Assembly: GCA_026989015.1 (NCBI GenBank) | Contig: JALSKD010000016.1 | Coordinates: 21,710-85,709 of the forward strand | From: Gammaproteobacteria bacterium | GTDB taxonomy: Bacteria > Pseudomonadota > Gammaproteobacteria > GCA-001735895 | Length of the DNA: 64,000 bases | Direction of reading: 5' to 3' | In this document: positions 1 to 64,000 of the stretch, piece after piece | How the letters are laid out: every line of letters starts with the position of its first letter | How positions within the stretch are numbered: position 1 is the first letter of the stretch | The notes under the pieces: model-generated | Databases searched by the model: none | What the model saw: only the letters and a program-made list of their open reading frames with translations | What the model was told of the DNA's origin: nothing | Position numbers and translations under genes: made by a program

Positions 1-1
1 G

Positions 2-115
2 CCAATGATGCAGAAGATGATGAAAAAACGCGACCGGCACTGGCAGCAGGTGGAGCAGCGACTGGCGAATATCGAGGCGTTGCTGCAGCAACTGGTCGAT
101 CTGCAGAAAAAATGA
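2..115 (+). CDS. 3' end of a coiled-coil protein (C-terminal fragment; gene begins upstream of window)
   Basis: Open frame 2 runs from the window edge to TGA at 113-115; the translation ...MMQKMMKKRDRHWQQVEQRLANIEALLQQLVDLQKK is heptad-like. Identity (ZapA/UbiK-like?) is not established. Confidence 0.3.
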   Translation, partial: PMMQKMMKKRDRHWQQVEQRLANIEALLQQLVDLQKK

Positions 116-210
116 TTCAGTCAATCCGCCGTTCGTTTCCTCGAGGCGAACGGCGGCGGGGGGCAGCGTCTGGAGGGGCGTTGTTCGTCGTCAGCAGTTG
201 ACCCTTCCGA

Positions 211-475
211 GGGAAGTTCTGACCCATTCGGGTATACCTCTGGCTCACAGGCGGGTTCGCTATCAAGGCGTGGCTGTGAAAGCAGGCTGGTTGCCTGGTG
301 AACAGCCGCAACGCAGAGAGCGGATTCGCCTGTGAGCCCCGCAGGGCGCGCCCTGAAGCACGCATCCACGGTGTTGCGCTTCTTGCCAAGGGCCGGGCCA
401 TTGGCGGCGAAGCGCGCCTTGTGGCTGCATGCTTCAGAGTGCGCAGAGGCATGCCCGAATGGGTCAGAGCTTCCC
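211..475 (+). ncRNA. Candidate structured non-coding RNA. The 5' and 3' ends form a ~32-bp closing stem, and there are nested internal hairpins. Alternatives: 6S-like RNA, a regulatory leader, or a MITE-like element.
   Basis: 211-242 (GGGAAGTTCTGACCCATTCGGGTATACCTCTG) is complementary to 444-475, with 2 G-U wobbles and 1 mismatch. There are internal inverted repeats: CTCACAGGCG (~244-253) with CGCCTGTGAG (~326-335), and the palindrome CAGGGCGCGCCCTG. A strong terminator follows immediately. The ORFs here (298..495, 332..649) cross the terminator and look non-coding. Confidence 0.3.
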
Positions 476-494
476 AGGTGTGTGTGCGGCCTTA

Positions 495-537
495 GGGGCG
501 CCTCTCGTCCACCCGGATGTCGGGCGCCCCTCTTTTT
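495..537 (+). terminator. Rho-independent terminator
   Basis: GGGGCGCC ... GGCGCCCC inverted repeat (8-bp GC stem) followed by TCTTTTT. Confidence 0.6.
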
Positions 538-632
538 AAGGACCCACCTTGAAGGGGTCACCGAAAAACAATGTACCCGCATGGTTTTTCGATGGTTCCT
601 GCAGATCGGTCAACCGACCGGGAGGAAAGAGA

Positions 633-875
633 ATGGGTATGGAAGGTGAAGGCATGGGCTTTGGATTCAGTTTCGGCTGGTTGTTCATGATCGGAATCTG
701 GGTGCTGATCGGCCTGGTGGTCATGGCCATGTTGCGCGCCTTTTCCGGGCCGCAAAAGGGCCCGGTCGATGAACGCAGGCGGGCACTCGACATACTCAAC
801 GAGCGCTATGCGCGCGGCGAAATCGATCAACAGGAATACCGGCGCATGAAACATGAAATCAATGAGCGTTACTGA
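633..875 (+). CDS. SHOCT-domain small membrane protein
   Basis: GGGAGGA RBS before the ATG at 633. One TM helix (FGFSFGWLFMIGIWVLIGLVVMAML), then a C-terminal SHOCT-like motif: ALDILNERYARGEIDQQEYRRMKHEI. Confidence 0.55.
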   Translation: MGMEGEGMGFGFSFGWLFMIGIWVLIGLVVMAMLRAFSGPQKGPVDERRRALDILNERYARGEIDQQEYRRMKHEINERY

Positions 876-881
876 ACGGAC

Positions 882-1214
882 ATGAAGACGAAAAAAAGGT
901 CTCTGACCCGTTACCTTGACATCAGAACAGAGCTGGATGATTCACGGGCGAAAGCCGTGTTGCAGGCATTGCGTGAACAGCTTGGAGTCGAGGAGGTGGA
1001 GTTGACCAAAAACCGGATGAGGCTCCGCTACGACCCCTTGCAGACCCGCATGGATCATCTGCAGGCGTTGCTCAAAGAACGGTCGGTAGAGCTTTCCCGC
1101 AGCTGGATTCATTCCTGCCGCCTGGCCTGGTACCAATATCAGGACGAAGCGGTCTGCGAGAACGCCGGTGCGCCGCCTCCTGCCTGCTGCAACAGGCCAC
1201 CGCGACCGCGCTGA
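882..1214 (+). CDS. HMA-like (ferredoxin-fold, heavy-metal-associated-like) protein with degenerate metal site and Cys-rich C-terminal tail
   Basis: ...VELTKNRMRLRYDPLQTRMDHLQALLKE... resembles an HMA domain, but the CxxC is replaced. The C-terminus is CRLAWYQYQDEAVCENAGAPPPACCN. It sits 6 nt after the SHOCT gene and overlaps the next gene. Confidence 0.4.
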   Translation: MKTKKRSLTRYLDIRTELDDSRAKAVLQALREQLGVEEVELTKNRMRLRYDPLQTRMDHLQALLKERSVELSRSWIHSCRLAWYQYQDEAVCENAGAPPPACCNRPPRPR

Positions 1215-1245
1215 CATGAACCCGGAAGCTCAAAAGGGGCAGGGT

Positions 1246-1941
1246 ATGACTACCGTGCTGTTGCCTCGCCTTGTTTTGGCCGTTCTGCTGCTGGTGCTGT
1301 TCTGGCTGTTGATCGGTCAGCGTATCGGTCATGACCTCCTCGCCGATCCGCAGGCATTGATCGACAACCTGAGGGGCAGCGGATGGCGGGGGCCGGCCGC
1401 GATCATCGGGTTGATGATGCTGGCCGTGGTGCTCAATCCGCTACCCAGCGCGCCCGTCGCACTGGCCGCCGGCGCACTCTATGGCCACGGCTGGGGCATG
1501 CTTTATGTCGTGATTGGAGCGACGCTGGGCGCTGTTCTGGCCTTTCTGATTGCGCGCCATGTGGCGGCCGACTGGGTGGAGTCGCGGCTCGGACGCTTTG
1601 CCACCTGGCAGCGCTGGAACGACCAGAACCGGCTGATGGTCGTGGTGCTGATTGCCCGGCTCTTGCCCTTTGTGTCCTTCGATCTCGCCAGCTATGCGGC
1701 CGGTGTGACCCGCTTGAGCCTGTGGCGATTCCTGCTGGCAACGGTGATCGGCCTGTTGCCGGGCAGTTTCTTGCTGGCCCATGTGGGCGGGGCGATGACG
1801 GCGGGCGACCGGGTGTTTGCCGGGCTGTCCGTTTTGGCTCTGGGCGTGCTGACCCTGCTGCCAGTAGCCTGGGGATGGTGGCGTCAGCGCCGTTTGCGGG
1901 TGCCGGGCGTCGATACTGAAATCAAGGTACACAAGTCATGA
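1246..1941 (+). CDS. TVP38/TMEM64 (DedA/SNARE-associated) family membrane protein
   Basis: Multi-TM translation with a typical DedA core (...GALYGHGWGMLYVVIGATLGAVLAFLIARH..., ...LLPFVSFDLASYAAGVTRLSLWRFLLATVIG...). RBS before the ATG at 1246. The stop overlaps the next start (ATGA). Confidence 0.7.
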   Translation: MTTVLLPRLVLAVLLLVLFWLLIGQRIGHDLLADPQALIDNLRGSGWRGPAAIIGLMMLAVVLNPLPSAPVALAAGALYGHGWGMLYVVIGATLGAVLAFLIARHVAADWVESRLGRFATWQRWNDQNRLMVVVLIARLLPFVSFDLASYAAGVTRLSLWRFLLATVIGLLPGSFLLAHVGGAMTAGDRVFAGLSVLALGVLTLLPVAWGWWRQRRLRVPGVDTEIKVHKS

Positions 1942-2342
1942 ACATGAGGATTCGATGGGTGATCGTGACGCTGCTGGCTGCGGGTCTGCTGAGCGGCTGT
2001 GAGCGTGGTGAACGGGCGGCCGGCGCCAATCCGCTGCATCTGCCACCGCCCGGTTTCGTGGGTGACGGGCGCAAGGGCGCTGTCGTCTATCGCCAGAATT
2101 GCCAGACCTGCCACGGCGCGGGTGCCGCCGGTACCGATCAGGGGCCATCACTGCTGCGCGACATCTACGCGCCCGGGCGTCACGCCAACCTGGCGTTTCA
2201 CCTGGCGGTCAAGAACGGGGTCAAGGCCCATCACGACAACAAGGGCGACATGCCTCCGCTGGAGGTTTCCCCCGAGGATGTCGAGCATGTGATCCAGTAT
2301 GTGCGCGAACTGCAGGTCAAGGCCGGGGTGTTCAGGCCGTGA
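1938..2342 (+). CDS. Monoheme c-type cytochrome, lipoprotein
   Basis: Lipobox LLSGC, then the heme-binding motif CQTCH. ATGA overlaps with both flanking genes. Confidence 0.75.
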   Translation: MNMRIRWVIVTLLAAGLLSGCERGERAAGANPLHLPPPGFVGDGRKGAVVYRQNCQTCHGAGAAGTDQGPSLLRDIYAPGRHANLAFHLAVKNGVKAHHDNKGDMPPLEVSPEDVEHVIQYVRELQVKAGVFRP

Positions 2343-3082
2343 TGGAATTGTCGCTGCTTGGCCTGTTCACGGCTTTCGGTGCCGGGGTGATTTCCTTTCT
2401 CTCACCCTGCGTGCTGCCACTGGTGCCGGGCTATGTCTCCTGGATCGGTGGTGTATCCGCACGAGGCAAGGGTCAGGGCCGCCGTCTGCGCGAACGCCTG
2501 TCCACCCTGTTGTTGAGTTTCAATTTCGTGCTCGGTTTCTCGACCGTGTTCATTGCCTTTGGCGCATCGGCCAGTTTCATCGGTCAATGGCTGGCGGCCT
2601 GGCGCGCCGAAATGAACACCGTCGGCGGCATCATCATCATCCTGTTCGGCCTGTTCATTTCCGGCCTGGTCCGTTTCGACTGGATGCAGCGCGACCGCCG
2701 CTATCACGGGCAACTGGCGGGCGGCCCGGGGCTGGCCGCCTACCTGCTCGGTCTGGCCTTCGCCTTCGGCTGGACCCCATGCATTGGCCCGATACTGGGC
2801 GCCATCCTGACCCTGAGCGCCACCACCTCCAGCTTGGTCAACGAGGGCACCACCCTGCTGGCGTTCTATTCGCTGGGGCTCGGACTTCCGTTCATGCTGG
2901 CGGCGCTGTTTACCGAGGGCTTCATTCGGCGCCTGCAGCGGCTCAAGACCCAGGGTCTGTGGCTGCAGCGCCTTGCCGGTGCGCTGATGATCCTGATGGG
3001 AATCGCCATGATCACCGGTTATCTGACCGATTTTTCAATATGGATCCTGAAAACCTTTCCCTGGCTGGGAACGCTGGGATAA
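2342..3082 (+). CDS. ccdA: Cytochrome c biogenesis / thiol-disulfide transmembrane electron transporter CcdA (DsbD core family)
   Basis: MELSLLGLFTAFGAGVISFLSPCVLPLVPGYVSW... and a second conserved Cys region ...GWTPCIGPILGAIL... in a 6-TM protein. Confidence 0.8.
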   Translation: MELSLLGLFTAFGAGVISFLSPCVLPLVPGYVSWIGGVSARGKGQGRRLRERLSTLLLSFNFVLGFSTVFIAFGASASFIGQWLAAWRAEMNTVGGIIIILFGLFISGLVRFDWMQRDRRYHGQLAGGPGLAAYLLGLAFAFGWTPCIGPILGAILTLSATTSSLVNEGTTLLAFYSLGLGLPFMLAALFTEGFIRRLQRLKTQGLWLQRLAGALMILMGIAMITGYLTDFSIWILKTFPWLGTLG

Positions 3083-3106
3083 CCCCGTACACAAGAGGAG
3101 AACACG

Positions 3107-4231
3107 ATGAAAACAGCAACGAGATTATTGAGCGCCACCGCCTTGCTGTGGCTGGCGGTGCAACCTCTGCAGGCGGCCGAGCGCTGGTACAGTGAGCAGC
3201 AGGTGAAAAAGGGCGCAGACCTGTTCGCGCAGAACTGCGCCTCCTGTCATGGTGCAAAGGGCGAGGGCACGAAAAACTGGAAAACCCCCGATGACAACGG
3301 CGTCTATCCGCCGCCCCCCATCAACGGCAAGGGCCATGCCTGGCATCATGACCTGGCCCTGCTGCGCGGCACGGTCAAAAACGGCGGCAAGCCGGTGGGC
3401 GGAACCATGCCGGCATTTGGGGACAGGCTGTCGAAGGAAGACATCGATGCGGTCATCGCCTATGTGCAATCACTCTGGCCGGAGGAGATTTACCAGCGCT
3501 GGGCCAGCCGCGGTGAACCCCGCGCCGACGCGCCCGACCAGCCGCAATCGCTGAGCGCCCAGCTGCAACCGGGCAAGCGCGCAGTGACCCGGCTGCTGGA
3601 ACAACGCCTGGGACAGCCGGTGCCACCGGCGGTGGAGACGCCGGTCAAGGGCATCTATCAGACCCGTCTGGGCGCCAATATCGGCTACCTCACCGAGGAC
3701 GGACGCTACATCTTCATGGGCCAACTGGTGGACCTGAAGACCGGCGCCAACCTGACCGAAACCGCCAAGCGCGCGGCGGTGACCGACAAACTGGCCGAGG
3801 TGGCGCAGAAGGACAAGGTGATCTATCCGGCCAGTGGCGAGGAGAAGGCCGTGCTGACCGTATTCACCGACACCACCTGCCCCTATTGCCGCAAGCTGCA
3901 CAAAGAGGTTCCGGAGTTGAACAAGGCCGGCATCAGCGTGCATTATCTGCCGTTTCCCCGTGGCGGTGCCGCCGGGCCCGGATACACTTCGCTGAAACAG
4001 GTATGGTGCGCCCAGGACCGCCGGAAAGCCATGAGCATCGCCAAGCAGCAGATGGCGGGCGACCTGCCCGATCCCGATTGCGCGGCCGCGGCAATGGTGG
4101 ACCGGGGATACCGTCTGGGCAATGAAGTGGGCGTCACCGGCACCCCGGCCCTGTTCAAGTCCAACGGCCAGAAGATCGAGGGCTATGTACCCTATCAGCA
4201 ACTGATTCCGATGGTATTGGGCAATTCATAG
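3107..4231 (+). CDS. Secreted fusion protein: N-terminal monoheme cytochrome c domain + C-terminal DsbC/DsbG-type thiol:disulfide interchange domain
   Basis: Signal peptide. CASCH heme motif near the N-terminus. C-terminal thioredoxin-fold with CPYC (TDTTCPYCRKLH) and DsbC/G-like flanking sequence (…ISVHYLPFP…GTPALF…). Confidence 0.75.
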   Translation: MKTATRLLSATALLWLAVQPLQAAERWYSEQQVKKGADLFAQNCASCHGAKGEGTKNWKTPDDNGVYPPPPINGKGHAWHHDLALLRGTVKNGGKPVGGTMPAFGDRLSKEDIDAVIAYVQSLWPEEIYQRWASRGEPRADAPDQPQSLSAQLQPGKRAVTRLLEQRLGQPVPPAVETPVKGIYQTRLGANIGYLTEDGRYIFMGQLVDLKTGANLTETAKRAAVTDKLAEVAQKDKVIYPASGEEKAVLTVFTDTTCPYCRKLHKEVPELNKAGISVHYLPFPRGGAAGPGYTSLKQVWCAQDRRKAMSIAKQQMAGDLPDPDCAAAAMVDRGYRLGNEVGVTGTPALFKSNGQKIEGYVPYQQLIPMVLGNS

Positions 4232-4298
4232 CGTATATCATGGATTGCTTATGTACAGTGACCGGTTATGATGCGTTTTTGACCCAGGAGTATTCCCG

Positions 4299-6509
4299 AT
4301 GAGTGAACCCATCCGCCTCTCCATCGCCGGCATGGCCTGTGCCGGCTGCGTCTCCGCCGTCGAGAACGCGCTGAAGGAAGTGCCCGGTGTCGAGGAAGCC
4401 ACGGTCAACCTGGGCGAGCGCACCGCCACGGTGACCGGAACCGCGGATGCCGATGCGTTGATCGCTGCAGTGAAAAAGGCCGGCTACGATGCCGCCGAAT
4501 TGCGCGGCCTGGAAGACGAGCAGGAAAAGGAAAACCTGGAGCTTCAGGAATACCGCAAGCTGTGGTGGCGCGCCCTCGTCGCAGGCGGCATCGGTGCCGC
4601 CATGTTCATCGGCGGCGCGCTGGGCCTGTTCCCGGAGATCGAGGAATCCCCGGGCTTCTGGATGTTCCTGAGTCTGGTGACGCTGGGCGTGCTCACCCTG
4701 GTCGGCGGACATTTTTTCAGGGGAGCACTGGCTTCGCTGCGCGCCGGGCGCGGCAACATGGATACTCTGGTGGCGCTGGGCACCGGCTCCGCCTGGCTCT
4801 ACTCCACCGTGGTGGTGCTGTTTCCCGACAGCCTGCCCAGCCTGGCGCGGCACGCCTATTTCGATGCCGCGGTCATCATCGTCGGCCTGGTATCGCTCGG
4901 CTCCGCGCTGGAAACCAAGGCACGGGGCAAGACCTCCGAAGCCATCAAGCACCTGATCGGCCTGCAACCGGCCACCGCCCGCGTCATCCGCAACGGCGAG
5001 GAGATCGACCTGCCGGTGGAGGAAATCGGCCTCGAGGAAACCATTCGCATCCGTCCCGGCGAACGCATCCCGGTGGACGGCGAAATCTTCGAGGGCGAAT
5101 CCCATGTGGACGAGTCCATGCTTACCGGCGAACCCATGCCGGTCTCCAAGAAAGTGGGTGATGCGGTCTACAGCGGCACCCTGAACACCTCCGGCAGCTT
5201 TCTGATGAAGGCCACCAAGATCGGCAAGGACACCGCGCTCGCCCACATCATCGAGCTGGTGCGCCAGGCCCAGTCCAGCAAGCCGCAAATCGGCCGCCTG
5301 GTGGACAAGGTGGCCGCCATCTTCGTGCCGGTGGTGGTGACCATTGCCGTCATCAGCTTCATCGTCTGGTACCTCTGGGGTCCCGAACCCAGCCTTGCCT
5401 ACGCCATGGTCTCGGCCATGACCGTGCTGGTCATCGCCTGCCCCTGCGCGCTCGGCCTGGCCACCCCCATCTCGATCATGGTCGGCGTCGGCCGTGCCGC
5501 CGAGATGGGTGTACTGATCCGCAATGGCGAAGCCCTGCAAAGCGCCAGCCAGCTCGGCACCATCGTGGTGGACAAGACCGGCACCGTTACCGAAGGCCGC
5601 CCACGGCTGACCACGCTGCTGCCGCAGCCCGGCTTCGACGAGAGCGAAGCCCTGCAGCGCGCCGCCGCGCTGGAAACCGGCTCCGAACACCCGTTGGCCG
5701 CCTCCATACTCGAAGCGGCGCGTGAGCGGGGTATCGAGGCCACGGCGGTCGAAGGGTTCCGGGCCGTCTCCGGCTTCGGCGTCGAGGGCGAACGCGACGG
5801 CCACCGCCTGATCCTCGGCAACGCACGGTTCATGAAGCAGCAGGCCGTTGATCTGGGTGACAGCGAAGCCCGCGCCGAGCAGCTGGCCGCATCCGGCGAA
5901 ACCCCCATCTACCTCGCCGAGGATGGCCGGCTGGTCGCCCTGCTGGGCATCTCCGATCCGCCACGGGAAGACTCGAAACAGGCCATCGAACGCCTGCACC
6001 GCCTGGGACTCACCGTCATCATGCTCACCGGCGACAACGCCCGCACCGCGCGCGCCATCGCCGACCGCGTCGGCATCGACGAAGTCATCGCCGAAGTATT
6101 GCCCGAAGACAAGACCGGCAAGATCACCGAACTGCAGGCCCGCGGCCGCAAGGTGGCGATGGTCGGCGACGGCATCAACGACGCCCCGGCGCTGGCCCAG
6201 GCCAATGTCGGCATCGCCGTCGGCAGCGGCGCCGATGTGGCCATCGAATCCGCCGACATCGCGCTGATGCGCAACTCCCTCAACGGCGTAGCCGACGCCA
6301 TCGCCCTGTCGCGTGCCACCCTGCGCAACATCAAGCAGAACCTGTTCGGCGCCTTCATCTACAATGTGCTCGGCATCCCCGTCGCCGCCGGCGTGCTCTA
6401 CCCCTTCTACGGCATCCTGCTCAGCCCCATCATCGCCGCCGCCGCCATGAGCATGAGCTCGGTCACCGTCGTCACCAACGCCCTGCGCCTGCGCAAGCAG
6501 CGTCTGTGA
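4299..6509 (+). CDS. copA: Copper-translocating P1B-type ATPase
   Basis: N-terminal HMA with GMACAGC; the CPC transmembrane motif; DKTGT phosphorylation site; GDGINDAP. Confidence 0.9.
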
Positions 6510-6624
6510 ACCGGTCCCGGGCGTGGCTTGTCCCGCCCGGATGCCCGGTCGGTGAACCCGGTCACGCACGATGCCGGGCAATGCCTTATCATCGCGGTTT
6601 TACGCAGCTCAAGGGACCATCGCG

Positions 6625-7515
6625 ATGCGCAATGTGCTGACCATCGATGTCGAGGACTACTTTCAGGTGGCTTCGCTGGCCGAACGCATCCGGCCGGAGG
6701 ACTGGGACGGAATAGCGCCGCGGGTGGAGGACAATGTGCGCCGCCTGCTGGATCTGTTCGACCGTCATCAGGTGAAGGCGACCCATTTCGTGCTCGGCTG
6801 GATCGCCGAGCGCTTTCCGCAGCTGATCCGCGAAATCGACGCGCGCGGACACGAGATCGCCAGCCACGGCTACAGCCACCAGCTGATCTACAGCCAGACG
6901 CCGGAGGTGTTCGCGCGCGAGACGCGGGATTCCAAGGCCCTCTTGGAAGACATCACCGGCAAGCCGGTGGAAGGCTACCGCGCCGCCAGCTATTCGATCA
7001 CCCGCAAGTCGCTGTGGGCGCTGGATATCCTCGCCGAGGCGGGGTTCATCTACGATTCAAGCATCTTTCCAGTGGTGCATGACCGCTACGGCATCAAGGG
7101 TTCACCGGAGCGGCCGCACCGTCTGCGCACGCCGCAGGGGCATTCGCTGGTGGAGTTTCCGTTGTCCACCTACCGCCTGTTGGGGCAGACCCTGCCGGTG
7201 GCCGGAGGCGGGTATTTCCGCCTCTACCCCTATGCGCTGAGCCGCCATTTCTACCGTGCGCTGAACCGTGCCCGCACGCCCTTCGTGTTCTATCTGCATC
7301 CCTGGGAGATCGATCCGGCTCAGCCGCGTGTGGACGGCCTGAGCCGTTTGTCCCGCTTCCGCCATTACAATAATCTGGACGATTGCGAACGCCGCCTCGA
7401 CCGCTTGCTGTCGGAGTTCGATTTCGAGCCGATGAAGCCGCATCTGCAGCGGCTGGGGATGTTCGACGATGCTCTGCCGCCAAAGGCGGATTACGGTGTT
7501 GAGCGGGCTGCCTGA
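6625..7515 (+). CDS. Polysaccharide deacetylase family protein (DUF3473 / PEP-CTERM-locus-type subfamily)
   Basis: MRNVLTIDVEDYFQV... NodB-like start and ...ASHGYSHQLIY...; the C-terminal DUF3473-like region is conserved. Confidence 0.7.
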   Translation: MRNVLTIDVEDYFQVASLAERIRPEDWDGIAPRVEDNVRRLLDLFDRHQVKATHFVLGWIAERFPQLIREIDARGHEIASHGYSHQLIYSQTPEVFARETRDSKALLEDITGKPVEGYRAASYSITRKSLWALDILAEAGFIYDSSIFPVVHDRYGIKGSPERPHRLRTPQGHSLVEFPLSTYRLLGQTLPVAGGGYFRLYPYALSRHFYRALNRARTPFVFYLHPWEIDPAQPRVDGLSRLSRFRHYNNLDDCERRLDRLLSEFDFEPMKPHLQRLGMFDDALPPKADYGVERAA

Positions 7516-7530
7516 AGACGGCTGAGGCGC

Positions 7531-8364
7531 TCAGCGCAGGGAGAAGGTGAGGTTGGCCCAGTGGCTCTGCCACTCGGCGTTCGGGTCCAGGCTGTCGCTG
7601 GAGTAGGGGAGGATCTTGACCGCCTTGAGCATCCAGTCACCGGCGCGGTCGAGGGTGATGCTCACCCGGCCTTCGGCATCCGTCCGCGCCTGCTGTTTTT
7701 CCTCCGGTGCGCCGCGAGTGAAGGCGATCAGCAGCAGGTCCTCGGCCGGCTTTCCCCGGTAGAGCAGCCGCACCGTCAGACGGTCACCGGGCTTGAGGCG
7801 GCAGGGGTTGACTTCGGGGACGATCTCCAGGGTCTGGCCGACGGCCAGGGTGGAGGCATCCAGGGTGAAGGCATCACCGGCCTGCACCAGGGCCTTGCTG
7901 TGGCGCTGGTAGCGCTCCAGCCCGCGCCGGTTTTCCTCTCCGCGTTCGCGACGCAGCGCGAGGGCATTGTCCAACCCTTCCATGATCAGGTACTTGCGGA
8001 AGGTTTGCGGGTCGATATCGACGAAGCTGAAGGTGCTCTGGTAGGTGACCAGCCAGGTGCCGGGGCGGTCGGGGATGAAACGGCCGGCCGGGTCGTCGCC
8101 CAGCGCGCCGGGCATGGGGCGTGATTCGCCGGGCAGGTGCAGCGAGAAGTCTTCGTACCAGTTGCGGATGTTGGGCAGGCTGTCGCCGACGAAGTCGGCG
8201 CCCACATGGATCGAAACATCGACAGGCTGTCCCACCGGCGTATAAAATGGATGCGCCTCGAGCCAGAAGTCGTGGGCCTGTGCCGTTGCGGCCCATGCGA
8301 TGGCGACCAGCCCCCATCTTGCCACACCCGTTATTCCCCGGAAAATCCCATGCGCCCTGTTCAT
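7531..8364 (-). CDS. DUF4198 family periplasmic protein (nickel/cobalt-uptake-associated family)
   Basis: Signal peptide, then ...AHDFWLEAHPFYTPVGQPVDVSIHVGADF.... The ATG at 8364 would overlap the divergent gene start; an in-frame GTG at ~8325 is an alternative start. The upper part of the long minus ORF (to 9384) is antisense noise. Confidence 0.55.
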   Translation of the reverse strand: MNRAHGIFRGITGVARWGLVAIAWAATAQAHDFWLEAHPFYTPVGQPVDVSIHVGADFVGDSLPNIRNWYEDFSLHLPGESRPMPGALGDDPAGRFIPDRPGTWLVTYQSTFSFVDIDPQTFRKYLIMEGLDNALALRRERGEENRRGLERYQRHSKALVQAGDAFTLDASTLAVGQTLEIVPEVNPCRLKPGDRLTVRLLYRGKPAEDLLLIAFTRGAPEEKQQARTDAEGRVSITLDRAGDWMLKAVKILPYSSDSLDPNAEWQSHWANLTFSLR

Positions 8365-9498
8365 CTGTTCGTTGTATTCCTCTGTCTTGTCGGCCTTGCC
8401 GGACCGTTGGCGGCGCATCAGCTGCGGCCTGCGCTGGCGACAGTATCCTTTGAGCCCGGCGGAACGGTCAAGCTGCGCATCCAGACCAATGCGGAGGCCC
8501 TGCTGGCCGGCATCGACCCGAAGCACCGCAATACCAACGATTCCCCAAGAGCCGGCGAGTACAACCATCTGCGCGGGCTGCCGCCCGAGGCCATCGCGCA
8601 GGCCTTTGCCGGGTTCGCCGAGCGCTATGCGGAGGGGCTGCGGCTGGAGGCGGACAGCGGTGATGGGCAATGGCGGCTGCTGGAATGGCGCTATCGGGGC
8701 ATCGAAGTGCCGCCGGTGGGCGATACCCGGTTGTCGCGCAAGTCGCTGATCCGTTATCAGGGGATTCTGCCGGAGGGTGCGGCCCGCGTGCGCTGGTCCT
8801 ATGCCGCCGACTATGGGGATTCGGTCATCAGCTTCACCCAGCCGGGCCAGCAAGAGCCGGTCAGCTACTGGCTCACCGGCGGGGAACCCAGCCCGGAATA
8901 TGCGCTCGACCGGGTCGTGCAACCCCGTGCCTGGACCGCGGTGGCGGCCGATTATCTGCAGCTGGGTTTCGTCCACATCCTGCCCCGTGGGCTGGATCAC
9001 ATCCTGTTTGTGCTGGGGCTGTTCCTGCTGTCGCGCCGACTCAAGCCGCTGCTGTGGCAGGTGACGGCCTTCACCGTCGCCCACAGCATCACCCTGGCGC
9101 TGTCCATTTACGGCTATATCGACCTGCCATCGACCGTGGTCGAGCCGGCGATCGCCCTGTCCATTGCCTATGTCGGGATCGAAAACATCCTCACCCGCCA
9201 GCTCCACGCCTGGCGGGTGGTCATCGTGTTCCTGTTCGGCCTGTTGCACGGCATGGGCTTTGCCGGGGTGCTGACCGAGCTGGGCCTGCCGGAAAACGAA
9301 TTCGTCACCGCGCTGGTTTCCTTCAACATCGGTGTCGAATTCGGCCAGCTTGCGGTCATCAGCCTGGCCTGGCTCGCGGTGCACCGCATCATGCGTGACG
9401 AGGCGCGCTATCGCCGCTGGGTGGTGGTTCCCGGTTCCCTCGGAATTGCCGTCATGGGCCTGTACTGGACCGTCGAGCGGCTGGGCTGGCTGGGGTGA
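8350..9498 (+). CDS. HupE/UreJ_2-family metal (Ni/Co-type) transporter with large N-terminal periplasmic domain
   Basis: Signal peptide MRPVHLFVVFLCLVGLAGPLAA; C-terminal TM domain with the signature ...FVHILPRGLDHILFVLGLFLL... and ...GLLHGMGFAG.... Confidence 0.6.
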   Translation: MRPVHLFVVFLCLVGLAGPLAAHQLRPALATVSFEPGGTVKLRIQTNAEALLAGIDPKHRNTNDSPRAGEYNHLRGLPPEAIAQAFAGFAERYAEGLRLEADSGDGQWRLLEWRYRGIEVPPVGDTRLSRKSLIRYQGILPEGAARVRWSYAADYGDSVISFTQPGQQEPVSYWLTGGEPSPEYALDRVVQPRAWTAVAADYLQLGFVHILPRGLDHILFVLGLFLLSRRLKPLLWQVTAFTVAHSITLALSIYGYIDLPSTVVEPAIALSIAYVGIENILTRQLHAWRVVIVFLFGLLHGMGFAGVLTELGLPENEFVTALVSFNIGVEFGQLAVISLAWLAVHRIMRDEARYRRWVVVPGSLGIAVMGLYWTVERLGWLG

Positions 9499-9647
9499 TG
9501 CCAGCGCTCCGTTGATCGCTTATGTGCTGCGTGTATACCTGTGTCAGGACCATTCCGCAATGGGTTGTGATAGCATTTCCGGCGGGCCGTGGATGCGGTC
9601 CGGGCAGTACATTCACTTTCAACATTTCTGTAAAGGGAAGAGGGATC

Positions 9648-10223
9648 ATGGATCTTTTCAAGCGTAACATCTTACTTTCAATTCTCCTGGTATCCGTGGC
9701 TTTGACAGGCTGCGGTGGCGGTTCATCGAAATCGGACGATGATACGGGCGGCAGCAACCCTTCACCGGGCACCACGACGCCAAAAAATGTTGCGGCCGCG
9801 GCCAATGGCGCGATGGTGACATCCAGCTATTCAGGCAATGAAAGCTTTGTCATCGACGGGGATACATCGACCACCAATTTCTGGCAAGGCGGTGCGGAGG
9901 GCGATGAAGTCAAGATCACCTTCGACAAGAGCTATGCCGTCAGCCATATCAAGCTGTATACGAACAATACCAGCATCAGTCTCATGGGTGGCGTGCAGGT
10001 GAAAGGCTTTCGTGTCCTGCTGTCCGACGATGACACGAACTACGCGGAGGTGAACATCTATGGCTTCGGAGCAGGAAGCATCTCATGTTCTTCCAGCAGC
10101 ATTGGCAGCGGCGCCATAGAGTGCGAATTACAGCCCAATCAAACCGCTCGGTTTATCAAAATCAAGGTGACCGCGGATTTTGCGACCACCGAGCTGTATG
10201 AAGTGGAAGCCACCGGCAGCTGA
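9648..10223 (+). CDS. Lipoprotein, possible discoidin/F5-8-type-C-like beta-sandwich domain
   Basis: Strong RBS. Lipobox LTGC, then a Gly/Ser/Thr-rich linker. Locally lower GC than the surroundings. Followed by an intrinsic terminator. Confidence 0.5.
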   Translation: MDLFKRNILLSILLVSVALTGCGGGSSKSDDDTGGSNPSPGTTTPKNVAAAANGAMVTSSYSGNESFVIDGDTSTTNFWQGGAEGDEVKITFDKSYAVSHIKLYTNNTSISLMGGVQVKGFRVLLSDDDTNYAEVNIYGFGAGSISCSSSSIGSGAIECELQPNQTARFIKIKVTADFATTELYEVEATGS

Positions 10224-10249
10224 TCGTGCTTGCTGAGCGTGTCATAGGG

Positions 10250-10274
10250 GCCCCGCTGGATGCGGGGCTTTTTT
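10250..10274 (+). terminator. Rho-independent terminator
   Basis: GCCCCGC-tggat-GCGGGGC followed by TTTTTT. Confidence 0.55.
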
Positions 10275-10437
10275 GGTTTCTTCGCGGCTTTGGTAAAGCC
10301 GAGGCTGGATGACAACAGCTGTAGGCCGATAACGGGGGACGCCTTCCCCGCTTGCTTGCGGCAGATGGACGCCCGGCTCTCCATTGAAGGCTTGGGCGGG
10401 TCGGGTTAGTCTGAGCTTCTTTGTCCGGGAGGAGCTC

Positions 10438-10938
10438 ATGAAACACTGTCCCTGGCTGCTGACCGCCGCCGACATCGCATCGATGCCCGGCAAGGTGAAG
10501 ACCCATTTTCTCAACCCCAACGCGGTGCGTCTGAACCGGTCGCTGGGCGATGCGGTGGGCTTGCGCCGTATCGGTGTCCACCGGGTGACGGTGGCGCCCG
10601 GTCGCGAGGCGACGGAATACCACATGCACTGGCATGAGGAGGAGTGCGTGTACATTCTTGCCGGTTCCGGTACGGCGCGCATCGATGGCGAACGGTACGC
10701 GGTCGGCGCGGGGGATTTCATTGGCCTGCCGGCCGGTCAGGCGGCGCATACCCTTGTCAATGACGGGGAGGAGGATCTGGAGCTTCTGGTGATGGGGCAG
10801 CGTCTGGAGCAGGATGTGGCGGATTACCCCGACCGCGGCAAGCGGATTTACCGTCATGCCGATGGCTGGGATCTGGTGGACCGTGAGGCCATCGAACCGG
10901 TGACGCCCACGCTGCCGAAGGCGGGCGATGATAGATAG
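10438..10938 (+). CDS. Cupin-domain protein
   Basis: GGAGG RBS. Cupin motifs ...HMHWHEEECVYILAGSG... and ...GDFIGLPAG.... Confidence 0.6.
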   Translation: MKHCPWLLTAADIASMPGKVKTHFLNPNAVRLNRSLGDAVGLRRIGVHRVTVAPGREATEYHMHWHEEECVYILAGSGTARIDGERYAVGAGDFIGLPAGQAAHTLVNDGEEDLELLVMGQRLEQDVADYPDRGKRIYRHADGWDLVDREAIEPVTPTLPKAGDDR

Positions 10939-11055
10939 TTCTTAACGATCCATAACATAGAAATAATCGTTTTTACATATAACACTGCGCTTGCGAGGAT
11001 GATTCCCGAGCCGTGACTGCCTGTCCGGCCTTTGTCCAATCACCGGAGAATCATC

Positions 11056-12519
11056 ATGAGCAAGAACACCCTTCTGACCACCGCCACCGGATCGCCGGTG
11101 CCCGACGACGACACCAGCATCAGCGCAGGCCCGCGCGGCCCGCTGACTTGGGACAACCACTATACCTTCGAGAAGCTGGCGCATTTCAACCGCGAGCGCA
11201 TCCCCGAGCGGGTGGTGCACGCGCGCGGCACCGGCGCTTACGGCACCTTCACCCTGACCCGCTCGATGAGCGAATGGACCATTGCCGATTTCTTGCAGCG
11301 CGAAGGCGAGCAGACCGAGGCATTCGTGCGGTTTTCCACGGTCGGCGGCGGCCAGGATTCCAGCGACTATGCACGGGATCCGCGCGGCTTTGCGGTCAAG
11401 TTCTACACCGCCGAGGGCAATTACGACATGGTGGGCAACAACACGCCGGTGTTCTTTTTGCGCGATGCCATCAAGTTCCCGGATTTCATCCATTCGCAGA
11501 AGAAGAACCCGCGCAGCAATTTGCCCGATCCGGCGGCGATGTACGAATTCTGGGCCAACCACCCGCAATCGCTGCACCAGGTGACGATCCTGATGTCCGA
11601 TCGGGGCATACCGGCCAGTTATCGGCACATGCACGGCTTCAGTTCGCACACCTTCAGTTTCTGGAATGCCGAGGGCGAGCGTTTCTGGTTCAAATGGCAT
11701 TTCAAGACCGACCAGGGCATCCGCAACCTGAGTCCCGAGGAAGCGGCGGCGATGCCGCCCTTCGGCGCGCAACAGGATCTGGTCGAGGCCATCGACCGGG
11801 GCGATTTCCCCAGCTGGACGGCCAAGGTGCAGATCATGACCGAGGCACAGGCGCGGGACTATCACATCAATCCCTTCGATCTGACCAAGATCTGGCCGCA
11901 CGGCGATTTCCCGCTGATCGAGGTGGGGCGGCTGGAGCTGAACCGCAATGTGGAGAACTATTTCGCCGAGACCGAGCAGGCCTGTTTCGCGCCGAGCAAC
12001 CTGGTACCGGGCATCGGTGCTTCGCCGGACAAGATGCTGCAAGGCCGCCTGCTGGCCTATCAGGACGCGCACCGCTACCGCGTCGGCGTCAATGCCAACC
12101 AGCTGCCGGTGAACGCTGCCCGTTGCCCGGTGCACCACTACCAGCGCGACGGCGCGATGGCCGGCTGCCCGGTGGCCGGCGGCAACAACCAGGGCAGCGG
12201 GGTGAATTTCTATCCCAATGACGGAATCAATGCCGGCGCGCCGGTGCCCGAGCCGCGGGTGGCCGAGCCACCGATGCCGCTGGAGGAGGAGGCCTGGGTG
12301 AACCGCTATCCGGTCGGCGCGGACGAGGACCACTACAGCCAGGCCGGTGACCTGTTCCGGTGGATGGACGATGCGCAGCGCGAAGGGCTGGCTCGCGCCA
12401 TCGCCGAAGGACTGTCACAGGCCAGTCCTTCGGTGCAGGAGCGGATGCTGGAGCAGTTTGCGCGGGCCGATGCCGAGTATGCGGCACGGGTCGAGGCGGC
12501 GCTCAAGGCGCGGGCCTGA
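11056..12519 (+). CDS. katA: Monofunctional heme catalase (small-subunit clade)
   Basis: ...RERIPERVVHARGTGAYGTF... with the distal His/Asn catalase motifs. ~487 aa. Confidence 0.9.
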   Translation: MSKNTLLTTATGSPVPDDDTSISAGPRGPLTWDNHYTFEKLAHFNRERIPERVVHARGTGAYGTFTLTRSMSEWTIADFLQREGEQTEAFVRFSTVGGGQDSSDYARDPRGFAVKFYTAEGNYDMVGNNTPVFFLRDAIKFPDFIHSQKKNPRSNLPDPAAMYEFWANHPQSLHQVTILMSDRGIPASYRHMHGFSSHTFSFWNAEGERFWFKWHFKTDQGIRNLSPEEAAAMPPFGAQQDLVEAIDRGDFPSWTAKVQIMTEAQARDYHINPFDLTKIWPHGDFPLIEVGRLELNRNVENYFAETEQACFAPSNLVPGIGASPDKMLQGRLLAYQDAHRYRVGVNANQLPVNAARCPVHHYQRDGAMAGCPVAGGNNQGSGVNFYPNDGINAGAPVPEPRVAEPPMPLEEEAWVNRYPVGADEDHYSQAGDLFRWMDDAQREGLARAIAEGLSQASPSVQERMLEQFARADAEYAARVEAALKARA

Positions 12520-12539
12520 TTCCGGCTTTCGTGTGCGGA

Positions 12540-12566
12540 GGGCGGCCCATCGGGTCGCCCTTTTCT
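12540..12566 (+). terminator. Probable intrinsic terminator (possibly bidirectional) between the convergent catalase and DUF2063 genes
   Basis: GGGCGGCCC-atc-GGGTCGCCC followed by TTTTCTG. Confidence 0.4.
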
Positions 12567-12577
12567 GTGCCCGTGCT

Positions 12578-13351
12578 TCAGCGAGTGATGCGCGTGATCA
12601 GGCCGTCGTGCAGCCATTGCTTGAGGTAGCCGGCGGCGGCGAGGGCCGCGCTGTCCTCGCCGTGCCATTCCAGCAGGCCTTCGCACAGCTCGGCAAAGGC
12701 CGCGCCGCCGTGGGCGGCTTCCACCGCCCAGGCCTCGGCCGGTTCCAGCGAACGCCAGTGCAGTTGTTCGTCCTGCCGCCACAGCAGCCAGCGTACCGGA
12801 TAGCTGCCGCGTTCCGCCGGTGGTGGGGGCTGTTCGTCCTGCAGCGCCTGGGCAATGGCCACGCTGTTCCACCAGGGGTCGATCCAGCGCAGCGAGGGGT
12901 CGAAGACGAAGCGCAGGGACGGCCAGTCCTCGGGCGGGATGGGGGCCATGTCGTCGAGTCCGGCCCGGCCATCGGCTTCGGGGGCATCGAAGCACAGCCC
13001 CAGCGACCATTCGAAATCGGCCAGCTCGGCCTCGAGTTCGCTGCCGCGCCGGCGCAGGAAGGCGGGCAGGTCCTGTCCGACCCAGCGGATGGAGCGGTGG
13101 CGCGACGGGTGGGCGGCGATGTAGTCGAGGATCAGCGCCTCGAAGGCCGGCTCGCCCAGGTGGCGCTGGAGCAGTGGAAAGTCCTCGCCCAGCGATTCGA
13201 TCAGCCGCAGGCGGTAGGCATTCCAGTAGGCGGCCAGCCGGTGCTCGGCGCGGGCCTGCTCGCTGTCCACCACATGCCGCAGGATGGCTTCATCGTCCTG
13301 CTGCAGGTAGGCCTTGAAGGCGAGCTGGAGCCGGCGCAGGCGGTCGTTCAT
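12578..13351 (-). CDS. DUF2063-family protein (BufC/MbnC-like partner of DUF692 enzymes)
   Basis: Starts [16 protein letters not shown].... Its ATG overlaps the stop of the upstream DUF692 gene (ATGA). The longer ORF-track start (13714) runs antisense into the DUF692 gene and is rejected. Confidence 0.7.
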
Positions 13352-14181
13352 GATGCGTCGCGGTAGTAAGGGGCGGCAATGCGCCGGGCCTGATCCAGTT
13401 CTTCCAGCAGTTCGCTCAGCGGAGGGATGTTGGCGTCGCGCTCGATCATCGTCGATACCGGTCCGAGCAGGGCGGCGGTCTGTTCGTAGAGCGCCCAGAC
13501 GCCGTCGACGATGGGTTCGTCGTGGGTGTCGATGATCAGGTTGCCCTGGTTCTGGTGTCCGGCGAGGTGGTGTTGCCAGACCCGTTCGGCGGGTACGCCG
13601 CGGATGTAGTCCAGCGGATCGAAGCCGTGATTGAAGGCACTGACGAAGATGTTGTTCACATCCAGCAGGATGTGGCAGTCGGCGGCCTCGACGATGGCGG
13701 TCAGGAATTCCCACTCGGTCATTTCGTCGTCACGCCAGGTGATGTAGCTGGAGAGGTTCTCGATCAGCATCGGCCGGCCGATGAAGTCCTGCACCTCGGC
13801 GATGCGATCCGCCACATGGCGCACCGTGTCTTCGGTATAGGGCAGGGGCAGCAGGTCGTGCAGGTTCTGGTGATCGACGCCGGTCCAGCACAGGTGATCG
13901 GAGAACCAGGCCGGTTCGATGCGGTCGGCCAGCGCCTTGAGCCGCTGCAGGTAGTCGCGGTCCAGTGGGTCGGTGCTGCCCAGCGACAGGGATACGCCGT
14001 GCATGACCATCGGGTAGTCGGCACGGATGCGGTCGAGATAGCGCAGCGGCTTGCCACCCTCGACCATGAAATTTTCGGAAATGATCTCGAACCAGTCGAT
14101 GCCCTCGGGCTTGAGTTCGAGGATGTCTTCGTAGTGATCGGGCCGCAGGCCCAGGCCGAAGCCAAGAAAGGGTGTGTCCAT
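13348..14181 (-). CDS. DUF692-family (MbnB/TglH-like, TIM-barrel non-heme iron) peptide-modifying enzyme
   Basis: [20 protein letters not shown]... is a typical DUF692 N-terminus. ATG at 14181; the ORF-track start at 14217 is TTG. Confidence 0.8.
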
Positions 14182-14198
14182 GAGGAATGACGAGTTGA

Positions 14199-14229
14199 CG
14201 AAAACAGACACCGCCAAGGGGCGGTGCCT
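14199..14229 (-). terminator. Candidate partial terminator/attenuator hairpin between precursor gene and modifying enzyme
   Basis: On the minus strand: GGCACCGCC-ctt-GGCGGTGTC, followed by TGTTTTCG. This lies between the DUF2282 gene stop and the DUF692 gene start. Confidence 0.3.
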
Positions 14230-14250
14230 GTTCCGTTCGGGACGAGGTCT

Positions 14251-14517
14251 TTACTTCTTCATCATTTCGAACTTGCCGCCCTTCTCGTCACATTCGGCCT
14301 TGGTGGCCTTGACCCAGCCCTGACCCTTGCAGGCGTTCTGGCCGGCACAGGCGTTGGTGGCGGTGGCGCAGGCGGTCTGGCCCTTGCAGCTGTTGATGCC
14401 GAAGCATTTGCCGGCCTTGTGGGCGGCGGCATTGGCGTTCATCGGGGCCACGGCGAACATCAGGGCGGCGGTGGCGGCCAGAGTGGCGCCGGTGACTTTC
14501 TTTGCAGTGTGATCCAT
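14251..14517 (-). CDS. DUF2282-family secreted Cys-rich small protein (bufferin BufA-like RiPP precursor candidate)
   Basis: Sec signal peptide ...AAPMNANA, then the mature region KCFGINSCKGQTACATATNACAGQNACKGQGWVKATKAECDEKGG. It is the first gene upstream of DUF692 + DUF2063 on the same strand. Confidence 0.75.
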   Translation of the reverse strand: MDHTAKKVTGATLAATAALMFAVAPMNANAAAHKAGKCFGINSCKGQTACATATNACAGQNACKGQGWVKATKAECDEKGGKFEMMKK

Positions 14518-14592
14518 GAGTCGTTCCTCTGTTGGATGATGATTGACAAGTGTGTGTGCGGGGCAGGCACTGCTCGGCTTGCCCTGTACGCC

Positions 14593-14650
14593 GAATTAGA
14601 ACACAGCCTTCCGGGCCGGTTCGCACGGAATTCTAACAAAAACCTAACAT
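14593..14650 (-). promoter_or_regulatory. Candidate regulator-binding direct repeats in the promoter region of the DUF2282 gene
   Basis: GAATTAGAACA (14593-14603), GAATTCTAACA (14628-14638) and CCTAACA (~14643-14649) in a 165-bp AT-richer intergenic region. Confidence 0.2.
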
Positions 14651-14682
14651 TTGATTCAGTACGGTTATTATCGGTCGATGGG

Positions 14683-15198
14683 TCACGGGCGGTATTTGCG
14701 CAACACCATCAAATCGCCCCGCTGCAGCAGGTCCATCTGTTTGATCACATTCATGCCGAGCAGGGCCTGATCGTCATCCAGACCCGGGTTGAGGCTGGCT
14801 TTGATATCGCGGAACTCGATGTCGCCGAGTTTCAGCGAATCGATGGTGGTCAGATAGGCGTCCGCGGTGCCGTTGGCGGTGGAGACCCGAAAACGCGGCC
14901 CGATCGGCAGGCCCAGCGGCTTCGCCCAGGACAGCGGCAGGCTGGTGGTGGTGGCCCCGGTATCGACCAGGAAGGTGACCGTCTTGCCGTTGATCTGCCC
15001 GTTGAGCAGGTAATGTCCCTGGCGGTTGCGGCGCAGCACGATTTCCTCGTAGGCGTCGGTGCGGCGGGTTTCCAGCTCGCGGTTGGGGTTGTACTCGCCG
15101 TCCAGGTAGCGCTGGAACACCAGTGCCAGCACGATGAAAAAGATGATCCACCCGCCCCAGATGAACGCGGTGCCGAGTTGTTTGGTAGAATGCGCCAT
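14683..15198 (-). CDS. Retropepsin-like (clan AA, TIGR02281-type) membrane-anchored aspartic protease
   Basis: N-terminal TM helix, then the FLVDTGATTTSL active-site motif. Confidence 0.6.
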   Translation of the reverse strand: MAHSTKQLGTAFIWGGWIIFFIVLALVFQRYLDGEYNPNRELETRRTDAYEEIVLRRNRQGHYLLNGQINGKTVTFLVDTGATTTSLPLSWAKPLGLPIGPRFRVSTANGTADAYLTTIDSLKLGDIEFRDIKASLNPGLDDDQALLGMNVIKQMDLLQRGDLMVLRKYRP

Positions 15199-15245
15199 CC
15201 GTGCGATTGTAGCGCAACCACCGATTCATCCGCAGAGATTCATCC

Positions 15246-16343
15246 ATGTCCGGGAACAGTTTTGGGAAACTCTTTGTCGTCACTTCCTTTGGCGAGAGCC
15301 ACGGCCCGGCCATCGGCTGCATCGTCGATGGCTGCCCGCCGGGGCTTGAACTGTCGGAGGCCGACCTGCAGGGCGACCTGGACCGGCGCAAGCCCGGCAC
15401 CTCGCGCCACACCACCCAGCGCCGCGAGGGCGATGTGGTGCAGATCCTCTCCGGCGTGTTCGAGGGACGCACCACCGGTACGCCCATCGGGCTGCTGATC
15501 CACAACACCGACCAGCGCTCGAAGGATTACAGCGACATCATGGACCGCTTCCGGCCCGGCCATGCGGACTATACCTATACGCAGAAATACGGCTTCCGCG
15601 ATTACCGCGGCGGCGGCCGCTCCTCGGCACGGGAAACCGCGATGCGCGTCGCCGCCGGCGGCATCGCCAGGAAATACCTGGCCGAACTGCTGGGCATCCG
15701 CATCCGTGGCTACCTGTCGCAGCTGGGGCCCATCGCCATCGAACTGAAGGACTGGGAGGCCGTCGGCAAAAACCCCTTCTTTGCCCCGGACCCGGACAAG
15801 GTGCCGGAGCTGGAAGCCTACATGGACGCGCTACGCAAGGAGGGCAACTCGGTGGGCGCTCGGGTCAGCGTGGTGGCCGAGGGCGTGCCGCCGGGGCTGG
15901 GCGAGCCCATCTTCGACCGGCTCGACGCCGACATCGCCCACGCCATGATGAGCATCAACGCGGTCAAGGGTGTGGAGATCGGCGCCGGCTTCGCCAGCGT
16001 GGCCCAGAAGGGCACCGAACACCGCGATGAGATCACCCCCGAGGGCTTTCTCTCCAACCACGCGGGTGGCGTGCTGGGCGGCATCTCCTCGGGTCAGGAC
16101 ATCCTCGTCGATATCGCCCTCAAGCCCACCTCCAGCCTGCGTCTGCCCGGGCGTTCGGTGAACCTGCGCGGCGAGGCGGTGGAAGTCGTCACCAAGGGGC
16201 GGCACGATCCCTGCGTCGGCATCCGCGCCACCCCCATCGCCGAAGCCATGCTCGCCATCGTGCTGATGGACCACTACCTGCGCCACCGTGCCCAGAACGG
16301 CGATGTGCTCTGCGAAACACCGGTGATTCCGGCCAAACCCTGA
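15246..16343 (+). CDS. aroC: Chorismate synthase
   Basis: [33 protein letters not shown].... Confidence 0.9.
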
Positions 16344-16354
16344 TGGAGGTTGTC

Positions 16355-16636
16355 ATGAAACGAGTCTTCCTGCTGAGTGCCCTTCTGTTATTGCTCGTCG
16401 GTTGCAGCGAGGAGCAGCAGAACAAGCTGTCGCGCATCGGCGTGACCTGGCTGGAGGGGAATTACCGCGTGACCTATGCCGACGGCCAGCATGTGAAGAG
16501 CTGGGTCGTGCGTGACGGCAAGGTGACCTCGGAACCGGCCAAGGGCTACTACTATTTCTGGACCCGGGATGCGCAGGGCAAGAAACGCTATGTGCAAACG
16601 CCGATCGGGCGTACCTATATCGAGGAGATCGAGTAG
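16355..16636 (+). CDS. Small lipoprotein, unknown function
   Basis: GGAGG RBS; MKRVFLLSALLLLLVGCSEEQ lipobox. Confidence 0.5.
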   Translation: MKRVFLLSALLLLLVGCSEEQQNKLSRIGVTWLEGNYRVTYADGQHVKSWVVRDGKVTSEPAKGYYYFWTRDAQGKKRYVQTPIGRTYIEEIE

Positions 16637-16708
16637 GGACGGCGGCGCGGTTCGCGGTGCGGCCGCCGGCCGCGCCGCTGATCCGCCTTCCCGATTGCGA
16701 ACAACCCG

Positions 16709-17848
16709 ATGGCGCGTTACTGGCGGCTCTCTCAGTTCTATTTCTTCTATTTCGCCAGCCTCGGGGCGCTGGTGCCGTTCTGGAGTGTCTATCTGAAAAG
16801 CCTCGGTTTTTCCGCGCTGCAGATCGGTCAGTTGATGTCCACCCTGGCGCTGACCAAGATCGTGGCGCCCTATCTGTGGGGCTGGATCGCCGACCGCACC
16901 GGCTACCATATCCGCATCGTGCAGCTCACTTCGCTGCTGGCCCTGCTCTGTTTTCTGCCGTTGCTGTGGTACGACCGCTACGGGATGGTGCTGCTGTCGA
17001 TGCTGGCCTTCAGCTTTTTCTGGAACGCGGCCCTGCCGCAGTTCGAGGTGGTGACCCTGGCCGGGCTCGGTCCGCACAAGCACCGTTACAGCCGTATCCG
17101 CCTGTGGGGGTCGCTGGGCTTCATCGTCACCGTCAGCCTGCTGGGGGTGGTGTTGCAGCGCATCGGCATCGATGCGCTGCCCTGGGTGCTGCTGGGCCTG
17201 TTCGCGGCCATCTGGCTGTCCAGCCTGCCGGTGCAGGAGCAGCGTCACCGTGCCGGAGATGGCGGGCATATTCTTGATGTGCTGCGCCAGCCGGCGGTGG
17301 TGGCGCTGCTGCTCTCCTGCTTTCTGATGCAGGCCAGCCACGGCCCCTATTACACCTTCTACAGCCTCTACATGGAGGGCTTCGGCTACGGCCGCGGTCA
17401 GGTCGGTCTGCTGTGGGCGCTGGGGGTGTTCGCCGAGGTGCTGCTGTTCTGGTACATGCACCGGCTGTTTGCCTGGCGGCCGGCGCGGTTCTGGCTGAGT
17501 CTGTCGCTGGTGCTGGCGACACTGCGCTGGACGCTGATGGCGCTGTTTCCGGATGTATTGCCGTTGGTGTTGCTGGCGCAGACGCTGCACGCGGCAAGCT
17601 TCGGCATGTTCCATGCCAGCGCCATCCACCTGATCGACGACTTTTTTCCCCGCCACCGGGGCCGCGGCCAGGCCCTGTATGCGGCGGTCAGTTTCGGTGC
17701 CGGTGGCGCGGTGGGCAGTCTCTATGCGGGTACGCTGTGGGATGCGGTGTCGCCGATGACGACCTTTCTAGGCGCGGCGCTGGCCGCGCTGCTGGGTTTT
17801 GCCGTGTCGCTGCGCCTGCGGGAGCCGCCGGCGCACGCGGGGGCATGA
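16709..17848 (+). CDS. MFS transporter (MFS_1_like / HcaT-type)
   Basis: 12-TM profile; MARYWRLSQFYFFYFASLGALVPFWSVYLK.... Confidence 0.7.
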   Translation: MARYWRLSQFYFFYFASLGALVPFWSVYLKSLGFSALQIGQLMSTLALTKIVAPYLWGWIADRTGYHIRIVQLTSLLALLCFLPLLWYDRYGMVLLSMLAFSFFWNAALPQFEVVTLAGLGPHKHRYSRIRLWGSLGFIVTVSLLGVVLQRIGIDALPWVLLGLFAAIWLSSLPVQEQRHRAGDGGHILDVLRQPAVVALLLSCFLMQASHGPYYTFYSLYMEGFGYGRGQVGLLWALGVFAEVLLFWYMHRLFAWRPARFWLSLSLVLATLRWTLMALFPDVLPLVLLAQTLHAASFGMFHASAIHLIDDFFPRHRGRGQALYAAVSFGAGGAVGSLYAGTLWDAVSPMTTFLGAALAALLGFAVSLRLREPPAHAGA

Positions 17849-17855
17849 TCCAGGG

Positions 17856-18236
17856 CTATTTGCGGTTGAAGCTCTGACTCATCAGCAGCGTACCGTCGTC
17901 GTCCAGGGTGTTGACGACCCAGGTGCCGGTCCACTCCGGGCGCAGGTTCTTGCTCGACCAGACGCGCCAGCGGGGTCCGCCGATGGAAAAGGTCTTTTCG
18001 AACATCACGCTGTCGTCGTACATCCACTGATGGGTGATTTGGTGGCCGGTCAGGTCGCGCAACTCGGTGAAATAGGTGATCCGGTCCTGCTCCGGTCCGA
18101 CCTCGATGACTTCATCCACCGGTTCGCGGTCGACGACAGCCGTGGTGAACTGGCCGCGTTCGACGCCTGCGGCCTGGACCAGACCGGCAAACAGCAGGCT
18201 GACGAGCAGCAGGAAGATCGGCTGGATGGCTTTCAT
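17856..18236 (-). CDS. Secreted hypothetical protein
   Basis: Signal peptide MKAIQPIFLLLVSLLFAGLVQA; ORF-track translation. Confidence 0.45.
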   Translation of the reverse strand: MKAIQPIFLLLVSLLFAGLVQAAGVERGQFTTAVVDREPVDEVIEVGPEQDRITYFTELRDLTGHQITHQWMYDDSVMFEKTFSIGGPRWRVWSSKNLRPEWTGTWVVNTLDDDGTLLMSQSFNRK

Positions 18237-18283
18237 GGTTCTGTCCCTGTGCGGTTGGCTCGAATGTTGACTCTAGCCAAAAA

Positions 18284-19168
18284 TCAGTCGGCGTGCCAGT
18301 CGGAAACGGCCCGCAGTTCCCCGATCATCGCCTCCACGGCCCGCGAAGCACTGTGTTGCCGGTGGCGGACCACGCCGAGGCAGCGTCGTGCGTCGAAGCC
18401 TTCGAGGGGCAGGGCGGCAAGGCTGTCGTCGATCATGCTGCGCGGCAGGATGCTCCATCCCAGGCCCACCGATACCATCATCTTGATGGTTTCCAGGTAA
18501 TTGGTTTCCAGGTCGATGATCAGCCGTTCGCGCACCGGTTGCAGCGCCTGTTCGATGGCCTCGCGGGTGAAGGTGCCGTGGGCGGGCAATACCGCCGGAT
18601 GGTCGGTCAGGTCGTCCAGATCCAGCCGCGACCGGCGGCACAGCGGGTGTTCTGGCGCTGACACCGGTTGCAGCGGGTCGTCCCATACCGGCAGGTAGTC
18701 GAGCCGGTCGTGCTGGCGAAACGGCAGGGTGACCACCGCCAGTTCAAGCTCGCCCTGTTCGACCCGGCCGCAGGCCAGTTCCGAATCCATGAAATGCAGG
18801 TCCAGCGTGACTTCCGGATAGTGTTCGCGGAAACGGCGCAGCACCGGTGGCAGGCGATGCAGTCCGATATGGTGGCTGGTGGCCATGCTCAGGCGGCCCA
18901 TGGGGCTGCCTTCCAGTTCCGCAATGTGCTGTTTCAGCGCGTCCAGTTCCTTGAGGATCTGCCGTGCCCGCGGCAGCAATGCCTGACCGCTCTGGGTTAG
19001 GTGCATGTGCCGGCCGCGGCGGTCGATCAATCGGCTGCCGAGGGATTCTTCCAGTTGGCGCAGGCGCTTGCTCACCGCCGGCTGGGTGACAAACAGCCGC
19101 TCGGCGGCGAGAGAGAAGGAGCCGCAGTCGGCCACGGCGACGAAGGCCTGGAGATTGGCAGTATCCAT
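18284..19168 (-). CDS. LysR-family transcriptional regulator (divergent from leuC)
   Basis: N-terminal HTH ...FVAVADCGSFSLAAERLFVTQPAVSKRLRQLEE.... Confidence 0.85.
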   Translation of the reverse strand: MDTANLQAFVAVADCGSFSLAAERLFVTQPAVSKRLRQLEESLGSRLIDRRGRHMHLTQSGQALLPRARQILKELDALKQHIAELEGSPMGRLSMATSHHIGLHRLPPVLRRFREHYPEVTLDLHFMDSELACGRVEQGELELAVVTLPFRQHDRLDYLPVWDDPLQPVSAPEHPLCRRSRLDLDDLTDHPAVLPAHGTFTREAIEQALQPVRERLIIDLETNYLETIKMMVSVGLGWSILPRSMIDDSLAALPLEGFDARRCLGVVRHRQHSASRAVEAMIGELRAVSDWHAD

Positions 19169-19267
19169 GATTCCATAAGTTTATCATAAACATGAAAAAT
19201 ATGAATTAGAGTTATCATAGGCCTTCCGCTAGACTCTCCCGCACACTACCGAACGAGCGAACCCCAA

Positions 19268-20671
19268 ATGGCAGGCAAGACACTCTACGACAAGATCTGG
19301 GATGACCATGTGGTGCGCAGCGAGCCGGACGGCACCGCGCTGATCTATATCGACCGCCACCTGGTGCACGAAGTGACCTCGCCGCAGGCCTTCGAAGGTC
19401 TGGAACTGGCCCACCGCCCGGTCTGGCGCAAGGAGTCCATACTCGCGGTACCCGACCACAATGTGCCGACCACCGACCGCGCCGCCGGCATCACCGATCC
19501 GGTCGCGCGTCTTCAGGTCGAGACGCTGGACCGCAACTGCGCGCGCTTCGGTCTGCTCGAATTCCCGATGAACGACCGCCGCCAGGGTATCGTCCATGTG
19601 ATCGGTCCGGAGCAGGGCGCGACCCTGCCCGGCATGACCGTGGTCTGCGGCGATTCCCACACCTCCACCCATGGCGCCTTTGCGGCGCTGGCCTTCGGCA
19701 TCGGTACCTCCGAGGTGGAGCATGTGATGGCCACCGGTTGTCTGATCCAGAAGAAATCGAAGAACCTGCGCATCACCGTCGCGGGCCGGGTCGGGCCGGG
19801 CGTCACCGCCAAGGACATCGTGCTCGCCATCATCGGCGAGATCGGCACCGCCGGCGGCACCGGCTACGCCATCGAGTTTGCCGGCGAGGCGATTCGCGAC
19901 CTGTCGATGGAAGGGCGGATGACGGTCTGCAACATGGCCATCGAGGCCGGTGCCCGTGCCGGCATGATCGCCTGCGACCAGACCACCATCGACTATGTGC
20001 GCGGCCGTCCCTTCGCCCCCGAGGGCGAGGACTGGGACAAGGCGGTGGCCTTCTGGCAGACCCTGCATTCCGACGACGACGCGGTGTTCGACCGCGAGAT
20101 CGTCATCGATGCCGCGGGCATTGAGCCACAGGTCACCTGGGGTACCTCGCCGGAGATGGTGGCACCGGTGGGGGCGCGGGTGCCGGACCCGGACGCCGAG
20201 GCCGACCCGGTGCGCGCCGACAGCATGCGCAAGGCGCTGGAGTATATGGGCCTGCACGCCAACCAGCCGATCGAATCCATCGCGGTGGACCGGGTATTCA
20301 TCGGTTCCTGCACCAATTCGCGCATCGAGGACCTGCGTGCCGCCGCCGAGGTGGCCCGCGGGCGCAAGGTGGCGGATAATGTCCGCCAGGCGATGGTGGT
20401 GCCGGGCAGCGGACTGGTCAAGGCCCAGGCCGAGGCGGAAGGGCTGGACCGCATCTTCATCGAGGCCGGATTCGAATGGCGCGAACCCGGTTGCTCGATG
20501 TGTCTGGCGATGAATGCCGACCGGCTGGAGCCGGGTGAGCGCTGCGCCTCCACCTCCAATCGCAATTTCGAAGGCCGTCAGGGCCAGGGCGGGCGCACCC
20601 ATCTGGTGTCGCCGGCGATGGCTGCGGCGGCCGCCGTGACCGGACATTTCACCGACGCCCGTTCGCTCTGA
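19268..20671 (+). CDS. leuC: 3-isopropylmalate dehydratase large subunit
   Basis: Aconitase-family motifs; [16 protein letters not shown].... Confidence 0.95.
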
Positions 20672-20691
20672 CCCCAACCGAGGAACCCGTG

Positions 20692-20832
20692 ATGAAAAAG
20701 ACCCTGGCAATGATCCTGACCCTGACCTTTCTGCTCGCCCTGGGCGGCTGCGAAACCATCAAGGGCCTGGGCAAGGACATCGAGAAGGCCGGCGAGGCCA
20801 TCAGCAAGAAGGCCGACGAGGCCGAAAAATAA
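20692..20832 (+). CDS. Entericidin EcnA/B-family small lipoprotein (46 aa)
   Basis: Not in the ORF track (<60 aa). MKKTLAMILTLTFLLALGGCETIKGLGKDIEKAGEAISKKADEAEK; sits between leuC and leuD. Confidence 0.55.
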   Translation: MKKTLAMILTLTFLLALGGCETIKGLGKDIEKAGEAISKKADEAEK

Positions 20833-20850
20833 CCCGAAAAGGCACACTCC

Positions 20851-21501
20851 GTGGAAAAGTTCACCCCCTTTGCCGGCATCGTGGCGCCGCTGGATCGCGC
20901 CAATGTGGACACCGATGCAATCATCCCCAAGCAGTACCTGAAGTCGATCAAACGCAGCGGCTTCGGCCCCAACCTGTTCGACGACTGGCGCTACCTCGAT
21001 CCGGGCGGTCCCGAAATCGACAACGCCTCGCGGCGGCCGAACCCCGACTTCGTACTCAACCGCCCGCCCCGTGACCGTGCCGAGATTCTGCTGGCGCGGG
21101 AGAACTTCGGCTGCGGTTCGTCGCGCGAACACGCGGTCTGGGCGCTGACCGATTTCGGCATCCGCGCGGTGATCGCGCCCAGCTTCGCCGACATCTTCTA
21201 CAACAACAGCTTCAAGAACGGCCTGCTGCCGATCGTGCTCGACGCGGCGACGGTCGACCGCCTGTTCACCGAGGCCGCCGCCGGGGAGGACTACCGCCTG
21301 GCCGTCGATCTGGAACGGCAGCAGGTGACGACGCCCGCCGGCGAGACGCTGGCCTTCGAAGTGGATGCGTTCCGCAAGTACTGTCTGCTCAACGGGCTCG
21401 ATGACATCGGGCTCACGCTGCAGCACGCGGACGAGATCCGTGCCTTCGAGCAGCGGTACTATGCAACACACCCCTGGCTGAAATCCCGGCCGGCGGTCTG
21501 A
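20851..21501 (+). CDS. leuD: 3-isopropylmalate dehydratase small subunit
   Basis: Translation homology. Confidence 0.95.
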
Positions 21502-21526
21502 TTTTTCGACCTACCGAGACATTACG

Positions 21527-22609
21527 ATGACCAAGATTGCCATACTGCCCGGTGACGGTATCGGGCCCGAGATCGTCGCCGAGGCGGTCAAGGTGCTGGA
21601 CTGCCTGCGCGATGAATACGGGTTCGCCGCCGAACTGGAAAGCGCACCGGTCGGCGGCGCCGGCTACGATGCCGCGGGCCAGCCGCTGCCCGATGCCACG
21701 CTGACCCTGTGCCGCGAAGCGGATGCGGTGCTGCTGGGCGCCGTCGGTGGCCCGCAATACGACGCTCTGCCGCGTGAACTGCGACCGGAACGCGGTCTGC
21801 TGGGTCTGCGCTCGGCGCTGCAGCTGTTCTCCAACCTGCGACCCGCGGTCCTCTATCCGCAGCTCGCCGGCGCTTCCAGCCTCAAGCCGGAGATCGTGGC
21901 GGGCCTCGACCTGATGATCGTGCGCGAGCTGACCGGCGGCATCTATTTCGGTCAGCCGCGCGGCATCCGCGAGCGGGAAAACGGCGAGCGCGAGGGCTAC
22001 AACACGCTGGTCTATGCCGAGCACGAGATCGAACGCATCGCGCGCAGCGCCTTCGATGTGGCGATGAAGCGCAACAAGCGTCTGTGCTCGGTGGACAAGG
22101 CCAATGTGCTCGAAGTCTCCGAACTGTGGCGAGAAGTGATGATCCGCGTCAGTGCCGATTATCCCGAGGTGGAACTGACCCACATGTATGTGGACAATGC
22201 CTCGATGCAGCTGGTCAAGTGGCCCAAACAGTTCGATGTGATGGTCACCAAGAACATGTTCGGGGACATTCTTTCCGATACCGCGGCAATGCTGACCGGT
22301 TCCATCGGCATGCTGCCGTCGGCCTCGCTGGACGCCAGCGGCAAGGGCATGTACGAACCGATCCATGGATCGGCGCCGGACATCGCCGGGCAGAACCGGG
22401 CCAATCCGCTGGCCACCATCCTCTCGGTGGCGATGATGCTGCGTTACAGCCTGGGCCGTCCCGATCTGGCCGAGCGCATCGAACTGGCGGTCAGCGCGGT
22501 GCTCGATCAGGGCCTGCGCACCGATGACATCGCCGACGGCGGCAGCAGTGTCAGCACCGCCGATATGGGCGACGCCGTGGTACAGGCCCTGCGCAACCAG
22601 GAGCATTGA
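21527..22609 (+). CDS. leuB: 3-isopropylmalate dehydrogenase
   Basis: [17 protein letters not shown].... Confidence 0.95.
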
Positions 22610-22611
22610 TC

Positions 22612-23736
22612 ATGAACAGAGTAGGATTCATCGGCTGGCGCGGCATGGTCGGTTCGGTGCTGATGCAGCGCATGCGCGAAGAGAACGATTTCTCCCGCAT
22701 CGACGAGCCGGTTTTCTTCACCACCTCTCAGGTCGGTCAGACCGGCCCCGACATCGGCAAGGACATTCCGCCGCTGCAGGACGCCAACGATATCGATGCG
22801 CTCATGCGCATGGACGCCATCGTCACCTGTCAGGGCGGTGACTACACCCGCCAGGTCTATCAGCCGCTGCGCGACGCCGGCTGGCAGGGCTACTGGATCG
22901 ACGCCGCCTCCAGCCTGCGCATGGCGGATCACACGGTCATCGTGCTCGATCCGGTCAACCGCGCCGTCATCGACCGTGCGCTGGATGCCGGCGGCAAGGA
23001 CTATATCGGCGGCAACTGCACCGTCAGCCTGATGATGATGGCCCTCGGCGGGCTGTTGCAGAACGACCATGTGGAATGGATCAGCGCAATGACCTACCAA
23101 GCCGCCTCCGGCGCCGGGGCGCGCAACATGCGCGAACTGATCGCGCAGATGGGCAGCATCCATGATGCGGTGGCCGACCGCCTCGGCGACCCGGCGGCCT
23201 CGATCCTCGAGATCGACCGGCGCGTCATCGAGCGCATGCGCAGCGACGCCTTCCCCACCGACCAGTTCGGCGTGCCGCTGGCCGGCAGCCTGATCCCGTG
23301 GATCGATGTGCCGATGCCCAACGGGCAGAGCAAGGAGGAGTGGAAGGGGGGCGTCGAAACCAACAAGATCCTTGGCCGTGGCGACGACCTGATCCCCATC
23401 GACGGACTCTGTGTGCGCATCGGCGCCATGCGTTCCCATTCGCAGGCACTCACCGTCAAGCTGCGCCGGCCGCTGCCGATGGACGAGATCCACGAGCTGC
23501 TGGCCTCCGCTAACGACTGGGTGAAGGTGTTGCCCAATGACCGTGACATCACCGCCCGTGAACTGACACCGGCGGCGGTCACCGGCACCCTCGATGTACC
23601 GGTCGGCCGTCTGCGCAAGATGGCCATGGGCGACGACTACCTGGCCGCCTTCACCGTCGGCGATCAGTTGCTGTGGGGTGCTGCCGAACCGTTGCGCCGC
23701 ATGCTCGGCATCCTGCTCGAGCGCAACGGGCGATGA
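22612..23736 (+). CDS. asd: Aspartate-semialdehyde dehydrogenase
   Basis: [21 protein letters not shown]...; ATG at 22612. The track start at 22606 is TTG. Confidence 0.9.
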
Positions 23737-24665
23737 GCGCGCGCCTGGCAATCACCCATGCCGGCGGGCCTCTGGCCGAGGCCCTGCTCGAGCAACTGCA
23801 GGAATCCGGCGTCGCGCCGGATTCGCTCGTTCTGCTCGATCGGGAAGAGCGGATCGGCAACCGCATCGCCTATGGCGACAGCTACCTCAGCCTGGAAGAC
23901 CAGCAGGCTTTTGATTTCGAAGACCTGAGCGGCGTGCTCTTGCTGGAGCAAGATGCCGAACTGGCCGATCTGCTGCAGCATGCCGAATGCCCGGTGATCA
24001 GCCACCTGCCACTGTCCGTCGATGCGCCGCTGTTCGTGCCCGGGAGGGAACAGGAGCTGCCCGACCGCGGTTTCATCAAGCTGCCGGCGGCGGATGTGGC
24101 CACGGTTCTGCCTGTGGTGCGGGCCTTGCACCAGGGCTTTGGGCTGACGGCCCTTCATCTGGTGTCGGTATTGTCCGCCATGCACCTCGGGCAGGCGGGT
24201 GTCGATGACCTGGCGGCGCAGACCATCGGGCTGCTCAACAGCCGCGACATCGAAGCCGGCGTGTTCCCGCAGCCACTGGCCTTCAATCTGTTGCCGCTGC
24301 CGGGCCCGGACACCGGCGAATTGCGCCGGCTGATCGGTGATGAGGCTCCGCCCCTGGGGCATCAGCAATTGCTGGCGCCCGCCTTTCACGGCCTGGCCAT
24401 CGCCGTGTCCGCGGATCTGAACAACCCGGCCGAAATTGATCAGGTATCACGGAAACTGGCCGATACAGGCTTCAGGGTCAGCGATCAGGCAGTCAGTCCG
24501 CGCAGCCATTGCCAGCAGGGCAGTGCGTGCTGGATCAGCCATCTGCAGCAGCCCGAAGGCGACCCCGCGAGGCTCCAGCTCTGGCTGGTGGCCGACTCGG
24601 TGCGCAATGGCTGGCTGGCATTTTATCGGTCGGCCGCTGAATTTTTGCTAAAATCTGTTTTGTAA
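23733..24665 (+). CDS. usg: Asd-paralog USG-1-like protein (semialdehyde dehydrogenase fold, probably non-catalytic)
   Basis: Position after asd and before fimV-truA, as in Pseudomonas. The start ATG overlaps the asd stop. Confidence 0.55.
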
Positions 24666-24785
24666 TCTATAGTTGCGATCACTTGTGAAAGTGTTTTCTT
24701 GAAACGCTTCGGTACGCTGCGGCAATCGCCGTTCGCATACCGCGCGGCAAACAATAATCCGGTGGGGAGTTTGGGAGACTACATC

Positions 24786-27700
24786 GTGCGAAAATTGGGA
24801 CTCATCATTACATTCTGGATCGGGCTGCTGGTCTTCCCGTTGAGCAGCCTGGCGCTGGGACTTGGCGAAATCGAAGTCGATTCCTACCTCAATCAACCCC
24901 TCAAGGCAAAGATACCGGTCGTCTCCGCGCGCCCCGGTGAAATCGACGATCTGCTCGTCAGCCTCGCCAGCCGGGATGCCTTCCGCAAGGCGGGGCTCGA
25001 ACGCCCGGCCGTTCTCTCCCAGCTTCGCTTCAAGGTGAGCAAGAGCGATGACGGCAGCCAGGCCAGCATCCAGGTGACCACCAAGCAACCGGTCAAGGAG
25101 CCGTTCCTCAATTTCCTGGTCGAGGCCGACTGGGCCAAGGGACGGTTGTTGCGCGAATACACCATTCTGCTCGACCCGCCCGTGTTCGCCCAGCAGCCGG
25201 CGCCCGCAGCACCGGCTCCCGCACCCTCGCCGGAGCCGGTGGCCGAACAGCCTGCCGCGCCCGCGCCGATTGCACTGAGTGAGCCCGCAGCCCAGCCGCC
25301 AGCGGCAGCCACCCAGCAGCCGGAGCCCGCAGCTGACAGCATTGCCTATGTCCCGGACAGCGCTTATCTGGCCGATGAGGGCACCCCTCAGACCGAAACC
25401 GCCACGGATCAGACCATCGTGGTCCAGAAGGGCGATACCCTGTGGGGCATTGCCTCCGGTCTCAAGGACGGCGAGCACAGCATGGCCCAGATCATGCTCG
25501 CCCTGCAGCAGGCCAACCCCGATGCCTTTGGGCAGGGCAACATCAACAACCTCAAGGTCGGTGCGGTGCTGCGTATCCCCGAGGCCGACGCATTTGGCAG
25601 CCTGAGCAAGAAGGAAGCCTATGCGCGGGTGCTCGAACAGAACGGCCTGTGGGATGAATACCTGGCCCGTGTCAGCGGCAAGACTTCCAATGCCGAACCG
25701 CAGCCGGAGATGGCCGCGGCCGATGCGGCCCCGACCGGTGAAACCGCTGAAAGCACCGAAGCCGGCGGTCAGCTCAGTCTGCTGGCACCCGGAGAGGGCG
25801 AATCGGATGCCGCCGGCATGAAGGACGACGCCACGGCGGAAAACATCGACCGCATCCGCAAGCAGCTCGCCCTGGCCGAGGAAGAACTGGAAGCGACCCG
25901 CCTCGAGAACAGCAACCTGCAGTCGCGGGTTCAGGATCTCGAGATGCAGCTGAAGAAATTCGAGGAACTGCAACAGAAACTGGTGCAGCTCGAGGATCCG
26001 GCCCTGGCCCAGCTGCAGCAGAATGCCGAGGCCACCCCTGAAAGCGCGGTGACCGCCGAGGTCGAGAAGCAGCCCGCTCCCGACACTGCGGGCACTGAGC
26101 AGGACCGCATGGCCGAGGAAATGGCCGCGGTCACCGAAGAGACGGTCGACAGCATGATGGCCGAGCCGTCCAGCGAGGAGTCCCCGGCCGAAACGATGCC
26201 GATGCAAGACGGCATGACCGATGAACAGGGCATGACCGAAGACGGCATGGCTGAAGACGGCATGGCAGCGGAAGGCTCATCCGAGGAAGCCGTGCCCGCC
26301 GGCGAAGACATGTTGCAGCAGCCGATGGAACCGGCCGCCGAGGATGGCATGATGGAAGAAATGCCTGCCACTGAAACGGGCGACGGCACGGTCGCGATGC
26401 CGGGCGAAGGCCTGTCGGGAGATCAGACCATGACGGACGAGGAAACACCGTCCGAAGAGGCCACTGACAATGCCCTGCCGCCGGCACCTGCCATCGTCAG
26501 CGAAGCGCCCCAGGGCGAAGGCGGACTGATGGACATGTTGCCGTCCATGGACAGCCTGCTGGGCGATCCGGTGATGCTGGGTGGCATCGGCGCCATACTC
26601 GCCCTGCTGCTCGGGTTGTTGTTTGTACGGCGCAAGAAATCGACCGAAGACGAGGAGACCGGTATCACCCTCGATGTGGCCGACAGCGGCGTCGATGACG
26701 ACCAGACGCCCATCCATATCCCGGAAGTCGATGAAACCGAAAAATTGACCGAATCCACGCAGATCGAGATGCCGGAGGCGGAAGAGCCCTTCACCGAGCG
26801 GACGGTCGAGGAAAGCGCTTCCGATCTCGGTGTGGAAACCGAGGAATACAGTGCCGAGGAACTGCTCGACGATGTCTCCCTCGACGACGAACCCTCCTTC
26901 GAAGAGACCGCGGTGCTCAGCGCCGACGAGATGCCCCAGGGCGATGAAAGCGAGGAGCAGGACGATGTGCTCAACGAGGTGGATGTCTATCTGGCCTACG
27001 GCCTTTATGACAATGCCGAGGACCTGCTGAAGACTTCGCTGGACGAGCACCCGACACGCGCCGATTACCGCGCCAAACTGCTCGACACCTATTATGCGAC
27101 CAAGAACCGCGACGCCTTCATCGAGGAGGCGCGCAAGCTGCACTCCCTGGGTGGCGCTGCCGATCGTTTCTGGGATCGCGTGCAGGTCATGGGACACGAA
27201 CTCGCTCCCGAGGAGGAGCTGTTCTCCGGTGCAGAGAACATCGATCCCGACGCGGTGAAGATCGAATACGAGAAACCGGAAACCGCCGACTTCGATCTGG
27301 GCGCCGATGCCGACACCACCGATTTTGCCACCGATTTCGATCTGGGCGAGGAAAGCGAGGATATCGCCGATACGCTGGTCGTGCCGGAACTGCCGGAAGA
27401 ATCCGAAAACAAGTCCGAAGAGGTGGATCTCTCGCTCGATGAGGACATGAGTCTGGATGACGACGATGCCCTCAGCTTCGAACTGCCCGACGAGCTGGAA
27501 GACAAGGCCGATGAAGCCTTCGAGCAAACGAGTGAGCTCAAGCTCGAGGAAACCGAGGAGGCCCCGATTCCGGGTCAGGTGCCGCCGATGGCCGAGGACG
27601 AGCTGAACCTGTCCCTGGATGATGACGAGACCGATCTGGCGTCTCTCGAGGCCGAACTTTCCGAAACCGCCGACGAGGAATTGCCGGACTCCCTGGATGT

Positions 27701-28211
27701 GGATCTGGAGCTCGATGAATCCGTGGAAGAAGCCATCCAGGATACCGAGCTGATGCAGACCCCGGCCGATGCGGTCGAGGGAGGCGTCGAGGAAGAAGGC
27801 ACCCGTCATGTCAAGGCGGCAGTGGATCTCGATGTTTCCGAGGAAACGGATTCGGTCAAGGATGTCGCCGAGGAAGACATTACCGAATTCCGTCCCGCCG
27901 ACATGACCGGTGAATTCGATCTGCCGGAAACCGCCGATGAAGTCGAGGGTGCCTCGGTCAATGATAAGACCGGTACCTTCGCACCGGGCGATTTCGACGA
28001 TGATGCCGAGGCCGCCGATGCCGCCGACGATATCGAGGATCTGATGCTTCCCGATGATGTCGATGAGGTGGCCACCAAGCTGGATCTGGCCAAGGCCTTC
28101 ATCGACATGGGCGATGCCGAGGGCGCGCGCAGCAGCCTGCAGGAAGTGCTCGAGGAAGGCAGTGATGATCAGAAGGCCGAAGCCACCGATCTGCTCAACC
28201 AGATCAAGTAA
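24786..28211 (+). CDS. fimV: FimV-like peptidoglycan-binding (LysM) protein with long acidic low-complexity region and C-terminal TPR/FimV domain
   Basis: LGLGEIEVDSYLNQPL N-domain; LysM (IVVQKGDTLWGIA); Glu/Asp-rich repeats; a conserved C-terminal motif. A GTG at 24786 with a GGAGA RBS is the likely start; the TTG at 24699 is an alternative. Confidence 0.75.
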   Translation: MRKLGLIITFWIGLLVFPLSSLALGLGEIEVDSYLNQPLKAKIPVVSARPGEIDDLLVSLASRDAFRKAGLERPAVLSQLRFKVSKSDDGSQASIQVTTKQPVKEPFLNFLVEADWAKGRLLREYTILLDPPVFAQQPAPAAPAPAPSPEPVAEQPAAPAPIALSEPAAQPPAAATQQPEPAADSIAYVPDSAYLADEGTPQTETATDQTIVVQKGDTLWGIASGLKDGEHSMAQIMLALQQANPDAFGQGNINNLKVGAVLRIPEADAFGSLSKKEAYARVLEQNGLWDEYLARVSGKTSNAEPQPEMAAADAAPTGETAESTEAGGQLSLLAPGEGESDAAGMKDDATAENIDRIRKQLALAEEELEATRLENSNLQSRVQDLEMQLKKFEELQQKLVQLEDPALAQLQQNAEATPESAVTAEVEKQPAPDTAGTEQDRMAEEMAAVTEETVDSMMAEPSSEESPAETMPMQDGMTDEQGMTEDGMAEDGMAAEGSSEEAVPAGEDMLQQPMEPAAEDGMMEEMPATETGDGTVAMPGEGLSGDQTMTDEETPSEEATDNALPPAPAIVSEAPQGEGGLMDMLPSMDSLLGDPVMLGGIGAILALLLGLLFVRRKKSTEDEETGITLDVADSGVDDDQTPIHIPEVDETEKLTESTQIEMPEAEEPFTERTVEESASDLGVETEEYSAEELLDDVSLDDEPSFEETAVLSADEMPQGDESEEQDDVLNEVDVYLAYGLYDNAEDLLKTSLDEHPTRADYRAKLLDTYYATKNRDAFIEEARKLHSLGGAADRFWDRVQVMGHELAPEEELFSGAENIDPDAVKIEYEKPETADFDLGADADTTDFATDFDLGEESEDIADTLVVPELPEESENKSEEVDLSLDEDMSLDDDDALSFELPDELEDKADEAFEQTSELKLEETEEAPIPGQVPPMAEDELNLSLDDDETDLASLEAELSETADEELPDSLDVDLELDESVEEAIQDTELMQTPADAVEGGVEEEGTRHVKAAVDLDVSEETDSVKDVAEEDITEFRPADMTGEFDLPETADEVEGASVNDKTGTFAPGDFDDDAEAADAADDIEDLMLPDDVDEVATKLDLAKAFIDMGDAEGARSSLQEVLEEGSDDQKAEATDLLNQIK

Positions 28212-28283
28212 CCCGGCTTCTCCCGCACCAACAAGCCTGCTGCCTTGTGCAGCAGGCTTTTTTCGTGATCCAGTGAACAGCGC

Positions 28284-29066
28284 ATGAACCGCATCGCCCT
28301 GGGCATCGAATACGACGGCTCGGCCTACAGGGGTTGGCAACGCCAGAAGCACAGCCCGTCGGTGCAACAGAAGGTGGAGGAGGCCCTGTCCTTCGTCGCC
28401 GATGAGCCGGTGGAGCTGATCTGTGCCGGGCGCACCGATCGGGGCGTTCATGCGCTGGAACAGGTGGTGCATTTCGATACCCGGGCCGAGCGCTCGGAAC
28501 GCGCCTGGCTGCTCGGCGCCAACTGTCGATTGCCACGGGACATCCGCCTGCGCTGGGCGGTGCCGGTGAGCGCTGACTTTCATGCCCGGTTTTCGGCGGT
28601 CGCGCGCAGCTACCGCTACCTGATCCTCAATGACCGGGTGCCCAGCGCCATCTTCCACGACAAGTGCTGCTGGGAGCACCGGCCACTCGATGCCGAGCGC
28701 ATGCGCCAGGCGGCCGAAGCCCTGGTCGGCGAACATGATTTCAGCAGCTTCCGCGCGGCCGGCTGTCAGGCGAAATCACCGATCCGCCGGATCGAGTGGC
28801 TGCGGGTGGAGCGGGAAGGAACATTCATCCGTATCGACATCAAGGCCAATGCCTTTTTGCACCACATGGTGCGCAACATCGCCGGCAGCCTGATGGTCAT
28901 TGGCAGCGGCGAGCAGCCGGTTTCCTGGCTGAATGAGGTACTGCAGCAGCGTGACCGGAGGCTGGCGGCGATGACCGCGCCGGCCGGCGGCCTGTACTTC
29001 GTACGCGCCGATTACCCCGAAGCCTACGATCTGCCCCAGCAACAGCGACTGCCGCGCCTGTTTTGA
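28284..29066 (+). CDS. truA: tRNA pseudouridine(38-40) synthase
   Basis: MNRIALGIEYDGSAYRGWQRQ.... Confidence 0.9.
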   Translation: MNRIALGIEYDGSAYRGWQRQKHSPSVQQKVEEALSFVADEPVELICAGRTDRGVHALEQVVHFDTRAERSERAWLLGANCRLPRDIRLRWAVPVSADFHARFSAVARSYRYLILNDRVPSAIFHDKCCWEHRPLDAERMRQAAEALVGEHDFSSFRAAGCQAKSPIRRIEWLRVEREGTFIRIDIKANAFLHHMVRNIAGSLMVIGSGEQPVSWLNEVLQQRDRRLAAMTAPAGGLYFVRADYPEAYDLPQQQRLPRLF

Positions 29067-29081
29067 GTAGAATCAGCGCCC

Positions 29082-29726
29082 ATGAACCTTGCCCCACTTC
29101 GCACCCGGATCAAGATCTGCGGCCTGAAAACGGTCGAGGATGCGCTGATCGCGGCCCGTGCCGGCGCCGATACCCTGGGTCTGGTGTTTCACCCGCGCAG
29201 TCCGCGCTGCATCGATATCGAACAGGCGTTGCGGATTCGTGATGCGTTGCCGGCCTTCGTCGGGATTACCGCCCTGTTCATGGACGATGACGCTTCCCGC
29301 GTGGCCGAGGTCGTCGAACGGCTGGCACCGGATGTCCTGCAGTTCCACGGCGCCGAGGACCCCGCATTCTGCAGCCGCTGGGGCCGCCCTTACATCAAGG
29401 CCGTCGCGATGGGCGACAGCCCGGACATCGAAGTCTTCGCCCGCCGGCATCCGCAGGCCAGGGGCTTTCTGCTCGACAGCCATGCGGCTGGACGGCAAGG
29501 GGGCTCGGGTGATACATTTGACTGGTCCCGGATCCCTTCCGACTTCCCCCATCCGCTGATTCTTGCCGGCGGGCTGAACCCGCAGAATGTGGCGCGCGCC
29601 ATCAGTGCCGTTCGCCCCTGGGCAGTGGATGTCAGCAGCGGCGTGGAACGGGAAAGAGGCGTCAAGGACGCCGTTCTGATCCAACAGTTTTGCCAAGAGG
29701 TATTTCGTGCCGACCACCCCTGCTGA
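29082..29726 (+). CDS. trpF: Phosphoribosylanthranilate isomerase
   Basis: Translation homology. Confidence 0.85.
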
Positions 29727-30933
29727 ACCCGCCATCGATTACTACGATTACCCGGATGCCCGCGGCCATTTCGGCCGTTTCGGCGGCCTGTTCGTCGCCG
29801 AGACCCTGATGGGTCCGCTCAGGGAATTGCACGAGGCCTACGAGCATTTCTCGCGAAATGCCGATTTCCAGAAGGAGTTCGACGCCGACCTGCAGCACTA
29901 TGTGGGGCGGCCGAGCCCGGTCTATCACGCCGAACGTTGGTCGCGGGAGATCGGCGGCGCGCAGATCTGGCTCAAGCGCGAAGATCTCAACCACACCGGC
30001 GCCCACAAGGTCAACAACACCATTGGCCAGGCGCTGCTCGCCAGCCGCATGGGCAAAACCCGCATCATTGCCGAAACCGGCGCCGGGCAGCATGGCGTCG
30101 CCACCGCCACCGTGGCCGCGCGGCTGGGACTGGAATGCGTGGTCTACATGGGCGCCGAGGACATTCAGCGTCAGGCCGCCAATGTCTACCGCATGAAGCT
30201 GCTGGGCGCCGAAGTGGTGCCGGTCACCTCCGGCTCGCGCACGCTCAAGGATGCGCTCAACGAAGCGATGCGCGACTGGGTTACCCATATCGACGACACC
30301 TTCTACATCATCGGCACCGTTGCCGGGCCGCACCCCTATCCGGCAATGGTGCGCGATTTCCAGGCCATCATCGGCCGCGAGGCGCGCGCGCAGATGCTGG
30401 AAGCCGCGGGCCGGCTGCCCGATGTGCTGGTGGCCTGCGTCGGCGGTGGTTCCAACGCCATCGGGCTGTTTCATGAGTTCCTCAACGACCGCGAGATCGA
30501 GATCCACGGAGTCGAGGGCGGTGGCGAAGGCATCGACACCGGCCGCCATGCCGCGCCGCTGTGCGCCGGTACGCCCGGCGTGTTGCACGGCAACCGCACC
30601 TACCTGATGAGCGACCCGGACGGGCAGATCATCGAAACCCATTGCATCTCCGCCGGGCTGGACTACCCCGGCGTCGGCCCCGAACATGCCTGGCTCAAGG
30701 AGACCGGCCGTGCGCAGTACCATTCGGTCACCGACGACGAGGCGCTGGCCGCCTTCCACGCCCTGACCCGCATCGAGGGCATCATCCCGGCGCTGGAATC
30801 CTCCCATGCGCTGGCCCATGCGGCAAAACTGGCCGCCACCCGCTCGCCGGATGAGATCATCCTGGTCAACCTGTCGGGCCGTGGTGACAAGGACATCCAT
30901 ACTGTGGCGGCGCTGGAGGGCATCGAGCTGTGA
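29707..30933 (+). CDS. trpB: Tryptophan synthase beta chain
   Basis: [12 protein letters not shown] motif. Confidence 0.95.
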
Positions 30934-31733
30934 GCCGTATCGCGAAGACCTTCGATCGCCTGCGTGGAGAAGGCCGCAAGGCACTGATTCCGTTCATCAC
31001 CGCCGGCGATCCTCAACCGGACCGGACCCTGCCGCTGATGCACGATCTGGTGGATGCCGGCGCCGACCTGATCGAACTGGGCGTGCCTTTCTCCGATCCC
31101 ATGGCCGACGGCCCGGTGATCCAGGCCGCCGACGAACGGGCGCTGCAGCACCATGTCAGCCTGCGCGATGTGCTGGGCACGGTGCGCGCCTTCCGCGAGG
31201 ACGATGAGCGGACCCCGGTCGTGCTGATGGGCTACCTCAACCCGATCGAGGTGATGGGCTATGAAGCCTTTGCCACAGCCGCGTCCGAGGCCGGTGTCGA
31301 TGGCGTGCTGGTGGTGGATCTGCCACCCGAGGAGGCGACCGAATTCAGCGCCCTGATGAAGGACCGCGGCATCGATGTGATCTTCCTGATCGCGCCGACC
31401 ACCGACGCCGAACGCATCGCCGCCATCGATGCCTGTGCGTCCGGCTACCTCTATTATGTCTCGCTCAAGGGCGTAACCGGCGCCAATACCCTGGATGTGG
31501 GTTCGGTGGCCGAACGGTTGGGCGAGATCCGCGCTGTCTCCCGTCTGCCGGTTGGTGTAGGCTTCGGCATCAAGGACGGCGCTACGGCGCAGGCGGTGGC
31601 GCGGGTGGCCGACGCCGTGGTCGTGGGTTCGGCACTGGTGCGCCAGATCGAGCTGCACCGCGATGACCCCGACACCATGAATCAATCGGTGACCGCCGTG
31701 CTGCGCGAGATGCGTGGCATGATGGATGCCTGA
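30930..31733 (+). CDS. trpA: Tryptophan synthase alpha chain
   Basis: Translation homology; ATGA overlap with trpB. Confidence 0.9.
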
Positions 31734-31752
31734 ACAGACCGGATGAAGAGCG

Positions 31753-32613
31753 ATGAGCTGGTTTGAAAAACTGCTGCCGTCGATTCGCACCAGCGGCAGC
31801 GACGACAAGAAAAACGTGCCGGAAGGGCTGTGGGCCAAGTGCGACAAGTGCGACGCCATCATCTACCGTGCCGAGCTGGAACGCAATCTGGATGTCTGCA
31901 CCAAGTGCGACCACCACATGCGGATTCCGGCGCGGCGACGACTCGAGCATTTTCTCGATGAGGAAGGCCGCAGCGAGATCGCGCCGGATCTGGAATCCAG
32001 CGATCCGCTGAAATTCAAGGACCACAAGAAATACAAGGATCGGCTCAGCGCCGCCCAGAAAGCCACCGGCGAAAAGGATGCGCTGATCGTCATCAAGGGC
32101 TCGGTCAAGGGCGTGGACCTGGTCGCCGCGGCCTTCGAGTTCCGTTTCATGGGCGGCTCCATGGGTTCGGTGGTCGGCGAGAAATTCGTGCGTGCGGTCA
32201 ACACCGCGCTGGAACACAACATCCCGCTGGTCTGTTTCTCCGCCTCCGGGGGCGCGCGCATGCAGGAAGCGCTGATCTCGCTGCTGCAGATGGCCAAGAC
32301 CAGCGCCGCGCTGACCCGCCTGTCACGGCGGGGCCTGCCCTTCATCTCGGTGCTCACCGACCCCACCATGGGCGGGGTATCCGCCAGCTTCGCCATGCTC
32401 GGCGACATCCACATCGCCGAACCGGGCGCGCTGATCGGTTTTGCCGGGCCGCGGGTCATCGAACAGACCGTGCGCGAACAGCTGCCGGAAGGCTTCCAGC
32501 GCAGCGAATTCCTGCTCGAACACGGCGCCATCGACATGATCATCGACCGCCGCGAGATGCGTGACCGCATCGCTTCGCTGTGCGCGATGATGACGCACCA
32601 GCCCGCGCCCTGA
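31753..32613 (+). CDS. accD: Acetyl-CoA carboxylase carboxyltransferase beta subunit
   Basis: N-terminal Zn-ribbon CDKCDAIIY...CTKCDHH. Confidence 0.9.
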
Positions 32614-32614
32614 G

Positions 32615-32797
32615 ATGCCTGCCGGTGCCGTCAGCGTGGCGCTGTTGCTGGTCGGTCTGCTGATCATCGTTCTGGCGCACCGCATGGCGCGGCGCAAGGG
32701 CCTCAATCCGGTGTTCTGGAGCCTGCTGGCCGCACTGATCGGCCCACTGGTGTTTCCCTTCATCTGGCTGGCCAGGCCACGCAACTCCTCACGCTGA
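32615..32797 (+). CDS. Possible small two-TM membrane protein
   Basis: ATG 1 nt after the accD stop; hydrophobic translation; no homology support. Confidence 0.3.
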   Translation: MPAGAVSVALLLVGLLIIVLAHRMARRKGLNPVFWSLLAALIGPLVFPFIWLARPRNSSR

Positions 32798-32811
32798 GCG
32801 GGTGTCAGCGC

Positions 32812-34068
32812 ATGCGTTTCGATACGCTCGACGGCTGGCTCGACTGGCAACAGCAGCTCAATCCCCGAGCCATCGAGCTGGGCCTGGAACGGGTCTCCGA
32901 GGTCTGGCAACGCCTGGGCGCACCCGCGATTGCGGGGCGGGTGATTACCGTGGCCGGCACCAACGGCAAGGGCTCGACCGTTGCCGCCTACGAGACCTGG
33001 ATGCGGGCCCACGGCCTGCGCTGCGGCAGCTACACCTCACCCCATATATTGCGTTACAACGAGCGCATCCGCATCGACGGCGTACCGGTATCCGATGAGC
33101 GGTTAATCGAAGCCTTCGACGCCATCGACAGCGCCCGCGGCGACATCCCGCTGACCTATTTCGAGTTCGGCACACTGGCCGCCCTGTGGCTGTGCGCCGC
33201 CGAAAGCCTGGATTTCGGGCTGCTCGAAGTGGGTCTGGGCGGGCGGCTCGATGCGGTCAACATCATCGATGCCGACCTCGCCCACATCACTCCGATCGGA
33301 CTCGATCATCAGGCCTGGCTGGGTGATGACCGCGAGACCATCGGTGGCGAAAAGGCCGGCATCCTGCGCGCCGGTGGACTGGCCGTGTACAACGACCCGA
33401 GGCCGGTAGACCGAATTCTGCAGCGCTGCGAGGCTCTCGGTTGTGACCTGAGGCTGGCCGGGCGCGACTACCAGAACCGTATGGATGATGATCTCCTGCA
33501 CTGGCAGGGGCGGCGGCTGTCCTGCAGTCTGCGCTCGCCATTGACGGGCGCGCATCAGGCCTGGAACCTGGGTGGCGTGCTGGCCGGTCTGGAAGCGCTG
33601 GGGCTGCTGTATGAGGCCAGCGATTGTCATGGCTTCGAATCACTGAGCAACCCTGGCCGTCTGCAGCGGATCGACGGACTTCCGTTCCGGTTGTGGGTCG
33701 ATGTCGGCCACAATACCGATGCCGCCCGCGCCATCGCCGCGTTTCTCGAAGGCAGCAAGGCCGGCCGCCGGGTGCTGCTGCTGGGCATGCTCGAGGACAA
33801 GGACCCGCGCGGCTTTGTCGAAGCCCTGGGCGATACGGTCGATGCGGTCTGGCTGCTGGATCTGGAAGGCGCGCGCGGTCTCGGTTCCGACGCGCTGGCC
33901 GAGCGATTGGGCCGCCCAGGCGCAACGCCCCGTTTCGGCAACGCCCGCGCGGCCCTCGATCATGCGCTGTCAACGCTCGGCAATCAGGATATACTACTCG
34001 CCGCCGGTTCCTTCCTGACCGTGGAGGCGGTGCTGCGCGCCCTGAACGGGACGCAACCAAGCGACTGA
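32812..34068 (+). CDS. folC: Bifunctional folylpolyglutamate synthase / dihydrofolate synthase
   Basis: GTNGKGST P-loop. Confidence 0.85.
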   Translation: MRFDTLDGWLDWQQQLNPRAIELGLERVSEVWQRLGAPAIAGRVITVAGTNGKGSTVAAYETWMRAHGLRCGSYTSPHILRYNERIRIDGVPVSDERLIEAFDAIDSARGDIPLTYFEFGTLAALWLCAAESLDFGLLEVGLGGRLDAVNIIDADLAHITPIGLDHQAWLGDDRETIGGEKAGILRAGGLAVYNDPRPVDRILQRCEALGCDLRLAGRDYQNRMDDDLLHWQGRRLSCSLRSPLTGAHQAWNLGGVLAGLEALGLLYEASDCHGFESLSNPGRLQRIDGLPFRLWVDVGHNTDAARAIAAFLEGSKAGRRVLLLGMLEDKDPRGFVEALGDTVDAVWLLDLEGARGLGSDALAERLGRPGATPRFGNARAALDHALSTLGNQDILLAAGSFLTVEAVLRALNGTQPSD

Positions 34069-34087
34069 TGGCCTGCATATACTGAAC

Positions 34088-34864
34088 ATGGATCAACAAC
34101 TCAAGCAGCGGCTGGTGGGGCTGGCCGTGATCTTCTCGCTGGCGGTGATTTTCGTGCCGATGTTGCTCGACGGACCCGGCCCCGAGCAGAAAACCCTGGA
34201 AGTCGACATACCGCCAGCGCCGGAAATCATCCCTTTGCCGGTCAAGGTTGAGGAAAAGGTGATCGAACTGCGCCGCGAGACCGACGCCATCGAACCCCTG
34301 CAGCCCCGTATCGTCGACGAGTCCAGCGCGCCGCCCACGGCCCTGCCCGCAGCAACGCCGGAGGCCGACAAGATCGCGACTGCCGGGGAGACGGGCAGCG
34401 AACAGGGCTCCGGCACCTCGACTGCGGCCACTCCCGCGCAGCGCAAGGTCTCTCCAGCCGAGCAGGATCACGCAGGGCCTGAAGCTCCAGCGCCCGAGAA
34501 CGACACGGCAGCGGAACCCGAACCCCAACCCGTAGCCGCGCCAAAGCCCAAGCCCAAAACCCAACCCAGGTCGGAGCCCCGGGCCGAGGCCAGGCCGCTG
34601 CCCGCAAAAACACCGGCTGGCGGCGACAGCTTCATCGTTCAACTGGGCAGTTTCACCGACCGCAACAAGGCCTATGCCTTGCGTGACCGGGTGCGCAAGC
34701 TGCGCCTGGGCGCGGTGTTCATCGAGAAGTTCGCCAGGGGCAAGACTACCTTCTACCGGGTGCGCGTCGGGCCGTTCATCACCCGCGACAAGGCGCGGGT
34801 GGCGCTCAACAAGCTGCGCGCCAAGTACAACATCAAGGGGCAGGTGATGCGCTATGACCGCTAG
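34088..34864 (+). CDS. dedD: SPOR-domain cell-division protein (DedD-like)
   Basis: N-terminal TM helix, a Pro/Ala-rich linker, and a C-terminal SPOR domain. Confidence 0.7.
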   Translation: MDQQLKQRLVGLAVIFSLAVIFVPMLLDGPGPEQKTLEVDIPPAPEIIPLPVKVEEKVIELRRETDAIEPLQPRIVDESSAPPTALPAATPEADKIATAGETGSEQGSGTSTAATPAQRKVSPAEQDHAGPEAPAPENDTAAEPEPQPVAAPKPKPKTQPRSEPRAEARPLPAKTPAGGDSFIVQLGSFTDRNKAYALRDRVRKLRLGAVFIEKFARGKTTFYRVRVGPFITRDKARVALNKLRAKYNIKGQVMRYDR

Positions 34865-34933
34865 CCGGGTTTCGTTTCGCTGCCCCGGCCGTGCTAGAAT
34901 CGGCGCCTGCTCCGCCCGCTGACGGACCGATAC

Positions 34934-35422
34934 ATGGCCTGGTTTGACATTGCGATCCTCGGGATCATCCTGCTCTCCACCCTGATCAGCCTGGTCCGGG
35001 GCTTCGTCAAGGAGGCAGTCTCGCTGGCCACCTGGCTGGTCGCCGGATTCCTTGCCGTCACCTATTACCCGGTGCTGGCCGGCTACTTGTCCACCTGGAT
35101 CGAGTCGCCCACCCTGTCCCAGGCCGCGGCCTTTGCGATCCTGTTCATCTGCACCCTGATCGTCGGCGGCATCGTCAATTACATGATTGCGCAACTGGTC
35201 GACAAGACCGGCCTGTCCGGTACCGACAAGATGCTGGGCATGATCTTCGGCGCGGCGCGCGGCATCCTCATCGTCGCCATGATCGTGCTCTTCGCCGGCC
35301 TCACGCCGATGCCCCAGGAAAACTGGTGGCAGCAGTCGCAGCTGGTCGGTTATTTCATGGACATCGCCCTGTGGATCCGCGACATCATGCCCGCGGACCT
35401 CGCCGGAAAATTCAGTTTCTAA
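34934..35422 (+). CDS. cvpA: Colicin V production membrane protein CvpA
   Basis: [29 protein letters not shown].... Confidence 0.8.
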
Positions 35423-35445
35423 ACCTCCCGGGATCCAAAATCGTC

Positions 35446-36953
<1,508 letters not shown>

Positions 36954-36957
<4 letters not shown>

Positions 36958-37523
36958 GCTCCGGCACCGGCCAGCGCCTGCGGCAGGCGCTCGAAGCGCT
37001 GGAACTGCCGCCGCAGGTCCGGCTGGCCGAGCCGCCGCAGCTGGTCCATGTGCGGATCGATACCCAGACCCTCAGTCTCTATGCCCCCGATGGCCGTCTG
37101 CTGGCCGAATACCCCGTATCCACCGCCGCCAACGGGCCGGGCGAACGCGAAGGCAGCCTGTGCACGCCGACCGGCTGGCACCGCATCAGCGAGAAGATCG
37201 GCGACGGCGAGCCGCCCGGCCGCGTCTTTCGTGGTCGTCAGGCTACCGGGGCGTGTTGCCTGCCCGTCGATCATGACGGCGTGGAGGATGTGATCACCAC
37301 CCGCATCCTGCGGCTGGAGGGCCTGCAGCCGGGTCACAACCGTGGCGGGGACCGCGACAGCGCGGCCCGTTATATCTACCTGCACGGCACCCCGGACGAG
37401 GCACGCATCGGCCAGCCGGTTTCCCACGGCTGTATCCGTTTGCGCAACGACGACATCGTCCGTCTCTTCGGCCGGCTGCGTGTCGGCGACGCGGTACTGA
37501 TCGAAGCGGGCGCCATGAGCTGA
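36954..37523 (+). CDS. L,D-transpeptidase (YkuD) domain protein
   Basis: ...[27 protein letters not shown]... catalytic His/Cys motif; ATGA overlap with purF. Confidence 0.7.
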
Positions 37524-37556
37524 TAGAATCCCGGCTTTTTGCAGTAACCGACTCTC

Positions 37557-38045
37557 ATGGAAAAATTGATCGAATCCCTGTTCTACGCCAGCCGCTGGCT
37601 GCTGGCCCCGGTCTATATCGGCCTGTCGCTGGCGCTGATCATTCTGGCCATGAAGTTCTTCCAGGAATTGATCCACTTCTTCCCTCTGGTGTTCCAGTCC
37701 ACTGAATCGGAACTGGTGCTGGTGGTCCTGTCGCTGATCGATCTGGCGCTGGTCGGCGGCTTGCTGGTAATGGTGATGTTCAGTGGTTATGAAAACTTCA
37801 TCTCGCGAATCGACCTGCGGGAAGGTGCCGACAAGCTGTCCTGGCTCGGCAAGCTGGACGCCGGCAGCCTCAAGCAGAAGGTGGCCGCCAGTATCGTCGC
37901 CATCTCGTCCATCCAGCTGCTCAAGGCCTACATGAATGCCTCGCAGGTGCCCAATGACAAGCTGCTCTGGTATGTCATCATTCACCTGACCTTCGTTGTC
38001 TCCGCCATAGGCATGGCGGTGGTGGACCGCATGAACGAACACTGA
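37557..38045 (+). CDS. UPF0114 (YqhA) family membrane protein
   Basis: [28 protein letters not shown].... Confidence 0.6.
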
Positions 38046-38449
38046 TGGGCGACGCCGACACCACAACCCTGATCGGCATGGCGGCCGTGGTTGCGGTCAC
38101 CGTGGGGCTGGCCCTGCTGATGAAGTTTCTGATTTCACGCAAGGCGCGGCGCATCGTCGGCCGGCCGGCACCGGACACCTCGGCCATCGATGGGGGATGT
38201 CGTGCCGCCCGCCGGGTCTATTACCTGTATTCCGAGCAGTGCGGCCCATGCAAGGCGCTGTCGCCGCAGATCGACGAACTGCGTGTGCAGCATCCCAACC
38301 TGATCAAGCTGGATGTGAAACGGCACCCGGAACTGGCGCGTGCGTTCAACGCCATGGCCACTCCCAGCTTCGTGGTGGTGCGTGACGGGCGGGTGGTCGA
38401 GGTCAGGCTGGGTGCCCAGAAACCCGCCTGGCTCTTGCAGAACCTTTGA
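38045..38449 (+). CDS. Membrane-anchored thioredoxin-family protein
   Basis: TM helix, then a CGPC active site. Confidence 0.65.
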   Translation: MGDADTTTLIGMAAVVAVTVGLALLMKFLISRKARRIVGRPAPDTSAIDGGCRAARRVYYLYSEQCGPCKALSPQIDELRVQHPNLIKLDVKRHPELARAFNAMATPSFVVVRDGRVVEVRLGAQKPAWLLQNL

Positions 38450-38470
38450 GATTGCTTCAGGCTTCCGAAC

Positions 38471-39661
38471 ATGAACGATCAGCACGGCGACGATTTCGAT
38501 TTCGACACCCTGGCCATCCGCAGCGGCTGCCGGCGCACGGAGGAGGGCGAGCACAGCGAAGCGCTGTTCATGACCTCCAGCTTTGTCTTCGGCTCCGCGG
38601 CGGAAGCGGCGGCCCGATTCTCCGGTGAACAGCCGGGCAACATCTATGCCCGCTTCACCAACCCGACGGTGCGCTGCTTCGAGCAGCGGCTGGCGGCGCT
38701 GGAAGGCGGTGACCGCTGTGTCGCCACCGCCTCCGGCATGGCCGCGATTCTGTCGCTGTGCCTGGCCCATCTCCAGGCCGGCGATCACATCGTCTGTTCC
38801 CGCTCGGTGTTCGGCACCACCACCGTGCTGTTCGAAAAATACCTCGGCAAGTTCGGTATCGACACGAGTTTCGTCGACCTCACCGATCTGGAAGCCTGGC
38901 GGCAGGCGCTGCGGACCGAAACGCGGCTGCTGTTTCTGGAAACGCCCTCCAACCCGTTGACCGAAGTGGCCGATATCGCGGCCCTGGCGGAACTGGCCCA
39001 TGACCGGGGCGCGCTACTGGCGGTGGACAACTGCTTCTGCACCCCGGCCCTGCAGCAACCATTGAAGCTGGGTGCCGATGTGGTGATCCACTCCGCGACC
39101 AAGTTTCTCGATGGTCAGGGGCGCATCATTGGCGGCGCGGTGGTCGGTGGCGAGGCACTGGTCGGCGAGGGCGTGTACGGCGTGGTGCGTACCGCGGGAC
39201 CCAGCATGAGCCCGTTCAATGCCTGGGTGGCGCTGAAGGGACTGGAAACCCTGTCGCTGCGCATGAAGGCCCATTCCGCCAATGCCCAGCGTCTCGCCGA
39301 GGCGCTTCAGGCCCATCCGCGGGTGAAACGCGTGTATTTCCCCGGTCTGCCGGAGCATCCGCAACATGAGTTGATGCAGCGCCAGCAGAGTGCGCCCGGT
39401 GGCATTGTCTCCTTCGTGGTCGAAGGGGGTCGAGAGGCGGCCTGGCGGGTCATCGATGCCTGCCGGATGCTGTCGATCACTGCCAACCTGGGTGACACCA
39501 AGACCACCATCACCCATCCGGCGACCACCACCCACGGCCGGCTGTCGGATGCCCAGAAACAGGCCGCGGGCATCGAGGACGGCCTGATCCGCGTCGCCGT
39601 CGGACTGGAATCGGCAGACGACATCATCGCGGACCTGATGCGCGGCCTCGAACGCCGATGA
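38471..39661 (+). CDS. metZ: O-succinylhomoserine sulfhydrylase (Cys/Met-metabolism PLP enzyme)
   Basis: Translation homology. The position downstream of purF matches Pseudomonas metZ. Confidence 0.8.
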   Translation: MNDQHGDDFDFDTLAIRSGCRRTEEGEHSEALFMTSSFVFGSAAEAAARFSGEQPGNIYARFTNPTVRCFEQRLAALEGGDRCVATASGMAAILSLCLAHLQAGDHIVCSRSVFGTTTVLFEKYLGKFGIDTSFVDLTDLEAWRQALRTETRLLFLETPSNPLTEVADIAALAELAHDRGALLAVDNCFCTPALQQPLKLGADVVIHSATKFLDGQGRIIGGAVVGGEALVGEGVYGVVRTAGPSMSPFNAWVALKGLETLSLRMKAHSANAQRLAEALQAHPRVKRVYFPGLPEHPQHELMQRQQSAPGGIVSFVVEGGREAAWRVIDACRMLSITANLGDTKTTITHPATTTHGRLSDAQKQAAGIEDGLIRVAVGLESADDIIADLMRGLERR

Positions 39662-40458
39662 CGGAGGGCATCTACGCCGGACTGCTGGAAGCCCTGCTGT
39701 GCAAGGACCCGCAGGACAAGTGTCTGGCTGTCGATCGGCTGCATCAGGTCTGGCAGAGCGGTGAACGGGTGCTCGATACGGATGCGCCGCTGTTGCCGCT
39801 AGATACCCCGGGGCGACCGCCGCGACCGCAGCTGGTGGACCCACGTGATACGCCGAAACGCAGCCTCGGCAGCCCGGAGGGCCGGGCCGTCATGCTGCAT
39901 GCCTTCGCGCATATTGAATTCAATGCCATCAACCTGGCGCTGGATGCGGCCTGGCGCTTTCGCGACATGCCCCGTGAGTTCATCGACGACTGGCTGCGGG
40001 TGGCCCACGAGGAGGCACGGCATTTCCGCCTGATCCGCGACTATCTGCGCGATCTTGGCTATGACTACGGACAGTGGCCGGCCCACAACGGCCTGTGGGA
40101 GATGGTGTGCAAGACCCGGCACGATGTATTGCACCGCATGGCGCTGGTGCCACGGGTCATGGAAGCACGCGGTCTGGATGTGACCCCGGGGCTGATGCAG
40201 CGCTTCGGGCAGGCCGGGGACGACCGGGCGGTGGATATCCTGCGGGTGATCTACGACGAGGAGATCGGCCATGTCGCCATCGGCAACCGCTGGTTCCACT
40301 TTTGTTGTGCGCAGCGGGAACTTGAGCCGCGTGAAACCTTCCAACAGCTGATCCGCGATTATTTCGGCCGCCTGCGCGGCCCCTTCAACCGTCCCGCCCG
40401 GCTGCAGGCCGGCTTCGACGAAGACGAACTGACTGCCATGGAACATGCCCTATGCTGA
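39658..40458 (+). CDS. DUF455 ferritin-like diiron protein
   Basis: ...HAFAHIEFNAINLALD... and ...EEIGHVAIGNRWF...; ATGA overlap with metZ. Confidence 0.55.
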   Translation: MTEGIYAGLLEALLCKDPQDKCLAVDRLHQVWQSGERVLDTDAPLLPLDTPGRPPRPQLVDPRDTPKRSLGSPEGRAVMLHAFAHIEFNAINLALDAAWRFRDMPREFIDDWLRVAHEEARHFRLIRDYLRDLGYDYGQWPAHNGLWEMVCKTRHDVLHRMALVPRVMEARGLDVTPGLMQRFGQAGDDRAVDILRVIYDEEIGHVAIGNRWFHFCCAQRELEPRETFQQLIRDYFGRLRGPFNRPARLQAGFDEDELTAMEHALC

Positions 40459-41228
40459 AACCGATCGCCCTGCTGATGCTGGTCCTGATTTCTGTCACGG
40501 CCCGGCCGCTGGCTGCTGCCGAAGGCCTGATCCCGATGACCGAACTGATCTTTGAGGAGAGCGAGCCGGGCGTTGAACCCTACCGCTCACGCATGTTGCT
40601 CAGTGATGACTGGCTGCGTCTCGACGGTGGCAGCGACGGCGGTGACTATATTCTGTTCGACCGCAAGGCACGGGAGATCCACAGCTTCAATCGCGGTGAC
40701 CGCACCGAACTGGTGATACCTCCTCGCGACATCGCTCCGGTGGATTTCACTGTCGAACACCGGCGCAGCGCCCAGACGCTGGAGGATGCGCCGAAGATCG
40801 CCGGCGGCACTCCGGTGGAGTACCGCTTCACCGCCGATGGCAAGCTGTGCCGCCGTTCCATCAATGTGGCCGGCTTCCTGCCCGAGTTTACGGCGGTGAT
40901 CAAAGACTATGAGCAGCTGCTGGCCGAGCAGGGCAAGCAGACATTGCCGCGGATTCCGGCCGATGTGCGCGAAAGCTGTTACATGTCCAACAATTTCCTG
41001 TACCCGGTGGATTACCTGGAACCGGGTTTTCCGCTGTTCGTGATCAACGACCAGCAGCGTTCGCGCAAGCTGGTGGGATACCGCGAGGTGGAGTTGCCGG
41101 AAGCGCTGATGCAGCCGGTACAGGGCTACCGTCGTTATTCACCACCCCCGGCCAATCCCGACGATGTGCGGCCGGGTCAGGCCATGCCTGGCCCTTTGTC
41201 GATCAGCAGCGAGGGTCCGTCAGAGTAA
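40452..41228 (+). CDS. Secreted hypothetical protein
   Basis: Signal peptide MLKPIALLMLVLISVTARPLAAA. Confidence 0.45.
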   Translation: MLKPIALLMLVLISVTARPLAAAEGLIPMTELIFEESEPGVEPYRSRMLLSDDWLRLDGGSDGGDYILFDRKAREIHSFNRGDRTELVIPPRDIAPVDFTVEHRRSAQTLEDAPKIAGGTPVEYRFTADGKLCRRSINVAGFLPEFTAVIKDYEQLLAEQGKQTLPRIPADVRESCYMSNNFLYPVDYLEPGFPLFVINDQQRSRKLVGYREVELPEALMQPVQGYRRYSPPPANPDDVRPGQAMPGPLSISSEGPSE

Positions 41229-41925
41229 ACCGGCCCTCGTCCCAGCTCAGGTAGCTGGGACCGCGCCGGGTGCTCCAGTCGCCCAGCACGATGCGTTGCC
41301 GCTTGCCGTCGTGGTGCATGCCGGGGCGGTGGGTATGGCCGTGGATCAGCGTGTTCACGCCCAGCGCGTCCATCGTCTGCGCCACCGTCTGCGGGTTCAC
41401 ATCCATGATCGTCATCGCCTTGCCCGACATCGCCTGCTGGCTGTGCGCGCGCAATCCGTCGGCGATGGCCTGCCGCTGTGCCAGCGGTTGCGCCAGAAAC
41501 TGCCGCTGCCAGTCCGCGTCGCGGACCTGGGCGCGGAACGCCAGATAGTCCACATCGTCGCTGCACAGCAGGTCGCCGTGCATCAGCGCCACCGGCTCGC
41601 CACCGAGGTCGAGCACGAAGGGGTCGGGCAGGATGTCGAAACCGATGCGCCGGGCCAGCGCCTCGCCGACCAGAAAGTCACGGTTGCCGGCCATGAAGAA
41701 CAGATCATGCCTTTCGGCGTAGCGGGTGAGGGCTTCGAACAGAGGGGCGAATTCCGCGGCCGGATCATCGTCGCCCAGCCACACCTCGAACAGGTCCCCC
41801 AGAATGTACAAGACCCGGGCGCGGGAGGCCCGGGTCTCGAGGAAGTCGATGAAGCAACGGGTGAGTTCCGGCTGCTGCCGATCCAGGTGCAGATCAGAGA
41901 CGAACAGGATCTCGCCGCCGTTCAC
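41203..41925 (-). CDS. lpxH: UDP-2,3-diacylglucosamine diphosphatase
   Basis: ILFVSDLHL...GDLFEVW...GNRD calcineurin-like motifs. Confidence 0.85.
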   Translation of the reverse strand: MNGGEILFVSDLHLDRQQPELTRCFIDFLETRASRARVLYILGDLFEVWLGDDDPAAEFAPLFEALTRYAERHDLFFMAGNRDFLVGEALARRIGFDILPDPFVLDLGGEPVALMHGDLLCSDDVDYLAFRAQVRDADWQRQFLAQPLAQRQAIADGLRAHSQQAMSGKAMTIMDVNPQTVAQTMDALGVNTLIHGHTHRPGMHHDGKRQRIVLGDWSTRRGPSYLSWDEGRFTLTDPRC

Positions 41926-41926
41926 C

Positions 41927-42535
41927 TTACTTGCGGCGGATGGTCTTGATGGTCACCGTCTCCAGCGGTACATCCTGATGGCCGCCCTTGTTGCCGGTGG
42001 GCATGGCGGCAATCGCGTCCACCACATCCATGCCGTCGACCACCTTGCCGAATACGGCGTAGCCCCAGCCCTGCATCGACTCGTTGCGGAAGTTGAGGAA
42101 GTCGTTGTCCTTGAGGTTGATGAAGAACTGGGAGGTGGCCGAGTGCGGATCGTTGGTGCGCGCCATGGCGATGGTGCCGCGGTCGTTCTTGAGCCCGTTG
42201 TTGGCCTCGTTCTCGATCGGCGCGCGGTTGCTGGGCTTGTCGCGCATGTCGGCGGTCAGGCCACCGCCCTGGATCATGAAGCCGGGGATCACTCGGTGGA
42301 AGATGGTGTCGTCGAAATAGCCGTCATCCACATAGGCCAGGAAGTTGGCGGTGGTGTTGGGCGCGTTTTTTGCGTCCAGTTCGACGGTGATGTTCCCGGC
42401 CGAGGTCTCGATGACCACCTGCGGGTTTTCGCTGGATTCAGTGCTCATGTTTTTTTCGCCTTTGACAGTGGTAAAAAGTACAAGTGACAAGATGGCCGCC
42501 AGTACGACGGACAATGACTTGATGTGCTGTTTCAT
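41927..42535 (-). CDS. ppiA: Periplasmic cyclophilin-type peptidyl-prolyl isomerase
   Basis: ...[14 protein letters not shown]... motif; signal peptide from [11 protein letters not shown]. Confidence 0.85.
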
Positions 42536-42684
42536 TCGGCAATCCCGTGTCGTTAGCTGTCCAATGGCGCGCATTCTAACCGATATGTCGGGCCGGGTGC
42601 AGCGTTTTGAGGGAGCGGCTCATGCATTTTCACGCGCCCTCCAGTACACTGCCGGCTTCCGTACAACCGACCGTTACCGACGCC

Positions 42685-44067
42685 ATGCTCAAGATCCACA
42701 ACAGCCTGACCCGCCGCAAGGAAGACTTCGTGCCCATCGACGAAGGCAGGGTGCGCATGTATGTCTGCGGAATGACGGTGTACGATTACTGCCATATCGG
42801 CCATGCGCGGGTGCTGGTGGTGTTCGATGTGGTGTACCGTTTTCTGCGTCACCTCGGTTATGACGTGACCTATATCCGCAATATCACCGACATCGACGAC
42901 AAGATCATCCAGCGCGCGCTGGAGAATGGCGAGGATTTCCAGCAGCTGACCCAGCGCTTCATCGAGGCCATGCACGAGGACGCCGACGCCCTGGGAGTGC
43001 TGCGCCCGGACAACGAGCCGCGGGCCACCGACCACATCGACAGCATCCAGCGCATGATCGAAGGCCTGATCCAGCGCGGCTGCGCCTACCGCGCCGACAA
43101 CGGTGATGTCTATTTCTCGGTGTCCAGCTTCCCGGACTACGGCAAGCTCTCCGGCAAGCGGCTCGAAGACCTGCGCGCCGGTGAACGGGTGGAAGTGGAC
43201 CCCAACAAGCGGGATCCGCTGGATTTCGTGCTGTGGAAGGCAGCCAAGCCCGACGAGCCTCAGTGGGAAGCACCCTGGGGCGCGGGTCGTCCCGGCTGGC
43301 ACATCGAGTGCTCGGCCATGTCCACCGAGTTGCTGGGGCCGCATTTCGACATACACGGCGGCGGCCAGGACCTGCAATTCCCTCATCATGAAAACGAGAT
43401 CGCCCAAAGTGAATGCTGCACCGGCGAAACCTTCGTCAACTACTGGATGCACAACGGCTTTGTGCGTGTCAACGAAGAGAAGATGTCCAAATCCCTGGGC
43501 AATTTCTTCACCCTGCGCGATGTGCTCAAGGTCTACCGTGCCGAGGAGATACGGTATTTCATCCTTGGCAGCCACTACCGCAGCCCCCTCAACTATTCCG
43601 AGCAGCAGCTGGACCTTGCCCGTTCGGCGCTGGAACGACTGTACACCGCGTTGCTGGATGTGGCCATCGGCGAGCCGCCGGCTGAAAGCCCCTGGCGTGA
43701 GCGTTTCGAACAGGCCTTGTGTGATGATTTCAATACCGCCGATGCGCTGGCGGTGCTGTTCGAACTGGCGCGCGTGCTGAACAAGTCCAAGGACGAGGGG
43801 CGCGATGATGCGCCGGCCCTGGCGGGGCTGTTGCGGCAACTGGGCGGCATCATCGGGTTGTTGCAGGCGGATCCGGCCGAATACCTCAAATCCGGGGTCG
43901 GTGAGCCGGCGCTGGACGATGCCGCCATCGATGCACTGGTAGCCGAGCGCGCGGCGGCCAAGCAGAACCGGGATTGGGCGCGCGCCGACGCCATCCGCGA
44001 CCGGCTCGCCGAGGCCGGCATCCAGCTGGAGGATGGCCCGGAAGGCACCCGCTGGCGCCGCGGCTGA
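42685..44067 (+). CDS. cysS: Cysteine--tRNA ligase
   Basis: [15 protein letters not shown]...[15 protein letters not shown]; KMSKS. Confidence 0.9.
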
Positions 44068-45468
44068 TCAGCCGGCTTCTTCGCCAGTGTTGCGAAAACG
44101 GCGCAGTACCGGCAGCAGCACCTGCTGCAGGTTGTCCACGGTCTTCTGTTTCGACAGCCGCTCGCAGGCTTTGAACAGAGCCTTGCGCTCGGCTTCGTCG
44201 AGGTCCTCGAGGATCGGCTTCCAGTCTGGCGGTTCGAGCCGTATGGCTTCGCGGCGGGCATGACTGCGCCGTTCCAGCTGTGCCAGCAGCCAGCCAAAGC
44301 GGCCGATCAGCACAAACGGGAAATTGCGGTCGGAAAGGGGGCCAGCGCAGACTTGCCAACGGCCTCCGGCAATCAGGCTCAGGCGTGTGTTCTCGAGCTT
44401 GTTGCTGCCCAGCCAGGCGCTGCCCAGGCCAGCAAGCCCTCCGATTACCGCGCCAGCCATCAGGCTGTGCCCGAGCAGACCGGCATCGATGACCGCGCCG
44501 GCTCCGGCACCAGTACCGGCGGCCGCAGCATAGATCTGGCGGCGATTCAGGCCCCAAAGTTGCCATTGGCTCTCGTCCAGCAGATCCGCTGGCGGCTGCA
44601 GCTGGCGTACTTCCAGGTCAGTCTGCTTGAAACGGTAGAGCTGGAGCAATCTTCCGAAGGCCTTGCGTTCTCCCTCGGCCAGAACCTTGCGGTAACTGGA
44701 CTGCACCTCGCTGCGGGCCACAGGGATCAGTGTGCGGTCGATGACGGAAGTGCAGGCGTCGAGTGTGCAGGCTTCATCCAGCCACAAGGCGAGCTGACCG
44801 GCGGCCTCCCGCAGCCGCTGTTCGGGCTCTTCCTCAATGGCGCGTGCAATGGCCTCGAGTTCCACGTGCCAGGCCGGCTGCAGGTGCGCGAAGGCCTGCA
44901 GCAACCGCGCCTGCAGTTCGGGGCGCGGCTGCATCGGGTCGAATACCCGCACCAGGCGGAAATACTGCTGCAGGGCCTGCTCCCATTCCTCCACATGCGC
45001 CTGGCTTTCGATCGGGTTGATCAGTGCCATGCTGGGCTGGCCGCTCCAGCGCAGGATCTCCATTTCCGCCTCGTAGTCCGGGCTGTAGGGCCGGGAGCCA
45101 TCCACCACATAGAGAATGGCCGCGCCCTGGACGATCGGCCGCAACAGTTCGGTTTCGTCAGGGAAACGCGCCCGGCAGTCCGGGTCGTCCACGAAGGCGG
45201 CCACGGCACGGGCGCGTTGTTCCGCGCTGTACGCGTGTTGCCGCAGCCATTCGAGCACCGCGCGCGGACGCTGGAAGCCGGGTGTGTCAACCAGGCGGTA
45301 GCTGCCGCCACTGTTTTCAAAGATCCAGTTCTCCGCGCGTTCGGTGGTGCCCGAGCGCGGCGAGATGGCTATGCGGTCGTCGCGCGCCAGTGCAGCCACG
45401 ATCGACGACTTGCCCTTGTTGGGGTGGCCGACCACGGCGAATACGGGTTGCAGGGCTGGGCGGGTCAT
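44068..45468 (-). CDS. GTPase with C-terminal DUF3482 domain
   Basis: P-loop GHPNKGKSS and DTPG motifs; ATGA overlap with the upstream DUF2868 gene. Confidence 0.65.
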   Translation of the reverse strand: MTRPALQPVFAVVGHPNKGKSSIVAALARDDRIAISPRSGTTERAENWIFENSGGSYRLVDTPGFQRPRAVLEWLRQHAYSAEQRARAVAAFVDDPDCRARFPDETELLRPIVQGAAILYVVDGSRPYSPDYEAEMEILRWSGQPSMALINPIESQAHVEEWEQALQQYFRLVRVFDPMQPRPELQARLLQAFAHLQPAWHVELEAIARAIEEEPEQRLREAAGQLALWLDEACTLDACTSVIDRTLIPVARSEVQSSYRKVLAEGERKAFGRLLQLYRFKQTDLEVRQLQPPADLLDESQWQLWGLNRRQIYAAAAGTGAGAGAVIDAGLLGHSLMAGAVIGGLAGLGSAWLGSNKLENTRLSLIAGGRWQVCAGPLSDRNFPFVLIGRFGWLLAQLERRSHARREAIRLEPPDWKPILEDLDEAERKALFKACERLSKQKTVDNLQQVLLPVLRRFRNTGEEAG

Positions 45469-46532
45469 TGCGGCGGCTCCCAGCGCAGCACGCGCCATGG
45501 CCCAAGCTCGGCGGCAAAGCGGCGCCATTCGTCGAGGTGCTGCGCGCGCAGCGGACGCAGCCGTTCGCCTTCCCAGTCCAGCGGCAGCAACAGCCCCTGC
45601 CGTGATCGCAGCCGGTCCGCCAGCTCGCCCATGGGCGGTTCCCAGGCACGCACCACCACCACCAGTTGCTGTCCGTCGGAGGGCGGTTCATCCATCGGCA
45701 GCGGGGTCTGCGGCAGGCGTTCGGCGATGGCGGCCGGCAACCAGGCGGCATCCAGCCATTGGCTTTCCGCCGGCCAGTCTTCGACCGTGTGCGGCAGTTG
45801 GGGGCTGTCTTTTGCCTGGGTGAAACCGGGCGGCCGGTCGCCATCCTGCAGGCGGCGTTCAAGGTATCGCGACGCCCAGAAGGCCAGCAGCAGGCGAGGG
45901 ATCAGCGCATAACAGAGCTGGGCGGCGAGCAGGAACGGCCACCAGCTGCCGAGCGGCAACGGCACGGCGGTATCCCCGATCCGTGAATCCCGGCTCCGCG
46001 CCAGCAGCTCCAGAGAGGGTTGCGCGGCGTCCCAGAACGACCAGGGCGTGGCGATGAAACGCAGCACCGGTTCGAGGTCGCCGGCATCGAGCAGTGTGCT
46101 GCGCCAGACGAAATGCAGGTCGGTGAACAGCAGCAACAGGCCCAGCGCCAGCAGATTGCCGGCACTGAAGCCCACCGCCAGCCATTGTCCGCCATAGAAC
46201 AGCCACCAGAAGGCCTCTCCGGCCACACGCCAGCGCCTCAGTTGCCGCTTCCAGGTTGCGGGCAGAAACGGCAGCGCGCGCCACAGGGCGGCCATGCCCC
46301 GGTCCTTGTGGCGCAGCAGCGCGAACAGGGAAAACAGCAGCGTGAGCAGCGGCAACAGAGCCAGCAGGGCCAGCGCCGCGAGTATGTTGACCTGTCCTTG
46401 ATCATCGCCTTTCAGTAACGGCCAACCCAGCAGAAACCCGGCCACCAGGCCGATGACCAGGAAAATCCGGAGGACCGAGGCGGGAGAGGGCGAGGCGAGT
46501 GGCTTCTGCAAGACCGTGTTGGATGTCGACAT
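45465..46532 (-). CDS. DUF2868-family membrane protein (partner of DUF3482 GTPase)
   Basis: Multi-TM N-terminal half; a conserved two-gene pairing. Confidence 0.55.
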   Translation of the reverse strand: MSTSNTVLQKPLASPSPASVLRIFLVIGLVAGFLLGWPLLKGDDQGQVNILAALALLALLPLLTLLFSLFALLRHKDRGMAALWRALPFLPATWKRQLRRWRVAGEAFWWLFYGGQWLAVGFSAGNLLALGLLLLFTDLHFVWRSTLLDAGDLEPVLRFIATPWSFWDAAQPSLELLARSRDSRIGDTAVPLPLGSWWPFLLAAQLCYALIPRLLLAFWASRYLERRLQDGDRPPGFTQAKDSPQLPHTVEDWPAESQWLDAAWLPAAIAERLPQTPLPMDEPPSDGQQLVVVVRAWEPPMGELADRLRSRQGLLLPLDWEGERLRPLRAQHLDEWRRFAAELGPWRVLRWEPPQ

Positions 46533-46668
46533 AAGGCCACGGCATTATCGCCGATGCAGCCGCGCTTTGCACACGCAGGCAGCGGACCCGAAGGACGGGA
46601 AAAGGCCGATTGACGGGTTTTGCCGATCTGCGTAGAATACCGCGCCTTGTCGATCTCGATCGGCGGAT

Positions 46669-46745
46669 CGGGGTGTAGCGCAGCCTGGTAGCGCAACTGC
46701 TTTGGGAGCAGTGGGTCGGGGGTTCGAATCCCTCCACCCCGACCA
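46669..46745 (+). tRNA. tRNA-Pro (anticodon TGG)
   Basis: CGGGGTGTAGCGCAGCCTGGTAGCGC...; anticodon loop TTTGGGA; T-arm GGTTCGAATCC. Confidence 0.85.
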
Positions 46746-46862
46746 GTTATCAATGGGTGCGAAACCCGCTAGAATCATGGTTCGGTCCGCGGGTAAGCGT
46801 GTGCACTGTTCCGGGGGATTTTGCGAGGAGGGATGCGAACCCGGCATCGGTTGGGTTATTCT

Positions 46863-46939
46863 GCGCCCGTAGCTCATCTGGATAGAGCATCGGCCTTCTA
46901 AGCCGAGGGTAGCAGGTTCGAATCCTGCCGGGCGTGCCA
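46863..46939 (+). tRNA. tRNA-Arg (anticodon TCT)
   Basis: GCGCCCGTAGCTCATCTGGATAGAGC...; anticodon loop CTTCTAA; 3' end GCCA. Confidence 0.85.
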
Positions 46940-46966
46940 AGCAGTACAGCAGTTTTTTACAATATG

Positions 46967-47043
46967 GTGGGCGTAGCTCAGTTGGTAGAGCACAAGATTG
47001 TGGCTCTTGTGGTCGTGGGTTCGATTCCCATCGTCCACCCCAT
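46967..47043 (+). tRNA. tRNA-His (anticodon GTG) with extra 5' G(-1)
   Basis: GGTGGGCGTAGCTCAGTTGGTAGAGC...; anticodon loop TTGTGGC; ends ...CCACCCCA. Confidence 0.85.
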
Positions 47044-47210
47044 ATTCAGCTCAGGCCCGGCGTCCGGTACGCCGGGCCGATGGATCACCGGCCGGACCGT
47101 TGGTGCCGATTCCGACGTATCAATGCATGGCCAACGGAGTTGTCCATAGATCGGAGCAGTCCCGGGCGAAACGCCAGTAGTGCCGCGATCGGTCCGCACC
47201 GGCGCAGCTT

Positions 47211-47297
<87 letters not shown>

Positions 47298-47332
47298 TCT
47301 TCATCCACCCCCAATCATCACGAGTTTTTATC

Positions 47333-48640
47333 ATGCAAGTATCCATTGAACCCCTCGAAGGCCTGCAACGCAAAATGACGATTTCGCTGCCGGCCGAGCA
47401 GGTCGACAGCGCCATCGACAGGAAGTTGAAGGAGCTCAGCCGCACGATCCGTCTCGACGGTTTCCGTCCCGGCAAGGTGCCGGTCAGTATCGTGCGCCAG
47501 AAGTATGGCCCCGCGGTCCGCGAGGAAGTGATCGGTGACCTGATCGAATCCTCCTACCGCGAGGCGCTGGTGCAGGAAGATGTGCGTCCGGCCGGCCCTC
47601 CGAAGATCGAGGCGATGGACAATAATGAGGATACATCCTCGCTGAGCTTTGCCGCCATTTTCGAGGTGTATCCGGAGGTGGGGAAGGTCGAGCTGGAATC
47701 GGTGGAAGTGGAAAAGCCGGTAGTCGAGATCACCGACGAAGACCTGGACACGATGATCGAGAAGCTGCGTGAACAGCGCCGCGAATGGAAAGAGGTGGAC
47801 CGCGAGGCCCGTGAAGGCGATCAGGTGATGGTCGATTACGAAGGCCGCATCGATGGTGAGGCCTTCGAAGGCGGCAGTGGTGAGAACATGGCCGTCGAGC
47901 TGGGCGCCGGGCGCATGCTCAAGGAGTTCGAGGACGGCCTGGTGGGCATGAAGGCCGGGGACGAGAAAACCGTCGATGTATCCTTCCCCGAGGATTATCA
48001 CGGCAAGGAGGTGGCCGGAAAGACGGCCCAGTTCACCCTCAAGGTGAAGCAGGTGTCCGAGCCCCGGCTGCCCGAGCTGGATGCCGACCTGATCAAGTCC
48101 TTTGGCGTCGAGAGCGGCGAGATCGAGGACTTCCGCAAGGATGTGAAGGCCAACATGGAGAAGGAGCTGGCCAACAAGATCAAGGTCAAGGTCAAGAACG
48201 CGGTGATGGCCGCGCTGCTGGAGAAGAACGAGGTGCCGGCCCCGAGCGCAATGGTGAGCGACGAGATCCGCAACCTGAAACTGCAAATGGCGCAGAACAT
48301 GGGTCAGGATCCGGCCAAGATGGATCTCGACAGCTTCCCGGACGAACTGTTCAGGGACGAGGCCGAGAAGCGCGTCAAGCTGGGCCTGCTGGTCGGCGAG
48401 CTGATCAAGAGCGAGGGCATGCAGACCGATCCGGAACGCTTCCGCGAGACCCTGGAAGACATGGCCTCGGCCTACGAGGATCCGCAGCAGGTGATCGAGT
48501 ACTACAGCAAAAATCCCGAAGCCCGTACCAGCCTCGAGGGTCTGGTGCTGGAAGACCAGGTCGTGGACCTGATTCTCGATCGCGCCAAGGTGACCGAGAA
48601 GCCCTACGGCTTCGAGGAAATGATGAACCAGCAGGGCTGA
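47333..48640 (+). CDS. tig: Trigger factor
   Basis: MQVSIEPLEGLQRKMTISLPAEQ...; the ORF-track start at 47180 runs through the tRNA-Leu. Confidence 0.9.
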   Translation: MQVSIEPLEGLQRKMTISLPAEQVDSAIDRKLKELSRTIRLDGFRPGKVPVSIVRQKYGPAVREEVIGDLIESSYREALVQEDVRPAGPPKIEAMDNNEDTSSLSFAAIFEVYPEVGKVELESVEVEKPVVEITDEDLDTMIEKLREQRREWKEVDREAREGDQVMVDYEGRIDGEAFEGGSGENMAVELGAGRMLKEFEDGLVGMKAGDEKTVDVSFPEDYHGKEVAGKTAQFTLKVKQVSEPRLPELDADLIKSFGVESGEIEDFRKDVKANMEKELANKIKVKVKNAVMAALLEKNEVPAPSAMVSDEIRNLKLQMAQNMGQDPAKMDLDSFPDELFRDEAEKRVKLGLLVGELIKSEGMQTDPERFRETLEDMASAYEDPQQVIEYYSKNPEARTSLEGLVLEDQVVDLILDRAKVTEKPYGFEEMMNQQG

Positions 48641-48661
48641 GCCCCAAGGAGACGATGACGC

Positions 48662-49300
48662 ATGTCACGAATTGACGAAATCGGAATGCCCCAGCCGCTT
48701 CAGGCCAACCTGGTGCCGATGGTGGTGGAACAGAGCTCGCGCGGCGAGCGCGCCTACGATATCTATTCGCGCCTGCTCAAGGAGCGGGTGATCTTCGTGG
48801 TCGGCCCCATCGAGGATCACATGGCCAACCTGATCGTGGCCCAGTTGTTGTATCTGGAATCGGAAAACCCCGACAAGGACATCTCGCTGTACATCAACAG
48901 CCCTGGCGGCGTGGTCACCGCCGGCCTGGCCATCTACGATACCATGCAGTTCATCAAGCCCGATGTCAGCACCCTGTGCATCGGCCAGGCGGCCAGCATG
49001 GGCGCCATCCTGCTCGCCGGCGGAGCGGCCGGCAAGCGCTACGGACTGCCTCACTCGCGGGTGATGATCCATCAGCCGCTGGGCGGGTTCCAGGGACAGG
49101 CCACCGATTTCGAGATCCACGCCCGGGAGATTCTCGCCACCCGGGAACGCCTCAACCGACTGCTCGCCGCCCACACCGGCAAGGATGTATCCGTCATTGC
49201 CGAGGATACCGAGCGCGACAACTTCATGAGCGCCGAAGAATCGGTGGAATACGGCCTGATCGATCAGGTTTTGACCTCGCGTGCCGATCCATCCGAGTGA
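48662..49300 (+). CDS. clpP: ATP-dependent Clp protease proteolytic subunit
   Basis: GQAASMGA / HQPLGG catalytic motifs. Confidence 0.9.
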
Positions 49301-49405
49301 CGGCGGCCACATTCGGCCATATCCGACGGTTTGTGGGTGGTTGTCTGGGCCCGCAGCGTCTAATATCATCGGTACGAACACCGCAAGCGAGCCAGGATTT
49401 CAGCA

Positions 49406-50677
49406 ATGAGTGACGACAAGACCCCGAGCAAAGACGAGAAACTGCTGTATTGTTCCTTCTGCGGCAAGAGTCAACACGAGGTCAAGAAGCTCATTGCCGG
49501 CCCGTCGGTGTTCATTTGCGATGAGTGTGTCGATCTGTGCAACGACATCATCCGCGAGGAGATTCAGGAGAAGGGCGAGAACGGCAAGTCCAAGCTGCCC
49601 ACGCCGCATGAGATCAATCAGGTCCTCGATGATTATGTGATCGGCCAGGCGCGCGCCAAGAAAGTGCTGTCGGTGGCCGTGTACAACCACTACAAGCGGC
49701 TTGAGGTTGGCCATGTCAAGGACGATATCGAACTGTCCAAGTCCAACATCCTGTTGATCGGCCCCACCGGCAGCGGCAAGACCCTGCTGGCGGAGACCCT
49801 GGCGCGGTTGCTGAATGTGCCCTTCACCATCGCCGATGCCACCACCCTCACGGAGGCCGGCTATGTGGGCGAGGATGTGGAAAACATCATCCAGAAGCTG
49901 CTGCAGAAGTGTGACTACGATGTCGAGAAGGCGCAGACCGGCATCGTCTACATCGACGAGATCGACAAGATCTCCCGCAAGTCCGACAACCCCTCGATCA
50001 CCCGCGATGTCTCCGGTGAAGGCGTGCAGCAGGCGCTGCTGAAACTGATCGAAGGCACCATCGCCTCGGTGCCGCCCCAGGGCGGACGCAAGCACCCGCA
50101 ACAGGAGTTCCTGCAGGTGGATACCAGCAAGATCCTGTTCATCTGCGGCGGTGCCTTCGCCGGTCTCGACAAGGTCATCAAGGACCGTTCCGAGCGCGGT
50201 GGCATCGGCTTCTCCGCCGAAGTCAAGGCCAAGGAAGAGGATCGTCTGTTCGGCGAAGTCATCTCCGAGGTCGAACCCGAGGATCTGATCAAGTACGGGC
50301 TGATCCCCGAGTTTGTCGGCCGCCTGCCGGTAGTCGCCACCCTCGAGGAGCTGGACGAGGAGGCGTTGATCCGCATCCTTACCGAGCCCAAGAACGCCAT
50401 CACCAAGCAGTACCAGAAGATGTTCGAGATCGAGGGCTGCGAGATCGAGTTCCGCCCCGATGCGCTGCGCGCCGTAGCGGAGAAGGCCATGCAGCGCAAG
50501 ACCGGTGCGCGCGGACTGCGCACCATACTCGAGAATGTACTGCTCGATATCATGTATGACCTGCCGACCATGGAAAATGTCAGCAAGGTGGTGATCGACG
50601 CCGCCGTCATCGAGGGCGATGCCCAGCCGTTCATCATCTATGAAGGCGGCGAGATGCAGCGCGCTGCATCGGACTGA
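49406..50677 (+). CDS. clpX: ATP-dependent Clp protease ATP-binding subunit ClpX
   Basis: Zn-finger CSFCGKS...CDEC; Walker A GPTGSGKT. Confidence 0.95.
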
Positions 50678-50785
50678 ACCGTCCCGGGGAAGGCGCCCTG
50701 AGCGCCGCCTGATCACCGCCGCTGGGGTTGATTTCCGCATTTTCAACCCCACCTTATCCTCAATCGAAAACCTACTGAGGTCACT

Positions 50786-53221
50786 ATGTCAGATCAGGAA
50801 AACACCCCACTCACCGAAAGCAATCCCCAGCTCGTGCCGGTACTGCCGCTGCGCGATGTGGTGGTGTACCCGCACATGGTTATCCCGCTGTTCGTCGGCC
50901 GCGAAAAGTCGATCGAAGCGCTGGATGCCGCAATGAGCGACAACAAGAAGATCCTGTTGCTCGCTCAGAAGAACGCCGAAGTCGATGATCCCAAACCCGA
51001 GGATCTCTATTCCATCGGCACCCTCTCCACCATCCTGCAGATGCTCAAACTGCCCGATGGCACCATCAAGGTGCTGGTCGAAGGCGGTGAACGCGTGCAG
51101 GTGGACAGCCTGCTCGAGACCAACGGCTATTACTCCGCCGCGGCCCAGCCGCTGGAAGAGCCCGGCGCCATCGACGACCGCGAGGCCGAAGTGCTGATCC
51201 GTTCGGTACTCAACCTGTTCGACCAGTATGTCAAACTGAACAAGAAGGTGCCGCCGGAGATCCTGACTTCGCTGTCCGGTATCGACGACCCCAGTCGCCT
51301 TGCCGACACCATCTCGGCACACATGTCGCTGAAGCTCGACGAGAAGCAGGAGATCCTCGAGATCCGTGATCCGCGCGAACGCCTCGAGCACATCATGAGC
51401 AAGATCGAGGGCGAGATCGACCTGATGCACATCGAGAAGCGCATCCGTGGCCGTGTCAAGCAGCAGATGGAGAAGAGCCAGCGCGAGTACTACCTCAACG
51501 AGCAGATGAAGGCGATCCAGAAGGAACTGGGCGAGATGGACGATACGCCCAACGAGATCGAGGAGCTGGAGCGCAAGATCGAGGAATCCGGCATGTCGAA
51601 GGAGGCCCGCGAAAAAGCGGAATCCGAGCTCGGCAAGCTGAAGATGATGTCGCCCATGTCGGCCGAGGCCACCGTGGTGCGCAACTACATCGACTGGCTG
51701 GTCAGCGTGCCCTGGAAGAAGAAATCCAAGATCCGCCGCGATCTGGCCCGCGCCGAAGCCGTGCTCGAGGCCGACCATTACGGTCTGGAGAAGGTCAAGG
51801 AGCGCATTCTTGAGTACCTGGCCGTGCAGCAGCGCGTGAAGAAACTCAAGGGGCCGATTCTCTGTCTGGTGGGGCCTCCCGGCGTGGGCAAAACCTCGCT
51901 CGGTCGATCCATTGCGCGTGCCACCAATCGCAAGTTCGTCCGCATGTCGCTGGGCGGCGTGCGCGACGAGTCCGAGATCCGCGGGCATCGGCGCACCTAC
52001 ATCGGCTCGATGCCGGGCAAGATCATCCAGAACCTGGCCAAGGTCAAGGTGCGTAACCCGTTGTTCCTGCTCGACGAGATCGACAAGATGGCGATGGACT
52101 TCCGCGGCGATCCGGCTTCGGCCCTGCTCGAAGTGCTGGATCCCGAGCAGAATTCCACCTTCAACGACCACTACCTGGAAGTCGATTTCGACCTCTCCGA
52201 TGTGATGTTCGTGGCCACCGCCAACTCGATGAACATCCCCGGGCCGCTGCTCGACCGGATGGAGGTCATTCGCATCCCCGGCTACACCGAGGACGAGAAG
52301 CTGAACATCGCGCTGCGTTACCTGATTCCGAAACAGGTACGCGAGAACGGACTCAAGGAAGACGAGATCCACATCACCGAAAGCGCGGTGCGGGACATCA
52401 TCCGTCACTACACCCGCGAGGCGGGCGTGCGTGGTCTCGAGCGCGAAATCGCCAAGATCTGCCGCAAGGTGGTCAAGGATATTCTGCTCAAGCCGGCCAG
52501 GAAGAAGGTTACGGTCAGCGCCCGCAACATCGAGAAATACCTCGGCGTCAAGCGCTTCCGCTATGGCAAGGCCGATGAGAAAGACCAGATCGGTCAGGTC
52601 ACCGGCCTCGCCTGGACCGAGGTCGGTGGTGAACTGCTGACCATCGAGGCTGCCGTGGTGCCGGGCAAGGGCAAGTTCATCTATACCGGCCAGCTGGGCG
52701 ATGTGATGAAGGAGTCCATCCAGGCCGCGTTGACTGTCGTCCGCAGCCGTGCCACGGTGCTCGGCATTGCCGATGACTTCAACGAGAAACAGGACATCCA
52801 CATCCATGTTCCGGAAGGCGCCACGCCCAAGGACGGACCCAGTGCGGGCATTGCCATGTGCACGGCCCTGGTCTCGGCGCTGACCGACATCCCGGTCAAG
52901 GCCGAGGTGGCGATGACCGGCGAGATCACGCTGCGGGGCGAGGTACTGCCGATCGGCGGTCTCAAGGAAAAGTTGCTGGCGGCACACCGCGGGGGCATCA
53001 CTACCGTGATCATCCCCCAAGAGAACGAGAAGGACCTGGTGGAGATTCCGAAGAACATCAAGGACAAGCTCAAGATCATCCCCGTGCGCTGGATCGACGA
53101 GGTGCTGGATATCGCACTGGCTCACCGGCCGACCCCCCTTGCTGACACCCCGGAGGCGGCTCCGGCCGCAGACAAGGCGAAGAAGGGCAAGAAGGGCGGA
53201 GCCGGCGTCAGAGCGCACTAG
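50786..53221 (+). CDS. lon: Lon protease
   Basis: GPPGVGKTS; catalytic Ser in PKDGPSAG. Confidence 0.95.
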
Positions 53222-53246
53222 GTCGCCGTTTGTCAAGGCTCAAAGG

Positions 53247-53289
53247 CCCCGCAAGCCCGATTTCCCGGGCTTTCGGGGTCTGTTCTTTT
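53247..53289 (+). terminator. Intrinsic terminator after lon
   Basis: CCCCGCAAGCCCG-atttcc-CGGGCTTTCGGGG, then TCTGTTCTTTT. Confidence 0.5.
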
Positions 53290-53505
53290 CCCGTGCCTGA
53301 TGAAGCGCAAGTTTTTGTCTGAAACGGTCATTATTTGGTTGACCGGTATGGCCTCGATTGGTATAAATTCGCGCTCAAAGCCGAGGGTGGTATTCGTTGC
53401 GCTGCGGAGGAGCGGTCCTGTCAGGGGGTGCTGCAGCTGCTTGTGTTCGTATCACGACTCACTCGATTTGCCCGATATAAACTCACTAACCAATGGATAA
53501 AACGA

Positions 53506-53778
53506 ATGAACAAATCAGAACTCATTGAAGCCGTGGCCAGTGCCGCAGACCTCAGCAAAGCCGATGCCGCTCGTGCCGTTGATGGCGTGATTGCCGCCGT
53601 TACCGAGGCACTTCAGGCCGGTGACCAGGTCACCATCGTTGGCTTTGGCACTTTTCTTGTTCGCCAGCGTGAGGCCCGTACCGGCCGCAACCCGCGCACC
53701 GGCGAAACCATCCAGATTGCTGCCTCCAAGGTACCCGCATTTAAGGCTGGCAAAGCCCTGAAGGACGCTGTAAACTAG
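53506..53778 (+). CDS. hupB: DNA-binding protein HU-beta
   Basis: [36 protein letters not shown]... Confidence 0.9.
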
Positions 53779-53796
53779 CGCGCCTTTGAAAGACCC

Positions 53797-53872
53797 GGGT
53801 GCTTAGCTCAGCTGGGAGAGCATCGCCCTTACAAGGCGAGGGTCGCAGGTTCGATCCCTGCAGCACCCACCA
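53797..53872 (+). tRNA. tRNA-Val (anticodon TAC)
   Basis: GGGTGCTTAGCTCAGCTGGGAGAGC...; anticodon loop CTTACAA; ends CACCCACCA. Confidence 0.85.
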
Positions 53873-53877
53873 AAACT

Positions 53878-53954
53878 GGAGTGGTAGTTCAGTTGGTTAG
53901 AATACCGGCCTGTCACGCCGGGGGTCGCGGGTTCGAGTCCCGTCCACTCCGCCA
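53878..53954 (+). tRNA. tRNA-Asp (anticodon GTC)
   Basis: GGAGTGGTAGTTCAGTTGGTTAGAATACCGGCCTGTCACGCCGG...; ends CTCCGCCA. Confidence 0.85.
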
Positions 53955-53962
53955 ACACCGTA

Positions 53963-53990
53963 AAGCGCTCCATTGGAGCGCTTTATTTTT
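53963..53990 (+). terminator. Intrinsic terminator after tRNA-Asp
   Basis: AAGCGCTCC-att-GGAGCGCTT followed by TATTTTTG. Confidence 0.6.
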
Positions 53991-54068
53991 GCCCGCAGCC
54001 GATCCATTGGACTTCGTTGCTGTCATAAAGCTGTTAGAATTCCGTCACCCAACACGATCAGACCCATC

Positions 54069-55976
54069 ATGCTACAGGCAATCAGAGACAAGACTTCAGG
54101 CTGGATCGCCTACCTCATCATCGGACTCATCAGCATTCCTTTCGCGCTGTGGGGCATCAATTCCTATCTCGGCGGTGGGGAGGAACAGCCGGCCGCGGTG
54201 GTCAACGGAAACGAGATCACCGCTCGCGACCTGGACCAGGCCTACGCCCGTTACCGCGAGCGCCTGATGCAGGTCTTTGGCGGCAAGCTGCCCGATATTT
54301 TCAGCGACGAAAACGCGGTCAAGGAACAGGTGCTGTCACAACTGATCGAGGAGCGCGTGCTGCTCGATTATGTGGAAGACCAGGGTTACCGCGTGGGCCC
54401 GGATGCCCTGTTCCGCGAGATCGCACAGATACCGGCTTTCCAGAAGGACGGCCGCTTCGACAAGGAACTGTATCAGGCCCAGTTGCGTTCCCAGGGCTAC
54501 AGTCCGGCTCTGTTCGAGCTGGAACTGCGTCGTCAAAAGGAGATGCAGCAGCCCGAAACGGGCATCCGCAATACCGCTCTGGTGCCTCAGCTGCTGCTGG
54601 ATCAGGCGCTGGCGCTGAAGCACGAGCAACGCAAGCTGCGCCTGCTTACGCTGCCGGCGCGGCCCGATGCCGTCACCGTAAGCGATCAGGAAATCAAGGA
54701 CTTCTACGAACAACAGAAAGGCCGCTTCATGGAACCCGCGCGAGTCCGGCTCGACTACATCGAGCTGAGTCTGGATGCCCTGAAAAAGGGTATCGAGGTG
54801 GATGAAGACCTGTTGCGTCAACGCTATGACGAACAGCGTGACCAGCTGACCACCCCGGAAACCCGGGAAGCCCGCCATATCCTGATCACTGTGCCCGAGG
54901 ATGCAGACGATGCGGCTGTCGAGGCCGCCCGTCAGAAGTTGCTGGAGATTCGCCAGCGCATCGAAGCCGGGGAAGATTTTTCCGACCTGGCACGGGAATT
55001 CTCTCAGGATCCGGGATCCGCGAGTGACGGCGGTTCCCTCGGTGAAATCGAGCGGGGCATGATGGTCAAACCCTTCGAGGATGCCCTGTTCGCACTGCAA
55101 CCCGGTCAGATCAGTGATCCCGTCCGCACCCAGTTCGGGTGGCATCTGATCCGTCTGGACGGCATCAAACCTGGAGGCACGCGCAGTCTTGACGAAGTGC
55201 GTGATCGCCTGGCCGACGAGATCCGCACCGAACAGGCCGAGACACAGATCTACGACCTGGCCGAGACCCTGGCCAATATCGGTTACGAGGAGCCGGACTC
55301 CCTGCAGCCGGCGGCGGATCAGCTGGGTTTGCCGATTCAGACCACCGACTGGTTCACGCGCAGCAAGGGCGAAGGGCTGGCGGCCAATGAGCAGATCCGC
55401 CAGATCGCCTTCTCCGAAGATGTGCTCAATCAGAAAAGGAACAGTGACCTGATCGAATTGGGTGAGAACACGGCCGTCATGGTGCGGCTCAACGCTCACG
55501 AGCCGGAACGCCTCAAGCCGCTGGATCAGGTGCGTGAACAGATCGTTGCTCTGCTGAAGGCGAAGAAGGCCCGGGAACAGGCCCTGGAACAGGGGCAAGC
55601 GCTGCTGGAACGCATACGCTCTGGCGAACTGGACCTGCAGCGGGCGGCCACGGAGCAGGGTGTCGAGTTGAAGGATGTGGGCTTCATCAAGCGTGACAGC
55701 AAGCAACTTCCCGCCGAGTTGCGCGGTGCGGCCTTCTCCATGCCGAAGCCGGAAGGCAAGCCCCGTTATCAGGGTGTGGCGGGCGTCAAGGGTGACTACA
55801 GCATCCTGGAACTCAGTGAAGTCACCGTCGATCAGGCCGCGATCACCGATGCGGAGCGTCAAACCCTGGCCAAGGCTCTGCTCACCGCTACCGGCAATTA
55901 CGATTACCAGGCCTTCCTCAAGACCCTGGTCGAGCAGGCCGATATCCAGCGCACGCCGGTCAAGGAGCTGCAATAG
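54069..55976 (+). CDS. ppiD: Periplasmic chaperone / peptidyl-prolyl isomerase PpiD
   Basis: MLQAIRDKTSGWIAYLIIGLISIPFALWG... N-terminal anchor; parvulin domain. Confidence 0.85.
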   Translation: MLQAIRDKTSGWIAYLIIGLISIPFALWGINSYLGGGEEQPAAVVNGNEITARDLDQAYARYRERLMQVFGGKLPDIFSDENAVKEQVLSQLIEERVLLDYVEDQGYRVGPDALFREIAQIPAFQKDGRFDKELYQAQLRSQGYSPALFELELRRQKEMQQPETGIRNTALVPQLLLDQALALKHEQRKLRLLTLPARPDAVTVSDQEIKDFYEQQKGRFMEPARVRLDYIELSLDALKKGIEVDEDLLRQRYDEQRDQLTTPETREARHILITVPEDADDAAVEAARQKLLEIRQRIEAGEDFSDLAREFSQDPGSASDGGSLGEIERGMMVKPFEDALFALQPGQISDPVRTQFGWHLIRLDGIKPGGTRSLDEVRDRLADEIRTEQAETQIYDLAETLANIGYEEPDSLQPAADQLGLPIQTTDWFTRSKGEGLAANEQIRQIAFSEDVLNQKRNSDLIELGENTAVMVRLNAHEPERLKPLDQVREQIVALLKAKKAREQALEQGQALLERIRSGELDLQRAATEQGVELKDVGFIKRDSKQLPAELRGAAFSMPKPEGKPRYQGVAGVKGDYSILELSEVTVDQAAITDAERQTLAKALLTATGNYDYQAFLKTLVEQADIQRTPVKELQ

Positions 55977-56003
55977 CCGAGCCGGACCGGCTTGCTGCAA
56001 AAA

Positions 56004-56037
56004 GCCCCCGCCGGGTTGAACCCGACGGGGGCTTTTT
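56004..56037. terminator. Bidirectional intrinsic terminator between convergent ppiD and fabI
   Basis: AAAA-GCCCCCGCCGGG-ttgaa-CCCGACGGGGGC-TTTTT. Confidence 0.5.
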
Positions 56038-56065
56038 CATGCCCGGATGGACGCTCAGGCTTCAA

Positions 56066-56854
56066 TCAGTTGCCGAGCGCGCCCATGGCGATGATGTTGT
56101 AACCGGAATCGACATAGATGTTTTCGCCGGTGATGCCGGAAGCCAGGTCCGAACACAGGAAGGCGCCGGTGTTGCCGACATCGTCGATGCTGACATTGCG
56201 GCGCAGAGGTGCGTTCAGCTCCACTTCGTCAAGAATTTTCTTGAAGCTGCCGATGCCCGAAGCCGCCAGGGTCTTGATGGGGCCGGCCGAGATGGAATTG
56301 ACGCGGATGCCTTCGGGACCCAGGCTGCCGGCCAGATAGCGTACGCTGGCTTCGAGGGCGGCCTTGGCAACCCCCATGACATTGTAGTTCGGCAACACAC
56401 GCTCGGCCCCGAGGTAGGAGAGGGTCAGGATCGCGCCGTTGCTGCCCTGCATCATCGGGCGTGCGGCACGCGCCAGCGCATTGAGGCTGTAGGCGCTGAC
56501 ATCCATGGCGATGCGGAAGGTTTCGCGGTCGAGGTGTTCCAGATAATCCCCGTCGAGGGCTTCGCGCGGAGCGAAAGCGACCGAATGGACCAGCCCGTCG
56601 AGGCGGTCCCAGTGCTGTCCGAGCGCCGGCATCAGCGCGTCGATATCGTCATCCGAGGTGACATCACAGGGCAGCACGATGTCGGATCCGAATTCAGCGG
56701 CGAACTTTTCCACCCGCCCCTTGAGCTTGTCGTTGGGATAGCTGAATGCCAGTTCAGCGCCCTCGCGGTGCATGGCCTTGGCGATGCCGTAGGCAATGGA
56801 GCGGTTGCTGGCCACGCCGACAATGAGGATCTTCTTGCCTTCCAGGAAACCCAT
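56066..56854 (-). CDS. fabI: Enoyl-[acyl-carrier-protein] reductase (NADH)
   Basis: [28 protein letters not shown].... Confidence 0.9.
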
Positions 56855-56933
56855 GTTTATCTACTCTCGCTGGGAAAAGCCGCATTTTCGCAGCGTCCCG
56901 GGGTTCATGCAATCCGAATGTGGGGCCACAGGT

Positions 56934-57176
56934 TCAGGAATCGTCGCCGCCTTCCGCGGCCGTTTCCGGAGAGATGTCCAGGCGCTCTTCCGCCAGCGCT
57001 TCGACCATCCGCCGGTATTCGCGTTCATCGATGGCTCCCTGGTCCAGGGCTTTTTTGAGGTCCAGGATTTCCTGCCCTAGTGTCGTATTGATCTGAGTCG
57101 TCCTGCTGCTGCGCGAGGTGTCGATACAGGCGGTCAGCAGCAGTGTCGCGGCCAGAATGCTAAGCAAGGGTTTCAT
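56934..57176 (-). CDS. Small lipoprotein with SHOCT-like C-terminal motif
   Basis: Lipobox LLLTAC; ...GAIDEREYRRMVEAL.... The start overlaps the 3' end of the RND permease gene. Confidence 0.5.
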   Translation of the reverse strand: MKPLLSILAATLLLTACIDTSRSSRTTQINTTLGQEILDLKKALDQGAIDEREYRRMVEALAEERLDISPETAAEGGDDS

Positions 57177-60100
57177 GGTTGGAAGCCTCCGCGTTGAGCT
57201 GGGTTTTGGCTGCGCGCAGATCCTTCAGCGCCAGCATGCAGGGTGTGACGATTAGGGTCAGCAGTGTGGCGAAAGCCAGCCCGCCGGCCACTGCGGTGGC
57301 CAATTGCGACCACCATTGGGTGGAGGGGCCGCCGAATTCGATGGTGCGGCCGAACAGATCGATATTCACTTCCAGCACCATCGGCAGCAGGCCGAGAATG
57401 GTGGTGACCGTGGTCAGCAGTACCGGCCGCAGGCGCTGCGCGCCAGTGCGCAGGATGGCTTCGAAGACCTCGGTGCCGCGCTGGCGCAACACATTGTAGG
57501 TATCGATCAGCACGATGTTGTTGTTGACGATGATGCCGGCCAGCGAGATCACGCCGATACCCGACATCACGATGCCGAAGGGTTTCTGGAACAGCAGCAG
57601 GCCGAGGAACACGCCCACGGTGGAAAACAGGACCGCGCTGAGGATCAGGAAGGCCTGGTAGAAACTGTTGAACTGGGTGACCAGAATGATCGCCATTACG
57701 AACAGGGCAATGACAAAGGCCTTTTCGAGAAAGGCCTCGGAATCGGCCTGTTCCCGGTTTTCGCCCTTGATCTCGATCTGTACGCGCGGGTCCAGGTCAA
57801 GATCGGGCAGTTGTGCGCGCAACTTCGGCAGTTCCAGACTGAGCAGGTGCCCCTCGGCCATGTTGGCCTGCACCCGCAGTACCCGCCGGGCGTTGACGCG
57901 CTTGATCTCGTCCACCTTTGGCTGCGGTTCGATGTCTACGAACTGGGTGATCGGCACCTGCCCGTGGGGCGTCTTCAGGCGCAGACGGTCGAGCCGGTCG
58001 AGGTGGCGTTCGGACCTGGGAAAACGAATGCGTATGTCCAGTTCCTCGTCCACATCGTCGGGGCGGAAACCGCCGACGCGCAGGCCGTGGGTCAGCAGTT
58101 GCACTGCGCTGCCGACCAGGGCGGCATCGGCACCGTAGCGGGCCGCCTGGCTGCGGTCCACCACCAGGCGCCATTCGATACCGGGCTTGGGCCGGCTGTC
58201 CTCGATATCGGTGAAGGCGGGGTTGCGTTCCAGCGCCTGGCGGATGCGCCCTGCGGCATCATTCAGAAGCTCCGGCTGCCGGGCACTGATCTCGATCTGC
58301 AGATCCTTGCCGCCGCCGATGCCGGATTCGTCCTTGCCCACCTCGATCTCGATGCCGGCCAATCCGGACAGACGCTGTTTCATGTCCTCGATGATGGCGC
58401 TGGCCTTGCGTCGCAGCTGCCAGTCGATCAGGTTGTAACGCAGATAGCCGATGCGTTCGCGGCCACCGGTATGGCTGTACAGGGTCTCGATCTCGGGCAT
58501 GCCGATCAGCCGTTGTTCCACTTCACGCATCAGTGCATCCTTTTCATGGATTGACAGGTCGCCATAACCGCGCACGGTGATGTTGCCGCCCGGTGGTTCC
58601 ACATCCGGGAAGAACTGCACGCCCAGCCCGGAAGCACCGTAGGCGCTGAATACGACGATGCCGAACAGCACTGCGGACAGGGTCACCTTGCCCGGATGAC
58701 GCAGTGCGCCGCGCAGCATCCGCACATAAAAACCGGTAAACCCGTCCACGGCTTCGATATCCCCTTCGTCCATCTGCAGCAGGCGCCGGCGGCTGCGTTC
58801 CGACATCTGCCGCGGCTTGCCGAATACGCCGCCGAGGGTGGGCACGAACAGCAAGGCCATGAACAGCGAGGCGCTGAGGGTGGCGATCAGCGTGATCGGC
58901 AGGAATTTCATGAATTCGCCCATGATGCCGGGCCAGAAGATCAGGGGTGCGAAGGCGGCAAGCGTGGTGGCGGTGGAGGCGGTGATCGGCCAGGCCATGC
59001 GCCGGGCCGCTTCGGCATAGGCGCGTTTCGGCGGCACGCCTTCGTTCATCACCCGGTCGGCGTATTCGGTGACCACGATGGAACCGTCCACCAGCATGCC
59101 GACGGCCATGATCAACGCGAACAGGACCACGATGTTGACGGTGTAGCCCATCAGATAGAGGATCAGCAGGCCGCTGAGGAAGGAGCCGGGGATCGAGAGG
59201 CCGACCAGGGCCGCGGTGCGCAGACCGAGGATGGCAATGATCACGATCACCACCAGCAGGATCGCTGAGAGCACATTGTTTTGCAGATCGTTGAGCATGT
59301 CTTCCACTTCCTCGGATCGATCCGAGGTGTAGGTGACACGCAGGTGTTCCGGCGCCTGCTTGCGTGCCTCCTCGACGATGGCGCGTACCTTCCGTACCGT
59401 GCTGATGATGTTCTCGCCGGGGCGTTTCTTGACCTCCAGTGTGATGTTGCCGGCACCGTCGAGCCGGGAGAAGCTGTTGGGGTCCTTGAAGCTGCGGTGC
59501 AGCTCGGCGACATCGCGGATGCGCAGGATGCGTTGTCCGACCGTCTTCACCGGCAGGTCGAGGATGTCGTCGAGGTCTTCGAACACCGCCGGCACCTTGA
59601 TCGCGAAACGCCCGCGTCCGGTGTCCAGCGTGCCGGCCGCCACCAGCCGGTTGTTGCGGCTGACGAAACGGTAGATGTCGCCATAGTCCAGCCCGTAGGC
59701 CTGCAAGGCCAGGGGATCGATGATCACCTCCAGCTGATCGCTGCGCTCGCCGGCGATGTCCACCTTGAGCACCTCGCGCAGACCCTCCAGCCGGTCCCGC
59801 AGCTGGCGTGCCAGCTGGATCAGTGCGCGTTCGGGCAAGGCTCCGGAAAGGCTGACCAGCAGCACCGGGTTCTGTTCGGCCAGGGTCACCGGGTGGATCG
59901 ACGGCTCTTCGGTTTCGTCGGGCAGTTCGCCGCGGGCCAGGTTGACCTTGTCACGCACCTCGTCCAGCGCCTTGTCGGAATTGAAGCCGGCGACGAACTC
60001 CAGCGTTACCGAAGCATGGCCTTCCTCGGCGCGGGAGGTCATCTCCTTGAGGCCGTCGAGGGTCTTCAACTGATTTTCCATCGGCCGCAACAGCAGCCGT

Positions 60101-60282
60101 TCGGCATCCTGGGGCGAGATGCCGTCATGGCTCATGGATACATAGATGTAGGGGATGTCGATGTCCGGCTCGGATTCCTTGGGGATGTCGACATAGGCGC
60201 TCATGCCGGCCACGATCAGCAGCACGAACAGCAGCATCATGCTGCGCGCGTGGGACAGTGCCCCGTCGATGATGCCATGCAT
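57160..60282 (-). CDS. RND-family efflux transporter permease (AcrB/AcrD/MexB-like)
   Basis: 1040-aa 12-TM protein with typical RND N-terminus. Confidence 0.9.
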   Translation of the reverse strand: MHGIIDGALSHARSMMLLFVLLIVAGMSAYVDIPKESEPDIDIPYIYVSMSHDGISPQDAERLLLRPMENQLKTLDGLKEMTSRAEEGHASVTLEFVAGFNSDKALDEVRDKVNLARGELPDETEEPSIHPVTLAEQNPVLLVSLSGALPERALIQLARQLRDRLEGLREVLKVDIAGERSDQLEVIIDPLALQAYGLDYGDIYRFVSRNNRLVAAGTLDTGRGRFAIKVPAVFEDLDDILDLPVKTVGQRILRIRDVAELHRSFKDPNSFSRLDGAGNITLEVKKRPGENIISTVRKVRAIVEEARKQAPEHLRVTYTSDRSEEVEDMLNDLQNNVLSAILLVVIVIIAILGLRTAALVGLSIPGSFLSGLLILYLMGYTVNIVVLFALIMAVGMLVDGSIVVTEYADRVMNEGVPPKRAYAEAARRMAWPITASTATTLAAFAPLIFWPGIMGEFMKFLPITLIATLSASLFMALLFVPTLGGVFGKPRQMSERSRRRLLQMDEGDIEAVDGFTGFYVRMLRGALRHPGKVTLSAVLFGIVVFSAYGASGLGVQFFPDVEPPGGNITVRGYGDLSIHEKDALMREVEQRLIGMPEIETLYSHTGGRERIGYLRYNLIDWQLRRKASAIIEDMKQRLSGLAGIEIEVGKDESGIGGGKDLQIEISARQPELLNDAAGRIRQALERNPAFTDIEDSRPKPGIEWRLVVDRSQAARYGADAALVGSAVQLLTHGLRVGGFRPDDVDEELDIRIRFPRSERHLDRLDRLRLKTPHGQVPITQFVDIEPQPKVDEIKRVNARRVLRVQANMAEGHLLSLELPKLRAQLPDLDLDPRVQIEIKGENREQADSEAFLEKAFVIALFVMAIILVTQFNSFYQAFLILSAVLFSTVGVFLGLLLFQKPFGIVMSGIGVISLAGIIVNNNIVLIDTYNVLRQRGTEVFEAILRTGAQRLRPVLLTTVTTILGLLPMVLEVNIDLFGRTIEFGGPSTQWWSQLATAVAGGLAFATLLTLIVTPCMLALKDLRAAKTQLNAEASNHETLA

Positions 60283-61400
60283 CAGTCCGCTACCCGCTGA
60301 GTGTCGTTGCCGGTGGCGGCTTCCTCCACCGCCTCGACGCGGTCACCGGCGCGGACGAAAGCCTGGCCGACGGTGATCAGTCGGCTGCCGGCTTCGAGAC
60401 CGGTGATCCAGATGCCGTCGTCGTCACTGCGGATGATGTCGATGGGGCTGAAGCGGACGATGCCGTCGCGCACCCATTTGACGCCCAGCTCACCCTGGTC
60501 GGAGAGGGCGAACTGGGCCGGGCTGATGAGCAGGGCCGGCACCGCGTCGAGTTCGATGTCGATGCGCGCGGCGAGCCCGGCGCGCAGGCGTGCGCCGGGG
60601 TTGTCGAAGGCGGCCTCGATACGGAAGGTGCCGGTTTCCGGGTCGGCGGCGGGGGCGATGTAGCGGATGCGGGCCGACATCTCTTCCGTCTGGTCGAACA
60701 GGCGCACCCGGGCCGGCATGCCGGTGTGCAGTTGCGCCAGATCGCCCGGACTGGCGTCGCCGCGGGCGATCAGCGGCTGCAGGTCATGGAGCCGGGCCAG
60801 GGTCTGCCCGGGCGTTACCCAGTCGCCGGTTTCCACCGTCCGCTCGCCGACGATGCCGTCGAAGGGTGCGGTGATCCGGCTGTCGGCGATCTCGCGCTCG
60901 AGACGGCTGACCTCGGCGCGTGCCTGCTTGAGTCCGGCCAGCGCCTGCGCCAGTTGGGCCTTGCCCTGGTAGCCCTGGGTATTGAGCTGTTTCGAGCTTT
61001 TGTATTCCAGTTGGCGCTGCGCGAGCAGGGCGCGGGCGGCCTCCAGTTCCTGTGCACGGTTTTCGGGATCGATGCGCATCATCAGTTGGCCCGTGCGCAC
61101 GCGGTCGCCGCGTTCGACTTCGATGGCCAGCACGCGTCCGCCGATGCCGCTGCGGATGTCGCTCTGCCGGTCTGCCTCGCTGCGCCCGAACAGGGTGACG
61201 CGGCGGGACACCGGTTGCAGGCGTACCGTACGCACCCGGACACGGGGCAGGGGCGGTTGCTGCCGGCTGGATTGCTGGGCGTCGAGCTGCTCCGGTGCCT
61301 GTTGGCTGCCGCTCTGGATGCGCCCGGAACCCAGCCACAGGCCAAGGGCAATGACCAGCAGCAGCGAGAAGATCCAGGGGTAACGGGTCAGCCGACTCAT
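60282..61400 (-). CDS. RND efflux periplasmic adaptor (membrane fusion protein, HlyD-like)
   Basis: N-terminal anchor, coiled-coil, beta-barrel lipoyl-like segments. ATGA overlaps with the permease gene and with the pspC stop. Confidence 0.8.
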   Translation of the reverse strand: MSRLTRYPWIFSLLLVIALGLWLGSGRIQSGSQQAPEQLDAQQSSRQQPPLPRVRVRTVRLQPVSRRVTLFGRSEADRQSDIRSGIGGRVLAIEVERGDRVRTGQLMMRIDPENRAQELEAARALLAQRQLEYKSSKQLNTQGYQGKAQLAQALAGLKQARAEVSRLEREIADSRITAPFDGIVGERTVETGDWVTPGQTLARLHDLQPLIARGDASPGDLAQLHTGMPARVRLFDQTEEMSARIRYIAPAADPETGTFRIEAAFDNPGARLRAGLAARIDIELDAVPALLISPAQFALSDQGELGVKWVRDGIVRFSPIDIIRSDDDGIWITGLEAGSRLITVGQAFVRAGDRVEAVEEAATGNDTQRVAD

Positions 61401-61804
61401 CGGCCGCCGCGCTCGAGGTCGGAAAACTGACGGTCCAGATCGAAGCGGCTGGAGGTGACATAGCGTTCCAGTTGCCCCAGCCGCTTGTCGAGCTGACGGA
61501 AGCGGCGTCGCGTTTCGGCAAGGGTGTCCCGGGGCGAGCTGCGGTAGCGGCGCCAGAAGGCTTCGTCGCGCGCGTCACGGTAGAGCTTTTCAGGGCGTAC
61601 CGGCAGCAGGAAGGCGGCGAGCAGGTAGAGGATGGGCACCGTAGGCGAGAACAGCAATGCACCCAGTCCGCAGGCCAGCCGGACCCAGCCTGTCTGGATG
61701 GAGTAATAGTCGGCGATCCCGGCACAGACTCCGGCAATCCAGCCGTGGCGTTTGTCGCGGTAGAGGCGGTCCGGAGACGGGTTGTCGTTGCGGCGGCAGG
61801 TCAT
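61397..61804 (-). CDS. pspC: Phage shock protein C (PspC-domain)
   Basis: ...LYRDKRHGWIAGVCAGIADYYSIQTGWVRL... PspC domain. ATG at 61804 overlaps the pspB stop (ATGA). Confidence 0.7.
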   Translation of the reverse strand: MTCRRNDNPSPDRLYRDKRHGWIAGVCAGIADYYSIQTGWVRLACGLGALLFSPTVPILYLLAAFLLPVRPEKLYRDARDEAFWRRYRSSPRDTLAETRRRFRQLDKRLGQLERYVTSSRFDLDRQFSDLERGGR

Positions 61805-62028
61805 GAGCGTTTTCTCCAGTCGGGTACTTCGGCATCGAGGATGGTTTCCAGGGCATCGATGCGTTGCGCGAGGCGGTCGGCTTCGCCCCATAATTCGGAC
61901 AGGGTTTCCTCGTCGGCCTTGGACAGGGATCGGCTGGCGCGGAAGCGGAAGCTGTAGTGCAGGATCAGCCACAGCGGCGCGATCACCAGCATGAACAGGA
62001 TCGGAATCACGATCAGGTCTTCGCTCAT
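61801..62028 (-). CDS. pspB: Phage shock protein B
   Basis: MSEDLIVIPILFMLVIAPLWLILHYS...ALETILDAEVPDWRKR; matches the E. coli PspB architecture. Confidence 0.7.
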   Translation of the reverse strand: MSEDLIVIPILFMLVIAPLWLILHYSFRFRASRSLSKADEETLSELWGEADRLAQRIDALETILDAEVPDWRKRS

Positions 62029-62029
62029 G

Positions 62030-62275
62030 TCATTTCTCCCCGCTGTCTTCGGCACCGGCCTCGATGTCTTCGAAGGCGTGGTTCAGTTCCTGTCGCGGGT
62101 CGGTAACGATCTGTTCGAGCACCTGCAGGCGCTGTTCGATCTTCTCCAGACGCGCTTCGGTATCCGAGCCGATGCTGGATTTGCGCTCGCGTTCGCGCAG
62201 TTTCAGCCAGCGCTGTGCGATACCGCCGAAGGTGGTCACGACGACGATGATAACGACCATGGTGTAGACATTCAT
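62030..62275 (-). CDS. Second PspB-like small membrane protein (N-terminal TM + coiled coil)
   Basis: MVVIIVVVTTFGGIAQRWLKLRERERK...LEKIEQRLQVLEQIVTD; 2 nt upstream of pspB. Confidence 0.45.
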   Translation of the reverse strand: MNVYTMVVIIVVVTTFGGIAQRWLKLRERERKSSIGSDTEARLEKIEQRLQVLEQIVTDPRQELNHAFEDIEAGAEDSGEK

Positions 62276-62374
62276 TGCGGTACGACCCCGGATTTATTAG
62301 TGGTTTATCGAAACTCATTCTGTCAGTGCTTATACGGCAAGCCCGTGGCGGGTACAAGGGCTGGCCCCGTTCTG

Positions 62375-63058
62375 TCAGTCGTCTTTTTGAGCGTCCGGCT
62401 TACCGCCGAGCCGTGCCTTCAGGGATTCCAGCTCGCTTTCCACGGCGTCCTCGGTTTCCAGTTCGGCAAACTCGTCTTCCAGAGACTTGCTTCGGCCCAG
62501 GTCATAGGCATCGACGCGGCCTTCCATCTGGTCCAGCTTTTCCTCCATGCCCTCGAAGCGGCCCAGGGCGTCGGCGATGCGCTCGTCATGCAGTTTCTCG
62601 CGGGTGCGCAGGCGTCCGGACAAAGCGTCCTGTTTGAGCTTCATCGCTTTCTGGCGTGATTTGGCTTCGTCCAGCTTGTGTTGCAACTGGGCGATGTCCT
62701 CGTTCAGCTTGCCCAGGTGCTCGTCCAGATCCTTGAGGTCGAGCTGCAGCTGCTCATGTTGGCGTTGCAGTCGCTGTTTTTCACCCAGCGCGGCACGCGC
62801 CAGATCCTCACGGTCACAGGTCAGGGCGAGTTCCGCCTTGCGTTGCCATTCGTCGATTTCACGCTCCAGCCGCTGCAGATGGCGGCGCAGCTTCTTGCGT
62901 TCGGCAATGCCGCGGGCGGCATCGGAACGCACTTCGATGAGCGTATCCTCCATTTCCTGGATGACCAGGCGAATGATCTTTTGCGGATCCTCCGCCTTGT
63001 CGAGCAAGGCAGTGATGTTGGAATTGATGATGTCATTGAGTCGGCTGAAGATGCTCAT
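62375..63058 (-). CDS. pspA: Phage shock protein A
   Basis: MSIFSRLNDIINSNITALLDKAEDPQKIIRLVIQEMEDTLIEVRS...; AAGGAGA RBS. Confidence 0.85.
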   Translation of the reverse strand: MSIFSRLNDIINSNITALLDKAEDPQKIIRLVIQEMEDTLIEVRSDAARGIAERKKLRRHLQRLEREIDEWQRKAELALTCDREDLARAALGEKQRLQRQHEQLQLDLKDLDEHLGKLNEDIAQLQHKLDEAKSRQKAMKLKQDALSGRLRTREKLHDERIADALGRFEGMEEKLDQMEGRVDAYDLGRSKSLEDEFAELETEDAVESELESLKARLGGKPDAQKDD

Positions 63059-63086
63059 TTTCATGTCTCCTTGTTGCAGGTTGAGT

Positions 63087-63437
63087 TCAGATCAGTGTTG
63101 CATGCCGCGGTCCGGGAACAGGGACTGCTCTGGCCGGAACGGTGATGCGCTGCGCCCGGTGTACGCCACCCAGCGATTGCGGCCGGGGCAGGGCGACCGG
63201 GGGACGGCCTTCTTCCTCGGCCAGGCGGTGGCGGGCTTCGGGTACAGGCAGCCGGCGGAATTCGGCGGTCATGTCCCGTTGGAGCCGGTCTGCCAGCCGC
63301 TGCTGCAGTTGCTTGCGGACCTGCGGCTGATAATCGGGCAGTGAGCCGGCAGGACCGGCTTCGGCAGCCTGCGCCGGCAGGGTGGCCAGCAGCAGACCGA
63401 TCAGCAGAACGGGGCGGATCAATGCGTTCGTGTTCAT
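63087..63437 (-). CDS. Secreted hypothetical protein, apparent first gene of the psp operon
   Basis: Signal peptide MNTNALIRPVLLIGLLLATLPAQA. It lies between the candidate sigma54 promoter and pspA. No homology support. Confidence 0.35.
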   Translation of the reverse strand: MNTNALIRPVLLIGLLLATLPAQAAEAGPAGSLPDYQPQVRKQLQQRLADRLQRDMTAEFRRLPVPEARHRLAEEEGRPPVALPRPQSLGGVHRAQRITVPARAVPVPGPRHATLI

Positions 63438-63476
63438 GGTGTTTTCCTGTTGTGTGGTGTTGGCTTGCCCATCCTT

Positions 63477-63494
63477 CTACAGGAAGCGTGCCAA
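63477..63494 (-). promoter_or_regulatory. Candidate sigma54 (-24/-12) promoter of the psp operon
   Basis: On the minus strand the motif reads TTGGCACGCTTCCTGTAG. Compare E. coli pspA TGGCACGCAAATTGTAT. It is divergent from pspF, and an AT-rich (IHF/UAS-like) region follows. Confidence 0.4.
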
Positions 63495-63554
63495 AAGCCG
63501 GAAATTTCGTTTATGTCATTGATAATAAAAAGGAAATATAGAATAGCGTCCTGC

Positions 63555-63582
63555 TCGACACGGAGGAAAAAATGGCTATAAT
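63555..63582 (+). promoter_or_regulatory. Candidate sigma70 promoter of pspF
   Basis: TCGACA - 16 nt - TATAAT, 38 nt upstream of the pspF ATG. Confidence 0.4.
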
Positions 63583-63619
63583 GGATAATTAAAGGACAAT
63601 TAAGCAAATAAATAGCCAA

Positions 63620-64000
63620 ATGAGCCAAAAAGTTCCTGCCGGTTTGATCGGTGAAGCCCCCGCCTTCCTGTCCATGCTGGAGCAGCTCTCTTCGGTCGCG
63701 CCGCTGGACAAGCCGGTGCTGGTCATTGGCGAGCGCGGCACCGGCAAGGAATTGTGTGCTGACCGCCTGCATTTTCTTTCACGGCGCTGGGATCGCGACC
63801 TGGTCAAGCTCAATTGCGCGGCGTTGCCGGAGACGCTGCTCGAATCCGAATTGTTCGGGCACGAGGCCGGTGCCTTTACCGGTGCGGCGGGGCGGCGTGC
63901 GGGGCTGTTCGAGCAGGCCGACGGGGGCACGCTGTTTCTCGATGAGATCGCCGGCATGTCGCTGCGCCTGCAGGAGAAACTGTTGCGGGTCATCGAATAC
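63620..64000 (+). CDS. pspF: Sigma54-dependent transcriptional activator PspF (5' part; continues beyond window)
   Basis: No N-terminal receiver domain; AAA+ motifs GERGTGKEL and ESELFGHEAGAFTGA. Confidence 0.85.
   Translation, partial: MSQKVPAGLIGEAPAFLSMLEQLSSVAPLDKPVLVIGERGTGKELCADRLHFLSRRWDRDLVKLNCAALPETLLESELFGHEAGAFTGAAGRRAGLFEQADGGTLFLDEIAGMSLRLQEKLLRVIEY

Follow-up and report, generated by a model that had tools for sequence, protein, structure and literature searches.

The copper-resistance locus and its 3'UTR

The window analysed here (the whole stretch of gammaproteobacterial DNA, 64,000 nt in length) has near its start the end of a copper-resistance cluster, in which multicopper oxidase and CopB genes are followed by a gene for a secreted, Met/Gln-rich protein of 154 aa and then, beyond a non-coding interval, by SHOCT, DedA, cytochrome c and copA genes. 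The original prediction had likened the coiled-coil end of the upstream gene to zapA, which does not agree with its product; in Pfam neither the 154-aa protein nor a neighbouring 110-aa protein has a match. Two things lie in the interval, a conserved block of ~150 nt that belongs to the host 3'UTR and a 265-nt element that interrupts it (Table 1).

Table 1. Features between the 154-aa gene and the SHOCT-DedA-cytochrome-copA genes, in window coordinates
Feature	Positions	Strand	Basis or remark
Host block, 5' part, 3'UTR of the upstream 154-aa gene	122-210	+	alignment of empty-site orthologues, consensus fold
Host hairpin H1	126-159	+	
Host hairpin H2	~160-186	+	
H3, 5' strand	187-196	+	
H3 loop with insertion site	197-210	+	
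Inserted element, Y-shaped palindromic repeat, 265 nt	211-475	+	fold z; presence/absence between strains; model R1
Closing stem, 5' half (terminal inverted repeat), outermost motif GGGAAGYTCTG	211-241	+	pairs with 445-475
Arm A, 97-nt hairpin module	242-338	+	conserved internal-loop motifs ATCAAGGCG (262-270) and GCAACGCAGAG (308-318)
Junction mini-hairpin CC-GCA-GG, between arms A and B	339-345	+	both pairs invariant
Direct repeat CGCAG flanking arm B	340-344 and 442-446	+	
Arm B, 99-nt hairpin module	346-444	+	GTTGCGC (373-379), CGCCTTGTGG (415-424)
Closing stem, 3' half (terminal inverted repeat)	445-475	+	terminus TCAGAGCTTCCC
Host block, 3' part	476-537	+	kept in all loci without the element
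H3, 3' strand	479-490	+	
Intrinsic terminator, hairpin 494-531 and T-run to 537	494-537	+	predicted folds

The host block is found once per locus by our model R2, and is missing in L068, where the 154-aa gene is also missing. Within it the segments GGAGGG, CCCUCC and CGCCCCUC are mutually complementary, and H1, H2 and the terminator are predicted still to fold around the inserted element. A GC-rich terminator had been placed at 495-537, and a hairpin followed by TCTTTTT is indeed present there in both predicted folds; a simple terminator scan left it unflagged, the predicted stem being broken by an internal loop. Since this terminator is conserved in every locus without the element (including L048, L058/59, L060/61, L062 and L069) and the block accompanies the upstream gene, the terminator is host-derived. 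It is a feature of the upstream copper-resistance transcript, to which it should be assigned in annotation, and not part of the element as had been supposed. The block as a whole, which the element interrupts here, is itself a candidate for a new RNA linked to copper resistance, perhaps a conserved 3'UTR RNA of such loci that is so far undescribed.

That the 265-nt element is an insertion is seen at this locus itself. In L048 the flanks are 98.9% identical to those of the window and exactly the element is missing, such that the site reads GTTGACCCTCC|AAGTGTGTGTGCGG, and the empty site CCCTCC|AAGTGTG is common to L048 and four more distant orthologous copper loci (L058/59, L060/61, L062 and L069), in which the neighbouring 110-aa protein is 44-57% identical. 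Because the empty sequence is conserved in these four lineages, the empty state is, as judged from sequence comparison, the ancestral one, and we could rule out on the same ground that it arose by secondary deletion. In all, the element is missing in 5 of the 7 distinct operon versions that reach the insertion site. Moreover, a 61-nt derivative with the same termini sits in the same H3 loop in L065 and L066, whose close relative L062 is empty, and two different family members are therefore found within the same few nucleotides of this loop in two lineages. To explain such double occupancy, the family must either prefer this target or have survived only here, at the one place that tolerates it. 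The locus combines insertion polymorphism of the kind expected of a MITE (L048 empty versus window filled, L062 empty versus L065/L066 filled) with a feature known from intervening sequences (IVS), namely insertion into the apical loop of a helix (H3, 187-196/479-490) that occurs sporadically in two clades.

The same alleles bear on the earlier proposal that the element is a riboswitch-like leader or attenuator of the SHOCT-DedA-cytochrome c-copA genes, acting through the terminator. Its position upstream of those genes, the strong terminator that follows it and the mutually complementary segments of the flanking host block would fit such a role; however, the 98.9%-identical strain and the four other lineages have this operon without the element, both terminator and host block follow the 154-aa gene and are absent together with it in L068, and no riboswitch family in Rfam was matched. 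We consider a leader function very unlikely, and the downstream genes would not depend on the element as a regulator.

Sequence and predicted fold of the element

The element is the longest and best inverted repeat of the entire 64-kb window, and its anatomy is largely as first described. Of the 32 positions at which the ends (211-242 and 444-475) face each other, 29 are complementary; the mismatches are 217/469 (U.G), 233/453 (U.G) and 236/450 (A.C), two of the three being G-U compatible. We also confirmed the internal hairpins (arms 242-264/316-338 and 346-369/421-444) and a palindrome at 342-355. The predicted RNA fold of 205-540 is a Y composed of the closing stem and two long arms, and its dG of -221.8 kcal/mol compares with a shuffle mean of -146.8 (z = -12.4, with 0 of 100 shuffles as good), in agreement with the claim of a highly structured region of 265 nt. 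The opposite strand gives an equal-grade z (-12.5), yet is 25 kcal/mol less stable, and for the element alone we count 12 G.U pairs on the plus strand and 3 on the minus strand. Arm B is close to the reverse complement of arm A, which makes the element dyad-symmetric and allows either strand to fold into the Y. Consistent with this, the covariance model R1 scores the window copy at 277.5 bits on the plus and 128.9 bits on the minus strand, and, the arms being one module in two opposite orientations, it matches every copy on both strands. Compared by eye, ATCAAGGCG TGG in the element does not fit the IHF consensus WATCAANNNNTTR.

The element contains no transposase gene, and the ORFs predicted across it are short and differ between copies in where they start and end, giving no sign of coding capacity. 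We ruled out a real small protein, because the ORFs do not agree in position, start or end and the pattern of substitution tracks the stems. A retron ncRNA, which would also have a closing stem and hairpins, was ruled out as well, no reverse transcriptase gene lying near any copy.

Rfam 15, searched with the whole window at gathering thresholds and with positions 100-700, the empty-site locus and L070 at E <= 10, returned only tRNAs and chance microRNA-type matches and no family for the element; the 6S and riboswitch families named by the original prediction were not among them. A 6S-like RNA that binds RNA polymerase, which only the size class and the long closing stem recall, is in our view extremely improbable. 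The 6S model gave no match even with permissive filters, and the supposed likeness of the termini to those of 6S did not emerge. The fold is built on a three-way junction and lacks the rod shape and large central bubble of 6S, orthologous loci do not have the element, and the upstream gene is not zapA.

Sequence collections were similarly sparse in matches. Those of plasmids and phages gave none (blastn, and tblastn with three translated queries), a genome collection of species representatives, evidently without the window's genome, gave two unrelated matches of the terminal-repeat 20-mer inside coding sequences, and in viral contigs the 15-mer matches were chance, single-arm ones and the core-motif pattern returned zero. 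Three of the nine loci returned by a metagenome scan were real (L051, L055 and L056). Of the minus-strand translated frames used as queries one found nothing and the other revealed the family through spurious ORFs. No prior description was found in the literature by keyword and sequence-motif searches, the latter swamped by a common cDNA primer sequence, and to judge from Rfam 15 and this literature the family appears to be undescribed.

Relatives and conservation of the fold

Relatives of the element are present at unrelated loci and in other Gammaproteobacteria. In L051 and L056 a 164-nt derivative that consists of the closing stem and arm A lies upstream of a PHO4 phosphate-transporter gene, with a DUF308 gene on its other side; these second-locus copies lack arm B, with the break exactly between the CGCAG repeats, and have the outer motif GGGAAGYTCTG in common with the 61-nt mini copy, L070 and L075. 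Model R1 identified more full-length copies with a different terminal repeat at L056:2642-2923 and L055:9655-9985, such that the related contigs L055 (11.5 kb, orthologous to the window) and L056 (7.6 kb) have two copies each. Full-length elements are also carried by L070, L071, L073 and L075, and spurious ORFs over other copies come from MAGs named Ca. Thiodiazotropha, Thiotrichaceae and Ectothiorhodospiraceae, a Lysobacteraceae MAG being the weakest listed match (E 4e-4). Decayed and truncated copies occur in the family as well. The original prediction had proposed a search for extra copies as the mark of a MITE, and this gave a weakly positive answer: copies exist, but they are few and diverged, copy number looks low, and the window has one copy only by BLAST, pattern search and R1.

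Termini of the family include GGGnAnnTCTG... and TTAACCCGGCAAGTATC..., and three unrelated terminal-repeat types are found on one homologous core. Terminal inverted repeats of ~26-31 bp are present in every full-length relative except L073, in which the left arm is degraded. L070, L071, L055b and L056b have TA on both sides and L075 has TTA; the flanks of the window copy are CGA|...|AGG, and neither a target-site duplication nor TA is seen in the window, second-locus or mini copies. Being palindromic, TA may merely extend the inverted repeat. As with the window copy, a stop codon precedes L056b and a terminator-like hairpin follows it. Copies also occur away from structured RNAs, some in promoter regions and some between insertion sequences, and they share no conserved neighbour gene, promoter or terminator.

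Full-length members are 260-267 nt long and 49-70% identical, with 91% of structure cells paired. Compensatory changes are seen in 60 of the 104 pairs among six aligned members, including changes on both sides in 20/30 pairs of helix 1 (the closing stem, the middle of which covaries between members) and in 26/36 pairs of helices 2-4 (arm A), and the whole fold is conserved by such compensatory change. The two C-G pairs of the junction (columns 129/135 and 130/134) are invariant in 6/6 members, and arm B has G-U wobbles in 4-5 of the 6 at columns 160/215 and 161/214 and in all 6 at 164/211. In a comparison of the window copy, L070 and L075, invariant columns make up 72% of unpaired versus 39% of paired positions. 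Members differ freely in the middle of their terminal repeats and yet conserve the internal loops and the whole fold. This is the reverse of the classical DDE-type MITE pattern, and it suggests that a folded single strand is recognised or that the RNA has a function. On sequence grounds we regard these repeats as a well-supported new structured-repeat family in sulfur-oxidising Gammaproteobacteria.

The original prediction had read the G-U compatibility of the ends as a sign of RNA, and we find that this holds for the copies at the copper locus and not for the family. Between the window copy (W) and its L046/L055 variant (V) there are two double compensatory changes (245/335 U-A versus C-G, and 351/439 C-G versus U-A), and of the other changes five keep a pair only on the plus strand (G-U versus Watson-Crick) and one only on the minus strand. 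In W, V and the mini copy the plus strand is the more stable by 17.8, 15.1 and 11.8 kcal/mol, respectively. Family-wide, however, there is no consistent energy preference for a strand, the other strand folding better in L071 and L055b, and we rejected a strand bias as proof of RNA since the difference is inconsistent across members.

These data allow an alternative in which the element is a functional structured RNA module, acting in cis or in trans, perhaps binding a protein or processed by RNase III, and comparable to the loop-expanding IVS of 23S rRNA. RNA selection would then maintain the family, and its sporadic distribution would stem from horizontal exchange and not transposition. The extent of compensatory change at such low identity would fit this, as would the constant full-length size, the invariance of some unpaired motifs, the three wobble positions of arm B, the G-U bias of the transcribed strand at the copper locus, and the placement of the window copy in the apical loop of a conserved helix, with H1, H2 and the terminator folding around it. 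Nevertheless we think it unlikely, in that strand preference is not a property of the family, the inverted-module symmetry detected by R1 on both strands is what is expected of a DNA element, copies have no conserved neighbour gene, promoter or terminator, and some of them are decayed or truncated.

A probable mobile element and its closest known systems

Taken together, our comparisons suggest that 211-475 is probably one copy of a non-autonomous, MITE-like mobile DNA element that is co-transcribed as a long RNA hairpin, and it should be annotated as a mobile repeat rather than as an sRNA or a riboswitch. The suggestion of a MITE-like element with 32-bp terminal inverted repeats survives in outline, in view of the filled and empty alleles, the copies at unrelated loci, the deletion derivatives and the TA-flanked relatives; the element is also under ~600 bp, without a transposase gene, and has terminal inverted repeats that match at 29/32 positions. 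Whole-fold conservation is not usual among MITEs, and an element recognised by its structure is conceivable. Terminal inverted repeats of ~31 bp enclose two ~98-nt hairpin modules in opposite orientations, and this unit has inserted into the apical loop of H3, within a conserved 3'UTR of ~150 nt and just upstream of the transcript's own terminator. The host 3'UTR is that of the Met-rich, periplasmic 154-aa protein at the end of the multicopper-oxidase/copB cluster. Movement would have occurred in trans through an enzyme encoded elsewhere, and the TA flanks of several relatives would suggest a transposase of the IS630/Tc1-mariner type. Similar to MITEs of that group (e.g. Nezha of cyanobacteria), the family has TA flanks (in several relatives), terminal repeats of 20-30 bp, a size of <400 bp and no ORF. 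It differs from them in that no IS630-family parent element was found, TA is missing at the window copy, and what subfamilies conserve is the internal core and not the terminal repeat. Scans of genomes, metagenomes and viral contigs for exact words, and searches of plasmids and phages, turned up no relative that has both a transposase gene and matching ends.

A second route to mobility would be as folded ssDNA, moved by a structure-specific enzyme such as an HUH/Y1 transposase (IS200/IS605, REPINs/RAYT) or a tyrosine recombinase (integron attC), and not as a duplex that a DDE transposase recognises through its terminal repeats. In line with this, structure and not terminal sequence is conserved between subfamilies (three terminal-repeat types on one core), the ~98-nt hairpin of each arm has asymmetric internal loops that are conserved, the pair of inverted modules is reminiscent of the two inverted REPs in a REPIN, the three copies of the window subfamily in which both junctions could be compared have no target duplication, and L071 has three Y1_Tnp genes within 20 kb. 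However, these genes encode 144 aa each and look like ordinary IS200 copies, no Y1 or integrase gene lies near any copy other than that of L071 (Y1_Tnp was not called beside the L046, L070, L073 and L075 copies, whose loci have gene calls), known REPINs and attC sites are far smaller than the element, and the TA flanks of four or five copies fit a DDE enzyme of the IS630 type better. We thus hold this route to be quite improbable.

REPINs, which are paired inverted REPs moved by RAYT Y1 transposases, and BIMEs resemble the element in that a palindromic unit, present in two inverted copies, gives a larger hairpin whose structure is conserved, and also in the site between stop codon and terminator, which is typical for them. 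In contrast, the units of the element are ~98 nt in length and are enclosed by an extra terminal repeat of 31 bp. REP units are ~20-40 nt, are present in hundreds of copies and occur with a cognate RAYT gene (PMC2817692). Near the copies of our element no RAYT gene was seen.

The combination of variable termini and a conserved fold is unlike the prediction for a transposase that recognises a duplex, and the mobilising enzyme could consequently reveal a structure-specific mechanism. More speculatively, and with a low probability in our estimate, the family could be a new kind of structure-dependent selfish element, in which selection acts on the folded single strand of ~265 nt, whether RNA or ssDNA. 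If so, a dedicated protein would recognise the fold, the element would prefer the loops of structured transcripts and 3'UTRs, and it would have to be seen as a mobile equivalent of the intervening sequences of rRNA, not as an insertion sequence in decay. The IVS of 23S rRNA, in helices 25 and 45, are extended stem-loops in the apical loop of a conserved helix, sporadic among strains, variable in size, and with a long closing stem suited to RNase III. The element is alike in being a sporadic stem-loop in the apical loop of a conserved RNA helix, but its host is the 3'UTR of an mRNA and not an rRNA, and its family also lies outside structured RNAs.

With respect to the consequences for the transcript, a close parallel to the MITE-like element that we favour is with the Correia elements, which are 100-155 bp in size, form one hairpin, are present in hundreds of copies and are restricted to Neisseria. 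Both are small and non-coding, with inverted repeats (~26-30 bp in Correia) and TA flanks (in some members of our family), and both are present or absent between strains, lie beside genes and are co-transcribed as a long hairpin RNA, as we infer for the element. Differences are that the window element is 265 nt long, with a three-way junction of two inverted modules, is apparently low-copy, probably has no sequence similarity to Correia, and belongs to a family whose fold covaries across distant taxa. In Neisseria the Correia (CREE/NEMIS) hairpin RNA is bound or cut by RNase III and alters the expression of neighbouring genes (PMC2649163, PMC10969869, PMC2229807). Read-through from the upstream genes would similarly produce an mRNA tail with a branched hairpin of 265 nt and a double-stranded stem of 32 bp, in principle long enough for cleavage by RNase III. 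By analogy with Correia, the transcript is probably altered in its processing or stability by this stem, which could for instance be a substrate of RNase III. The filled and empty alleles of one copper locus offer a natural experiment on what becomes of an mRNA when its 3'UTR contains a hairpin of 265 nt.

An insertion in a conserved block, probably a 3'UTR

The two ends of the element, 211-242 and 444-475, match as complements in 29 of 32 positions, the mismatches being U.G, U.G and A.C, so that two of the three are indeed G-U compatible, and both of the inner hairpins (arms A and B, table) have basal arms of 23-24 nt with 51 nt separating them. The predicted fold of the 205-540 RNA consists of a Y and, 3' of it, a second hairpin and then UCUUUUU, at -221.8 kcal/mol against -146.8 +/- 6.1 for shuffled sequences (z = -12.4); the complementary strand has an equal z and a fold weaker by 25 kcal/mol. 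Within the window, whose G+C is 63%, the element ranks first among inverted repeats. The structure is real and exceeds chance by a wide margin, which confirms the original prediction of a structured RNA candidate with complementary ends and inner hairpins.

What surrounds the element proved to be a conserved block of its own (host block, table), running from just past the upstream stop codon to the T-run. Comparison contigs were fetched through the identical SHOCT protein (L046 and L048), and orthologous operons through homologues (44-57% identical) of the neighbouring 110-aa protein. L048 shares 98.9% flank identity over 827 nt and is without exactly the element (...GTTGACCCTCC|AAGTGTGTGTGCGGCC...), and in L058/59, L060/61, L062 and L069 the intergenic region is short, with the common sequence CCCTCCAAGTGTGTGTGCGGCCTTAGGGGCGCC...GGGCGCCCCTCTTTTT. 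As the site is empty in all of these, the empty state is ancestral; the element is an insertion, and the terminator is older than it. L046 has the element, differing from the window copy by 13 substitutions over 265 nt, versus about 8 over some 1030 nt of flanking sequence, and L055, from a metagenome scan, is an orthologue of the window locus with the same element sequence as L046. Per site, substitutions between 211-475 and L046:3777-4041 are about six times those of the flanks, and several L046 variants agree with the copy at the phosphate-transporter locus; this could point to copies undergoing gene conversion or to hairpin-associated mutagenesis.

The host block is nearly invariant across empty loci despite diverged neighbouring proteins (about 44-57% identical), and its consensus fold has four helices (three hairpins and the terminator), with covariation in two of the hairpins. 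A model of the block gave one match per locus, always directly 3' of the 154-aa gene's homologue, and none in L068, which is without that gene. It is therefore best read as the 3'UTR and terminator of the 154-aa transcript rather than as a leader of the downstream SHOCT-DedA-cytochrome-copA genes. The terminator, earlier assigned to the structured element, is conserved in empty loci and belongs to this block, which has no Rfam match and may represent a conserved RNA of the 3'UTR or a 3'UTR-derived sRNA. The 154-aa protein has a signal peptide, is Met/Gln-rich and has no Pfam match, and its gene follows multicopper oxidase and CopB genes. The 110-aa protein encoded after SHOCT (882-1214) likewise has no Pfam match, and among 5.8 billion proteins only nine were related to it at E <= 1e-5; those that were fetched all sit in the same SHOCT-...-cytochrome c-DsbD-copA arrangement.

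The insertion site (CCCUCC^AAG) lies in the apical loop of H3, and the fold predicted for the filled site retains H1, H2 and the terminator alongside the Y, with H3 weakened relative to the empty-site fold. A 61-nt insertion (mini copy) in the same loop of L065/L066 has termini common to the element and a different stem interior, and L062, a close relative, is empty there; presence and absence therefore occur in two clades at the same few nucleotides. Because the H3 loop is the sole host-block stretch seen varying in length otherwise (the L060 expansion), survivorship in a length-variable loop may suffice to account for the coincidence, for which a target preference for the loop is a possible alternative. 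The expansion in question, of about 17 nt (AAGTTGACCTTTTGGTTGACGA, L060/L061:~5600-5625), is a partial duplication of GTTGAC and shows the loop to be tolerant of changes in length. Directly after the terminator, L065 (~2400-2475) has a second small palindromic insertion of about 70 nt (ACCCGCATATCTCACC...GGTGAGATATGCGGGT), missing in the near-identical L066 and in L062, and so another mobile hairpin element in that intergenic region.

Features of the element, its host block and related copies
Feature	Location	Structure, context or flanks
Arm A	242-338	Long hairpin inside terminal arms; paired arms 242-264/316-338
Arm B	346-444	Long hairpin inside terminal arms; paired arms 346-369/421-444
Host block (~150 nt)	window 122-210 + 476-537; L058:3700-3847; L060:5529-5692; L062:5501-5651; L069:2519-2661	
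H1	126-159	Several compensatory changes
H2	~160-186	Compensatory changes; loop UGGAGGG
H3	187-196/479-490	GUCGUCAGCA/UGUGUGUGCGGC
Terminator	494-537	Fourth helix of host block
Mini copy (61 nt)	L065/L066, H3 loop	GGGAAGTTCTGG...GATCAGAGCTTCCC; flanks CCT|...|CAA
164-nt version	L051 and L056	Between DUF308 gene and PHO4 phosphate-transporter gene
Extra copy	L056:2642-2923	Found with R1; different terminal repeat TTAACCCGGCAAGTATCTA...
Extra copy	L055:9655-9985	Found with R1; terminal repeat TTAACCCGGCAAGTATCTA...; ~50-nt internal insertion
Family member		Upstream of LPP20 lipoprotein gene
Family member	within L071:1-20303	Between two ISAs1 copies, IS-rich region
Family member	L073:10286-10500 (-)	~150 nt downstream of tRNA gene; left terminal repeat degraded
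Family member		Between CDGSH-protein gene and PIN-domain gene
Window copy		Flanks CGA|...|AGG
Phosphate-transporter locus copy		Flanks CAT|...|ATG
L070, L071, and second copies L055b, L056b		Flanks TA|...|TA
L075 copy		Flanks TTA|...|TTA

A family with a conserved, symmetric fold

Rfam 15 at gathering thresholds returned six tRNAs and no other match in the whole window, and at E <= 10 nothing over 100-700 rose above chance, with no 6S RNA and no credible riboswitch. Both of these earlier readings fail their defining tests, and the family is absent from Rfam 15 and from the literature we searched. The tRNA genes lie in + strand clusters at 46669-47294 (four) and 53797-53951 (two).

The further copies sought for a MITE-like element are not within the 64-kb window and do occur on other contigs: scanning metagenomes with a terminal-repeat 20-mer returned nine loci, of which three (L051, L055 and L056) were real. 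The 164-nt version consists of the closing stem, with four mismatches, and arm A without arm B, and its break falls exactly between the CGCAG repeats that stand on either side of the window's arm B (340-344, 442-446); as distant taxa have the two-arm form, it is a deletion derivative. For the wider family we compared minus-strand translations of the element with protein libraries, seeking spurious ORFs. One frame had no match, and the other gave 23 representatives at E <= 1e-3 and, as a profile, 32 proteins, with Ca. Thiodiazotropha, Thiotrichaceae, Ectothiorhodospiraceae and, weakest, Lysobacteraceae as named sources. The DNA behind four of these (L070, L071/72, L073/74 and L075) holds 260-267-nt elements of the same Y fold, with no more than 49-70% identity to the window copy, and the genomic contexts of the members are unrelated (table). 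L071:1-20303 also encodes three 144-aa Y1_Tnp proteins, an IS66 unit, ISAs1-type transposases and a PemK toxin. Ten IMG/VR contigs (L009, L017, L021, L028, L031, L035, L037, L041, L042 and L044) match the 15-mer TCTGACCCATTCGGG, beyond which they have an identical 19-nt BLAST match and no other similarity to the element; our guess is a common coding motif.

An alignment of six sequences gave a consensus structure of 104 pairs, in which standard pairs fill 91% of cells versus 35-43% with partners slid by 1-3 columns, and compensatory changes are present, 60 of the 104 pairs having changed on both sides (11-24 when slid). None of 500 shuffles reached the observed values, and we conclude that long-term constraint acts on the fold. 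In arm A, among the window copy, L070 and L075, 72% of unpaired columns are conserved versus 39% of paired ones. Moreover, the covariance model of the element (R1) scores high on both strands of every copy, because arm B is close to arm A in reverse complement (ATCAAGGCG...GCAACGC in arm A corresponding to GCGTTGC...CGCCTTG in arm B). From end to end the element thus runs terminal repeat, module, inverted module, terminal repeat, and it is dyad-symmetric DNA in which both strands adopt similar folds. Folding energy has no strand preference across the family, except at the copper locus, where the + (transcribed) strand is the more stable one, by 17.8 kcal/mol in the window copy, 15.1 in the L046/L055 variant and 11.8 in the mini copy. 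Window copy and variant differ by two double compensatory changes, and by G-U/Watson-Crick switches of which five keep pairing only on + and one only on -. This pattern and the strand bias fit selection on RNA or a transcription-linked C-to-T bias at this locus, and fall short of proving that the family functions as RNA.

Possible means of mobilisation and likely effect on the transcript

The TA flanks suggest an enzyme of the IS630/Tc1-mariner type, or the palindromic TA could merely extend the inverted repeat; no search found a parent insertion sequence. One homologous core carries three terminal-repeat types, the reverse of the pattern expected of an element for which the duplex ends alone count, and this brings single-strand, structure-specific mobilisation into play as a rival. 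The MITE-like reading is supported by small size, inverted repeats, the lack of coding capacity and insertion polymorphism, and weakened by the missing parent; the evidence of target duplication is mixed, with TA or TTA flanks at some copies and differing flanks in the window, and so is that of copy number, with one copy in the 64-kb window and two on each of the contigs L055 and L056. That we are dealing instead with a new type of element recognised by its structure, or of RNA module with a function, we consider improbable, if well short of negligible.

The element sits between the stop codon of the 154-aa gene and that gene's terminator, L056b is placed similarly, with the DUF308 stop codon on one side and a terminator-like hairpin on the other, and no promoter-like site was found in 1-1300; transcription by read-through from the upstream genes is therefore most likely. 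The mRNA tail would then gain a branched hairpin containing a 32-bp duplex. RNase III of Neisseria binds or cleaves co-transcribed Correia elements at their inverted repeats, and these elements change how neighbouring genes are expressed (PMC2649163, PMC10969869); by analogy, similar RNase III binding or cleavage and altered expression of neighbours may occur at the copper locus.

Follow-up and report, generated by a model that had tools for sequence, protein, structure and literature searches.

What do a SHOCT protein, an HMA-fold protein, a DedA protein, two cytochrome c modules, and CcdA- and DsbC-type thiol components do beside the gene for a Cu(I)-exporting ATPase? We found no paper in the literature describing this combination of copA with accessory genes, in line with the preliminary description of the locus, which had not recognized it as a described system. 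The locus lies in a 64,000-nucleotide stretch of DNA, called the window here, whose probable source is Thiohalobacter or a near relative, a sulfur-oxidizing marine gammaproteobacterium. Seven tightly packed plus-strand genes at positions 633 to 6509, spaced by -4 to 67 nt and ending with a Cu(I)-exporting P-type ATPase, had been reported, and the gene structure is established as such: the seven ORFs (g1 to g7) are separated, in order, by 6, 1, -4, -1, 24, and 67 nt, and g7 is a P1B-1-type CopA. Three ATGA overlaps had been claimed as well, but g3/g4 is the sole one; g4 and g5 overlap by 1 nt (TGATG), and g2 and g3 are separated by 1 nt (TGAcATG). All three junctions are nevertheless of a kind associated with translational coupling. 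No terminator-like site was found in any intergenic gap from g1 to g7, and all 9 such sites detected overall (5.3 ± 2.4 in shuffled sequences) lie within genes. We infer that the operon is cotranscribed and induced by copper.

Table. Features of the copA operon and its upstream region (positions in the window)
Feature	Positions	Strand	Basis
Met/Gln-rich periplasmic protein, C-terminal end	1..115	+	Frame 2 reads ...MMQKMMKKRDRHWQQVEQRLANIEALLQQLVDLQKK, then stop
Conserved intergenic element, 5' half	138..218	+	Post-stop hairpin, then hairpin GGCAGCGTCTGGAGGGGCGTTG
MITE-like insertion, ~265 nt	211..475		22-bp terminal inverted repeats
Conserved intergenic element, 3' half	467..541	+	CCAGGTGTGTGTGCGGCCTTA, then terminator-like hairpin GGGGCGCC...GGCGCCCC, then TCTTTTT
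g1, small membrane protein with C-terminal SHOCT domain	633..875	+	Pfam SHOCT, 38 bits (cutoff 27 bits)
g2, cytoplasmic HMA-fold protein without MxCxxC loop	882..1214	+	AlphaFold model and Foldseek
g3, DedA/TVP38-type membrane protein, VTT domain	1216..1941	+	Pfam VTT_dom, 87.4 bits
g4, small lipoprotein class-I cytochrome c	1938..2342	+	Pfam Cytochrom_C / Cytochrome_CBB3
g5, CcdA	2342..3082	+	Pfam DsbD_TM, 60 bits
g6, secreted cytochrome c-DsbC fusion	3107..4231	+	Pfam Cytochrom_C, DsbC_N, and Thioredoxin_2
Candidate internal copA promoter in the 67-nt g6-g7 gap	4245..4272	+	TTGCTT, 16 nt, TATGAT
g7, Cu(I)-exporting P1B-1-type ATPase (CopA)	4299..6509	+	Pfam HMA, E1-E2_ATPase, and Hydrolase

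The locus runs on upstream of g1, and the window begins inside a Met-rich gene. Its encoded end, MMQKMMKKRDRHWQQVEQRLANIEALLQQLVDLQKK, matches the C termini of 156-aa Met-rich proteins in the related contigs L012 and L013, and multicopper oxidase (MCO), CopB, and Met-rich genes directly precede the SHOCT gene in L003, L013, and L015. Judged by these relatives, the Met-rich gene is the last of an upstream multicopper-oxidase copA-copB-Met-rich cluster. The intergenic element that follows was delimited by nhmmer matches (140-207 and 467-541) and, for its 5' half, also by alignment and folds. The sequence of its first hairpin varies while the pairing is kept in L003, L012, L013, and L015, the only contigs with an exact copy of the 23-mer GTGTGTGCGGCCTTRGGGGCGCC of the 3' half; an Rfam search with the element matched no family. 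The element is split by the MITE-like insertion, which is missing from L003 (98% identical) and whose terminal repeat GGGAAGTTCTGACCCATTCGGG occurs at 211-232 (+) and 454-475 (-) with one mismatch (0 expected by chance).

The genes of the operon are not scattered in relatives, a point on which the preliminary description had made its proposal depend; their linkage in two gene orders is established. At least six related contigs (L001, L003, L012, L013, L014, and L015; protein identity, 44-98%) share the order of the g1-g7 unit, which places the arrangement beyond chance, and the persistence of this order where g2 is only 44-58% identical favors the role in copper-linked thiol repair proposed below. 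In L101 (19 contigs), all six accessory families (SHOCT protein, HMA-fold/CC-tail protein, DedA, lipoprotein cytochrome c, CcdA, and cytochrome c-DsbC fusion) recur in a different order, adjoining multicopper-oxidase copA-copB-Met-rich genes, with a Tn3-family transposase gene downstream. Because the six families recur in a different order beside multicopper-oxidase copA and copB, their linkage is functional rather than accidental. We regard it as very improbable that the genes beside copA are a mere accretion without a common function, made up of a DsbC variant with a housekeeping role and miscellaneous small genes. Such a mosaic would accord with the mobility signs nearby (the window's MITE, plus IS1595 and Tn3 in L052 and L101, respectively), with the variable presence of DedA, and with the occurrence of the fusion in housekeeping contexts, but it is opposed by stop and start codons that overlap or nearly abut, by the co-occurrence of six families in two orders across lineages whose proteins are just 45-66% identical, and by the pairing, in one case, of distant relatives of g2 and of SHOCT.

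All domain calls of the preliminary description hold, by Pfam or, for g2, by AlphaFold and fold matching. The g1 product has a Met/Gly-rich N-terminal tail, MGMEGEGMGFGF, followed by one transmembrane helix (hydrophobic segment at residues 16-34), and GGAGG lies 8 nt 5' of its ATG. The gene adjoins g2 in L001, L003, and L012 to L015, and the L100 and L101 copper islands contain SHOCT genes as well. g2 had no match in Pfam or NCBIfam and scored under the Pfam HMA thresholds. Its AF2 model (pLDDT 86), however, fits HMA/CopZ domains with a TM score of 0.88 and an rmsd of 1.2 Å, and among the Foldseek matches listed nearly all were HMA/CopZ/ATPase metal-binding domains. The label "degenerate HMA" given to g2 is therefore right, since the model matches HMA/CopZ while the MxCxxC loop is missing. 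Like the CopZ/HMA metallochaperones, g2 has a ferredoxin-like HMA fold, and its gene accompanies that of a Cu(I) ATPase; unlike them, g2 carries its conserved cysteines (C79, C92, and C102-C103) in the C-terminal helix and tail, and the tail AWYQYQDEAVCENAGAPPPACCNRPP is invariant in the alignment. The CC is nearly invariant in the wider family (461 representative clusters), some members of which have an N-terminal YHS/TRASH domain; distant members are also found in copper loci, one of them adjoining a SHOCT gene. The DedA protein g3 is no UptA equivalog: it scored 22.5 bits, and the cutoff is 250. Genes of its type are present in L001, L003, L015, L019, L020, L052, and L101 and are absent or degraded in L012 to L014, so DedA is dispensable.

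The copA gene itself is complete in its domains and motifs. g7 has one N-terminal HMA domain, scores 632.7 bits against TIGR01511 (cutoff, 397) and 941 bits against PRK10671 CopA, and contains the full P1B-1 set (GMACAGC, CPC at 381, DKTGT at 425, YN at 688, and MSMSS at 717). A TATGAT lies a few tens of nucleotides 5' of the copA ATG at similar positions in the window, L001, L012, and L014 (TATCAT in L013), with small palindromes just 5' of it. A consensus promoter scan missed this candidate at 4245 to 4272, but the conservation of TATGAT suggests that copA may additionally be transcribed from a promoter of its own.

The most unusual protein is g6, whose domain and motif integrity is established. 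Its cytochrome c domain, of class I (CASCH, M101), is joined by a disordered linker (about residues 136-155) to a DsbC dimerization domain and then a thioredoxin domain with CPYC and the cis-Pro T346-P347. In a PDB phmmer search, E. coli DsbC 1EEJ matched residues 177-366 (E 1e-33), and with the AF2 model (pLDDT 80; linker, <50) Foldseek ranked DsbC (TM 0.74-0.76) over DsbG and ScsC. An assignment of the catalytic part to ScsC was rejected: it is 30-32% identical to DsbC (TM about 0.75) and 18-20% identical to ScsC (TM about 0.5-0.66), and it is homologous to DsbC, with a CPYC motif like that of DsbG. The CxxCH, Met ligand, CPYC, cis-Pro, and structural cysteines are invariant among 25 g6 sequences of 51-82% identity. 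With 1862 homologues found, the cytochrome c-DsbC fusion is a large uncharacterized family.

Although the cytochrome modules had been taken as an addition to copper loci, they are not novel there. By established sequence homology, the g6 haem domain is related to cytochromes c that stand alone in classical cop clusters: it is 43-51% identical to those beside copF/DUF411 and copABCD on Cupriavidus and Arcobacter plasmids and 50-57% identical to stand-alone cytochromes that come after MCO-CopB in metagenome loci. The Cupriavidus plasmid cytochrome c, which we take to be CopJ in pMOL30 nomenclature, stands beside P-type ATPase and DUF411 genes, that is, in the same kind of copper island as g6. 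CopM is the cytochrome c of the Xanthomonas copLABMGCDF operon (PMC11651105). g6 differs from these cytochromes in being covalently fused to a complete DsbC and paired with the lipoprotein cytochrome g4 and CcdA. The description of the module as dedicated to copper stress was likewise too strong. Among the sampled fusion loci, a sample biased by the two peptide patterns used to retrieve it, about a quarter are in housekeeping contexts, and a g4-like ORF, the commonest neighbor, is found in about half within the retrieved flank, mostly immediately adjoining the fusion gene or, where present, its CcdA. The fusion, with or without g4, occurs in some contexts where flanks of up to 8 kb contain no copper genes (a DUF938-fusion near ftsK/lolA, or TlpA-like or TamB neighbors); thus, the fusion/g4 core pair is not copper specific.

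g4 has the lipobox LSGC, CQTCH, and the GDMP methionine ligand. g5 (246 aa) consists of the DsbD beta domain only, without alpha or gamma domains; its hydrophobic segments were identified, and both PC cysteines are intact (SPCVLP and TPCIGP). By these features it is predicted with confidence to be a thiol-disulfide electron transporter of the CcdA type. Its homologues (60-66% identity) stand beside g4-type cytochromes in L101 and L103, and in L103, where CcdA lies between two cytochromes with no DsbC domain, a role of CcdA in cytochrome maturation fits at least as well. In the operon, too, CcdA could supply reductant for haem attachment while the DsbC domain keeps apocytochrome CXXCH cysteines reduced during copper export, so that the module would protect c-type cytochrome assembly, its own included, rather than periplasmic proteins generally. 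Assembly of c-type cytochromes is specifically damaged by copper (PMC4600104), copper-context loci with CcdA always have at least one cytochrome gene, and a reductase fused to a cytochrome could work in cis. We still consider this unlikely, because known maturation systems use as thiol partner a CcmG/ResA/TlpA-type thioredoxin that is monomeric and membrane anchored, whereas the g6 dimerization domain is intact; besides, the fusion is widespread without an adjoining CcdA, and a plain DsbC at the orthologous DUF938 position (L050, L051, L055, and L056) points to a general DsbC function.

Extra histidines conserved near the haem in both families (the invariant HAWHH in g6; HH..D and HHW.FGDMP in g4) speak for another alternative. 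Electrons from Cu(I) at the CPYC/His-rich site, or from the DsbC dithiol, might pass through the tethered haem and g4 to a terminal oxidase or reductase, making the module either a cuprous oxidase that needs no O2 or a disulfide catalyst linked to the respiratory chain, with CcdA only resetting the site. Cooperation between haems and between haem and thioredoxin is implied by the domain fusion and by the very common association of g4 with g6; homologous stand-alone cytochromes come after multicopper oxidase and CopB; and transfer from dithiol to His/Met haem is downhill by textbook values. PMC8900818 also describes Cu(I) binding by ScsC-type CPYC sites. Against this relay, the adjoining CcdA suggests that the site is meant to stay reduced, and the island already has a multicopper oxidase for Cu(I) oxidation; the relay seems to us quite improbable.

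The operon looks akin to known copper-stress thiol-repair systems (Scs and dsbDEG). In Scs (compared as ScsABCD of Salmonella, Proteus, and Caulobacter), a membrane transporter feeds electrons to a periplasmic CPYC thioredoxin-fold isomerase/reductase, with protection against copper (PMC10907172, PMC3322552, PMC5524982). The resemblance to ScsB/ScsC noted in the preliminary description extends to this copper-linked envelope logic, which g5 and g6 share, but not to the proteins: g6 is DsbC-like rather than ScsC-like, and g5, a bare CcdA, lacks the periplasmic domains of ScsB/DsbD. The operon also has no ScsA or ScsD, adds two c-type cytochrome modules and the SHOCT, HMA-fold, and DedA proteins, and embeds its thiol module in a copA ATPase operon. 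The P. aeruginosa dsbDEG operon of the DsbRS regulon encodes a copper-induced reductive disulfide pathway (10.1101/2020.08.17.255257), and E. coli needs its DsbD-DsbC pathway under copper stress (Hiniker 2005, as cited in PMC4600104). Both use a dimeric DsbC/G-type isomerase as the effector, as g6 would be. Unlike these pathways, the module here has CcdA instead of DsbD, no DsbE/CcmG, an isomerase with an N-terminal cytochrome c, and no adjoining two-component regulator, and it is physically joined to the Cu(I) ATPase operon. CcdA-ResA/CcsX (System II) and SoxV-SoxS/W also pair a bare CcdA-type transporter with a periplasmic thioredoxin-fold protein serving c-type cytochromes, but their partner is monomeric and anchored, whereas g6 is soluble and dimeric, and the context here is copper resistance instead of ccs/res or sox genes.

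On balance, we lean with modest confidence toward a composite copper-resistance island whose ATPase arm is this operon, with a CcdA-fed DsbC domain repairing copper-damaged periplasmic thiols. Against this reading, there is no copper regulator gene in the operon, and most loci lack a CcdA gene next to that for the fusion. By textbook potentials, a His/Met class-I haem should be much more oxidizing than a DsbC-type dithiol, so haem and CcdA would pull CPYC in opposite directions. In favor of the reading, copper stress makes DsbC, Scs, and dsbDEG necessary (PMC10907172; 10.1101/2020.08.17.255257; PMC4600104, citing Hiniker 2005), and ScsC binds Cu(I) tightly (PMC8900818).

In the thiol-repair reading, CopA would export cytoplasmic Cu(I) to the periplasm, where copper would bind and misoxidize cysteines. 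CcdA would pass reducing equivalents from cytoplasmic thioredoxin through the membrane to the CPYC of the dimeric g6 DsbC domain, which would reduce or isomerize the wrong disulfides by the logic of ScsB/ScsC and DsbD/DsbG/DsbE. We infer this electron flow, as well as all roles given here to the haems, SHOCT, g2, and DedA. The SHOCT and HMA-fold/CC-tail proteins would be a translationally coupled, probably copper-binding pair on the cytoplasmic side of the membrane, with DedA as an optional membrane-support component. The haem domain, flexibly tethered to DsbC, and g4 might form a short periplasmic electron wire of the classical cop-cluster kind, connecting with the respiratory cytochrome pool and, in or close to the active site of DsbC, shifting copper itself or its thiol adducts between redox states; the cytochromes probably handle copper or thiol redox chemistry.

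The seven co-directional ORFs that the preliminary description had placed at 633-6509 have exactly these coordinates, and its domain calls for g1 and g3 to g7 (the genes are numbered in order along the plus strand) were upheld by Pfam and NCBIfam searches. The junction gaps from g1 to g7 are 6, 1, -4, -1, 24, and 67 nt. Three ATGA overlaps had been described; only the g3/g4 junction is an ATGA, the g4/g5 junction being a TGATG with a 1-nt overlap and the g2/g3 junction a TGAcATG, and the inference of coupling survives this correction. No terminator-like site was found in any intergenic gap of g1 to g7. Besides, a phmmer search revealed no paralogues of the query proteins in the rest of the 64-kb window. 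A 771-aa ORF antisense to the whole of copA (4266-6581, minus strand) was rejected as a gene, since nothing supports it and the coding capacity of copA is clear; high GC content is its most likely origin.

Features of the copper operon and its flanks, in window coordinates
Feature	Position	Strand	Basis or remark
C-terminus of Met/Gln-rich periplasmic protein (...MMQKMMKKRDRHWQQVEQRLANIEALLQQLVDLQKK*)	1-115		read from sequence
Conserved intergenic element, ~140 nt, Met-rich protein gene to SHOCT gene	138-218 + 467-541		
MITE-like insertion, ~265 nt, 22-bp terminal inverted repeats GGGAAGTTCTGACCCATTCGGG	211-475		
g1, SHOCT protein	633-875	+	Pfam SHOCT
g2, HMA-fold protein	882-1214	+	AlphaFold model, Foldseek
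g3, VTT/DedA	1216-1941	+	Pfam
g4, class I cytochrome c (lipoprotein)	1938-2342	+	Pfam
g5, CcdA (DsbD_TM)	2342-3082	+	Pfam
g6, cytochrome c + DsbC_N + Thioredoxin_2	3107-4231	+	Pfam
g7, copper P-type ATPase	4299-6509	+	TIGR01511
Polysaccharide deacetylase/DUF3473 gene	6571-7515	+	downstream of copA
DUF4198-like gene	within 7531-9384	-	downstream of copA
HupE/UreJ_2 gene	within 8137-9498	+	downstream of copA

The product of g7 is predicted to be a P1B-1 Cu(I)-exporting ATPase (CopA). It scored 632.7 bits against TIGR01511 (cutoff, 397) and 642.8 bits against TIGR01525 (cutoff, 346), and it carries the P1B-1 motifs GMACAGC (residue 12), CPC (residue 381), DKTGT (residue 425), YN (residue 688), and MSMSS (residue 717). 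The match to PRK10671, which starts at profile position 104 of 838, reached 941 bits, under the cutoff of 1316. The product of g5 is a CcdA of the DsbD beta-domain family, with 60.1 bits for PF02683 (DsbD_TM; cutoff, 27.1), catalytic cysteines in SPCVLP and TPCIGP, and 6 to 8 hydrophobic segments. ScsB and DsbD were rejected as identities of this 246-aa protein, which consists of the transmembrane domain alone and is missing the periplasmic alpha and gamma domains; the NCBIfam model of DsbD matched only the transmembrane part (38 bits; cutoff, 330).

The product of g6 is predicted to join a heme-binding class I c-type cytochrome domain to a DsbC-family oxidoreductase. Its N-terminus resembles a signal sequence, and the heme domain carries CASCH (C44, C47, and H48) and M101, the latter invariant. 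The remainder shows the dimerization and thioredoxin domains of the DsbC family (DsbC_N, 50.7 bits; Thioredoxin_2, 64.8 bits), with a CPYC at residue 258 and a cis-Pro (T346-P347). In our alignment of g6 proteins, the CPYC, the T346-P347, and the HAWHH of the heme domain are invariant, as are the catalytic residues in both halves; the linker between the halves (residues 136 to 155) is disordered in the model (pLDDT < 50). Residues 177 to 366 matched E. coli DsbC (1EEJ) with an E value of 1e-33 (phmmer), and in Foldseek the model aligned with DsbC structures at TM scores of 0.74-0.76 and 30-32% identity, a much better fit than to DsbG or ScsC. The assignment is to the family and not to the equivalog, given 132.8 bits for NF008129 (cutoff, 215). 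Canonical DsbC has a CGYC active site, unlike the CPYC of g6, and the cytochrome domain of 135 aa is also extra. CPYC is the active site of the DsbG and ScsC type (PMC10907172). ScsC and DsbG were rejected as identities of g6 by domain content (the DsbC_N dimerization domain) and by structural and sequence ranking, ScsC structures falling below both DsbC and DsbG with 18-20% identity and TM scores of 0.5-0.66. ScsC has a thioredoxin/DsbA-like catalytic domain and is monomeric, or trimeric via an N-terminal helix. The Scs-like logic of CcdA plus a DsbC/G-type protein, proposed earlier, therefore holds as an analogy of thiol repair and not as an identity, because g5 is not an ScsB and g6 is not an ScsC. 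In addition, an Scs operon would be expected to contain scsA and scsD (TlpA-like), whereas no such ORFs are present in 633-6509.

A database search yielded 1862 homologues with the architecture of g6. The fusion is not a known plasmid gene, because no record among 72,556 plasmids covers at least 80% of it (tblastn). A longer form of 458 to 516 aa was also observed (L052 6310-7689, L053, P0007, P0015, and P0020), and the one examined, the 459-aa protein of metagenome locus L052, has two DsbC_N stretches by Pfam.

The second cytochrome, g4, is likewise a predicted heme-binding class I c-type cytochrome, with CQTCH, GDMP, and the lipobox LSGC; its family has extra conserved histidines, and it is 35% identical to the heme domain of g6. 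That heme domain is 43-51% identical to "cytochrome c" genes in Cupriavidus and Arcobacter plasmids, where they adjoin P-type ATPase, DUF411, and copABCD genes, and 50-57% identical to stand-alone cytochromes downstream of the multicopper oxidase (MCO) and CopB in metagenomes. We did not equate it with Rubrivivax gelatinosus CopJ, of which only the size (14 kDa), the induction by copper, and a CxxC motif are described (PMC4600104). A protein of ~268 to 269 aa with an N-terminal beta-rich domain and a cop-type cytochrome (EHAWHH) was found between g4 and CcdA in L052, L061, L081, and L101.

Conservation of gene order was then compared among relatives. A Thiohalobacter sp. MAG contig (L003; order Thiohalobacterales, Gammaproteobacteria) has 98% identity over g6. 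Every g2 locus examined has the order SHOCT-g2-(DedA)-cytochrome c-CcdA, and where the contig is long enough the fusion and then CopA come next; DedA is present in L001, L003, and L015 and missing from L012, L013, and L014, of which L013 keeps a remnant. A different order was found through a CcdA homologue with 66% identity (L101; 19 contigs), i.e., MCO, CopB, cytochrome c, Met-rich protein, a g2-family protein with an APPPSCCNRPP tail, DedA, a g4-like cytochrome, a second cop-type cytochrome protein of 269 aa, CcdA, fusion, and SHOCT, with a Tn3-family transposase gene downstream. Because the same six families co-occur in this second order, there is strong evidence that the six accessory families constitute a functional module. 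The refuting condition named in the preliminary description, scattering of the genes in relatives, is thereby answered. A main rival is that the locus is a functionless mosaic, but the six families are linked in both gene orders. The catalytic motifs are intact throughout the operon (CopA, CcdA, g4, and g6).

A metagenome scan for the fusion returned more than 560 loci, and gene context was compared among ~47 loci with a near-full-length fusion. All evidence on context stems from metagenome contigs retrieved by two peptide patterns, so that the sample is biased; the flanks are often short. The scan of a genome collection used a single-sequence query, and its matches are close relatives only. 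In the retrieved flanks, about half of the ~47 loci had a g4-like cytochrome, mostly right beside the fusion or parted from it by CcdA alone, and ~40% had copper genes (MCO, CopB, Cu-ATPase, Met-rich protein, or SHOCT). In about a quarter, the fusion lies downstream of a DUF938 methyltransferase gene, a plainly housekeeping position (ftsK, lolA, and rarA are near). L050, L051, L055, and L056 have a plain DsbC without cytochrome at this DUF938 position, and the origin of the fusion therefore lies within the DsbC lineage. Some pairs of g4 and fusion have TlpA-like or TamB neighbors and no copper genes. The core pair is thus not copper-exclusive, and the earlier wording, "dedicated to copper stress," overstates the case.

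The other main rivals are a heme-coupled oxidase relay, described below, and a module that guards cytochrome maturation. The maturation guard is favored by a Sedimenticola sp. locus (L103 5542-7238) in which CcdA stands between two cytochromes c and the DsbC domain is missing; its neighbors are a two-component system, DUF302, and a YHS/HMBD Cu-ATPase. The same locus suggests that the link between CcdA and cytochrome is older than the DsbC fusion.

The Met/Gln-rich protein gene ending at the start of the window follows MCO-type copA and copB in L003, L013, and L015. Because relatives place MCO copA-copB-Met-rich directly upstream, the copper island reaches beyond the upstream edge of the window, and the seven genes are its ATPase arm. 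The intergenic element upstream of g1 looks regulatory and is split here by the MITE-like insertion, which has one copy in the window and is missing from the 98%-identical Thiohalobacter contig. It is unbroken in L003 (4103-4242), L012 (8542-8700), L013 (8530-8669), and L015 (8519-8659) and is ~90% conserved, versus 45-60% identity for the flanking proteins. It comprises a hairpin with its pairing kept and its sequence variable, a second hairpin, an invariant single-stranded CCCTCCAAGTGTGTGTGCGGCCTTA, and a GC-rich, terminator-like hairpin followed by TCTTTTT at the 3' end. No Rfam match was obtained for it in window 1-7000, L003, L012, L013, or L015, and nhmmer found no further copies in ~100 loci. 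Its candidate roles are those of an attenuator, a 3'UTR-derived sRNA, and an operator. Its TTGACC was inspected by eye as part of a possible CueR/MerR-type -35/dyad/-10 arrangement, a reading that was rejected for want of an acceptable -10 box. No sigma-70 consensus promoter was found in 1-7600, and the operon contains no regulator gene. A TATGAT hexamer (TATCAT in L013), directly preceded by small palindromes, is conserved in five loci at a similar position 5' of copA, which suggests a candidate additional internal promoter (4245-4272 in the window). The trio of genes downstream of copA (deacetylase/DUF3473, DUF4198-like, and HupE/UreJ_2) was seen in L013, too.

As for the remaining proteins, g1 has a Met/Gly-rich N-terminus, a single transmembrane helix, and a basic SHOCT tail (Pfam, 38 bits at residues 51 to 76; cutoff, 27), and SHOCT genes were found in an Arcobacter copper island as well. 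The earlier reading of g2 as a degenerate HMA protein proved right. Its AlphaFold model (pLDDT, 86) is consistent with a ferredoxin-like beta-alpha-beta-beta-alpha-beta (HMA) fold, the top Foldseek matches being CopZ, MerP, and ATPase metal-binding domains (TM up to 0.88-0.89; rmsd, 1.1-1.6 Å), and in the alignment the beta1-alpha1 loop has no cysteine, MxCxxC being missing. No Pfam or NCBIfam model matched g2, and its distant relatives scored 21-24.6 bits against the Pfam HMA cutoff of 24.8. With 9 clusters in a word-indexed search, g2 is rare and therefore a good marker. The wider family, which has 461 representative clusters by profile search and is without a Pfam or NCBIfam model, shares an HMA-like core, a YD motif, and a C-terminal tail W..Y.DE..REN..APP.ACCN.PP with the CC nearly invariant. 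Distant members lie downstream of MCO-CopB (L083), near Cu-ATPases (L087), or beside a SHOCT gene (L018). Part of the family has an added N-terminal YHS/TRASH domain; this branch (160 to 170 aa; L016 1543-2034, P0132, and P0146) can occur alone in a non-copper context. The product of g3 is a predicted DedA/VTT family member (VTT, 87.4 bits; Pfam cutoff, 33.9), and the undecaprenyl-phosphate flippase UptA was rejected at the equivalog level (22.5 and 17.8 bits; cutoffs, 250 and 300). Literature searches on SHOCT and copper, and on DedA and copper, gave nothing mechanistic. Another association of DedA with thiol redox is a 709-aa protein fusing VTT/DedA to a pyridine-nucleotide-disulfide oxidoreductase (Pyr_redox_2 and Pyr_redox_dim; L010 7453-9582); a cytochrome c-DsbC fusion gene of the housekeeping kind lies ~5 kb away.

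Copper toxicity to bacteria is largely an attack on periplasmic thiols and cytochrome assembly, and most work on the known defenses (Scs, dsbDEG, and DsbC) concerns enterics and Pseudomonas. A copper-stress operon is the best-supported reading of the locus, and beyond gene content, homology, and linkage we infer the following. CopA would export Cu(I), and CcdA would hand electrons to the DsbC domain of g6, which would repair copper-oxidized periplasmic cysteines in analogy to Scs and dsbDEG. The tethered cop-type heme and g4 would form a short electron wire, acting on copper or copper-thiol adducts. The reported need for DsbC under copper fits the repair reading (PMC10907172; 10.1101/2020.08.17.255257; PMC4600104). 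A heme-wired thiol/copper relay seems rather unlikely to us. In such a relay electrons would move to the tethered cop-cluster-type heme, either from Cu(I) bound at the CPYC/His-rich site or directly from the dithiol of DsbC, and on via g4 to the respiratory chain, with CcdA re-reducing the site; if true, the relay would act as a periplasmic cuprous oxidase independent of O2 or as a disulfide catalyst coupled to the respiratory chain, and would account for the role of the long-unexplained cop-cluster cytochromes.

Copper-linked periplasmic thiol repair is already known as a principle, and cop clusters are known to contain cytochromes. Neither a cytochrome c-DsbC fusion nor the whole module was found described in our literature searches, in keeping with the first impression that the combination was not a described system. 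Under the copper-stress reading, the locus would represent a different, conserved solution to copper damage in marine and sulfur-oxidizing Gammaproteobacteria, pairing a bare CcdA with a DsbC that bears a cop-cluster-type cytochrome; a second cytochrome, a SHOCT membrane protein, and a member of an HMA-fold/CC-tail family that lacks annotation complete the set. With the families of the fusion and of g2, the locus draws attention to two sizeable groups of proteins that are still unannotated. Its main value lies in the natural fusion as a "Rosetta stone," which predicts that the cytochromes c of classical cop operons cooperate with DsbC-type oxidoreductases; the function of these cytochromes thereby becomes directly testable.

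Follow-up and report, generated by a model that had tools for sequence, protein, structure and literature searches.

Cytochromes c (CopJ, CopM) have, to our knowledge, been listed in copper-resistance clusters for about twenty years, with neither their function nor their partner ever demonstrated. The published order of one such cluster is copA1B1C1D1-I-J-G-F (PMC11647585), in which copJ has been termed a putative cytochrome c (PMC12029693). The cop-cluster cytochrome carries the name CopM in Pseudomonas and Xanthomonas, and the ‘CopJ’ of Rubrivivax gelatinosus, a 14-kDa protein containing a CxxC motif, is not described further (PMC4600104).

Periplasmic thioredoxin-fold proteins also have ties to copper. 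In E. coli, DsbC is needed under copper stress (Hiniker 2005, as cited in PMC7558416), and copper tolerance is conferred by the Scs reductive system (PMC3322552). A role in the interconversion of Cu(I) and Cu(II) has been proposed for CopG, a thioredoxin-like copper protein that matters anaerobically (PMC7558416, PMC12428095).

Class-I cytochromes c tethered to a partner domain have precedents as well. Pseudomonas putida reportedly possesses a Sco-cytochrome c fusion, a protein associated with Banci et al. 2011 (JBIC 16:391). In the cytochrome-tethered copper nitrite reductases (e.g., PDB 3ZIY, 2ZOO), one-electron transfer is intramolecular. The window analyzed here (the whole 64,000-nucleotide stretch of DNA) encodes a protein in which a CopJ-type cytochrome is joined to DsbC. 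Both component families are already known, and literature searches found no published description of a cytochrome c-DsbC fusion.

Domain architecture and relatives of the fusion protein

The fusion gene is preceded by an AGGAG ribosome-binding site located 8 nt upstream. Its product is predicted from sequence to be an exported polypeptide made of a CopJ-family cytochrome c, a tether and a complete DsbC, with the following features:

3107..4231, + strand: fusion gene, one unbroken ORF of 374 aa
3107..3175, + strand: Sec signal peptide, residues 1-23, read from the sequence (cleavage MKTATRLLSATALLWLAVQPLQA/AE, i.e., after LQA)
3176..3511, + strand: CopJ-family class-I cytochrome c domain, residues 24-135 (Pfam Cytochrom_C at 33-124, 1e-15; Cytochrome_CBB3)
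3236..3250, + strand: heme attachment site C44-A-S-C-H48 (single CxxCH, invariant in 111 sequences)
3335..3349, + strand: H77-A-W79-H80-H81, family-specific motif (invariant in both alignments, A2 and A3, including pMOL30-type CopJ)
3407..3409, + strand: Met101 in GGTMPAF, probable sixth heme ligand (invariant; aligns with the Met-Pro of CcoP)
3512..3565, + strand: flexible tether, residues 136-153 (AlphaFold2 pLDDT <50 at 137-153; alignment columns without a consensus residue)
3566..3760, + strand: DsbC N-terminal dimerization domain, residues 154-218 (PF10411, 1e-13; aligns with E. coli DsbC from residue 21 onward)
3812..4210, + strand: DsbC thioredoxin-fold catalytic domain, residues 236-368 (PF13098, Thioredoxin_2 at 242-368, 1e-17; PDB 1eej, E 1e-33)
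3878..3889, + strand: active site C258-P-Y-C261 (both Cys and Y260 invariant; P259 in at least 90% of sequences)
4007..4081, + strand: C301 and C325 (invariant; align with the structural disulfide C141-C163 of E. coli DsbC)
4142..4147, + strand: T346-P347, cis-proline loop (G345, T346 and P347 invariant; aligns with GTPA of E. coli DsbC)

The preliminary description of this gene, a heme cytochrome and a disulfide isomerase in a single polypeptide, holds: Pfam recovers both domains within the one ORF, and the signal peptide is followed by CASCH within the first 60 residues, as had been read. In the AlphaFold2 model, the signal region forms a helix at residues 3-17, followed by low pLDDT at 19-22. 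The region between the two domains had been taken for a ∼100-aa low-complexity linker, and this has to be revised, as residues 154-218 are the dimerization domain (pLDDT ∼89-93) and disorder is confined to ∼136-153. The tether is thus reduced to ∼17-20 residues, and a full-length DsbC, not a bare thioredoxin domain, makes up the 220 residues at the C-terminus. In long variants of the fusion, the dimerization domain is present twice. At a pTM of 0.60, the model does not reliably place the heme domain against the DsbC part.

Sequence comparison places the cytochrome domain in the CopJ family (Cupriavidus metallidurans pMOL30, copI-copJ-copG-copF of the copSRABCDIJGF cluster). It matches the copJ-position cytochrome of a Cupriavidus pauculus cop cluster (45% identity over 86% of the domain, E 2e-22), whose gene is 97% identical in DNA sequence to the one encoding the copJ-position cytochrome c of pMOL30. 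The fusion cytochrome and pMOL30-type CopJ have in common the CxxCH site, a G-H-(A/T)-W-H-H motif and the Met of MP(A)F. Unlike CopJ, which is a standalone protein of ∼150-175 aa, the domain is here covalently joined to DsbC. The HxWHH motif stands between CASCH and Met101, aligns with the ‘DWRWG’ loop of CcoP, and is a candidate copper site beside the heme. The nitrite reductase cytochromes are also detectable relatives (E 2e-8 to 6e-7). The preliminary description had missed the CopJ relationship, treating the domain as a generic cytochrome.

Structurally, residues 154-370 reproduce the DsbC plan (E. coli, Salmonella, Haemophilus; PDB 1EEJ, 4I5Q, 1T3B): dimerization domain, hinge helix, thioredoxin domain, CxxC, cis-Pro loop and second Cys pair. 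Foldseek aligned the AlphaFold2 model with full-length DsbC structures over ∼215 columns (target-normalized TM 0.71-0.76), in keeping with the isomerase assignment made beforehand. Features that set the fusion apart from DsbC include an added N-terminal cytochrome c, an active site reading CPYC instead of CGYC, and a gene encoded with CcdA, not DsbD, inside a copper operon. The NCBIfam DsbC equivalog model scores 132.8 bits, below its cutoff of 215, and the protein accordingly classes, on sequence, as a member of the DsbC family that is not an equivalog of enterobacterial DsbC. Of the ‘DsbC/G-type’ fold proposed earlier, the CPYC motif and the DsbC type stand. Membership in DsbG was rejected, the DsbG model scoring only 38 bits.

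The Scs system resembles the arrangement found here: a thiol reductase in the membrane, belonging to the DsbD superfamily, is paired with an oligomeric periplasmic isomerase of thioredoxin fold, and the system is linked to copper tolerance. However, the catalytic domain of ScsC is DsbA-like and its oligomerization domain is a different one, and its Foldseek match is weaker than that of DsbC (target-normalized TM ∼0.5-0.6, 17-21% identity). Unlike ScsB, the CcdA of the window lacks an alpha domain, and where ScsB typically has a Lys eight residues after the first Cys, this CcdA has a Tyr (SPCVLPLVPGY). Scs also contains no heme. Assignment to ScsC/Scs was rejected, since ScsC structures rank well below DsbC and the CcdA is a transmembrane core only.

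CopG (DUF411) is likewise cysteine-based, thioredoxin-like and periplasmic, and is encoded directly before the fusion in three related loci (L019-L021, order MCO-CopB-cytochrome-CopG-fusion). It nevertheless bears no sequence relation to DsbC, carries a CxCC motif in place of CxxC, and is devoid of the dimerization domain; no copG gene is present in the window. The P. putida fusion and the nitrite reductases are alike in tethering a class-I cytochrome c to another domain, which in the former is Sco, a thioredoxin-fold/copper partner, and in the latter a cupredoxin.

Operon, distribution and copper-locus context

The fusion gene lies sixth in a tightly packed operon (SHOCT, hypothetical, DedA, lipoprotein cytochrome c, CcdA, fusion, CopA), whose other members are:

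633..875, + strand: SHOCT-domain small membrane protein, 80 aa, first gene of the operon (Pfam SHOCT, 1e-9; gene call in L083)
882..1214, + strand: conserved hypothetical, 110 aa (C-terminal motif PPPACCNRPP)
1216..1941, + strand: DedA/VTT-family membrane protein (Pfam VTT_dom, 1e-24; gene call in L083)
1938..2342, + strand: lipoprotein monoheme cytochrome c (lipobox LSGC, CQTCH; Pfam Cytochrome_CBB3 and Cytochrom_C)
2342..3082, + strand: CcdA, the DsbD transmembrane core only (Pfam DsbD_TM, 2e-16), directly 5' of the fusion
4299..6509, + strand: CopA-type Cu(I) P1B ATPase, last gene of the operon (Pfam HMA, E1-E2_ATPase, Hydrolase; GMACAGC and CPC motifs)

CcdA keeps both redox cysteines (SPCVLP, TPCIGP) and lacks the DsbD alpha and gamma domains. 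The 110-aa hypothetical had no Pfam match; its family numbers six copies, all six in copper loci, with CCN(K/R)PP invariant, and homologues of the SHOCT protein (cluster 10) were found repeatedly in copper loci. Positions 1-7000 of the window yielded no Rfam match and no sigma-70-like promoter.

The fusion is a genuine protein and not two genes merged by a frameshift, sequencing error or misassembly, an artifact for which no support was found and whose probability is negligible. The identical protein occurs in independent NCBI, ENA and Logan assemblies, and the four-domain architecture is common to at least 120 protein clusters that are 47-83% identical (best local alignment). Thirty of the 80 fetched loci carry a fused copy, nearly all of them labeled gammaproteobacterial MAGs; OZ244194.1 is an example of a complete MAG with the fusion. 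The junction itself is conserved, with confident AlphaFold2 modeling on either side, and C44, C47, H48, M101, C258, C261, C301 and C325 are invariant in the 111-sequence alignment. The fusion was not found on any PLSDB plasmid.

Several lineages have lost the cytochrome domain and kept DsbC, which indicates that the heme is dispensable. P0213 is a deletion form, and three proteins with cytochrome and DsbC_N only (P0128, P0157, P0158) probably come from genes truncated where a contig stops. The only other thiol-oxidoreductase fusion found, P0204, joins a TlpA-like domain to a CopJ cytochrome; as a singleton on a 1168-bp contig, it was given little weight as independent support.

Genomic neighborhood analysis of the window and ∼80 related loci, with neighbor families confirmed by Pfam, strongly backs the copper link suggested at the outset. 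Searched alone, the cytochrome domain has matches on 340 plasmids, and in Cupriavidus, including pMOL30, the matching gene sits between a cupredoxin gene and genes for DUF411 and a P-type ATPase. Standalone copies have within 5 kb a multicopper oxidase (18/49), a P1B ATPase (17/49), CopB (14/49) or CopG/DUF411 (13/49), and CopG is their commonest immediate neighbor, lying directly beside the cytochrome in 12/49; Marinobacter, Saccharospirillum and C. metallidurans are cultured carriers of a standalone CopJ next to CopG. Cus also belongs to the detoxification genes of this family context, alongside MCO, CopB and CopG. The cytochrome occupying the CopM position of the examined loci (cluster 16) is without HxWHH.

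The family of the window's lipoprotein cytochrome (cluster 3) is the most frequent neighbor of the fused copies, located ≤5 kb from 16 of the 30 fusions and directly upstream in 9. CopA adjoins the fusion in the window and L001, and a CcdA with both cysteines adjoins it in four fusion loci only (the window, L001, L002 and L042). In another four (L011, L016-L018), the fusion is the X of ftsK-lolA-rarA-DUF938-X-sdhCDAB, a housekeeping slot holding no copper genes, which suggests that the heme may serve a general, non-copper purpose.

Proposed mechanism and rival explanations

Our preferred reading, held tentatively and at slightly less than even probability, is that the fusion is a copper-stress DsbC that is reduced by CcdA and whose tethered heme exchanges single electrons with copper and the neighboring cytochrome. 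The protein would form a V-shaped, DsbC-like dimer with two mobile heme domains attached. Cytoplasmic reducing power would pass through CcdA to the CPYC pair, a route named in the preliminary description and made plausible by the adjacent upstream gene. The DsbC part would then mend disulfides scrambled by copper, and its CPYC thiolates might also hold Cu(I), by analogy with ScsC. The tethered heme, for its part, would trade single electrons with copper at the HxWHH or CPYC site, and with the neighboring cytochrome c leading to the respiratory chain. The outcome would be a Cu(I)/Cu(II) conversion without O2, near the very thiols that copper attacks. In favor of this reading are the conserved architecture, the CopJ kinship and copper-locus setting of the cytochrome, the recurrent cluster-3 cytochrome, the adjacent CcdA, and the published copper links of DsbC, Scs and CopG. 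Against it count the small number of fusion loci with adjacent CcdA, the copper-free housekeeping loci, the lineages that dispensed with the heme domain, and the unreliable placement of that domain in the model. As to direction, we lean slightly toward oxidation of Cu(I) supplied by the co-transcribed CopA, as against reduction of Cu(II).

A more ambitious version, which we consider rather unlikely, sees a heme-thiol-copper redox machine in which the path from thioredoxin through CcdA to CPYC is joined, via copper held between HxWHH and CPYC, to c-type cytochromes and the respiratory chain. The protein would then act as an O2-independent periplasmic cuprous oxidase/cupric reductase and, by extension, the standalone CopJ and CopM would be the missing redox partners of CopG.

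His/Met class-I c-hemes lie at ∼ +150 to +350 mV and the DsbC CxxC at ∼ -130 mV, so electrons would flow from thiol or Cu(I) to heme. Reduction of the DsbC disulfide by a His/Met heme is accordingly very unlikely, and a tethered heme, as a one-electron carrier, would not perform it. This bears on a variant based on the preliminary description, where electrons pass from the lipoprotein cytochrome through the heme to the DsbC disulfide, bypassing CcdA/DsbD. Two cytochromes are indeed encoded in series, adjacent CcdA is missing from most fusion loci, and the Sco-cytochrome c fusion studied by Banci et al. 2011 is said to show electron transfer. However, the invariant His48 and Met101 in a CcoP-like class-I fold predict a high-potential heme, ∼300-450 mV above the DsbC couple, and CcdA is present in the window. 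With the thermodynamics against it, we regard this variant as highly improbable.

The opposite direction, from thiol to heme, is thermodynamically allowed, and the fusion could be a disulfide oxidase coupled to the respiratory chain, the heme re-oxidizing the CPYC dithiol and passing electrons to the neighboring cytochrome c and a terminal oxidase. Such an enzyme would be a bacterial counterpart of the mitochondrial route from Mia40/Erv1 to cytochrome c, with a DsbC-fold dimer turned into a DsbA-like oxidant, as in HP0231/DsbK of H. pylori; dimers of the DsbC/G fold have been documented to work as oxidases (PMC4597128). The frequency of the second cytochrome as neighbor, the lack of CcdA in most fusion loci, and the occupation of the housekeeping dsbC slot directly 5' of sdhCDAB all fit. 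On the other hand, no flavin or quinone is available to split the two-electron dithiol into one-electron steps, and outside the fusion this cytochrome family associates with copper genes and not with Dsb genes. The window's CcdA, a reductant, is moreover co-operonic, which would make oxidation of CPYC by heme a futile drain of reducing power. We therefore judge an oxidase role unlikely. A function in assembly under copper stress appears quite improbable. Here, CcdA and the fusion would keep the CxxCH of apocytochromes or the cysteines of cbb3/CuA oxidases reduced, with CopA as a CcoI-like copper supplier. For both window cytochromes, similarity is greatest to the CcoP subunit of cbb3 oxidase, cytochrome c maturation classically relies on CcdA for reduction, and copper toxicity is known to strike the assembly of cytochromes c in the periplasm (PMC4600104). 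Yet the 12 kb examined contain no ccm, ccs or ccoGHIS genes, reductases of apocytochromes are TlpA-like monomers and not DsbC dimers, and the family context consists of detoxification genes.

Implications for copper-cluster cytochromes

The fusion offers a first physical clue to the partners of the unexplained copper-cluster cytochromes. On the logic that fused domains work together, the hemes of copper clusters would be expected to act on or beside cysteine-based periplasmic proteins, and the adjacency of CopG to the standalone cytochromes points likewise to cysteine-protein partners. How bacteria alter the redox state of copper, or shield thiols from it, under conditions that disable O2-dependent multicopper oxidases thereby becomes approachable on one soluble protein. 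For its part, the DsbC family gains a form that is predicted to bear heme.

Architecture of the fusion protein

The gene at 3107-4231 (+) is an unbroken open reading frame of 374 residues, preceded by AGGAG 8 nt upstream of its start. The domain search proposed in a preliminary description returned three Pfam domains:

residues 33-124: cytochrome c (Cytochrom_C / Cytochrome_CBB3, about 1e-15)
residues 154-218: DsbC_N (1e-13)
residues 242-368: Thioredoxin_2 (1e-17)

The signal peptide, single heme site and CPYC thioredoxin domain of that description were all borne out: the protein has only six cysteines, with CASCH (Cys 44/47) as the sole CxxCH, CPYC at Cys 258/261 within Thioredoxin_2, and a further pair at 301 and 325. 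The "~100-aa low-complexity linker" was a misreading. Apart from a disordered segment at residues 137-153, Pfam and AlphaFold2 assign this stretch to the DsbC dimerisation domain and hinge helix. The AlphaFold2 model, built from 111 homologues, has a mean pLDDT of 86.5 and falls below 50 only at residues 19-22 and 137-153.

Structurally, residues ~155-370 match full-length DsbC structures in Foldseek (target-normalised TM 0.71-0.76, ~215 columns), with clearly weaker scores for DsbG, DsbP and ScsC. E. coli DsbC is also a sequence match (E 1e-33), its GTP cis-Pro loop and second cysteine pair aligning with those of the fusion. Against the NCBIfam models, the protein reaches 133 bits for the DsbC equivalog, short of the 215-bit cutoff, and 38 bits for DsbG. 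It follows that the C-terminal part is a DsbC, divergent but complete: every structural feature of the family is present, although the equivalog cutoff is missed.

A frameshift or assembly artefact is ruled out, as the identical protein is found in NCBI, JGI, ENA and Logan assemblies and the architecture is widely kept. All of the 120 best clusters in a collection of 5.8 billion proteins share the Pfam architecture, at 47-83% identity over the best local alignment. In the 111-sequence alignment, C44, C47 and H48 of the heme site and M101, the probable sixth heme ligand, are invariant, as are H77, W79, H80 and H81, C258, Y260, C261, C301 and C325, and G345, T346 and P347. The gene is almost certainly a genuine CopJ-DsbC fusion. 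Variants of 458-516 residues carry a tandem duplication of DsbC_N, without a second heme, between the cytochrome and thioredoxin domains (P0007, P0015, P0028, P0032, P0071 and P0155; loci L028, L033, L035 and L036); this could alter oligomeric state or arm reach.

The CopJ cytochrome family

The N-terminal domain also occurs as a standalone cytochrome of ~150-170 residues, found 49 times when one genome per species was scanned, with cultured Marinobacter and Saccharospirillum among its carriers. ORFs were clustered over all loci and cluster identities checked by Pfam. Within 5 kb of the standalone cytochrome lie a multicopper oxidase (18/49 loci), a P1B ATPase (17/49), CopB (14/49) or CopG/DUF411 (13/49), with CusA/B, MerR-type regulators, DUF302, DUF4399 and SHOCT as further neighbours; 12 of the 49 directly adjoin a same-strand CopG/DUF411 gene. 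Copper loci are thus the home of these cytochromes.

The domain alone matched 340 plasmids. A 174-residue "cytochrome c" of Cupriavidus, including pMOL30 of C. metallidurans CH34, carries the motif GHTWHH and is encoded between a cupredoxin gene on one side and DUF411 and P-type ATPase genes on the other, with copABCD alongside. This arrangement agrees with the order copA1B1C1D1-I-J-G-F in the literature (PMC11647585), where copJ encodes a putative cytochrome c (PMC12029693). Since this match, at 45% identity to the heme domain of the fusion (E 2e-22), occupies the copJ position, that domain is a CopJ-family cytochrome. In Pseudomonas and Xanthomonas, the cop-cluster cytochrome is named CopM (PMC3056050, PMC11651105).

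No solved structure of a CopJ-type cytochrome was found. The nearest solved relatives come from two enzyme groups, cbb3 oxidases (the CcoP domain, E about 4e-15) and copper nitrite reductases (their tethered cytochrome); HxWHH takes the position of the CcoP "DWRWG" loop. A search of 1.84 billion representatives gave 4197 relatives, among which, multiheme proteins aside, the DsbC fusion is the sole recurrent longer architecture. P0213 (235 residues) joins a CopJ cytochrome to a thioredoxin remnant lacking DsbC_N and CxxC, and P0204 (280 residues) a TlpA-like CPPC redoxin to a CopJ cytochrome; either may represent a rare fusion or an error of assembly. As a second thiol-oxidoreductase fusion, P0204 is unreliable, being a singleton on a 1168-bp contig.

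Genomic neighborhoods of the fusion

In the window, the fusion belongs to a closely packed, single-strand run of genes at 633-6509:

first of the run (+): SHOCT gene
882-1214 (+): 110-residue hypothetical protein with C-terminal PPPACCNRPP, no Pfam match
between this gene and the cytochrome (+): DedA
1938-2342 (+): lipoprotein cytochrome c
directly 5' of the fusion gene (+): CcdA, with both redox cysteines and without alpha or gamma domains
3107-4231 (+): the fusion
last of the run, directly 3' of the fusion gene (+): CopA

The 110-residue protein belongs to a small family confined to copper loci (L001, L003, L015, L045 and L070), with an invariant C-terminal CCN(K/R)PP and, in L045 and L070, an additional cysteine-rich N-terminal extension. 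The start of the SHOCT gene is preceded, at a distance of 30 nt, by an imperfect 24-nt inverted repeat, TGAAGGGGTCACCGAAAAACAATG / CATGGTTTTTCGATGGTTCCTGCA (550-603), which may be an operator; no regulator gene adjoins it. Ahead of it is a GC-rich hairpin with a T run (494-537). Genes downstream of the operon are unrelated: DUF4198 (7534-8409, -) and HupE/UreJ (8359-9495, +) form a divergent pair that is a putative metal-uptake module, with a catalase beyond (11032-12519, +).

The fusion is present in 30 of the 80 loci retrieved by the one-genome-per-species scan. Nearly all carriers are MAGs labelled gammaproteobacterial or proteobacterial; Sedimenticola, Arenicellales and hydrothermal or sediment bins are among them, and a single bin bears the label Urechidicola. 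The commonest neighbour is cluster 3, the family of the window's upstream cytochrome, found within 5 kb in 16/30 loci and directly upstream in 9. A P1B ATPase (7/30), a multicopper oxidase (6/30) and CopG (5/30) follow, and CcdA adjoins the fusion in just four loci: the window, L001, L002 and L042. Cluster 3 occurs in 24 loci with the His-rich signature Y.P.HH.D..F...G...HHW.FGDMP (HHD instead of HHW in the window); its lipoprotein form is confined to the window, L001-L003, L040, L042 and L063. Genes for proteins of ~270 residues (L002 5341-6147, L003 7518-8351, L009 1193-2005, L042 4891-5706) separate the cluster-3 cytochrome gene from that of CcdA or of the fusion; the window has no such gene. 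The proteins that were read over their whole length end in a cytochrome c with HAWHH, in which 'RM.AW' replaces the CopJ-type 'GG.MP.F'; the L003 protein does not match the H.WHH pattern, and no clear family was found for their N-terminal half.

The order MCO-CopB-cytochrome-CopG-fusion recurs in L019-L021, and in L037 the same slot is filled by an unfused DsbC. There is a second, housekeeping context, ftsK-lolA-rarA-DUF938-X-sdhCDAB, where position X is taken by the fusion in L011 and L016-L018 but by an unfused DsbC in L029-L032 and L034. Neighbour-joining analysis of the DsbC parts groups the fused proteins into a single clade; the unfused L037 and L029-L032 fall within it, indicating that the cytochrome was secondarily lost there. 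One MAG carries both forms (unfused housekeeping L031, fused L013). Fused and plain DsbC in one housekeeping slot offer a natural comparison for the heme's contribution.

Proposed function

The fusion probably acts in copper stress. E. coli under copper stress reportedly needs DsbC (Hiniker 2005), and ScsC-like thiolate sites bind Cu(I) tightly. The preliminary description had proposed that cytochromes feed electrons into the DsbC disulfide. The DsbC CxxC potential is near -130 mV and that of a His/Met class-I c-heme near +150 to +350 mV; a heme carries one electron, whereas dithiol/disulfide is a two-electron couple. These potentials and electron counts make such reduction unlikely. In a copper operon, a tethered heme that moves single electrons would most naturally pair with the Cu(I)/Cu(II) couple.

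In the proposed mechanism, the DsbC dimer, kept reduced by CcdA, would mend copper-scrambled disulfides and could hold Cu(I). Its two mobile CopJ domains would trade electrons with copper, at the His-rich HxWHH site or CPYC, and with the cluster-3 cytochrome leading to the respiratory chain, yielding O2-independent copper redox conversion. Cu(I) oxidation would be slightly preferred because CopA, a Cu(I) expeller, is co-transcribed. This heme-copper model is consistent with CopG, a thioredoxin-like copper protein that matters anaerobically and has a proposed role in switching copper between Cu(I) and Cu(II) (PMC7558416, PMC12428095), being the commonest direct neighbour of standalone CopJ. The specific relay is nonetheless tentative, and somewhat likelier to be wrong than right.

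The main rival is a disulfide oxidase coupled to the respiratory chain, passing electrons from thiol to heme, cytochrome and oxidase. The fusions in the housekeeping slot beside sdh would suit it, but CcdA in the same operon argues against it, as does the lack of a cofactor for two-electron to one-electron conversion. The protein could also serve the assembly of cytochromes or oxidases, although none of the ccm, ccs and cco genes occurs nearby, in the 12 kb covered.

The fusion resembles the Scs system, whose proteins confer copper tolerance (PMC3322552), in its proposed mode of working but is not a member: ScsC differs in catalytic fold from the DsbC of the fusion, and ScsB has an alpha domain and a signature Lys, both missing from the window's CcdA. 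Automated annotation labels such proteins "cytochrome c family protein/protein-disulfide isomerase", and our literature search found no paper describing or testing a cytochrome c-DsbC fusion. This natural fusion hints at the partner class of the long-unexplained cytochromes of copper clusters.

What the first reader, a model, noticed from the sequence alone, without database searches (positions are those of the whole stretch)
12578..14682. Bufferin/methanobactin-like copper-binding RiPP cluster: DUF2282 precursor - DUF692 (MbnB-like) - DUF2063, without a DoxX gene
Three co-directional minus-strand genes.

- A DUF2282 precursor: 88 aa, Sec signal peptide, mature region with 7 Cys in repeated C..CKGQ/CAGQ context.
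- A DUF692 TIM-barrel enzyme, whose N-terminus reads [14 protein letters not shown].
- A DUF2063 protein. Its ATG overlaps the DUF692 stop (ATGA).

This is the architecture of bufferin-type clusters. In those, MbnB/MbnC homologues convert Cys of a secreted DUF2282 peptide into thiooxazole-type copper ligands.

The usual fourth gene (DoxX/BufD) is absent. A catalase gene ends 58 bp downstream on the other strand. The cluster lies about 8 kb from copA and an unusual cytochrome/Dsb operon, inside a stress-gene block.

The product and regulation here are unknown. There is no ECF sigma/anti-sigma or CueR site nearby. Direct repeats sit upstream of the precursor gene (see separate finding).
Basis: partly seen in the sequence, partly recalled or inferred. 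Interest (0 to 1): 0.85.

Follow-up and report, generated by a model that had tools for sequence, protein, structure and literature searches.

The report
Ordinary bufferin-2 copper-peptide gene cluster
This is an intact three-gene cluster for a "bufferin 2", a secreted cysteine-rich peptide that an iron enzyme is expected to turn into a copper-binding molecule; it belongs to a family described in 2024-2025, and its missing fourth gene is normal for that family.

Summary
The three co-directional minus-strand genes exist as described: an 88-aa precursor (14517..14251), an MNIO/DUF692 enzyme (14181..13348, 277 aa) and a DUF2063 partner (13351..12578, ATGA overlap). A catalase gene ends 58 bp away on the other strand.

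The precursor is not a DUF2282/BufA1 protein. It has six Cys, not seven. It gives no PF10048 hit in the current Pfam, and it passes the curated NCBIfam BufA2 model (84 bits, cut-off 60). The enzyme passes the BufB equivalog model (386 bits, cut-off 310). The partner's model resembles NGO1945 (3DEE) and TglI.

This is therefore a Buf2-type (BUF_6/12Cys) bufferin cluster. The characterised Caulobacter buf2ABC operon also lacks DoxX, and published surveys find no sigma/anti-sigma genes in Buf2 clusters. In my own set, 54 of 56 BufA2-B-C loci lack DoxX.

New local details:
- an ECF (sigma-E/AlgU-like) promoter, GAAC-N18-TCTAA, conserved in 13 related loci;
- a conserved terminator hairpin between the precursor and enzyme genes;
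- clade-specific linkage to a retropepsin-like protease gene.

Verdict: a new member of a known kind. The general reading is right, the subfamily is wrong, and the "anomalies" are normal. Low interest.

The parts
14251..14517 (-). bufA2: 88-aa bufferin-2 precursor. Predicted Sec signal peptide is residues 1-30 (nt 14517..14428) and the 58-aa core is residues 31-88. Six Cys: C38, C44, C50, C57, C63, C76.
   Evidence: ORF. NCBIfam NF050166 Cu_RiPP_BufA2 scores 84.2 bits against a cut-off of 60. No PF10048 hit. Cys count. All six Cys are invariant in 40 homologues. A GAGGA ribosome-binding site sits 7 nt before the ATG.
14199..14231 (-). Terminator/attenuator-like hairpin (12-bp stem, CCTT loop, then TTTTCG) between bufA2 and bufB.
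   Evidence: RNA fold gives -31.4 kcal/mol, z = -3.2. An equivalent GC stem plus T-tract sits at the same place in 13 relatives, with compensatory outer-stem changes.
13348..14181 (-). bufB: 277-aa MNIO (DUF692) maturase.
   Evidence: PF05114 at E=1e-114. NCBIfam NF050167 MNIO_BufB scores 385.7 bits against a cut-off of 310. Closest solved structure is 3BWW at E=5.5e-55. The H61/D95-H96/E141/D174/N177/H205/H209/D218/H220/E247 motif residues are conserved. The ATG start agrees with the 279-aa gene calls in relatives.
12578..13351 (-). bufC: 257-aa partner protein (DUF2063 N-terminal domain plus RRE-like C-terminal domain), translationally coupled to bufB by an ATGA overlap.
   Evidence: PF09836 at E=4e-20. 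Sub-threshold full-length hit to NCBIfam HvfC (32 bits, cut-off 142). AlphaFold2 model has pLDDT 95. Foldseek top hits are 3DEE (NGO1945, E=1.7e-6) and TglI (8HI7_A). The C-terminal part gives weak matches to lasso-peptide B1/PqqD RREs.
14596..14622 (-). Putative ECF (sigma-E/AlgU-like) promoter: GAACC-N17-TCTAA.
   Evidence: It is the only GAAC-N17-20-TCTAA match in the 64 kb. GAACTT-N16/17-TCTAA occurs once per locus, always upstream of bufA2, in 8 related MAGs and nowhere else in 82 loci. The GAAC-N18-TCTAA geometry is invariant in 4 nearer relatives. Assignment to a sigma factor is inference.
14518..14595 (-). 5' untranslated leader. Positions about 14596..14545 are nearly invariant among the nearest relatives.
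   Evidence: Alignment A3. No significant RNA fold (z = -0.17). No Rfam match. Role unknown.
14633..14649 (-). Direct repeat TGTTAG-N5-TGTTAG just upstream of the -35 element.
   Evidence: Exact match. The second copy and its flanks (TTTTGTTAGAWTT) are conserved in the 4 nearest relatives, but only GTTA of the first copy is. It is absent as such from the 8 more distant relatives. It could be an UP-like element or activator site, or a remnant of the ancestral -35.
12540..12566 (+). GC-rich hairpin plus T-tract in the 58-bp convergent gap. It is an intrinsic terminator for the catalase gene and the only structure at the end of the buf operon.
   Evidence: On the + strand the fold is -29.3 kcal/mol, z = -2.9, followed by UUUUCU. 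On the - strand it is weak (z = -0.7) with no U-tract.

Best explanation
The locus is a complete Buf2-type bufferin biosynthetic operon, bufA2-bufB2-bufC2, in an uncultured gammaproteobacterium.

Shown here:
- The three proteins meet the family definitions.
- The residues that align with the MNIO iron ligands are intact.
- The partner protein's model resembles known MNIO partners.

Inferred by homology to Caulobacter Buf2 and other MNIO-PME1 systems:
- In the cytoplasm, BufC binds the precursor through its RRE-like domain and presents it to the iron-dependent oxidase BufB.
- BufB carries out four-electron oxidations that convert the four central cysteines (C44, C50, C57, C63) into 5-thiooxazoles.
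- The Sec system then exports the peptide and signal peptidase cuts after A-N-A30.
- C38 and C76 form a disulfide.
- The resulting 58-residue periplasmic peptide sequesters excess copper. Its predicted monoisotopic mass is 5947.6 Da, against 5965.8 Da unmodified.

Inferred from sequence conservation:
- Transcription starts at an ECF-type promoter (GAAC-N18-TCTAA) recognised by a sigma factor encoded elsewhere.
- A hairpin/T-tract after bufA2 lets only part of the transcripts continue into bufBC, so precursor outnumbers enzyme.

DoxX is neither present nor needed.
For: Family membership:
- BufA2 and BufB equivalog models are passed above the curated cut-offs.
- PF05114 and PF09836 are hit.
- Six Cys, an N-terminal hydrophobic signal region and an AXA-type site are conserved across 40 homologues.
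- All MNIO ligand-motif positions are conserved.
- The BufC model (pLDDT 95) matches 3DEE and TglI and has RRE-like C-terminal similarity.

Architecture:
- The A-B-C order recurs in 56 of 80 BufA2 loci.
- DoxX is next to only 3 of 80.

Literature:
- The C. vibrioides buf2 cluster has three genes and lacks bufD. It is copper-induced. Its product has four central Cys each shifted by -4 Da, and the outer two Cys are unmodified (PMC11626156).
- DoxX is dispensable for Buf1 (same paper).
- Sigma/anti-sigma genes are absent from Buf2 clusters (PMC12452194).
- The modification is 5-thiooxazole (PMC13097082; 10.64898/2025.12.15.693703).

Regulatory elements:
- Promoter conservation.
- Hairpin conservation.
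Against: - Nothing here shows expression, modification or copper binding. All chemistry is by homology.
- The signal peptide was judged by rule, not by a predictor.
- The AlphaFold2 model of the precursor is poor (pLDDT 60), so the C38-C76 disulfide is not supported structurally.
- BufC reaches only 32 bits on the nearest NCBIfam partner model (HvfC, cut-off 142).
- At the site proposed to read the substrate Lys, BufB has Ala250. Asp is found there in 43 of 62 BufA2-linked MNIOs (PMC13097082), so site selectivity could differ.
- The promoter in the window (CGAACC) is weaker than the GAACTT of more distant relatives, and no sigma factor gene is available to link to it.
- The neighbours (catalase, sigma-E-like promoter) fit an oxidative or envelope-stress role as well as a copper-specific one.
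Confidence: 0.85

Rival explanations
1. It is a Buf1/DUF2282-type (gig-like) cluster that has lost its DoxX gene.
For: The overall gene order resembles bufA1B1C1. A precomputed table lists a 'weak' PF10048 hit for the precursor. BufA1 and BufA2 are reported to have similar predicted folds (PMC11626156).
Against: The current Pfam gives no PF10048 hit even at E<=10. The precursor has six conserved Cys rather than four. It passes the BufA2 equivalog cut-off. All 545+ relatives found with the BufA2 profile form one family, and 54 of 56 A-B-C loci also lack DoxX. There has therefore been no loss event.
Confidence: 0.03
2. It is a methanobactin-like or oxazolin/EGKCG-type (HvfABC, fontiphorin) system rather than a bufferin. 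That would mean a secreted chalkophore for copper acquisition, or a repeat-type captophorin.
For: BufB is homologous to MbnB (E about 5e-9 to solved MbnB chains) and scores 291 bits on the HvfB model. Its closest solved structure, 3BWW, is from an Hvf-type locus.
Against: The MbnB model scores 67 bits against a cut-off of 325, and the HvfB model 291 against 360, so both fail, while BufB passes. The partner is DUF2063/PME1, not MbnC. The precursor has a Sec signal peptide and no EGKCG repeats. No exporter or TonB-receptor genes are adjacent.
Confidence: 0.03
3. The cluster makes the same kind of modified peptide, but its physiological role in this clade is general envelope or oxidative-stress protection rather than copper buffering. 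It would be driven by a sigma-E/AlgU-type regulon, possibly acting with the adjacent membrane-anchored retropepsin-like protease and the catalase.
For: The conserved GAAC(TT)-N-TCTAA promoter has sigma-E/AlgU-like geometry. The SigF/RpoE7-type GTAAC-N16-CGAA promoters of Buf1-like clusters look different (PMC6180224). The protease gene lies immediately upstream and co-directional in all 13 clade members. Catalase is convergent in the nearest relatives. The related H. influenzae cluster is induced by HOCl through RpoE2 (PMC7907618).
Against: The protease is absent from the other 48 A-B-C loci. It is separated from bufA2 by about 130-190 bp that hold the promoter (165 bp in the window). Its linkage could therefore be plain inherited synteny with aroC. 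Catalase is not linked in the 8 more distant clade members. Assigning a promoter to a particular ECF sigma from sequence alone is unreliable. Copper induction and protection were shown for the homologous Caulobacter Buf2 (PMC11626156).
Confidence: 0.12
4. The cluster is a silent or decaying remnant with no product.
For: The -35 element is degenerate in the window compared with more distant relatives. No clear Shine-Dalgarno precedes bufB. The selectivity site is Ala instead of Asp.
Against: All three ORFs are intact. Catalytic motif residues are invariant. The precursor Cys are all present. The promoter, leader and hairpin are under evident conservation among relatives. GC3 of the genes is typical of coding sequence.
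Confidence: 0.04

Closest known systems
Caulobacter vibrioides buf2 cluster (bufA2B2C2, CCNA_03001-02999), producing bufferin 2 (Leprevost et al. 2024, PMC11626156)
   Same: - Same three-gene order, with no DoxX and no adjacent sigma/anti-sigma genes.
- Sec-signal precursor with six Cys.
- MNIO enzyme plus DUF2063/RRE partner.
- The window proteins pass the NCBIfam BufA2 and BufB equivalog models.
- Both are apparently transcribed from an ECF-type promoter whose sigma factor is encoded elsewhere.
   Different: - Different class: uncultured Gammaproteobacteria versus Alphaproteobacteria.
- The core is 58 rather than 61 residues, and the CysI-CysVI spacing is 38 rather than 26 residues.
- The promoter motif is sigma-E/AlgU-like (GAAC-N18-TCTAA). 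The published SigF/RpoE7-type promoters of Buf1-like clusters read GTAAC-N16-CGAA (PMC6180224).
- BufB has Ala, not Asp, after the ERD motif.
- I could not obtain the Caulobacter sequences for a direct alignment.
Buf1 / DUF2282 bufferin (gig-like) clusters, bufA1B1C1D1
   Same: Homologous MNIO and DUF2063 partner. Signal-peptide precursor whose central Cys become 5-thiooxazoles. Role in copper stress.
   Different: The Buf1 precursor has four conserved Cys and hits PF10048. These clusters usually carry DoxX and often SigF/NrsF genes (PMC12452194). None of these features holds here.
Oxazolin / fontiphorin / gonophorin (HvfABC-type 'captophorins' with EGKCG repeats; PMC11252979, PMC13097082)
   Same: Same MNIO-PME1 enzyme pair and the same 5-thiooxazole chemistry. 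The closest solved structures (3BWW, 3DEE) come from this group.
   Different: The precursor here has no EGKCG repeats. The HvfB and HvfC models score below their cut-offs.
Methanobactin MbnABC
   Same: Distantly homologous MNIO enzyme. Cys-derived heterocycle/sulfur copper ligands.
   Different: - The partner is MbnC, not DUF2063.
- The precursor is a short leader-core peptide without a Sec signal.
- The product is exported and taken up again for copper acquisition.
- The chemistry is oxazolone-thioamide.
- The MbnB model scores 67 bits against a cut-off of 325.

Membership tests
Buf2 (BufA2 / BUF_6/12Cys) bufferin cluster | Precursor matches the BufA2 family profile | tested here: met
   NCBIfam NF050166 (equivalog) scores 84.2 bits against a cut-off of 60, covering residues 10-83. 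UniRef names homologues 'BufA2 family periplasmic bufferin-type metallophore'.
Buf2 (BufA2 / BUF_6/12Cys) bufferin cluster | Six (or twelve) conserved Cys in the core peptide | tested here: met
   Six Cys at positions 38, 44, 50, 57, 63 and 76. All are invariant in a 40-sequence alignment.
Buf2 (BufA2 / BUF_6/12Cys) bufferin cluster | Sec-type signal peptide on the precursor | tested here: met
   By inspection only: K6, K7, then the hydrophobic stretch 10-25, then A-N-A at 28-30. The pattern is conserved in homologues. No signal-peptide predictor was available.
Buf2 (BufA2 / BUF_6/12Cys) bufferin cluster | Adjacent MNIO enzyme of the BufB type with intact iron-ligand motifs | tested here: met
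   NF050167 scores 385.7 bits against a cut-off of 310. PF05114 at E=1e-114. The H/DH/E/DxxN/H/DxH/E positions are conserved and align with MbnB and 3BWW. Which of these residues bind iron is taken from the literature.
Buf2 (BufA2 / BUF_6/12Cys) bufferin cluster | Adjacent PME1 partner (DUF2063 N-terminal domain plus RRE-like C-terminal domain) | tested here: met
   PF09836 at E=4e-20. The model (pLDDT 95) matches 3DEE at E=1.7e-6 and TglI. RRE hits are weak: lasso B1 at probability 0.98, and PqqD. There is no curated BufC model; the HvfC model gives 32 bits, below its cut-off.
Buf2 (BufA2 / BUF_6/12Cys) bufferin cluster | Four central Cys converted to 5-thiooxazoles, outer Cys disulfide, copper binding | not testable with these tools
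   Needs MS/NMR and metal-binding assays. Predicted mass shift is -18.14 Da on the 5965.786 Da core.
Buf2 (BufA2 / BUF_6/12Cys) bufferin cluster | Induction by copper and protection from copper stress | not testable with these tools
   Only a conserved ECF-type promoter could be identified.
Buf1 (DUF2282 / BufA1) bufferin cluster | Precursor hits Pfam PF10048 and has four conserved Cys | tested here: not met
   No PF10048 hit at E<=10. The precursor has six Cys.
Buf1 (DUF2282 / BufA1) bufferin cluster | DoxX (bufD) gene, and often SigF/NrsF genes, in the cluster | tested here: not met
   The flanking genes are a catalase and an aspartic protease. No DoxX or ECF sigma was found in the 64 kb by tblastn.
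Methanobactin (MbnABC) | MbnB-type enzyme with MbnC partner and a short leader-core precursor | tested here: not met
   TIGR04159 scores 67.3 bits against a cut-off of 325. The partner is DUF2063. The precursor has a signal peptide.
Oxazolin / EGKCG captophorins (HvfABC) | HvfB-type enzyme and an EGKCG-repeat precursor | tested here: not met
   NF003818 scores 291 bits against a cut-off of 360, and HvfC scores 32 against 142. The precursor has no EGKCG repeat.

The most novel reading that the evidence does not exclude
In this gammaproteobacterial clade the Buf2 operon may have been wired into a sigma-E/AlgU-type envelope-stress regulon rather than a copper-specific SigF-type one. The evidence is a conserved GAAC(TT)-N-TCTAA promoter and an almost invariant 5' leader. 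The operon may also work with the membrane-anchored retropepsin-like protease that is always encoded immediately upstream, for example in processing the bufferin or in controlling its sigma factor. That would make bufferin 2 a general periplasmic stress effector with an accessory protease not described for any MNIO cluster.
Probability: 0.12. Interest if true: 0.4.

Novelty: new member of a known kind. Interest (0 to 1): 0.15.

Why it matters
This finding changes little. It adds one more unannotated Buf2-type bufferin cluster from an uncultured gammaproteobacterium to a family with thousands of members.

Its use is mainly corrective. Clusters like this should be labelled BufA2/BufB/BufC, and the lack of DoxX or of a neighbouring sigma factor should not be read as an anomaly.

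Two details could help people who study bufferin regulation. One is the ECF-type promoter shared by 13 related loci. The other is the terminator hairpin between precursor and enzyme genes, which is seen widely across the family. Regulation has been studied experimentally only in Caulobacter.

Tried and rejected
- **Pfam DUF2282 for the precursor:** no hit even at E<=10. The only hit was sub-threshold, to DUF7640.
- **Sequence search of BufC against PDB chains:** nothing useful. The relation to 3DEE appeared only after structure prediction and Foldseek.
- **AlphaFold2 model of the precursor:** too poor (pLDDT 60) to test the disulfide or to use in a fold search.
- **Caulobacter BufA2 sequence for direct alignment:** no supplementary files are held.
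- **The TGTTAG direct repeat as a response-regulator site:** no second copy of the motif in the window, no two-component genes seen nearby, and only partial conservation. Left unexplained.
- **The repeat finder on the upstream region:** found nothing.
- **A structured leader or riboswitch:** no Rfam match and no significant fold.
- **The simple promoter/terminator scan:** missed both the ECF-type promoter and the hairpins.
- **Protease and catalase as cluster components:** the protease is linked only within the clade, and the catalase only in the nearest relatives.
- **Looser ECF motif search in the window:** no more matches than chance.
- **Exact-sequence cluster look-up:** gave no names or accessions.
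Full report
**Observation.**

The minus strand of 12578..14517 carries three co-directional ORFs.
- The first (14517..14251) encodes 88 aa. A GAGGA ribosome-binding site precedes it.
- The second is best read from the ATG at 14181 (277 aa, [14 protein letters not shown]...). The longer 289-aa TTG call used by a public annotation starts inside the loop of a hairpin. Relatives are called at the equivalent ATG.
- The third (13351..12578, 257 aa) starts with an ATG that overlaps the preceding TGA as ATGA.
- A catalase gene (Pfam E=4e-175) ends at 12519 on the other strand, 58 bp from the end of the third gene.

The peptide has six cysteines, not seven (C38, 44, 50, 57, 63, 76). The enzyme is 277 aa, not 278.

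**What the proteins are.**

*Enzyme.* It hits Pfam PF05114 (MbnB_TglH_ChrH, formerly DUF692) at E=1e-114. It passes the NCBIfam equivalog model MNIO_BufB (385.7 bits, cut-off 310). It fails the HvfB (291 against 360), ApyH, MbnB (67 against 325) and ChrH models. Its closest solved relative is the Histophilus somni DUF692 protein 3BWW. The H61, D95-H96, E141, D174, N177, H205/H209, D218, H220 and E247 motif positions align with those of MbnB. They are invariant in 62-64 BufA2-linked homologues. That these positions are the iron ligands is established knowledge of the MNIO family, not something I tested.

*Partner.* The third protein hits PF09836/DUF2063 over residues 8-99. It gives a full-length but sub-threshold match to the HvfC partner model. 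Sequence search against the PDB found nothing. An AlphaFold2 model built on 42 homologues (pLDDT 95) matches NGO1945 (3DEE) at E=1.7e-6 and TglI of the TglHI complex. Its C-terminal part gives weak matches to RiPP recognition elements, namely lasso-peptide B1 proteins and PqqD. This is the PME1/BufC architecture described in PMC11626156 and PMC13097082.

*Precursor.* The 88-aa protein gives no hit to Pfam PF10048 (DUF2282/BufA1) even at E<=10. A precomputed table lists only a 'weak' hit. It does pass the curated NCBIfam equivalog Cu_RiPP_BufA2 (84.2 bits, cut-off 60). Homologues are named BufA2 family bufferin-type metallophores, and all six Cys are invariant in 40 of them. The N-terminus has two lysines, a 16-residue hydrophobic stretch and A-N-A at 28-30. 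That is a standard Sec signal with cleavage after A30, judged by rule and not by a predictor.

**Comparison with what is known.**

- Leprevost et al. (PMC11626156) described two bufferin families in Caulobacter vibrioides. Buf1 has a DUF2282 precursor with four Cys and the operon bufABCD, which includes DoxX.
- Buf2 has a 'BUF_6/12Cys' precursor with six Cys. Its operon CCNA_02999-03001 encodes BufA2, BufB2 and BufC2 and "lacks a bufD1-like gene".
- Buf2 is copper-induced. Its product carries -4.03 Da shifts on the four central Cys, and the first and last Cys are unmodified and probably disulfide-bonded.
- DoxX was dispensable even for Buf1.
- The follow-up survey (PMC12452194) states that sigma and anti-sigma genes occur in Buf1 but not in Buf2 clusters. 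It also reports that 90% of Buf2 precursors have six Cys.
- The modification is now firmly assigned as 5-thiooxazole (PMC13097082; 10.64898/2025.12.15.693703).

The window cluster matches Buf2 in every feature I could test.

**My own check of that norm.**

A scan of one genome per GTDB species with a BufA2 profile found more than 545 relatives. Of the 80 loci kept, 56 have the order A-B-C. Clustering all ORFs within 2.5 kb of those loci found no family shared beyond close relatives. Screening for small multi-pass membrane ORFs, followed by Pfam, found DoxX next to a BufA2 homologue in only three loci: L038 and L061 (both Pfam-verified) and L043 (tblastn only). NrsF appeared in one locus. tblastn with the two verified DoxX proteins finds nothing in the 64-kb window. 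tblastn with an ECF sigma from one of the loci finds nothing either; this is a single-query test and therefore weak.

**Source and relatives.**

- The nearest relatives have precursors 82-91% identical to the window's. They keep the same block: aroC, a TIGR02281 membrane-anchored clan-AA aspartic protease, bufA2B2C2, then a convergent catalase and a cupin. One of them has a Card1 nuclease gene inserted between bufC and the catalase.
- Eight more distant uncultured gammaproteobacterial MAGs have precursors 64-78% identical and BufC about 50% identical. They keep aroC-protease-bufABC but not the catalase.
- Outside this clade neither neighbour is linked.

I therefore treat both as clade synteny, not cluster components.

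**Regulatory anatomy (new here, inferred from conservation).**

*Promoter.* Aligning the protease-bufA2 spacers of the eight MAGs shows a conserved T-rich stretch followed by TGAACTT-N17-TCTAA in otherwise diverged sequence. The pattern GAACTT-N15-18-TCTAA occurs exactly once in each of those eight loci, always at this place, and in none of the other 74 loci. The window and its four nearest relatives have G(C/A)GAAC-N18-TCTAA with identical spacing. It is the only such match in the window (14622..14596). From my knowledge of the consensus sequences, this geometry is that of sigma-E/AlgU-type ECF promoters (GGAACTT-N16-TCAAA/TCTGA). It differs from the GTAAC-N16-CGAA motifs in front of a Buf1-like cluster controlled by RpoE7 in Sinorhizobium (PMC6180224). 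Which sigma factor uses it is unknown.

*Leader.* The roughly 50 nt after the -10 element are almost invariant among the nearest relatives. They have no significant fold and no Rfam match.

Only its second copy is well conserved, and only in the nearest relatives.

*Hairpin.* Between bufA2 and bufB lies a 12-bp GC-rich hairpin followed by TTTT (14231..14199; -31 kcal/mol, z=-3.2). A hairpin plus T-tract sits at the same place in all clade members, with compensatory changes in the outer stem. Many other BufA2 loci also have strongly folding A-B spacers. The simplest reading is partial termination, which keeps precursor mRNA in excess over enzyme mRNA. That is an inference.

*Operon end.* The 58-bp gap at the end of the operon holds a hairpin that is a good terminator only for the catalase strand.

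**Mechanism proposed.**

- *Shown:* family membership of the three proteins, intact catalytic motifs, the fold of the partner, and the conserved promoter-like and terminator-like elements.
- *Inferred by homology:* BufC recruits the precursor to BufB in the cytoplasm. BufB oxidises C44, C50, C57 and C63 to 5-thiooxazoles. Sec exports the peptide and signal peptidase cuts after A30. C38 and C76 form a disulfide. The 58-residue product buffers periplasmic copper. The predicted monoisotopic mass falls from 5965.786 to 5947.645 Da.

**Caveats.**

- The precursor model is poor (pLDDT 60). It does place C38 in a strand, C76 in a helix and the central Cys in coil, which fits the published description.
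- BufB has Ala250 at the site after the ERD motif. Most BufA2-linked enzymes have Asp there (43 of 62; Ala in 10; Gly in the 8 clade MAGs). Gadgil et al. proposed that this Asp contacts the substrate Lys (PMC13097082).
- The inducing signal could be envelope or oxidative stress rather than copper.

**Verdict.**

The subfamily assignment is wrong, and the features flagged as unusual are typical. This is a new, unannotated member of a well-described and very large family, with curated HMMs already available. Interest is low (0.15). The only mildly novel possibility is sigma-E-type control together with a functional link to the upstream protease. I rate it about 12% likely, and of moderate interest if true.

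Noticed in passing
window 14683-15198 (-); L003-L009, L016, L083-L088: A 171-aa membrane-anchored clan-AA (retropepsin-like) aspartic protease of the TIGR02281 family lies immediately upstream of bufA2 and co-directional with it. It is divergent from aroC. This holds in all 13 clade members and in none of the other 48 A-B-C loci. No function is known.
   Followed up: partly
L087 3388-4527: In one near relative, a Card1-type CARF nuclease gene (a type III CRISPR ancillary effector family) is inserted between bufC and the catalase gene.
   Followed up: no
window 13432-13434 (BufB residue 250): The residue after the ERD motif is Ala here and Gly in the 8 clade MAGs. It is Asp in 43 of 62 BufA2-linked MNIOs. 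A published proposal has this Asp reading the Lys of Cys-Lys substrates, although the precursor here keeps its two Cys-Lys motifs.
   Followed up: partly
L003, L005, L006, L008, L009 (bufA2-bufB spacers): A conserved GATACAAT follows the bufA2 terminator in the more distant clade members. It could be an internal -10 element giving bufBC its own promoter. The window and its nearest relatives do not have it.
   Followed up: no
window 14217 (TTG) versus 14181 (ATG): The public gene call of BufB as 289 aa starts at a TTG inside the loop of the terminator hairpin. The ATG 36 nt downstream matches the family models and the calls in relatives.
   Followed up: yes
window 3107-4231 (+): A single 374-aa protein combines an N-terminal cytochrome c domain with DsbC_N and thioredoxin-like domains. 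It lies directly upstream of the CopA P-type ATPase (4299-6509) and downstream of a DedA/VTT protein and a small cytochrome c.
   Followed up: partly
L022, L043, L051, L052, L057 and others; L013, L049, L017, L028 and others: About 20 of the 80 BufA2 homologues have no MNIO gene detectable in the locus. Several of these sit on short contigs, so this is an upper bound. Several other loci carry two or three tandem precursor copies. Both patterns are already noted in PMC12452194.
   Followed up: no
window 62375-64000: The ORFs at the right end look like a phage-shock operon (PspA-like 229 aa, two small membrane proteins) with a divergent PspF-like activator. This is judged from sequence only and was not tested.
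   Followed up: no
window 7531-9384 (-): This 617-aa ORF is probably over-extended. Only residues 368-589 match a family (DUF4198), so the real gene is likely about 250 aa.
   Followed up: partly
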